From positions 1 through 18,053 of the IMG/VR virus record IMGVR_UViG_2802429227_000006: a stretch of 18,053 nucleotides of DNA; one strand, 5' to 3'. Source of the stretch: a virus. Lineage: Duplodnaviria > Heunggongvirae > Uroviricota > Caudoviricetes. The notes below the pieces were generated by a model. That model was not told the origin of the DNA. It made no database searches and was given only the letters and a program-made list of their open reading frames with translations. Each line of letters starts with the position of its first letter. Position 1 is the first letter of the stretch. A program made the position numbers and the translations under genes. Positions 1 to 18,053 of the stretch are shown in pieces.

Positions 1-459
1 GTAACCGCGATTATCTCCGCTCTGGTTATCTGCATCATCGTCTGCCTGTCATGGACTGTTAATCATTACCGTGATAACGCCATCGCCTACAAAGAGCAGC
101 GCGATAAAAAAGTCAGTGAGCTGAAGCAGGCGACTGCCACCATTACTGACATGCAGCAGCGCCAGCGTACTGCTGATGCACTCGATGCTAAATACACGAA
201 GGAGTTAGCTGATGCGAAAGCTGAAAATGATGCTCTTCGGCGCAAGCTTGATAATGGTGGCAGGGTGCTCGTCAAAGGAAAATGCCCTGTGCCATCCTCA
301 GGCGAAACCTCCATCGCCTCCGGCATGGGCAATGATGCCACCGTCGAACTCTCTCCAGTTGCTGGACGAAACGTTCTCGGTATCCGGGACGGAATTATCC
401 GCGACCAAACAGCACTAAGAACGCTTCAGGAATACATCAGGACGCAATGCCTTCGATGA
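1..459 (+). CDS. Rz: Rz i-spanin (inner-membrane spanin), 5'-partial; reading frame enters from upstream of the window
   Basis: Frame 1 translates from base 1 as [36 protein letters not shown]...[22 protein letters not shown]..., which closely matches my recollection of lambda Rz (N-terminal TM segment plus coiled-coil periplasmic domain). Stop TGA at 457-459. The ORF track reports only the internal Met at 151; the true start is upstream of the window. Confidence 0.9.
212..418 (+). CDS. Rz1: Rz1 o-spanin (outer-membrane lipoprotein), fully embedded in the +1 frame of Rz
   Basis: 68-aa [47 protein letters not shown]... has a signal peptide with lipobox (VAG-C) and a proline-rich mature region, the hallmark of lambda Rz1 (MLKLKMML...PPPPPAW from memory). 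Position inside Rz in another frame is the classic embedded-spanin architecture. Confidence 0.8.
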
Positions 460-633
460 TAGCGATAATTTTACTCATCATCCTTCACATCTGGCTCTGT
501 AGGCAGGGTGGTGAACACTTCTGGAGTGAATCCGGATTAAATATCTCATTGCTGATGCTTGATATTGAGCATCTGGCGCGCGGTAAGGGGCTGCGTTGAG
601 ATAAGAGCCAGTCATTACAAATACCAGGATTTA

Positions 634-657
634 GCCTCGCATTTGCGGGGCTTTTTT
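634..657 (+). terminator. Candidate rho-independent terminator downstream of Rz
   Basis: Stem 634-640 (GCCTCGC) pairs with 645-651 (GCGGGGC): 7 bp with one G-U wobble, loop ATTT, followed by T-tract 652-657 (TTTTTT). Folded by eye only. Confidence 0.5.
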
Positions 658-803
658 ACATCTGCAGTAAACCGCGCATCGCAGCGCGTAACAATCCCGA
701 GTCTTTCAGAAAGCTGAGCCTGAGAACTGCCGTATATGGTGGCGACCATCTCGGGGCGGCTTTTCTGTGCGAACAGGCTCATCTTTCTAAAAGGTAAGAC
801 GCT

Positions 804-1325
804 ATGAATATCGTTCCACTAAATTACAAAGGCGAACCTATCCGCTTCAATACTGATGGCTGGATTAATGCCACTGATATTGCAAAACGTTTCGGGAAGC
901 GTCTGGATCACTGGTTGTCCAACGCTGAAACTCTCGAATACGTTAGAGCTCTGGATGAGGTTTATTCAGGTGAGCCATCGAAAATTCTACATACCCGTGA
1001 TTCCGGGTATGTAAAAACAAGCAAGGCACGAAAGGACAGGGGCGGCGGAACATGGCTGCATCCAAAGTTATCAGTTGCCTTTGCAAGATGGTGCGATCCG
1101 AAATTCTCCGTATGGTGCGACCTGCACATTGATAGTCTGCTTCGCGGTGAACTGACTGAGCAGCAGAAATATGAGCAAGCATGTCGCATTCGCGATGACC
1201 GGAAATCAAAAGCCAGCAATGGGGCAAGAGAGATGGCTCGCTGGCGATGGGATAAGCCGGTTATTGAAGCAAATGTCGAGTACTGGCGCGAGCAACTGCA
1301 GTTGACTCTCGATATCGCGTGCTGA
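804..1325 (+). CDS. KilA-N domain protein (putative antirepressor-like / DNA-binding protein)
   Basis: 173-aa ORF; the N-terminal ~100 aa (LNYKGEPIRFNTDGWINATDIAKRFGKRLDHWLSNAETLEYVRAL...GTWLHPKLSVAFARWCDPKFSVWCD) fits the KilA-N domain pattern known from phage P1 KilA and many lambdoid-phage genes. Lies where P22-like phages often carry a variable Rha/antirepressor-type gene between lysis and packaging genes. RBS-like AAGG about 10 nt upstream of the ATG. Confidence 0.75.
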   Translation: MNIVPLNYKGEPIRFNTDGWINATDIAKRFGKRLDHWLSNAETLEYVRALDEVYSGEPSKILHTRDSGYVKTSKARKDRGGGTWLHPKLSVAFARWCDPKFSVWCDLHIDSLLRGELTEQQKYEQACRIRDDRKSKASNGAREMARWRWDKPVIEANVEYWREQLQLTLDIAC

Positions 1326-1682
1326 TGGCAAACGCAAAACTGCGTTATCGGAAAAATCAAAGCATTACGAGAACTGAGCAACGGCTATCCATTACAAAGC
1401 CCATCTACGGGTGGGCTTGATAATGAAACCGGAATTTATTCTTGGCAACCAGTTACGGCAGTACCACGAAGCAACCCAAACCAGTAAGTGGGGAAATAAC
1501 ACTGGCAGCCACTGAAAGATGAACCTCCAGCCTTAAGGCAAAAAAGATTCTTTGTGGTGGCGGACTGATGGAAAGACATCGGTTATTGCAGAGGCCATTC
1601 AATGAGTGGTCTCGACAATGGCTTATACCCTACACGGGATAACTTAACTGATATCCCTTTTAACGGATAAACGGAGCCAACA

Positions 1683-1925
1683 ATGGCAGAGATTATTCCC
1701 ATGACTGAAGAACAGAAATTCCAGTTAGAGATTTACAAACTTGTCATGAACCAGAACGCAGCCGCAGAAGAAGCATTTCAGTTCATTGGCACTGACGAGC
1801 TGAAGCTTGAGCTATTTAAAATTCACTTCCAGTCAGGCGGCGCTAATTCAGATATCACGACCCGCACTATCGAAGCGGTGCGTAAATCGAAGGAAGCGTT
1901 AGACCTGTTCACTACCGGAGCATAA
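1683..1925 (+). CDS. Hypothetical 80-aa protein immediately upstream of terminase small subunit
   Basis: RBS ACGGAG 5-6 nt upstream of ATG; stop TAA at 1923-1925 is 2 nt before the next start (coupled). Size and position match the small conserved ORF that precedes the small terminase gene in P22-type phages (orf80 in P22, from memory). No function inferable from sequence. Confidence 0.6.
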   Translation: MAEIIPMTEEQKFQLEIYKLVMNQNAAAEEAFQFIGTDELKLELFKIHFQSGGANSDITTRTIEAVRKSKEALDLFTTGA

Positions 1926-1927
1926 AC

Positions 1928-2368
1928 ATGGCGCGCCCAACGAAGTATCAAGAGGCGTATGCCGAACAGGCACGCAAACTGTGCTTGCTGGGCTATACAG
2001 ACGCCGAACTCGCGGACTTCTTTGAAGTTAGCGAGGCAACAATCAACAATTGGAAATTGGAATATCCGGAGTTTTTAGAGTCCATAAAAAAGGGTAAGGC
2101 CGTCGCTGATGCAGAAGTTAGTGATCGTCTTTATCAACGCGCTATGGGCTTCGTGGCTCCAGACATCGATATTCGTGTTATTGAAAACAGAATTGTCGAA
2201 ACTCCGCTTGAGAAGTATTACCCGCCTGATACAACCGCCGCCATCTTCTGGCTTAAGAACCGACAGAAGGATAAATGGCGCGACAAGGTTGATCACGAGC
2301 TAACAGGCAAAGACGGCGGCGCAATCCAGATTGAAACATCACCGATGAGCACTCTATTCGGAAAATGA
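1928..2368 (+). CDS. Terminase small subunit
   Basis: 146 aa; N-terminal HTH-like region (ARKLCLLGYTDAELADFFEVSEATINNWKLEYPEF) typical of small terminases; C-terminus ...GKDGGAIQIETSPMSTLFGK matches my recollection of the Sf6 small terminase C-terminus. Stop overlaps the large terminase start (ATGA at 2365-2368). Confidence 0.85.
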   Translation: MARPTKYQEAYAEQARKLCLLGYTDAELADFFEVSEATINNWKLEYPEFLESIKKGKAVADAEVSDRLYQRAMGFVAPDIDIRVIENRIVETPLEKYYPPDTTAAIFWLKNRQKDKWRDKVDHELTGKDGGAIQIETSPMSTLFGK

Positions 2369-3780
2369 CCTCGATTAATCCTATCTTTGAACCGTTCATT
2401 AAGGCGCATCGCTACAAAGTCGCCAAAGGCGGTCGAGGTAGCGGTAAGTCATGGGCAATTGCGAGGCTGCTTGTTGAAGCGGCGCGTCGGCAGCCTGTGC
2501 GCATCCTCTGTGCTCGTGAACTGCAAAACAGTATCAGCGATTCGGTAATCCGGTTGCTTGAAGACACCATAGAGCGGGAAGGGTATTCGGCTGAGTTTGA
2601 AATTCAGCGTTCAATGATTCGTCATCTCGGAACGAATGCTGAATTCATGTTCTACGGCATCAAAAACAACCCGACGAAGATTAAATCGCTCGAAGGTATT
2701 GATATCTGCTGGGTGGAAGAAGCGGAAGCGGTAACGAAGGAATCGTGGGATATCCTGATACCAACCATCCGCAAGCCATTTTCCGAAATATGGGTGAGCT
2801 TCAACCCGAAAAACATCCTCGACGATACCTATCAGCGATTCGTCGTAAATCCTCCCGATGACATTTGCCTGCTGACGGTGAACTACACCGACAACCCGCA
2901 CTTTCCTGAAGTCCTCCGTCTGGAGATGGAAGAGTGTAAACGCAGAAATCCGACACTGTATCGTCACATCTGGCTTGGTGAGCCAGTAAGCGCAAGTGAT
3001 ATGGCAATCATCAAACGTGAATGGCTTGAAGCTGCAACTGATGCGCACAAGCAACTCGGATGGAAAGCGAAGGGTGCGGTTGTTTCTGCGCATGACCCAT
3101 CAGACACAGGGCCAGATGCTAAAGGTTATGCATCGCGTCACGGTTCGGTAGTTAAGCGCATTGCCGAAGGTCTACTGATGGACATCAACGAGGGTGCTGA
3201 CTGGGCTACTTCGCTGGCAATTGAAGACGGCGCTGACCATTACCTGTGGGATGGTGATGGTGTTGGTGCCGGGCTACGCAGACAGACAACGGAAGCGTTC
3301 TCCGGCAAGAAAATCACCGCCACGATGTTCAAGGGCAGTGAATCGCCATTCGATGAAGATGCGCCGTATCAGGCCGGAGCATGGGCTGATGAAGTCGTAC
3401 AGGGTGACAACGTTCGCACTATTGGCGATGTGTTCCGCAATAAGCGAGCACAATTCTATTACGCGCTGGCTGACAGGCTTTATCTGACATATCGGGCGGT
3501 TGTCCACGGTGAGTATGCAGACCCCGACGACATGCTGAGTTTCGACAAAGAAGCGATAGGCGAGAAGATGCTGGAGAAGCTGTTTGCAGAACTGACGCAG
3601 ATTCAGCGCAAATTCAATAATAACGGGAAGCTGGAGCTAATGACTAAGGTCGAAATGAAGCAGAAGCTCGGTATTCCATCTCCTAACCTGGCTGATGCGT
3701 TGATGATGTGTATGCATTGCCCAGAGTCGGCTGCGCAACCCGACTATTCCAGTTACTCAATTCCTTGTGGTGTAGGTTGA
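2365..3780 (+). CDS. Terminase large subunit (ATPase + nuclease)
   Basis: 471 aa; Walker A P-loop AKGGRGSGKS at aa 20-29 (nt ~2422-2451), downstream acidic Walker B-like DICWVEEAE; size and position as in Sf6-type large terminase. Confidence 0.95.
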   Translation: MTSINPIFEPFIKAHRYKVAKGGRGSGKSWAIARLLVEAARRQPVRILCARELQNSISDSVIRLLEDTIEREGYSAEFEIQRSMIRHLGTNAEFMFYGIKNNPTKIKSLEGIDICWVEEAEAVTKESWDILIPTIRKPFSEIWVSFNPKNILDDTYQRFVVNPPDDICLLTVNYTDNPHFPEVLRLEMEECKRRNPTLYRHIWLGEPVSASDMAIIKREWLEAATDAHKQLGWKAKGAVVSAHDPSDTGPDAKGYASRHGSVVKRIAEGLLMDINEGADWATSLAIEDGADHYLWDGDGVGAGLRRQTTEAFSGKKITATMFKGSESPFDEDAPYQAGAWADEVVQGDNVRTIGDVFRNKRAQFYYALADRLYLTYRAVVHGEYADPDDMLSFDKEAIGEKMLEKLFAELTQIQRKFNNNGKLELMTKVEMKQKLGIPSPNLADALMMCMHCPESAAQPDYSSYSIPCGVG

Positions 3781-3781
3781 T

Positions 3782-5980
3782 ATGGCAGAAAAAAAGATGA
3801 CTGACTGGCATCGCAAGGTGCTGTGCAACTTTGATAATGCCTGGTCAGCAACGCAGGATATGCGTGAGCAGATTATTGAGGCTCAACGTTTCGTCCGGGT
3901 GTCCGGCGCACAGTGGGAAGGCAGCACAAACGCTGGTTACTCATTTGATGAAGGCAGGTTTGAGCATTACCCGCGCTTTGAACTGAATAAGATTGCCCGT
4001 GAATGTGATCGCATCATTGGCGAGTATCGACAGAATCGCATCAGCGTTAAATTCAGGCCGAAGGACGATAAGGCATCGGAAGCGTTAGCCGAAAAGATGA
4101 ACGGCAAATTCCGCGCTGACTATCAGGAAACATCAGGTGGTGAAGCGTGTGATAACGCATTTGATGATGCTGTAACGGGCGGGTTCGGTTGTTTCCGCAT
4201 GTGTGCCGATTACGAAGATGAAATGGATCCGAGCAACGAGCAGCGACGCATCAGCCTTCTTCCTGTTTACGACCCAGCGACATGCGTCTTCTTCGATCAG
4301 GACAGCAAGCAATATGACCGTTCTGATGCTATGTGGGCTATGGAAATGTTCTCCATGACGCCTAAAGCGTTCGAGGCTGAATACCCTGATTCCATCGCGG
4401 CAAGCCTTTCTCGTGATGACACTGGCACTCAATATGACTGGTCAACGCCAGATGCCATCTATGTTGGACGCTACTACGAAGTTCGCATAGAGAAGGTGAA
4501 GCTCACGGCGTGGCGCAATCCTGTCAGCGGAGAAACGGCAATCTATGATGAAGAGCAAATCAAAGATATTGTCGACGAGCTAACCGATGGCGCATTCGAA
4601 CTGATTGGTGAGCGAACTGTGAAGAAACGCCGCGTTTATTGCGGCCTTCTGTCTGGCGCTGAATGGCTGGAAGAACCGAAGCGTATTCCGGGTGAACATA
4701 TTCCTCTCATCCCGGTATATGGGCGTCGCTCATTTGTTGATAATCAGGAGCGAATCGAAGGCCACGCTGCAAAAGCGATGGATGCACAGCGTCTTGAGAA
4801 CCTGATGGTTTCCATGATTGCAGATAACGCTACTCAGGCTGGCGGTGATGGCATTCCTATCGTGGATGTTGATTTCATTCCCGGCCCATTAATGAATCAC
4901 TGGGCAGAGAGGAATAAGAAAAGACCTGCAGTTCTTCCTATGACCAGCAAGAAGGACAAAAACGGAACAGTCATTTCAGAAGCTCAGGTTGCTGGCTGGA
5001 CACCTCCGACACAAATGCCGCCAGCTCTTGCCGGGCTATTGCAGTACACCGGAACGGCTATTCAGCAAATTACAGGTGCGTCGCAGTTTGAGAACATGCC
5101 GAGCAACGTCGCCACCGATACCGTTGATAGCATTTTTAACAGGATGGACACGCAGTCCTATATCTACATGGACAACATGGCTAAATCCATGCGCCGCGCT
5201 GGCGTTGTGTGGCTTTCTATGGCGCGTGAGGTCTATGGCAGTGATACGCCGATGCGTATCGTTAATGAGGACGGCAGCGATGACGTGGCGCTGATGACTG
5301 GTGAAGTGGTTGACCGTCAGACAGGGCAGGTTATCGCGCTTAACGACCTTTCGCAGGGCAACTATGAAGTGACTGTCGATGTCGGTCAGTCGTTCGCTAC
5401 TCGCCGTGATGCAACTGTTAAGTCGTTACTTTCCATGCTGGCACTTATCCCACCGGGAACGCCGAAGCACGACCTTGTATCGTCGATGATTCTCGACAAT
5501 ATGGACGGCGAAGGGATGGACGACCTTAAAGAATACAACCGCAATCAGTTGCTTCTGTCTGGAGTTATCAAGCCGAGAACGCCAGAAGAGCAGCAGATGG
5601 TTGAGCAGGCGAAACAACAACAGGCCAGTCAGCCAGATCCGGCTATGGTTGCAGCGCAAGGTCAGCTTCTTGCTGGTCAGGCTGAATTGCAGAAAGCGCA
5701 GAACGAACAGGCAGCCATTCAGGTTAAAGCATTCCAGGCACAGACTGATGCTCAGGTTGCAGCGGCAAATGTTGTGAAAATCCTCGCATCTGCCGATAGC
5801 CAGCAGAGATCTGATATCCGCGAGGCTCTGAAACTGCTCGGACAGTTCCAGCAACAGCAAGGAGACAATGCCCGTGCTGATGCAGAGCTTGTCCTGAAAA
5901 GTCAGGCACAGGGCCATGCGCTGCGCATGGACATCAGCAGCATCCTGCAAAAATCAACTCAGCAACAACCACAGCAGTAA
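3782..5980 (+). CDS. Portal protein (P22 gp1-like)
   Basis: 732 aa, starts 1 nt after the terminase stop. The long C-terminal Gln/Ala-rich helical region (...PEEQQMVEQAKQQQASQPDPAMVAAQGQLLAGQAELQKAQNEQ...ARADAELVLKSQAQGHALRMDISSILQ...) matches the P22 portal C-terminal barrel as I recall it. Confidence 0.95.
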   Translation: MAEKKMTDWHRKVLCNFDNAWSATQDMREQIIEAQRFVRVSGAQWEGSTNAGYSFDEGRFEHYPRFELNKIARECDRIIGEYRQNRISVKFRPKDDKASEALAEKMNGKFRADYQETSGGEACDNAFDDAVTGGFGCFRMCADYEDEMDPSNEQRRISLLPVYDPATCVFFDQDSKQYDRSDAMWAMEMFSMTPKAFEAEYPDSIAASLSRDDTGTQYDWSTPDAIYVGRYYEVRIEKVKLTAWRNPVSGETAIYDEEQIKDIVDELTDGAFELIGERTVKKRRVYCGLLSGAEWLEEPKRIPGEHIPLIPVYGRRSFVDNQERIEGHAAKAMDAQRLENLMVSMIADNATQAGGDGIPIVDVDFIPGPLMNHWAERNKKRPAVLPMTSKKDKNGTVISEAQVAGWTPPTQMPPALAGLLQYTGTAIQQITGASQFENMPSNVATDTVDSIFNRMDTQSYIYMDNMAKSMRRAGVVWLSMAREVYGSDTPMRIVNEDGSDDVALMTGEVVDRQTGQVIALNDLSQGNYEVTVDVGQSFATRRDATVKSLLSMLALIPPGTPKHDLVSSMILDNMDGEGMDDLKEYNRNQLLLSGVIKPRTPEEQQMVEQAKQQQASQPDPAMVAAQGQLLAGQAELQKAQNEQAAIQVKAFQAQTDAQVAAANVVKILASADSQQRSDIREALKLLGQFQQQQGDNARADAELVLKSQAQGHALRMDISSILQKSTQQQPQQ

Positions 5981-6070
5981 TTAACCCATAACGTGCAATG
6001 GCTGTCTTTATGAGGCCTGGCACCCTATTGCCTTCCGATGGGCTGAACATCGAGTAAACAGGGGTAACAA

Positions 6071-6964
6071 ATGGACCAGATGGCAGAAAACACACCAGAA
6101 GTTGAAATCGAAACCGACGCGTCAGAGCAGATTCCTGATGATGTCGAACTGGCTGAAGAAGTCGAAACAGAAGATGGCAGTGAGTCCTCCGGCAATGATG
6201 AAGAGGAAGCTACTGAAACTGATGACGACGAATCAGAACAGGAATTCTACTTTGGTGAAGAAAAGCTGGATTCGCCAACCAGCGAAGATGGCGCAGAGCA
6301 TGGACTGGTAAAACACCTGCGCAAGACGATTAAAGAGAAAGACCGCGAGCTGAAAGAGCTGATGCGTCAGTCTCAGAAATCCGTCGAGCAGCAGCCGGTA
6401 ATCACTCAACCACCGCGAATGCCAAAACTGGACGATGAGGACATCGGTTTCGATGAAGAAATCTACCAGCAACGCATGGCTAAGTGGGCAGAGGATAACG
6501 GCAAGTACCAGCAACAGGAGATGGCTCGCAAGCAGAAGGAGCAGGAGCTTCAGGCTGCCTATCAAGAGCGATTATCCAAATATCAGCAACGTGTTAAGGA
6601 TCTCAAAGTTCCTGGCTATCAGGAAGCTGAGCAGGCCGTACTCGAGGAAATCCCCATCGAGACACAAAACGCGATCCTGTTTGAGTCAGAGAAGCCGGAA
6701 ATCGTTGTTCTGGCGCTTGGTCGCAACGCTGAACTGCGCAAGCAACTGGCAGAAGCTACCAACCCCGTAGCAATTGGTCGTCTGCTGGAACGTATCGAAT
6801 CTAAGGCCAGAATCATGCCAAAAGCAAAAACCACGGCAGCCACAACCCCGACAGTTAAGGGGAGCAACGGCGCAGTAATCAACAACCTCGACAAATTGAA
6901 AGCCAAGGCGCTGGAAACTGGTGACTGGACGCCGTATTTCGCCGCTAAAAAGGCAAAAAAATAA
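6071..6964 (+). CDS. Scaffolding protein (P22 gp8-like)
   Basis: 297 aa; highly acidic N-terminus, central charged coiled-coil-like region, basic C-terminal helix-turn-helix-like tail (...KALETGDWTPYFAAKKAKK); position between portal and coat. Start could alternatively be the Met at 6080. Confidence 0.85.
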   Translation: MDQMAENTPEVEIETDASEQIPDDVELAEEVETEDGSESSGNDEEEATETDDDESEQEFYFGEEKLDSPTSEDGAEHGLVKHLRKTIKEKDRELKELMRQSQKSVEQQPVITQPPRMPKLDDEDIGFDEEIYQQRMAKWAEDNGKYQQQEMARKQKEQELQAAYQERLSKYQQRVKDLKVPGYQEAEQAVLEEIPIETQNAILFESEKPEIVVLALGRNAELRKQLAEATNPVAIGRLLERIESKARIMPKAKTTAATTPTVKGSNGAVINNLDKLKAKALETGDWTPYFAAKKAKK

Positions 6965-6982
6965 CCTATCGGAGCATTAAGC

Positions 6983-8236
6983 ATGGCTAACCAATTAGCA
7001 AAAGACCTTGAAATCATGTTCGAAAACTACGTTGAAGGCTTTGATGCCGCCTGCGTAGTTTCCCGTAACGCTAAAAAATTCCGTCCCGGTGATACAGCAA
7101 TGCAGCGAGCCGGTGATGTTCTGTATCGTCCGCAGCATTACCACATGAACATTGAGGAAGGCCTCGATCTCAGCAGCAAAACGCCAACAGCACTGGTTCA
7201 GCGCCTTGTTCCTTCTGTGTTCAAGGAGCCGAAAAACATTCTGTACACTCTGGATGCGCGTGAAATGCGTGACCCTGAGCATAAAACTGAAGCTGGTCGC
7301 GCCGCAGGTATGCGCCTTGCTGCACAGATTGACTCTGACCTGATTTCCATGGTCACGCAGCGTGCTACTAACGTGATCACGATGGCTGACTCAACCACAG
7401 GTACACAGGGCCGTGATTTGTGGAACTGTGCGGCAGGTATTGATGCCACCATGACGGCGATTGGTGTACCACAGGGTATCAACCGCCGCTCTTTCTGGAA
7501 CCCCTTCAACTACAAAGACCTTGCTGGCGAGCTTGGTCACCGTGCCTATGCTCAGGGCGCAACCCTGACAGCATACGAAAAAGCGCAGATCCCTCCGGTT
7601 GCGTCCTTCGATAGCTACAAGACCGATATTTCTGGTCGTGTTCCGAAGGGTACAGCAACTTCCATTACGCTGGCAGCAGCACCTGCGCACAAAGTTGAAG
7701 CGAAAGATGCTAACGATATGCCAGTTGATAACCGACAGGGGACCATTACGGTATCTGCTGAAGGTTTGCAGGTTGGCGATGCGTTTACCATTGCAGGGGT
7801 GAATTCTGTACACCAGATCACCAAAGATACCACCGGGCAGCCGCAGGTATTCCGCGTTCTGGCAGTAAGCGGAACGACAGTAACTATCTCCCCGAAAATT
7901 CTGCCGCCTGACAACGCGGATGTCGCCAGCCGACCATATGCAAACGTTGATGCTAACGCGGCAAATAGCGCAGCAATCACCATTCTCAACAAGAATGCCG
8001 CACCGGCTAACCTGTTCTGGGCTGATGGTTCTGTTGAGCTGATGTACGGCAAACTGGCGTTCCCGACTGGTCAGGGTCCACAGGTAATGACAGCAACCAC
8101 AGAGCAGGGCGCTACGCTGATCATGTCTTACGCCTTCGACCATATCAAAGGCGTAACCACTGCGCGTTTCACCACTCTGTACGGTTGCTCTGTACTGGTT
8201 CCTGAATATACGGGCATCGTTATTGCCGGGCAGTAA
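6983..8236 (+). CDS. Major capsid (coat) protein (P22 gp5-like)
   Basis: 417 aa, RBS GGAG upstream; the segment ...AAITILNKNAAPANLFWADGSVELMYGKL... parallels a P22 coat segment as I recall it; followed by a strong terminator hairpin, as expected for the most abundant structural gene. Confidence 0.9.
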   Translation: MANQLAKDLEIMFENYVEGFDAACVVSRNAKKFRPGDTAMQRAGDVLYRPQHYHMNIEEGLDLSSKTPTALVQRLVPSVFKEPKNILYTLDAREMRDPEHKTEAGRAAGMRLAAQIDSDLISMVTQRATNVITMADSTTGTQGRDLWNCAAGIDATMTAIGVPQGINRRSFWNPFNYKDLAGELGHRAYAQGATLTAYEKAQIPPVASFDSYKTDISGRVPKGTATSITLAAAPAHKVEAKDANDMPVDNRQGTITVSAEGLQVGDAFTIAGVNSVHQITKDTTGQPQVFRVLAVSGTTVTISPKILPPDNADVASRPYANVDANAANSAAITILNKNAAPANLFWADGSVELMYGKLAFPTGQGPQVMTATTEQGATLIMSYAFDHIKGVTTARFTTLYGCSVLVPEYTGIVIAGQ

Positions 8237-8242
8237 TTTAGG

Positions 8243-8266
8243 TGGGGCTTCGGCCCCATTTTTATT
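8243..8266 (+). terminator. Rho-independent terminator after coat gene (UUCG tetraloop hairpin)
   Basis: GGGGC (8244-8248) / loop TTCG / GCCCC (8253-8257), extendable by T8243:A8258, followed by TTTTTATT. Probably a partial terminator that tunes coat versus downstream gene dosage. Confidence 0.6.
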
Positions 8267-8277
8267 GGGAGAAGACA

Positions 8278-8466
8278 ATGGCACGAACAATGCTCTATAA
8301 GCCGGGCAACATGATCACCTGTGGTCAGTTTGCTGTCGATTACATCATTGTTGATAACGAAGAAGTTAAATCTCACCTGAAAAAAGGCTGGGTAAAAACT
8401 CCTGAAGAAACCGCAACGAAGCAAAAAGTGGCTAAGGCGGAAGAAGATGGCGAAAACGAAGGGTGA
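8278..8466 (+). CDS. Hypothetical small protein (62 aa) between coat and gp4-like gene
   Basis: ATG at 8278 is in frame with the tracked ORF 8242..8466 and lies just past the terminator hairpin; RBS GGGAG 6 nt upstream. Lys/Glu-rich C-terminus. Its 3' end overlaps the next gene start by 20 nt. Sf6-type phages are reported to have a small gene here that P22 lacks (from memory). Confidence 0.5.
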   Translation: MARTMLYKPGNMITCGQFAVDYIIVDNEEVKSHLKKGWVKTPEETATKQKVAKAEEDGENEG

Positions 8467-8908
8467 TCTCGTTCTTAAGGCTTTACGAAAAGCCGGGCTG
8501 TATTCCAATGCCACGTTGACAGATGCCGACCCTCAGGCAATTGAAGATGCCATTAATGACCTCGAAGACATGATGGCAGCATGGCAGGCGAAAGGTATCG
8601 AGCTTGGATATCAGTTTGCGGATACAGAAAACGGCATCATGCCGTTACCTGACGATGATTCAGGTATCCCTGCATGGGCAAATGATGGCGTCGCTTTGAA
8701 ACTCGCTGTGCAAGTGTGCATGGATAACGTCATTCAGCCGTCAGACGCTCTCCTTACCGCTGCTGACAGTGCATATCAGACAATCTGTATCGCTTTAACC
8801 AAAATACCACCACTTGAGCGGCGAAATGACATGCCTCGCGGTAGTGGTAACAAAAGCGCGTTTACGTGGAATCGGTTTTACATCGAGAAAGATGATCCGA
8901 GTACGTGA
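8447..8908 (+). CDS. Head completion / tail adaptor protein (P22 gp4-like)
   Basis: 153 aa; N-terminus MAKTKGDLVLKALRKAGLYSNATLTDADPQAIEDAINDLEDMMAAW resembles the P22 gp4 N-terminus as I recall it (...KTKGDLVRAALRKLGV...ATLTDVEPQ...); conserved ...MPRGSGN... near the C-terminus. Confidence 0.85.
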   Translation: MAKTKGDLVLKALRKAGLYSNATLTDADPQAIEDAINDLEDMMAAWQAKGIELGYQFADTENGIMPLPDDDSGIPAWANDGVALKLAVQVCMDNVIQPSDALLTAADSAYQTICIALTKIPPLERRNDMPRGSGNKSAFTWNRFYIEKDDPST

Positions 8909-8917
8909 GGTGAATAA

Positions 8918-10336
8918 ATGCCGATTCAGCAACTACCGCTCATGAAAGGTGTCGGCAAAGACTTTCGAAACGCCGACTATATCGACTATCTGCCAGTGAA
9001 TATGCTGGCTACACCCAAAGAAATCCTGAACAGCAGCGGATATCTTCGCTCATTCCCGGGCATTGCCAAACGCTCTAATGTGAACGGCGTATCGCGCGGC
9101 GTCGAGTACAACATGGCGCAGAGTGCTGTTTATCGCGTGTGTGGTGGCAAGCTGTACAAAGGAGAAAATGCAGTCGGTGATGTTGCCGGAAGTGGTCGCG
9201 TATCAATGGCGCATGGCCGGACATCACAGGCGGTAGGCGTTAATGGTCAACTTATCGAGTATCGCTATGATGGCACGGTTAAAACCGTCTCAAACTGGCC
9301 TACAGACAGCGGATTCACGCAGTATGAGTTAGGTTCAGTCCGCGACATTACACGCTTACGTGGGCGTTATGCGTGGTCAAAAGACGGCACGGATTCATGG
9401 TTTATCACTGACCTTGAAGACGAATCGCATCCTGACCGTTACAGTGCACAATATCGTGCCGAGTCTCAGCCTGACGGAATCATCGGCATCGGCACATGGC
9501 GAGACTTCATCGTCTGCTTTGGTTCATCGACGATTGAATATTTTTCCCTCACTGGTGCAACCACAGTTGGTGCCGCGTTGTATGTCGCACAGCCATCGCT
9601 GATGGTGCAGAAAGGCATTGCCGGAACTTACTGCAAAACGCCGTTTGCTGATTCCTATGCGTTCATCAGCAATCCGGCAACAGGTGCTCCGTCTGTATAC
9701 ATCATCGGCTCCGGTCAGGTATCACCAATCGCCAGCGCGAGCATTGAGAAAATTCTCCGCTCCTACACTGCTGATGAACTGGCTGATGGTGTGATGGAGT
9801 CTCTGCGATTTGATGCGCATGAGTTGCTGATTATCCATCTTCCGCGTCATGTTCTTGTTTACGACGCATCTTCAAGCGCCAATGGTCCGCAATGGTGTGT
9901 GCTGAAAACAGGCCTGTATGACGATGTGTACCGCGCTATCGACTTCATTTACGAAGGCAATCAGATAACGTGCGGCGATAAGCTGGAATCGGTGACCGGG
10001 AAATTGCAATTCGATATCAGCAGCCAGTACGACAAGCAACAGGAACATCTGCTGTTTACTCCGTTGTTCAAAGCGGATAACGCCAGAGTGTTCGACCTTG
10101 AGGTTGAATCGTCAACTGGCGTTGCGCAGTACGCCGACAGCCTGTTCATCTCTGCAACCACTGACGGCATAAATTACGGTCGTGAGCAGATGATTGAGCA
10201 GAATGAACCGTTCGTTTATGACAAACGTGTTTTGTGGAAGCGAGTAGGGCGCATCAGGAAAAATGTCGGCTTCAAATTGCGCGTTATAACGAAGTCACCT
10301 GTCACTCTGTCTGGTTGCCAGATAAGGATTGAGTAA
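8918..10336 (+). CDS. Tail hub protein (P22 gp10-like)
   Basis: 472 aa (P22 gp10 is 472 aa by memory); position between gp4-like and tail needle; RBS GAGGTG upstream. Assigned by synteny and size, not by recalled sequence. Confidence 0.8.
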
Positions 10337-11037
10337 TGGCTGATTCGAATCTCAATGAGCCGGTAACAATTCAGGCTACACGACTCGATACATCAATCCT
10401 TCCACGCAATATATTCAGCCAGTCTTACCTGCTGTATGTCATTAATCAGGGGGCTGATGTCGGCGCAATTGCCGGGAAGGCAAATCAGGCTGGTCAGGGC
10501 GCTTACGATGCTCAGGTGAAAAACGATGAACAGGATGTCGAACTGGCTGACCACGATGCAAGAATCACCGCAAACACAAAAGCGATAAATATCCTTGAGG
10601 TCAGGTTGACAACTGCCGAAGGGAAGATAGCCGTACTGCGTAGCGATGTTGATTACTTGCTGGATGAGGTTATCGATATTCAGGGGCATCTGGTCACTGT
10701 TGACCAAAGACTGGATGACGTAGAAAACGATGTCTCTGGCATTAAGAGTGATTACGTATCGAAAACCGTAACAGAATCGCAGTCTCTTGCGTCACCGCTG
10801 GATGTAAAAACATCATATTCAGTTGATGGAATTCAGGTTGTTGGAGCAAGAAATACCGGATGGACTGCAGCCACAGGTACACCTCTTCTTGGCTCATTCA
10901 ACGCTAACCAGTCATACACGGTCGGCACTACGTACACACAATCCGAAGTCGCGGCTCTCGCTACAGGTTTGCAGCAGGCGCGGCAGCGTATTCTGGCGCT
11001 TGAAACAGCACTTAGATTACATGGGCTGATTGACTGA
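10336..11037 (+). CDS. Tail needle / plug protein (P22 gp26-like)
   Basis: 233 aa; N-terminus [77 protein letters not shown] and C-terminus ...[33 protein letters not shown] closely match P22 gp26 as I recall it; central heptad-repeat trimeric coiled coil. Confidence 0.9.
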
Positions 11038-11492
11038 TGATTACATTCAAACCAACGCGAAACATCGACCTGATAGAAGCAGTCGGAAATCACCCTGACA
11101 TTATCGCCGGGAGCAATAACGGTGATGAATACGGCTACAAACCTGATTGCCGTTACTTTGAAGTTAACGTGCACGGGCAGTTTGGCGGCATTGTTTACTA
11201 TCAGGAGATTCAGCCGCTTACATTCGATTGCCACGCCATGTACCTGCCAGAGATTCGCGGCTTCAGCAAGGAAATAGGGCTGGCGTTCTGGCGATACATT
11301 CTGACCAACACCACCGTTCAGTGCGTCACATCATTTGCTGCACGCAAATTCCGCCACGGGCAGATGTACTGCGCAATGATTGGCCTTAAGCGTGTAGGAA
11401 CCATCAAGAAATACTTCAAAGGCGTGGATGACGTGACGTTTTACAGCGCCACACGCGAAGAACTAATCGACTTCCTGAATCACGGGAGATAG
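11037..11492 (+). CDS. gp14-like protein (conserved ORF between tail needle and ejection proteins)
   Basis: 151 aa, start overlaps the gp26-like stop (TGATG). Same position as P22 gene 14. Cys/His-containing sequence with no motif I can confidently name. Confidence 0.6.
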   Translation: MITFKPTRNIDLIEAVGNHPDIIAGSNNGDEYGYKPDCRYFEVNVHGQFGGIVYYQEIQPLTFDCHAMYLPEIRGFSKEIGLAFWRYILTNTTVQCVTSFAARKFRHGQMYCAMIGLKRVGTIKKYFKGVDDVTFYSATREELIDFLNHGR

Positions 11493-11494
11493 CC

Positions 11495-12187
11495 ATGTTA
11501 TATGCATTTACGCTGGGCAGAAAACTGCGCGGCGAGGAACCTTATTGCCCTGAAAAAGGCGGGAAAGGTGGCAGTTCTGATAAAAGCGCAAAGTATGCAG
11601 CAGAAGCTCAGAAGTATGCCGCAGACCTGCAAAATCAGCAGTGGCAGACGATCATGAAAAACCTTGTTCCGTTCACGCCTCTTGCGGAGCAGTATGTTAA
11701 CCAGCTTCAGAACCTTTCCAGTTTAGAAGGTCAGGGGCAGGCACTTAATCAGTATTACAACTCTCAGCAGTATAAAGACCTTGCAGGTCAGGCTCGTTAC
11801 CAGAGTCTTGCTGCTGCGGAGGCTACGGGAGGACTTGGTTCGACAGCCGCAAGCAATCAACTGGCTACGATCGCGCCGACTCTCGGTCAGTCTTGGTTAT
11901 CAAACCAGATGAGCAATTACAACAATCTGGCAAACGTTGGGCTTGGTGCTCTGCAAGGTCAGGCAAACGCTGGGCAGACGTACGCCAACAACATGAGCAG
12001 CATTGCACAGCAAAGCGCAGCTCTTGCCGCTGCTAATGCCAATAAACCATCAAGTCTTCAGACTGCAATTAGTGGCGGAACGTCTGGTGCTATTGCCGGT
12101 GCAGGTCTTGCCAGCCTTTTGGGAACATCAACACCTTGGGGCGCTGGCATTGGTGCTGGTATCGGATTGCTTGGTTCGTTGTTTTAA
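11495..12187 (+). CDS. Ejection (internal virion) protein, P22 gp7-like
   Basis: 230 aa; Gln/Ala/Asn-rich, low complexity, with a Gly-rich hydrophobic C-terminal tail (GGTSGAIAGAGLASLLGTSTPWGAGIGAGIGLLGSLF) suggestive of membrane insertion. Assigned by synteny and size. Confidence 0.75.
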   Translation: MLYAFTLGRKLRGEEPYCPEKGGKGGSSDKSAKYAAEAQKYAADLQNQQWQTIMKNLVPFTPLAEQYVNQLQNLSSLEGQGQALNQYYNSQQYKDLAGQARYQSLAAAEATGGLGSTAASNQLATIAPTLGQSWLSNQMSNYNNLANVGLGALQGQANAGQTYANNMSSIAQQSAALAAANANKPSSLQTAISGGTSGAIAGAGLASLLGTSTPWGAGIGAGIGLLGSLF

Positions 12188-12196
12188 GGGGTAATC

Positions 12197-13492
12197 ATGG
12201 CTACTTGGCAAGGATCAAATGGCGGATTGTTGGCTGGTATCGGCGGCGTCAACTCAAACGCTCCGAGCGTAAATGACATCGGCAATACGCTTCAGCTTAT
12301 CAGGCAGAACAATGATATTGAGCGTTCAGGCGCTAACAATGTTGGGCTGACTGCTTTGCAAGGCCTTTCAGGTATTGCGGGGGTGTTTCAGCAGGAAAAG
12401 CAGGCTCAGCGGCAGAAAGAATTTCAGCAGGCATACGCTAATGCTTATGCGTCTGGTGATCGCGGTGCTTTGCGTCAGTTGGCTACTCAATATCCAGACC
12501 AGATTGAATCCGTTCGTAAAGGCATGGGATTCATTGATGAAGACCAGCGCAATTCTATCGGCACCTTAGCGGCTGGCGCTCGTCTTGCGGCATCGTCTCC
12601 AGAAGCAATGCAATCATGGCTGCAAAACAACGCCAAGGAACTGACTCGCGTCGGCGTTGACCCTAATAACGTTGCTCAGATGTATCAGCAGAATCCTTCA
12701 GGATTTGGTGAGTTTGTTGATCACCTTGGAATGGCTGCTCTTGGTCCGATTGATTACTTCAATGTTCAGGACAAGATGGCTGGTCGTGAGATTGACCGAG
12801 GCAGGCTGGCAGAGACAATCCGCAGCAATCAGGCTGGAGAAGCACTAACAGCTCGAGGTCAGGACATCCAGATACGTGGACAGAACATCAGCGCACAGAA
12901 TGCTGCTCTTTCCCGAGAAATACAAAGAGCAGAATTACAAGAAAAGGCTCTGGACAGACAGATAGCCAGAGAAAGCAATCAGTTAAAGCTTGAAGAGCTA
13001 AAGCAGAAACAGGCAGATGTTCGGCAAAAGGCTGACATAGCACGCGCTGACAGGCAGGCCGCCGCTCAGGGTGCAGTTGATACGTTCAGCACCGCGCTTG
13101 ATTCTCTCAACGAGATAGAGCAAAGCCCCGGCCTTTCAAAAGCAGTAGGAATTCGCTCAGCGTTTCCGACAGTTCCTGGTTCTGATGCGGCTAACTTTGA
13201 AGCAAGGCTCGACACCTTTAAAGCTCAAACATTCCTTCCTATGGTGCAGTCCCTGAAGGGTATGGGCGCTCTTTCAGATGCTGAGGGTAAAAAATTATCC
13301 GATGCGGTTGGTGCCCTAAGTCCCAAAATGAGTGAAAAGGCTTTTCGTGACTCTATCGGAAAGATTAGAAATCAGCTTGAAAGCAAGTTGAGCACTGTTA
13401 AAAAACAGTTTGATTATCAGGAGCCGGTGCAGAATATGCCAGGGCAACAATCTACTACTGGCAGTAACTTTTCTTCACTATGGGGTGATTAA
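12197..13492 (+). CDS. Ejection (internal virion) protein, P22 gp20-like
   Basis: 431 aa; RBS AAGGGG upstream; position and low-complexity Ala/Gln-rich composition with coiled-coil-like charged segment. Assigned by synteny. Confidence 0.75.
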   Translation: MATWQGSNGGLLAGIGGVNSNAPSVNDIGNTLQLIRQNNDIERSGANNVGLTALQGLSGIAGVFQQEKQAQRQKEFQQAYANAYASGDRGALRQLATQYPDQIESVRKGMGFIDEDQRNSIGTLAAGARLAASSPEAMQSWLQNNAKELTRVGVDPNNVAQMYQQNPSGFGEFVDHLGMAALGPIDYFNVQDKMAGREIDRGRLAETIRSNQAGEALTARGQDIQIRGQNISAQNAALSREIQRAELQEKALDRQIARESNQLKLEELKQKQADVRQKADIARADRQAAAQGAVDTFSTALDSLNEIEQSPGLSKAVGIRSAFPTVPGSDAANFEARLDTFKAQTFLPMVQSLKGMGALSDAEGKKLSDAVGALSPKMSEKAFRDSIGKIRNQLESKLSTVKKQFDYQEPVQNMPGQQSTTGSNFSSLWGD

Positions 13493-15489
13493 TGGCTAAA
13501 GCATGGAAAGATGTTATCGCCTCTCCACAGTATCAGGCGTTAGCACCAGAACAAAAAGCGCAGGCTCAGGAGCAATACTTCAATGAAGTCGTTGCCCCGC
13601 AAGCCGGAGAAAATGCAGAGCAGGCCAAGCAAGCTTTCTATGCTGCCTATCCATTGCCATCTGCGCAGCAAGTGGAGACACAGCAACCAGTAGCACAGCA
13701 ACAACCACAGCAAAGTGGATTTATGTCTGATCTTGGCGAAGCAGTAAAAGAGACTGGTCGCGGACTGGTGCAGGCTGGCGTGAACGTGGCAAACATACCC
13801 GCATCAGTTGCCGATGCTGTAACAAGCGCGGCGGCTTGGGCTGGCGGTAAACTCGGCATTGGCGATGGTACATATCAACCAGCGCCACGAGTAACAACGC
13901 AGGGATTAGAGCAGGACTTTGGCCTTCAGCAAGGCGCGCTGACTCCACAAACGACAGAGGGAAGGGTATTTGCTGAAGCATTGCCTTACCTCACTCCTGC
14001 TGGCGTTGAGAGAGCGGCGGCACAGGCACCAACACTAGCTGGTAGAATCGCTCAGGGTGCAACTCGCCTTCTCGCTGAAAACGCAGTCGGGTCACTTGCT
14101 GCAAATAGTGCGAAAGATGATTCGGAAGCCCTCGCCACCGATTTAGGTGTTGGCGTTCTGGCAGGCGGCGCTATTAACGCTGCTGGACGTGGATTAGGTG
14201 CTGCTTATCGTGGCGTTAGTGGTGCTATTGCGCCAGAAGCGCAGCAGGCTATCAGATTTGCAGAGCGTGAAGGAGTTCCTCTGCACACCACAGACCTGTT
14301 ACAACCCACTTCCCGCGTCGGAAAAATGGCGCAGACTACAGCAGAAAATATCCCTCTGGCTGGCACAAGCGGAATGAGAGCAACGCAACAGGAAGCGAGA
14401 AGCCAGTTGGTGCAGAGATTTGCCGATAAATTCGGTGAGTATGATCCAGCGGTTGTTATTGACAGCCTTAAAGCGAAAACATCAGGAATTCGTCGTGCCG
14501 CAGGGAACCGTATTGAGCAAATTCAGAATGCAATGGCAGGAGTCAACATTCAACCTGCACGAGCAATTCAGCAGATTGATACTGAGATATCTAACCTGCA
14601 GAAGCTTGGTAAGGTCGCTGATAACGAGACGATTTCAAAACTTCAGTCATATCGTGATGAGCTTGTTCGCAATGCTGGTCCTGATGGTCCGGTCAATCTG
14701 GATTTGAAGCAATTAAGCGATCTGCGCAGCCAGTTCAGAATGGACGTGAAGGGTGAGCGACCAGTGTTACCAAACCGTTCCGATGCCGCCATTCAGCGCG
14801 TTTACAAGGCAATGACTGACGATATCAATGGTGCCATTGGTCAGAATCTTGGCAACGATACTCTCCGTAAATATCAGCAGGCCAATGCCGTCTACGCTGA
14901 CGAAGCGGAGAAACTAAAGAATACCAGGCTGAAGAATGTTCTCATGAAAGGCGACCTGACGCCGGAAGTTGTCAACAACATGCTATTCAGCAAGAACAAA
15001 TCGGAAATTAAGACTCTGTATAACTCAGTTGGTCGTGTTGGCAGGGCGCAAATGCGCAATGGCATCATTGGAAAGGCGATGGAGAAATCTGGCGGATCCC
15101 CTGACCAGTTCCTTCGGCAGCTTAACATCCTGCAAAACCAGACTGGCATCACATTTAAGGGGCAGGACGCTGCTTATCTGAAAGGATTAAAAAACTACCT
15201 GCAATCCACGCAGCAGGCTGTAAAAGCGGCAGTAACAACACCCACAGGGCAGCAAACTATCCCGTTCATAATTGGGTATGGGACGGCAATGAACCCGGCG
15301 ACAACTGGCGCAGCAGTAAGCTACGGACTTCTTACTCGCGCCTATGAGAGCGAGCCATTCAGAAATGCAATGCTCCGAATGGCAAACACCCCACGCGGAT
15401 CAACAGCGTTTGAGAAAACCATGCAGCAGGCACAAAAGGCAATTAACGCCATGACGCAGGGTGCGAAGTCTGATTCGTTGTCAGAATAG
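13492..15489 (+). CDS. Ejection (internal virion) protein, P22 gp16-like
   Basis: 665 aa; start overlaps the preceding stop (TAATG); last and largest of the three ejection-protein genes before the tailspike. Assigned by synteny and composition. Confidence 0.75.
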   Translation: MAKAWKDVIASPQYQALAPEQKAQAQEQYFNEVVAPQAGENAEQAKQAFYAAYPLPSAQQVETQQPVAQQQPQQSGFMSDLGEAVKETGRGLVQAGVNVANIPASVADAVTSAAAWAGGKLGIGDGTYQPAPRVTTQGLEQDFGLQQGALTPQTTEGRVFAEALPYLTPAGVERAAAQAPTLAGRIAQGATRLLAENAVGSLAANSAKDDSEALATDLGVGVLAGGAINAAGRGLGAAYRGVSGAIAPEAQQAIRFAEREGVPLHTTDLLQPTSRVGKMAQTTAENIPLAGTSGMRATQQEARSQLVQRFADKFGEYDPAVVIDSLKAKTSGIRRAAGNRIEQIQNAMAGVNIQPARAIQQIDTEISNLQKLGKVADNETISKLQSYRDELVRNAGPDGPVNLDLKQLSDLRSQFRMDVKGERPVLPNRSDAAIQRVYKAMTDDINGAIGQNLGNDTLRKYQQANAVYADEAEKLKNTRLKNVLMKGDLTPEVVNNMLFSKNKSEIKTLYNSVGRVGRAQMRNGIIGKAMEKSGGSPDQFLRQLNILQNQTGITFKGQDAAYLKGLKNYLQSTQQAVKAAVTTPTGQQTIPFIIGYGTAMNPATTGAAVSYGLLTRAYESEPFRNAMLRMANTPRGSTAFEKTMQQAQKAINAMTQGAKSDSLSE

Positions 15490-15653
15490 CTTTGCAAACA
15501 CCAGAAATGTGCAAAAACCAAATATATAGAACGCAATATTCAACAGATCTTTTTGCATAGACTCATCTCATAGTTAACAAATCATAACTTACATTAATGC
15601 AATGCCGGGCAAGTTGCATCTTGTTCCGCATTGCTACGTCTGGAGAAAATTAA
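15490..15653 (+). promoter_or_regulatory. Intergenic region upstream of tailspike with TTGCA-type motifs and an inverted repeat; candidate regulatory or RNA-structure region
   Basis: 164-bp AT-rich gap, the largest in the structural operon. Palindrome TTTGCAAA at 15491-15498; TTGCAT at 15553-15558 and 15614-15619; inverted repeat GCAATGC (15599-15605) / GCATTGC (15628-15634); RBS GGAG at 15642-15645. No convincing sigma70 -35/-10 pair found by eye. Confidence 0.3.
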
Positions 15654-18053
15654 ATGACAGACATTACAGCCAATGTTGTAGTGAGTATGCCTTCGCAACT
15701 CTTCACTATGGCGCGTTCTTTTAAAGCAGTAGCCAACGGCAAAATTTATATCGGAAAAATTGACACTGACCCGGTAAGTCCAGAAAACCAGATTCAGGTT
15801 TATGTAGAGAACGAAGACGGCTCTCATGTTCCTGTTTCGCAACCAATCATCATTAACGCTGCTGGATATCCGGTATATAACGGGCAGATTGCCAAATTCG
15901 TAACTGTTCAAGGCCATTCTATGGCTGTATATGATGCATATGGCACTCAGCAGTTCTATTTCCCTAATGTGCTGAAGTATGACCCGGATCAGCTACGGCA
16001 GCAGTTAGAAGACCCGGATGGTGCTAAAAAATATCCCGAATTGCAGATTGCACGATGGCGTGATGACAAAGATGTTCGCGGTTGGGGGGCTATCAGTGAT
16101 GGAATAACTGACGCTACTGAGGCATTCTCTAACGCAGGCTATAGAATGTTTGTTCCTGATGGCGATTTTGCAGTAAATACTCTCGAAGTTGATGTATCTT
16201 CTGCTCGAGGTATTGGGAGGATTGTTGCAGATAATGGCTCTCTTATTTCCGTTTCTCGTCTACTTGAAACTGACAAACTTGCGCAGAGAAAAATGATGGA
16301 ACCTTTTTTTGGTTTTCAGGGAGAAACAAACACAGAAATTTATCCTAATGCCAGAAATGCGTTACAGGGGATCGCATATTGCCGTGTTAATGGCATTGAA
16401 AAACTATTTGTCACACAACGGCCTGTTGGGCCAACCTGGTCGGATAAAGAAAGAGTTCGTATTGTTGAGTTTAATCTTTATGATGATGGAAGGGTAGTAA
16501 ACCATGTTGCGTATTCTCCAGAATTAAACCTTGGGCACGGATTTGATCTTTCTGCAATGGTGGAGAATGGTCAAGTATATTTATATACATCAAGTGTAAC
16601 CAATTCAGGTGAAGATGGGGAGTCTGCAGGCAAAGGGTTTAGTAAAATAACTTGGCGAGGAGCAGGAACTACTCAGTCTGACGTAAAAAGTTATAATGTA
16701 TGGGGGGCTACTGGTAGCGGCCACCCATTTCAAGATTATAATCGTGCAGGAATTGCCATTTCTTCTGACGGTCGTCTTTTAATAATGGTTAATACACCAA
16801 AGAGTGATGCCGCCAAACGAATTGTATTTATATACGATAAAATCTCAATTGATAAACTTGAAGATAAAACATTAGCAACCCCAATGTTTGTATGGGAAAT
16901 GAGCGACTCCCCTTCTGAAGGTGCTTACTCTGTACAAGGTATTGCGTCTGATGGAAGATATATACATATACTTAAGGGAGGCACTAATGCTTTTGGAAAG
17001 CATCATATCTTTACATATGATTTAACAGGTAATTTACTAAGAAAATTAGATATCGATGATGCAAGGTCGCAATATGGGCGCGATGGGTTGCTTAACCATC
17101 CAACTCTTGGGAATCCAGCTAGATTTGAGCCGGAAGGTCTAACTATTCGTGGTGAAGAAATAATTATAAGCTGCATAGAAACATGGAGGGAAGGAGCTAA
17201 TATTGTAAACTGGCGTGGAAGGAGATGGGCTGCATCATCTATTGAGACTTCTGGAATAATTGGTGTCCCTCCATCAAATGGCTCTTATTGGGTGGAAACA
17301 ACCAAGGATGCAAATTCTGGAGACTGGAGTCCTGATACAGATTATGGATGGGGAAGTAGCTATTCTCTTGAGAAAAAGACAATTTACTCTATACGACCAG
17401 CGACTGGTAACAACGATGAGCAGAACCTTAATTCTGGCATAACCAATGCTTCAAGTAATGCAGGTGTAGATGCCGGAGAAAGCGGGCGAAATATATCATT
17501 TAGATGGCGCAATGCTTTTAATATTGTTGCATTTAGCGAACGTCTTGGTGAGTACTTCAACGCTATTATGTATGATAATAGCTCAAGACTAAGAATATAC
17601 GATCAGCAAAACGGTAGTGATAACACTGTTTATGGCTCAATCCAGGCACTATTTACGTCATCATTTAAGGGATTGATTTTAAGGGGTAGGGGGGTATCAG
17701 CATCAAATAGTTCCTATATTAGGTTACATTCATCTGATGATCCAAACTACCCAAATTCGATCATTGAAGGAACAAGAACAGATGGAAGTTTTTCCAGGGA
17801 AACAGATTCAAACGGCACCACTACATTTGCATCGGACTCAGAGCACGAACCGTTGCGTATCAGAAGGGCTTCAGATGGTTTGTTGTTTGCATACGAGAAA
17901 GTAAGAGGTACAACTCTCTTTGGAATTTATAGAGGCTCCGGTTCACCTGAGGGTGTTGTGACCGCACCTCAGGGGTCAATGTACATTGATTATAATGGTG
18001 ATTGGTATCAAAAAAAAACAGGAACAGGAAATACCGGATGGATACTAAAATAA
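15654..18053 (+). CDS. Tailspike protein: P22-type head-binding N-terminal domain fused to a divergent receptor-binding (likely glycan-degrading) C-terminal module
   Basis: 799 aa; N-terminus [41 protein letters not shown]...[15 protein letters not shown]...NVLKYDPDQ is near-identical to the P22 gp9 head-binding domain as I recall it. The remainder does not resemble the P22 beta-helix domain and is markedly AT-rich. Stop TAA at 18051-18053. Confidence 0.9.

Follow-up and report, generated by a model that had tools for sequence, protein, structure and literature searches.

A widespread terminator and folded RNA leader ahead of unrelated accessory genes in the late region of lambda-like and P22-like phages

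The rha genes of phages phi80 and P22 are among the closest described counterparts of the locus reported here, a KilA-N gene in the window (the whole stretch of 18,053 nucleotides that was analysed), since they lie at the same post-Rz position and carry the same terminator-plus-leader module. In IHF mutants, Rha inhibits the growth of phage. Some of the Rha proteins share an ORF11CD3-type C-terminus with the window protein, whereas their N-terminus is Phage_pRha and not KilA-N. A promoter flanked by IHF sites was reportedly proposed upstream of phi80 rha by Henthorn and Friedman in 1995 and, if real, would give the cargo its own transcription; however, neither the promoter nor the IHF sites of this model were found here by consensus scan. 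A second group comprises Orf11 of Pseudomonas phage D3, HkbK of HK620 and orf173 of Emek, which have the same two-domain architecture and length as the window protein. The HK620 and Emek proteins are also encoded in the same genomic slot, although the N-domain of HkbK belongs to a different sequence cluster. We take KilA-N plus ORF11CD3 proteins of this type to belong to the Bro network, in which Iyer, Koonin and Aravind reportedly included them in 2002. Another KilA-N protein, BstA, is said to be located elsewhere in the prophage than the KilA-N slot. According to the BstA article (PMC8585504), the protein of BTP1 has a KilA-N(-like) domain at residues 32-147, followed by a second, C-terminal functional domain. 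The window protein, with 173 aa in total and an ORF11CD3-type C-terminus, falls outside the BstA type, and PADLOC gives it only a weak partial match (PDC-S22, 30 residues).

On the RNA side, folding-controlled ribosome-binding sites are known from the MS2 maturation gene, which relies on delayed folding, and from the IncI-alpha/IncB repZ leader, which relies on an activating pseudoknot, while T4 I-TevI carries a Shine-Dalgarno hairpin on read-through transcripts. The phage leader resembles these systems in that the Shine-Dalgarno sequence lies in a stable helix with which long-range or pseudoknot pairings could compete, and in that the products are harmful or needed sparingly, HNH and T5orf172 nucleases being among the cargos here. 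However, the MS2, repZ and I-TevI leaders have no sequence or Rfam relation to the phage leader, whose own architecture, with pairings from the P1 loop to a bulge and from the 5' flank to the apical loop, is unlike theirs. Moreover, repY/repZ has a leader peptide and I-TevI an internal late promoter, whereas no peptide is conserved in the phage leader and no such promoter is evident for it. In Gifsy-1, read-through transcripts of IsrK are reportedly translationally inactive until remodelled. In the system of the IsrK article (PMC4825925), a prophage leader and terminator likewise stand ahead of regulatory genes, and one of two isoforms arises from only a portion of isrK transcripts. IsrK acts by a short trans-acting isoform from its own promoter, neither of which is evident in the phage leader, and the Rfam IsrK family has no match in the leader.

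The interval between the spanin and terminase genes of the window was singled out for its KilA-N gene, but the real finding is a widespread, unannotated terminator with a folded-RNA leader, found in lambda-like and P22-like phages. The two hairpins noticed by the earlier reader are the first two elements of this module. As had been read from the sequence, the spanin gene stops at 459, where an Rz-type ORF ends (Pfam Phage_lysis 4.8e-22) with Rz1 embedded within it at 212-418 (Pfam Rz1 1.6e-20), the KilA-N ORF of 173 aa spans 804-1325, and the gaps on either side of it measure 344 and 357 bp. The original prediction counted one gene between spanin and packaging genes, and this number has to be raised by an ORF of 50 codons at 447-599. 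The packaging genes do not begin at 1683 either, given that 1683-1925 encodes a DUF2560 / P22 orf80 homologue (1.1e-43), which is not a known packaging gene, and the small terminase subunit starts at 1928. Nor does a loose layout with long non-coding flanks describe the interval, which contains, besides the ORF at 447-599, two of the most strongly conserved DNA segments of the region, 633-803 and 1449-1682. The features are as follows.

447 to 599, plus strand: small ORF of 50 codons with a hydrophobic N-terminus, of the Sf6 gene 65 / epsilon34 gp67 family
633 to 657, plus strand: intrinsic terminator from the terminator scan, stem 633-640 / 645-652, loop 641-644, T-run 653-657
673 to 688, plus strand: hairpin P1, stem 673-677 / 684-688, loop ATCGCA 678-683 (covariation)
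679 to 683, plus strand: 5' strand of PK1, the TCGCA of the P1 loop, with partner TGCGA at 768-772 (covariation)
696 to 701, plus strand: segment a, CCCGAG, complementary to segment g, CTCGGG, at 750-755
702 to 722, plus strand: 5' strand of the long helix P2/P3, including the anti-Shine-Dalgarno TCTTT at 702-706 (covariation, MFE structure)
723 to 766, plus strand: apical domain with P3b (723-726 / 763-766), P4 (729-733 / 756-760) and segment g (750-755)
736 to 749, plus strand: P5 in the apical domain, 736-740 / 745-749, with GGCG loop 741-744 (covariation)
767 to 773, plus strand: 3' bulge j, GTGCGAA, of which 768-772 pairs with the P1 loop (PK1)
774 to 794, plus strand: 3' strand of the long helix P2/P3, containing the Shine-Dalgarno AAAGG at 790-794
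804 to 1325, plus strand: cargo gene for a KilA-N plus ORF11CD3-type protein of 173 aa (D3 Orf11 / Emek orf173 family)
1397 to 1418, plus strand: hairpin AAGCCCA...TGGGCTT without T-run, 72 nt past the KilA-N stop
1449 to 1682, plus strand: conserved non-coding block ahead of the DUF2560 gene, forming the slot's right-hand flank

The small ORF at 447-599, whose start overlaps the Rz stop, matches phrog_11822 over positions 1-50 of 50 (4.5e-36). It is uninterrupted in 42 phage records, with 88-96% aa identity, and present in 23 of 156 leader-bearing loci. On the minus strand, an ORF of 55 aa at 615-782 has an HTH-like look but was rejected as a gene because indels of 1 nt and 3 nt between leader types disrupt the frame, and Pfam and PHROG searches with it gave no match. 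No tRNA or known RNA family was found in either gap flanking the KilA-N gene.

The conserved module at 633-803 consists of an intrinsic terminator followed by a structured leader of about 135 nt. The terminator hairpin, AGCCTCGC-ATTT-GCGGGGCT at 633-652 with a T-run extending as far as 657, had been placed at 634-657 and was recovered by the scan. With an 8-bp stem including 6 GC pairs, a 4-nt loop and TTTTT, it is a predicted intrinsic terminator by the usual criteria. Scanning the window alone yields 3 matches against 2.6 expected, which is not above chance; however, of 107 distinct leader copies, 95 have a terminator-like hairpin with T-run at the corresponding position, with differing stem sequences, and this positional conservation with varied stems takes the terminator far beyond chance. 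Terminators are also annotated in the Emek, epsilon34 and phi80 records. The second hairpin of the original prediction, CGCGC-ATCGCA-GCGCG, exists as P1, although at 673-688 and thus 2 nt away from the approximate 671-686 first given.

The fold of the leader was examined with a covariance model built from 20 type-A leaders, to which all other types align in structural register; the window leader scores 93 bits against it (E 1.6e-17). A MAFFT-based RNAalifold analysis shifts the P22-type 3' strand by 2 nt, and anchor-based scripts and the covariance model were used instead. On the model alignment, 95.9% of cells in nested pairs are paired compared with 81.2% in shuffles (0/500 reaching the observed value) and only 35-45% in slid registers, and 30 of 36 nested pairs show double changes, statistics that come from an alignment fitted to the model and from few lineages (about 47 clusters at 90% identity). 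P1 is paired in 99.3% of cells, with double changes in all four of its model pairs. PK1, which was absent from the model used to build the alignment, is paired in 94.4% of cells, shows double changes in 6/6 pairs and occurs in nine sequence variants; none of 500 shuffles matches it, and slid registers mostly give 9-29%, with register -2 reaching 73%. The a:g pairing, whose register in the model alignment varies by 1 nt from type to type, was counted by a separate script; it runs to 6 or more contiguous Watson-Crick pairs, in an equivalent position, in 99 of 103 distinct copies, and occurs in 21 variants. In the long helix P2/P3, which has conserved mismatches, 20 of 22 positions are paired in the window and all 22 in another leader (L006), and the P22-type helix has 18 contiguous pairs. 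For the window leader, folding gives an MFE of -40.2 kcal/mol (z = -2.9). Furthermore, G:U pairs are frequent and the forward strand scores 92-184 bits, the reverse strand 11-26, which identifies the sense strand as the one that folds.

Several elements proved to be restricted to some leader types. P5 is missing or altered, and the TGGCGA apical loop lost, in the divergent types C, D, E and H, and TGGCGA was accordingly rejected as a universal motif, as was a small hairpin within segment b that is not conserved across types. A leader peptide after the terminator was also rejected, since an ATG occurs in only 48 of 106 copies and neither peptides nor stop positions are conserved; no conserved leader peptide was found across the copies.

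The Shine-Dalgarno sequence is located in a conserved, covarying helix. In the window leader, G793 pairs with C703 and G794 with U702, and across the family the CC:GG pairs covering the Shine-Dalgarno GG (helix 3) are paired in 91% of cells, variants of this pairing including CCTTT:AAAGG and CCTATA:TATAGG. Pairing is only partial in P22-type leaders, and in the P22/Emek types the helix stops 2-6 nt short of the Shine-Dalgarno sequence. The predicted occlusion is moderate, with a family mean P(unpaired) of 0.24 compared with 0.20-0.55 for neighbouring genes.

The slot behind the leader is variable, as the original prediction had anticipated: related phages keep the same flanks around different cargo or none, and Rha/antirepressor-type genes do occur there, along with HNH and T5orf172 genes. 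Alignment of the junction across relatives shows that the cargo is polymorphic in presence and absence and that the locus is not invariant. Rha occupies the slot in P22, phi80 and Sf101, HK620 has a different KilA-N gene together with hkbL, epsilon34 carries a T5orf172/GIY-YIG-like gene, other phages hold HNH endonucleases or a transposon, and in one contig the cargo is deleted. IMG/VR loci, together with retrieved phage records and the window, gave 131 matches to the leader, and 116 complete cargo ORFs behind them could be classified. These cargos include Phage_pRha, two KilA-N types, KilA-N+P63C, P22_AR_N+ORF11CD3, Bro-N, ANT, HNH_3(+AP2), T5orf172/MUG113, a TerB-like protein, a membrane protein and unknowns. 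Similarity between phages extends from the terminator to the start codon and then ceases, so that no fewer than 10 unrelated types of cargo, most of them accessory genes for DNA-binding proteins or nucleases, are found behind one leader. For instance, leaders are 81-99% identical in pairs whose first 150 coding nucleotides sit at the unrelated baseline of 57-63%. Conversely, one cargo is found behind different leader types, as in the window and Emek, whose leaders share 67% identity. Cargo and leader type thus assort independently.

P22, phi80, HK620, HK022 and 933W all carry the leader; lambda and Sf6 lack it. Among 5,426 complete E. coli genomes, 761 (14%) contain a leader of the single type A, with nothing annotated beneath it, and the leader was also found in 45 Enterobacterales genomes. 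It is unannotated in RefSeq, and Rfam 15 returned no family at E<=1 over the structured leader of the window, phi80, P22, Emek, HK620 or epsilon34; the only hits were chance matches below threshold, RcsR1 (19 vs 60 bits) at the terminator and STnc470 (18 vs 80) over the Emek terminator and P1.

Downstream of the cargo, the block at 1449-1682 is 92-99% identical whatever cargo precedes it, with insertions in Emek and P22, and its RNA fold has z = -3.2. No conserved ORF was found in it; a 24-codon ORF at 1568-1642 resembling P22 "orf25" was rejected because P22 and epsilon34 have an internal stop. The hairpin at 1397-1418 is conserved in HK620, Emek and ABTNLsp. A further idea, that the downstream gap is the decayed remnant of a longer KilA-N C-terminus, was prompted by the 273 positions of phrog_129; it was rejected because homologues are short, typically 165-175 aa, and the block is conserved behind unrelated cargos.

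On balance, we favour reading 460-1682 as a single "leader-cargo cassette" in the Q-dependent late operon of a P22-like phage, operating under the full lock model set out below, and with it 633-803, comprising the terminator, P1 and an irregular hairpin of about 100 nt, as what is somewhat more probably than otherwise a conserved portable control unit independent of its cargo. The terminator-leader probably keeps accessory genes off until late infection. As judged from the sequence, the most likely arrangement is a double lock on potentially toxic cargo, with Q read-through governing transcription and leader opening governing translation. The terminator would halt polymerase lacking the modification made by the Q antiterminator and, if unmodified polymerase is blocked in this way, the cargo would be transcribed only within the late transcript. 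The folded leader would then mask the ribosome-binding site by setting UC/CC against the Shine-Dalgarno GG, and translation could begin only once P2, the base helix, was opened or removed. By one route, the a:g pairing would compete with P2 as a two-state or delayed-folding switch. The two helices are comparable in energy, about -11 kcal/mol for P2 and about -9.4 for the a:g duplex, and they may compete or may both coexist through a fold-back at bulge j. As P1 KilA and phi80/P22 Rha suggest by analogy, the KilA-N cargo would be harmful to cell or phage when made at the wrong time, and the inhibitory effect of Rha in IHF mutants lends support to the view that slot cargos require tight control. 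In addition, the conserved leader and right flank would double as homologous joints for cargo exchange, a role proposed because both are conserved.

A more specific version is offered only tentatively and is, in our estimate, rather doubtful as a whole: a portable RNA "safety lock" in which a rod hairpin would mask the Shine-Dalgarno sequence, a pseudoknotted fold (P1-loop:bulge plus a:g) would expose it, and the same element would serve as recombination joint. Such a lock would set the timing or the dose of translation for any potentially toxic accessory gene placed behind it, including Bro-network regulators, homing-type nucleases and membrane proteins, would represent a new cis-regulatory RNA class in the much-studied phages P22, phi80, HK022 and 933W, and might explain the conditionally inhibitory behaviour of unrelated slot proteins. 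More generally, if the leader gates translation, it provides a concrete handle on the long-standing question of how an essential late operon of phages can accommodate harmful accessory genes, for example those for Rha, antirepressor-like proteins and free-standing nucleases. It would also define the joints for cargo exchange and constitute a compact natural part for tight late-only expression. Moreover, the GenBank start codons of rha in phi80 and P22 reach 36 nt into the leader and would need correction. The "ant" gene of 933W, located between R and Rz by the Shiga-toxin/lysis region, would fall under the same control element.

The second route to an open leader, cleavage of the helix of at least 20 bp by RNase III, could also be the entire function of the element. 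Under this alternative, the host enzyme would cut the helix, split the lysis mRNA from the downstream mRNA and free the ribosome-binding site, the rest of the leader serving to position the cut. Irregular hairpins of comparable size serve as RNase III sites in the lambda N-leader, in lambda sib and between T7 genes, and cleavage can activate translation. The phage leader is alike in size and irregularity and, with 20-22 of 22 positions paired and 18 contiguous pairs in the P22 type, has the roughly two near-continuous helical turns expected of a site; without its 5' half, the Shine-Dalgarno sequence is predicted to be more accessible (0.43, up from 0.24). However, the covariation of P1, PK1 and a:g is left unexplained, and the long helix holds conserved mismatches, so that cleavage as the whole explanation appears possible but not probable, although RNase III processing is compatible with the cassette reading.

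Alternatively, the KilA-N gene could be a classical moron, autonomous and expressed apart from the late operon (e.g., in the lysogen) from its own promoter in the upstream gap, with the hairpins as insulation. The presence/absence and cargo polymorphism that this alternative calls for is real, the cargo being replaced in epsilon34, P22, HK620 and Sf101 and deleted in contig L089; the predicted terminator would separate the gene from upstream transcription, and a promoter upstream of phi80 rha has reportedly been proposed. The suggestion that the gene has its own expression signals stands insofar as there are an upstream terminator and a folded 5' leader pairing with the ribosome-binding site, but fails for a promoter: the consensus scan found no plus-strand sigma-70-like site in the window, where promoter prediction was to reveal one, nor in the phi80 and HK620 leaders, and no IHF consensus in the leader. 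The terminator lies upstream, whereas none with a T-run follows the gene, the hairpin at 1397-1418 lacking one. Furthermore, compensatory changes and the G:U asymmetry indicate selection on RNA pairing, which would not be expected from a promoter. An autonomous moron is therefore improbable.

More improbable still is a role as a self-cleaving ribozyme or as a riboswitch that senses a ligand or protein. The leader, whose length of about 135 nt holds five helices and two long-range, pseudoknot-type pairings, is comparable in complexity to known examples, its two pairings of similar energy may be alternatives, and it directly precedes the start codon. However, conserved positions are nearly all paired, and the scarcity of conserved unpaired nucleotides argues against a ligand pocket; the TGGCGA loop is lost in four leader types, no Rfam family matches, and the cargo genes have no common metabolic theme pointing to a ligand. 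Least probable is a purely DNA-level recombination linker or "boundary sequence", conserved as a swap joint without RNA function, which would accord with the independent assortment of leader and cargo, a recombinant leader (L143) joining type A to type A', the "boundary sequences" annotated in the same region of the Sf6 record and the equally conserved right flank, but which would need identity and not complementarity, whereas identity between types is near baseline, double substitutions preserve two long-range helices along with 36 nested pairs, pairing holds on one strand only and the block stops precisely at the Shine-Dalgarno sequence and ATG.

As to the cargo of the window itself, the KilA-N gene is genuine yet ordinary, one more KilA-N/ORF11CD3 protein in a slot already known as mosaic. 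It encodes a small protein of the Bro/KilA/Rha domain-shuffling network, composed of a KilA-N DNA-binding domain and a probable ORF11CD3 hairpin. The profile search upholds the first assignment, with a match above the Pfam cutoff (PF04383, 2.8e-24; 85.5 bits vs a cutoff of 23.8) in which residues 7-114 cover profile positions 4-106 of 107. The C-terminal region to which attention had been drawn, here about 60 aa, probably forms an ORF11CD3-type helical hairpin common to HK620 HkbK and part of the Rha proteins. ORF11CD3 (PF10549) scores 16.5 bits on the window protein alone, below the 25-bit cutoff (E 0.01), but is precomputed for the 99%-identical cluster representative and most homologues; by BLASTP, the C-terminal 60 aa group with HkbK, which itself scores 50.5 bits for ORF11CD3. 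In all, 509 homologues, mostly of 165-175 aa, have PF04383+PF10549 precomputed. A PDB sequence search with the 173-aa protein gave no match. The AlphaFold2 model (mean pLDDT 87) has an alpha/beta N-domain and two long C-terminal helices, and the best PDB structure matches of the N-domain model are the APSES domains of Mbp1 and PCG2, which are weak (E 0.14-0.2, TM 0.24-0.38).

The first 6 kb of the window are read here as late genes of a P22-like (Lederbergvirus-type) phage, with the following layout:

up to 459: end of the Rz/Rz1 spanin genes
804-1325: KilA-N ORF
1683-1925: DUF2560 gene (P22 orf80 homologue)
1928-2368: small terminase gene
2365-3780: large terminase gene
3782-5980: portal gene

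The nearest GenBank phages match the window as mosaic pieces with 94-98% identity, and no GenBank record reaches 80% coverage of its first 2.4 kb. The sequence features listed in the original prediction are all present, with coordinates exact or within 2 nt, and what it found is real yet ordinary as stated; its interpretation holds only in part. The object of interest is a module composed of a terminator and a structured leader, which had been taken for a loose spacer. Moreover, KilA-N is not the sole gene between the spanin and DUF2560 genes, because a 50-codon ORF at 447-599 (+) overlaps the stop codon of Rz. This ORF, whose product has a hydrophobic N-terminus, matches PHROG 11822 (phrog_11822) over its full length (4.5e-36), and 42 phage records contain it intact. 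By homology it belongs to the Sf6 gene 65/epsilon34 gp67 family, and it possibly encodes a small membrane protein whose translation is coupled to that of Rz. The gene at 1683, formerly counted among the packaging genes, encodes DUF2560 and is no known packaging gene. Neither gap flanking the KilA-N gene contains a tRNA or an Rfam family.

In BLAST searches, the upstream gap (460-803) resolves into two independent blocks, the small ORF and the segment 633-803. The latter recurs with 77-100% identity in phi80, in Stx phages and in phages of Klebsiella and Enterobacter, and also occurs in an Actinobacillus-labelled phage. An alignment of seven sequences places the similarity from the terminator to the ATG, where it ends. 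This leader is 81-99% identical in pairs whose first 150 coding nt lie at the unrelated baseline of 57-63%, and the same KilA-N cargo (the gene plugged in behind it) stands behind two leader types only 67% identical. A degenerate pattern search located the leader in at least 120 IMG/VR loci and a looser pattern in 45 genomes of Enterobacterales, with one additional chance match; leader type A alone is present in 761 of 5,426 complete E. coli genomes, in none of which a RefSeq feature underlies it. Among the matches listed, an Rz-type gene precedes the leader in at least 91 of 156 loci; in HK022 it lies after Rz and before a 242-aa KilA-N+P63C ORF, and searches of lambda and Sf6 yielded no leader.

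The leader is, on comparative sequence evidence, an RNA structure. Its long helix (5' strand 702-722, 3' strand 774-794) has 20 of 22 positions paired in the window according to anchor-based scripts, 22 of 22 in one Stx phage and 18 contiguous pairs in the P22 type, with many double substitutions between leader types, and the apical helices P3b, P4 and P5 each carry compensatory changes. Based on 20 type-A leaders and the structure proposed here, a covariance model matched 111 sites in 97 sources (the window with 93 bits at 662-809) and also revealed second, far more divergent leader copies in the same loci, designated types C to H. Standard pairs fill 95.9% of cells in the model alignment versus 81.2% in shuffles (0/500), a percentage inflated because the alignment is fitted to the model; both-side changes affect 30 of 36 pairs, and slid registers pair in only 35-45%. 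Two further pairings are outside the model. In one, the loop of the 5' hairpin P1 joins the 3' bulge that separates P3b from P3 (679-683 with 768-772): 94.4% of cells are paired, 6/6 pairs are doubly changed and there are nine sequence variants; slid registers mostly reach 9-29%, one of them 73%. Segments a (696-701) and g (750-755) occur in 21 variants and form at least six Watson-Crick pairs in 99 of 103 distinct copies, the exceptions being 5'-truncated copies, one recombinant and one spurious reverse-strand match. The recombinant (L143 4378-4524), with a type A 5' half and a type A' 3' half, has its a:g pairing reduced from 6 to 5 bp, a natural experiment on this helix. The sense strand is the one that folds, given the abundance of G:U pairs and the scores of 92-184 bits forward versus 11-26 bits in reverse. 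A minus-strand ORF at 615-782 (55 codons, with an HTH-looking SQAQLSERLGI) crosses the terminator and leader; it was ruled out as a gene because indels in other leader types break its frame, and arises only as a side effect of the conserved RNA element. No conserved leader peptide was found across the leader copies.

The two hairpins of the original prediction are the terminator and P1 of one module. As a kind, the element is a 5' leader with pseudoknots that sequesters the Shine-Dalgarno. Both as a family and in its architecture it appears to be new: no Rfam 15 model matches, and the literature searched holds no description, although an earlier mention is possible in older P22, phi80 and HK620 papers, which lie outside its coverage.

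The window leader has a predicted fold of -40 kcal/mol (z = -2.9), and CC/UC at the base of the long helix pairs with the Shine-Dalgarno GG in 91% of cells, one leader type having the covarying form CCTATA:TATAGG. The helix of the P22/Emek types stops 2-6 nt short of the Shine-Dalgarno, which is predicted to be no more than partly occluded. Of 107 distinct copies, 95 have a terminator-like hairpin immediately upstream, with a T-run and a sequence that varies widely. The original prediction considered that the gene might carry its own expression signals; no promoter or IHF site is detectable within the leader; with the terminator at its 5' end, the cargo is therefore presumably transcribed only by Q-modified polymerase. 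This polymerase would read through from pR', after which the folded leader would mask the ribosome-binding site. A ligand pocket is argued against by the conserved nucleotides, nearly all paired, and by a TGGCGA apical loop that is not universal among types. Three candidates are considered for how the leader might be opened. Firstly, the helix base P2 (about -11 kcal/mol in context) might compete with a:g (about -9.4), so that translation would occur only on nascent RNA; in A-type leaders, a:g is closed in the fold of the isolated 5' half. The MS2 maturation gene is translated on nascent RNA only, and the leader would resemble it under this competition. Secondly, RNase III could cut the helix of at least 20 bp. 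Thirdly, a compact fold with all pairings coexisting might simply lock the site. Many cargos, such as KilA-/Rha-type regulators and free-standing nucleases, would be expected to be harmful if mis-expressed, which would fit a containment role for the leader.

The slot between Rz and DUF2560 is variable, as originally proposed, with at least ten unrelated types among the cargo ORFs behind the leader. In phages with the same flanks, the cargo is Rha (P22, phi80, Sf101), a different KilA-N gene plus hkbL (HK620), HNH endonucleases or a transposon, and in epsilon34, whose upstream gap is 98% identical to the window over all 344 nt, a T5orf172/GIY-YIG-type gene. One contig has no cargo (L089 3775-3919, IMG/VR UViG 2698536618_000024): its leader runs intact as far as the 3' bulge, where it is joined to the equivalent of window position ~1429 onward, and thus the KilA-N gene and the Shine-Dalgarno strand have been deleted. 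Some phages carry leader and cargo in tandem cassettes. The Stx2a phage L006 has leaders at 648-796 and 2014-2163, the second after Rz and before Rha; here and in 933W (L181 6712-6860), a type-C leader precedes an "ant" gene (P22_AR_N+ORF11CD3) located between the genes for endolysin R and Rz. Further tandem loci are L012, L022, L039, L056, L064, L090, L134, L153, L162 and L177. The Actinobacillus phage vB_Apl-pPE4 (L008) carries copies at 99-248 and 2015-2162, one preceding a TerB-like "tellurite resistance" gene. Leader and HkbK-type start are nearly the same as in E. coli phage HK620, an unexpected similarity given the Pasteurellaceae host on its label. Leaders identical to E. coli/Salmonella phage types on MAG contigs labelled Nanosynbacter, Bacillota, Collinsella and Cellvibrionaceae (L141, L157, L161, L140) most likely reflect contamination of the bins with DNA of enterobacterial phages. 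In phi80 (L005 2132), P22 (L009 896) and CobraSix (L007 2120), rha is annotated with a GTG start 36 nt upstream of a conserved SD-ATG, so that the reading frame crosses the 3' strand of the helix in the leader; by this comparison, these GenBank starts are probably over-extended.

The KilA-N identity of the window cargo stands, because a profile search matches the domain at residues 7-114 of the 173-aa protein with 85.5 bits; residues 122-169 match ORF11CD3 weakly. Its 509 homologues, from enterobacterial and Pseudomonas (pro)phages, typically have 165-175 aa, most with precomputed PF04383+PF10549, and by this measure the protein is full length for its family. In Emek the same gene is annotated orf173, "similar to Orf11 of phage D3". 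The AlphaFold2 model (pLDDT 87) has an alpha/beta N-domain, for which Mbp1 and PCG2, with their APSES domains, are the best PDB neighbours, though weak ones. At the C-terminus it has a pair of long antiparallel helices (116-137, 141-168), plausibly an oligomerisation hairpin. PADLOC returned a weak match of 30 residues only, and a BstA-type identity was rejected. Proteins with Rha-type, HkbK-type and window-type N-domains have the ORF11CD3-type C-terminal segment in common, a case of domain shuffling inside the cassette. The gene is one ordinary representative of the Bro/KilA/Rha domain-shuffling network known from the literature, and both the slot mosaicism and the protein family were already known.

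Downstream, the stretch 1326-1448 travels with the window KilA-N gene and contains a conserved hairpin of 7-9 bp (1397-1418) that lacks a T-run. At 1355-1367, 30 nt after the KilA-N stop, the sequence AATCAAAGCATTA matches the IHF core consensus perfectly; such matches are at chance level for the whole window. The remaining ~230 nt upstream of the DUF2560 gene (1449-1682) are 92-99% identical behind any cargo. They hold no conserved ORF and fold better than shuffles (z = -3.2), in a block that varies little among the phages compared. This block is the right-hand joint of the slot and may represent a second leader or a recombination joint; it has received further insertions in Emek (orf53) and P22 (~560 nt).

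What the first reader, a model, noticed from the sequence alone, without database searches (positions are those of the whole stretch)
16000..18053. Mosaic tailspike: conserved head-binding domain joined to a divergent, low-GC receptor-binding module
The first ~115 codons (15654 to ~16000) encode a textbook P22-family head-binding domain. Downstream the protein has no similarity I can recognise to the P22 endorhamnosidase beta-helix. Base composition also drops sharply: my hand counts of 60-nt samples give about 33% GC at 16801-16860 and 35% at 16141-16200, against about 53% in the coat gene (7801-7860) and about 43% at the tailspike start. That points to a receptor-binding module acquired from a lower-GC source and grafted on near codon 115-130. 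The distal sequence carries recurring S-x-D-G-R-hydrophobic segments ([25 protein letters not shown]) that loosely recall Asp-box / beta-propeller repeats, so it may be a propeller-type glycosidase or lyase rather than a beta-helix. This domain sets host range and could be an uncharacterised depolymerase specificity.
Basis: partly seen in the sequence, partly recalled or inferred. Interest (0 to 1): 0.65.

Follow-up and report, generated by a model that had tools for sequence, protein, structure and literature searches.

The report
Mosaic tailspike with five-bladed propeller
This E. coli P22-like phage tailspike joins the standard tail-attachment domain to a low-GC five-bladed propeller whose closest solved relatives are receptor-binding proteins of Gram-positive phages; the gene is already in databases, but its fold, target and possible enzyme activity are uncharacterised.

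Summary
ORF 15654-18053 (799 aa) starts with a P22-family head-binding domain (aa 1-113, Pfam E 1e-66). The rest has no sequence match to any solved tailspike beta-helix. Third-position GC is 0.27 after codon ~147. Every 200-codon window of the other genes is at 0.37 or above.

The family keeps Q238, H295, Q428 and E492-x-E494. These line up with the residues that line phi11 Gp45's proposed GlcNAc cavity.

The junction has two layers: most P22-like tailspikes diverge at codon ~113, and CUS-3 and 720R6 at ~150.

The gene is not new. It is 97-99% identical in phages Gally and 683R2 and in 44 of 5,426 complete E. coli genomes. A published survey left its receptor type unassigned ("X3").

Receptor and enzymatic activity remain untested. 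Verdict: a new variant of known kinds, of moderate interest.

The parts
15654..15992 (+). Head-binding (tail-attachment) domain, aa 1-113
   Evidence: Pfam PF09008 covers aa 1-113 over the full profile, E 1.2e-66. The Sf6 tailspike 7sg7 aligns over aa 1-118, E 3e-64; P22 structures at E ~1e-50. DNA is 84-92% identical to HK620, Sf6 and epsilon34 over nt 1-339/357 of the gene only.
15993..16073 (+). Helical linker or neck, aa 114-140
   Evidence: The model shows helices at model residues 9-30 (model residue + 114 = protein residue). This stretch is shared with the CUS-3 and 720R6 tailspikes and with 9vvr_A residues 213-278.
16074..16277 (+). Small N-terminal beta domain, aa 141-208, with the motif [19 protein letters not shown]. 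The second recombination junction (about 16095-16160, codons ~147-170) lies inside it.
   Evidence: DNA identity to the CUS-3 endosialidase tailspike holds to nt ~450 of the gene, then collapses. The GC3 change point is at codon 147. In 9 of 33 relatives the matching N-terminal motif hits PF12708. This fragment alone gave no Pfam hit.
16278..17399 (+). Five-bladed beta-propeller ('platform'), aa 209-582. Family-conserved residues: Q238 (16365-16367), H295 (16536-16538), Q428 (16935-16937), E492 (17127-17129), E494 (17133-17135).
17190..17360 (+). Trp/Tyr-rich insertion of about 55 aa in blade 5, aa ~513-569
   Evidence: Present in the Gram-negative-type relatives and absent from GA1 gp12. No Pfam match. 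Its resemblance to a CBM5/12 carbohydrate-binding motif is by eye only.
17400..17858 (+). C-terminal all-beta domain (stalk or tower position), aa 583-735
   Evidence: The model has nine strands with pLDDT 84-96. The region is conserved in relatives P0003-P0009. No Pfam hit.
17859..18053 (+). C-terminal cap module, aa 736-799 plus stop codon (...[37 protein letters not shown])
   Evidence: tblastn matches only this ~50-aa end in more than 200 phage records (188 of them Vibrio, also Klebsiella and Acinetobacter) whose tailspikes differ elsewhere. phrog_21909 matches it. pLDDT is below 50 in the monomer model. Most propeller relatives carry a Peptidase_S74 chaperone at this position instead.

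Best explanation
The gene encodes a modular tailspike of a P22-like (Lederbergvirus-type) temperate E. coli phage.

Aa 1-113 attach the spike to the tail, as in P22 and Sf6. By analogy with those it is presumably a trimer; oligomeric state was not modelled.

A short helical neck and a small beta domain (aa 114-208) act as a reusable adapter. They are partly shared with the CUS-3 endosialidase tailspike.

The host-recognition part (aa ~209-799) is a five-bladed beta-propeller followed by an all-beta stalk and a small C-terminal cap. The propeller belongs to the same superfamily as the 'platform' of the receptor-binding proteins of Gram-positive phages (phi11 Gp45, 80alpha, P68 gp17, NF5 gp18). 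Its clearest sequence relative is the Bacillus phage GA1 neck appendage gp12.

I infer that each propeller binds a cell-surface glycan in the mouth of its central channel. That mouth is ringed by Q238, H295, Q428 and E492/E494, the positions that line the proposed GlcNAc cavity of phi11 Gp45.

The module was joined to the P22-type N-terminus by recombination at the adapter. It came from a gene pool with lower third-position GC than the rest of the phage.

Shown here: the domain map, the fold, the homology, the composition step and the distribution.
Inferred: glycan binding at the central cavity.
Open: the identity of the receptor, and whether the site also cleaves it. I put about 40% on cleavage or modification.
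For: - Head-binding domain.
- Junctions: similarity to most relatives ends at nt ~340, to CUS-3 and 720R6 at ~450; GC3 change point at codon 147.
- Composition. Close homologs in 59-63% GC hosts have GC3 of 0.65-0.71, so low GC3 is not intrinsic to the protein family.
- Sequence homology: GA1 gp12 by BLASTP, E 1e-54, 27% identity over 451 aa. PF21311 hits 9 of 33 family members, best E 2.5e-5.
- Shared motifs: LQG / GHG / VQG / ExEGL / IYSI occur in the same order in phi11 Gp45. Koc et al. 2016 (PMC4901313) name Gln165, Thr211 and Gln330 as lining the phi11 cavity. These fall in the MQS, GHGT and MQG motifs that align to Q238, H295-G-F and Q428.
- Conservation: H295, Q428, E492 and E494 are kept in 95-100% of 140 diverse relatives.
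- Receptor may not be one O-serogroup: Pas et al. 2023 (PMC10408124) put Gally_RBP in subtype X3 of unknown serogroup and report that subtype in prophages of O11, O83, O86 and O102 strains. My search finds the module in O83:H1 NRG857C and LF82 and in many other lineages. Gally has no gtr or oac seroconversion genes next to the tailspike.
Against: - The link to phi11 Gp45 is weak by sequence alone. PF21311 scores 16.9 bits against a cut-off of 23.7, and hhalign gives a probability of only 2.9%. It rests on fold plus motif order.
- I had no model coordinates. Placing the conserved residues at the channel mouth comes from strand positions and general propeller topology, not from measured distances.
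- No ligand was demonstrated even for phi11 Gp45; GlcNAc soaking failed (PMC4901313).
- All characterised P22-like tailspikes are enzymes (my knowledge: P22, Sf6, HK620, CUS-3). A binding-only spike would be unusual.
- The serogroup statement in PMC10408124 is worded for PGN829.1 RBP1, which is only 46% identical to this module. Its exact referent is therefore unclear.
Confidence: 0.72

Rival explanations
1. The propeller is a true depolymerase: a glycosidase, lyase, phosphodiesterase or esterase whose active site is the conserved H295 / E492-x-E494 centre. It would cut the O-antigen or capsule so the short tail can reach the outer membrane. This refines the best explanation rather than excluding it.
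For: - Every characterised P22-like tailspike is an enzyme (my knowledge).
- Most family members share the layout anchor, N-domain, propeller, stalk, S74 chaperone, which parallels endosialidases.
- His and Glu-x-Glu are near-invariant across 140 relatives from very different hosts, which suits conserved chemistry better than variable ligand contacts.
- GA1 gp12 occupies the position of phi29 gp12, known as a teichoic-acid-degrading appendage (my knowledge).
- Structural neighbours with the active site in the same central pocket include GH43/32/62/68 enzymes and glutaminyl cyclase.
Against: - No CAZy-type or other enzyme family matches by sequence in Pfam, NCBIfam or PDB.
- The closest solved relatives are described only as binders.
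- phi11 Gp45, treated as a binder, carries the same H / Q / ExE motifs, so the motifs do not by themselves indicate catalysis.
Confidence: 0.4
2. It is an ordinary serotype-specific O-antigen tailspike, for example for O83 or O102. Its spread over several serogroups would only reflect prophage history or related sugar epitopes.
For: - The module occurs in three O83 strains (NRG857C, LF82, and A0 34/86; the O83 assignment of the last is my knowledge) and in one large near-clonal group at 98.9% identity.
- P22-like tailspikes normally target O-antigen (my knowledge).
Against: - The same subtype is reported in O11, O83, O86 and O102 strains, and its authors suggest a non-O-antigen receptor (PMC10408124).
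- No O-antigen-modifying genes lie beside the tailspike in Gally.
- I did not serotype the 44 genomes myself.
Confidence: 0.35
3. The distal domain is a diverged right-handed beta-helix like those of P22, Sf6 and HK620, and the propeller model is an artefact.
For: The segment [19 protein letters not shown] resembles the N-terminal cap motif of pectate-lyase-like beta-helices (PF12708 hits in relatives).
Against: - The model is confident (pLDDT above 90 over most of the propeller).
- Two independent structure searches return only propellers.
- The PF12708 matches cover only ~50 of its 213 positions.
- There is no sequence match to any beta-helix tailspike beyond aa 118.
Confidence: 0.02
4. The low GC does not mark recent import from a low-GC donor. 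It is the usual composition of fast-exchanging receptor-binding modules circulating among enterobacterial phages.
For: - The CUS-3 endosialidase module also has low GC3 (0.345), and the head-binding part is itself below the phage average (GC 0.44).
- No close low-GC donor was found. The nearest homologs (61-67% identity) sit in 59-63% GC contigs.
Against: - GC3 of 0.27 lies below every 200-codon window of the other genes.
- It equals that of GA1 gp12 (0.296) in a 38% GC phage.
- The step coincides with the homology breakpoint.
Confidence: 0.4

Closest known systems
Receptor-binding proteins of Gram-positive phages with a five-bladed 'platform' propeller: S. aureus phi11 Gp45 (5efv), 80alpha RBP (6v8i), P68 gp17 (6iab), Brochothrix NF5 gp18 (9m7x); Pfam PF21311
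   Same: Five-bladed propeller with the best structural scores of all solved proteins. The same ordered motifs Q / GHG / QG / ExEGL / IYSI. An all-beta region follows the propeller.
   Different: The host is Gram-negative. The N-terminal coiled-coil stem is replaced by a P22 head-binding domain, so it mounts on a podovirus tail hub rather than a siphovirus baseplate. It has an extra ~55-aa insertion in blade 5. Sequence identity is 11-17% in the structural alignments, and it scores below the Pfam cut-off. The known ligand of the Staphylococcus proteins, GlcNAc on wall teichoic acid, does not exist in E. coli.
Bacillus phage GA1 gp12 neck appendage protein (precursor)
   Same: Clear sequence homology across the propeller and part of the stalk (E 1e-54). 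It is the best viral structural match.
   Different: GA1 gp12 has a phi29-type N-terminus and a C-terminal Peptidase_S74 chaperone, and it lacks the blade-5 insertion. Its activity is not characterised in any paper I could find.
P22-family tailspikes: P22 gp9, Sf6 gp14, HK620 gp9
   Same: The N-terminal head-binding domain is nearly identical to that of Sf6. The gene sits at the same position, at the end of the virion gene block.
   Different: Their receptor-binding parts are right-handed beta-helix glycosidases. This one is a propeller with no detectable similarity after aa ~118.
CUS-3 / K1F endosialidase tailspikes
   Same: CUS-3 is also a P22-like tailspike carrying a propeller. The DNA is 87% identical over the first 449 nt, including the neck. 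The overall layout (adapter, propeller with an inserted subdomain, stalk) is analogous.
   Different: Endosialidases have a six-bladed sialidase propeller (PF12217), a beta-barrel and an S74 chaperone. None of these match here, and structural similarity is much weaker (Foldseek E 1e-6, against 1e-12 for the best phage RBP hit).
Predicted 'n-bladed beta-propeller' depolymerase domains of Klebsiella phages and prophages (PMC12491483)
   Same: A computationally recognised class of propeller receptor-binding domains in Gram-negative phages. It is linked to broader host ranges, and that paper calls the fold's properties in phages unclear.
   Different: That class is defined by fold prediction only. 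I did not test whether those domains are homologous to this family.

Membership tests
P22-like tailspike (N-terminal anchor) | Head_binding domain PF09008 at the N-terminus | tested here: met
   222.5 bits against a cut-off of 24, aa 1-113 over the full profile. Aligns to Sf6 and P22 structures.
P22/Sf6/HK620-type beta-helix receptor-binding domain | Right-handed parallel beta-helix after the head-binding domain | tested here: not met
   No sequence match past aa 118. The model and both fold searches give a propeller.
phi11 Gp45 / P68 gp17 platform family (PF21311) | Five-bladed beta-propeller fold closest to these proteins | tested here: met
phi11 Gp45 / P68 gp17 platform family (PF21311) | Score above the Pfam gathering threshold | tested here: not met
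   16.9-17.3 bits against 23.7. Nine of 33 relatives match at E up to 0.01, best 2.5e-5. hhalign to Gp45 gives E 0.016, probability 2.9%.
phi11 Gp45 / P68 gp17 platform family (PF21311) | Cavity-lining residues (Gp45 Gln165, Thr211, Gln330) and their motifs in the same order | tested here: met
   MQS / GHGT / MQG / EAEGL / IYSI in Gp45 against LQG / GHGF / VQG / EPEGL / IYSI here, with matching order and similar spacing.
phi11 Gp45 / P68 gp17 platform family (PF21311) | Stem-platform-tower architecture with two repeated tower subdomains | tested here: inconclusive
   The stem is replaced by the head-binding domain. A C-terminal all-beta domain exists, but I could not test its equivalence to the tower without coordinates.
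phi11 Gp45 / P68 gp17 platform family (PF21311) | Binding of GlcNAc-decorated cell-wall polymer | not testable with these tools
   Needs binding assays.
GA1 gp12-type appendage / propeller tailspike family (377 clusters) | Significant full-domain sequence similarity | tested here: met
   BLASTP E 1e-54. The family profile finds 377 clusters at E up to 1e-3 and 150 at E up to 1e-30.
GA1 gp12-type appendage / propeller tailspike family (377 clusters) | C-terminal Peptidase_S74 intramolecular chaperone | tested here: not met
   Present in 20 of 33 relatives and in GA1 gp12. Absent here; a different ~55-aa cap takes its place.
Endosialidase tailspikes (CUS-3, K1F) | Six-bladed sialidase propeller (PF12217), beta-barrel (PF12195) and Asp-box motifs | tested here: not met
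   No such Pfam hits at E up to 1. Similarity to CUS-3 ends at aa ~150. The S-x-D-G-R segments lack the T-W of an Asp-box.
Five-bladed glycoside hydrolases (GH43/32/62/68) | Sequence-family match and an Asp/Glu catalytic set in the central pocket | tested here: inconclusive

The most novel reading that the evidence does not exclude
This module would stand for an uncharacterised class of phage host-recognition propellers shared between Gram-positive and Gram-negative phages, in one of two forms. (a) It is a new depolymerase type with a His / Glu-x-Glu centre. (b) It is the first binding-only tailspike on a P22-like podovirus. In either form its receptor would be common to several E. coli O-serogroups (O83, O102, O11, O86), for example a HexNAc-containing determinant, ECA or a capsule.
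Probability: 0.35. Interest if true: 0.7.

Novelty: new variant of a known kind. Interest (0 to 1): 0.5.

Why it matters
The module sets the host range of temperate phages carried by clinically relevant E. coli. These include adherent-invasive LF82 and NRG857C, and many human clinical isolates that share one 98.9%-identical allele (likely ST405, which I did not type).

It shows that a recognition fold solved so far only in Gram-positive phages is also used on the classic P22 tail.

If the receptor is shared across serogroups, the spike could serve as a broader-range targeting or typing reagent than the usual serotype-specific beta-helix spikes.

If the His / Glu-x-Glu centre is catalytic, it would define a new depolymerase family of 377 sequence clusters.

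None of this changes the established picture that tailspikes evolve by module swapping.

Tried and rejected
- **PDB search with the whole-family profile.** It was dominated by the S74 chaperone of the relatives and said little about this protein.
- **hhalign of the family against phi11 Gp45.** Only weak (probability 2.9%). I used it for motif registration, not as proof.
- **Pfam on four isolated fragments at E up to 10.** The adapter, the insertion, the stalk and the C-terminal cap gave nothing. My by-eye idea that the blade-5 insertion is a CBM5/12-like module is therefore unsupported.
- **NCBIfam.** No hit.
- **Scan of one genome per species with a family alignment.** I have no taxonomic map of the family.
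- **IMG/VR scan.** Returned only near-identical loci and one 67% relative.
- **Promoter and terminator scan of 15300-15800.** Nothing found.
- **Serotyping the 44 E. coli genomes myself.** Considered and dropped as too costly with these tools. I rely on strain names and PMC10408124.
- **Literature searches for a five-bladed propeller on a P22-like or O-antigen tailspike.** No such description found, though the library lacks most subscription journals.
- **Model coordinates.** Not available to me, so I could not measure distances between the conserved residues.
Full report
**1. What is in the sequence**

The finding lies in one intact ORF, 15654-18053 on the + strand, 799 aa, whose stop codon ends the window. 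It follows a block of P22-like virion genes: terminase, portal, scaffold, coat, and injection proteins up to 15489. This block is 94-96% identical to those of E. coli phages 720R6, CUS-3, Kapi1, Huey and others.

The tailspike gene is 99.0% identical to that of prophage-derived phage vB_EcoP-683R2 and 97.0% to that of phage Gally, the P22-like prophage of adherent-invasive E. coli LF82. The distal 1,954 nt occur at 97-99% identity in 44 of 5,426 complete E. coli genomes. All copies are chromosomal and most are annotated only as 'phage head-binding domain-containing protein' (the three most divergent as 'phage head protein'). The genomes include O83:H1 NRG857C, LF82 and A0 34/86.

**2. The observation**

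The N-terminal 113 residues are a full-length Pfam Head_binding domain, E 1.2e-66. They align over aa 1-118 with the solved Sf6 tailspike, and with P22.

Beyond aa ~118, no solved tailspike matches by sequence. The exception is a short linker, aa 113-175, which matches residues 213-278 of 9vvr.

But 60-nt samples exaggerate the effect. Over whole regions GC is 0.501 upstream of the gene, 0.438 in the head-binding part and 0.409 in the rest.

The signal is in third codon positions:
- GC3 is 0.278 for 16002-18053, against 0.435-0.605 in the 13 other genes.
- Every 200-codon window of the distal part (0.235-0.325) lies below every one of 90 such windows from other genes (0.37-0.60).
- The best change point within the gene is codon 147, on a plateau from 120 to 170. 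GC3 goes from 0.415 to 0.273, and 63 of 2,000 permutations do as well.

**3. The junction has two layers**

DNA similarity to HK620, Sf6, epsilon34 and most other P22-like tailspikes stops at nt 339-357 of the gene, about codon 113-119. Similarity to the CUS-3 endosialidase tailspike and to 720R6 continues to nt ~449, about codon 150.

The segment between these points is a helical neck plus the start of a small beta domain. Parts of it recur in tailspikes with other anchors. It therefore acts as a shared adapter at which modules are exchanged. The GC3 step coincides with the second boundary.

**4. What the distal part is**

I aligned aa 115-799 with 32 homologs and obtained an AlphaFold2 model with mean pLDDT 84.8 and pTM 0.79. 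Only the last ~60 residues are unreliable. The model has about twenty strands in five four-stranded sheets (protein aa ~209-582), followed by an all-beta domain.

Structure searches agree with each other:
- Foldseek against the PDB returns NF5, 80alpha, phi11 and P68 receptor-binding proteins as its nine best hits (E 3e-12 to 4e-10). Endosialidases follow at 1e-6.
- Foldseek against viral models puts the Bacillus phage GA-1 neck appendage first (E 4e-46).

By sequence, GA1 gp12 is an unambiguous homolog: BLASTP E 1e-54, 27% identity over 451 residues. The E. coli protein carries an extra ~55-residue Trp/Tyr-rich insertion in blade 5.

The Pfam model built on the phi11-type platform (PF21311) matches this protein only below threshold, 16.9 bits against 23.7. 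It matches 9 of 33 family members at E up to 0.01.

**5. The conserved centre**

A profile of the propeller finds 377 clusters (at 50% identity) among 1.84 billion representatives.

Over 140 well-covered relatives the most conserved non-glycine, non-proline residues are H295 (99%), E492 (100%), E494 (98%), Q428 (95%) and Q238 (89%). In the model these sit at or just before the innermost strand of blades 2, 5, 5, 4 and 1. By standard propeller topology, that places them around one mouth of the central channel. This is an inference, because I had no coordinates.

phi11 Gp45 has the same motifs in the same order (MQS, GHGT, MQG, EAEGL, IYSI). Its authors name Gln165, Thr211 and Gln330, which lie in three of these motifs, as lining the cavity where they modelled GlcNAc. 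That cavity overlays the active site of glutaminyl cyclase (PMC4901313).

They are real repeats of the blade, but they are not sialidase Asp-boxes.

**6. How it most likely works**

Established by homology to P22 and Sf6: aa 1-113 dock the spike on the tail.

Inferred: the propellers bind a surface glycan at the conserved cavity.

Whether they also cleave it is open.
- For catalysis: all characterised P22-like spikes are enzymes. Most relatives share the endosialidase-like layout with stalk and S74 chaperone. A His / Glu-x-Glu set is invariant across very different hosts.
- Against: there is no enzyme-family match. The solved relatives are described as binders. phi11 Gp45 carries the same motifs.
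- I put about 40% on cleavage or modification.

The receptor is unknown. Pas et al. 2023 list Gally's spike as subtype X3 with no serogroup. They report that subtype in prophages of O11, O83, O86 and O102 strains and suggest a non-O-antigen receptor. Their sentence names PGN829.1 RBP1, which is only 46% identical to this module, so I treat it with caution. Gally has no O-antigen-modifying genes next to the spike.

**7. Origin of the module**

Low GC3 is not a property of the protein family. Homologs at 61-67% identity in 59-63% GC contigs have GC3 of 0.65-0.71. GA1 gp12 has 0.296, and the CUS-3 endosialidase module 0.345.

Import from a lower-GC gene pool is therefore plausible. No donor was found, and low-GC receptor modules are common in these phages.

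**8. Novelty and verdict**

The gene itself is already deposited and catalogued. Module swapping at the head-binding boundary is textbook, and CUS-3 already shows a propeller on a P22-like spike.

What I did not find described is a P22-type tailspike carrying a phi11/GA1-type five-bladed propeller, or any functional data for this family in Gram-negative phages. Other E. coli head-binding spikes with the same propeller also exist (P0017, P0038).

I file it as a new variant of known kinds, with interest 0.5.

Noticed in passing
window 17886-18050 (aa ~745-799): The last ~55 residues (…[37 protein letters not shown]) match the C-termini of tailspikes in more than 200 phage records (188 Vibrio, also Klebsiella, Acinetobacter and IME11) whose middle parts are unrelated. 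The monomer model is unconfident here. Most propeller relatives have a Peptidase_S74 chaperone at this position instead. It may be an alternative trimerisation or folding cap.
   Followed up: partly
window 15490-15653: Only 164 nt separate the gp16-like injection gene from the tailspike. Phage Gally has three genes there, including the Mnt repressor (L004 4547-5854). No sigma-70-like promoter or intrinsic terminator was found in 15300-15800.
   Followed up: partly
L004 (phage Gally) 8401-9401: Between the Gally tailspike and the integrase there is only a 95-aa hypothetical ORF. No gtrABC or O-acetyltransferase seroconversion genes of the kind P22 and Sf6 carry at this position.
   Followed up: no
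window 17190-17360 (aa ~513-569): A Trp/Tyr-rich insertion of about 55 aa in blade 5 is conserved in the Gram-negative-type relatives and absent from GA1 gp12. It looks carbohydrate-binding by eye but has no Pfam match.
   Followed up: partly
proteins P0017, P0038, P0035: Other E. coli tailspikes combine a head-binding domain with a 24-45% identical propeller of the same family; the full-length ones, P0017 and P0038, end in an S74 chaperone. P0017 stands for 264 sequences. P22-like phages therefore carry at least three subtypes of this propeller.
   Followed up: no
E. coli genomes H128, H129, H142, H153: Four complete genomes hold two copies of the receptor-binding module, which implies two prophages with the same specificity in one cell.
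   Followed up: no
window 15654-16000: The head-binding part itself has GC 0.44, below the ~0.50 of the other virion genes. The compositional shift therefore begins before the receptor-binding module.
   Followed up: partly
L013/L014 (contigs carrying P0003): The closest distant relative (61% identity) is the last tail gene of a siphovirus-type prophage in a ~63% GC bacterium. In one variant a GDSL lipase/esterase gene sits just downstream. The same propeller module is thus used on long-tailed phages too.
   Followed up: no
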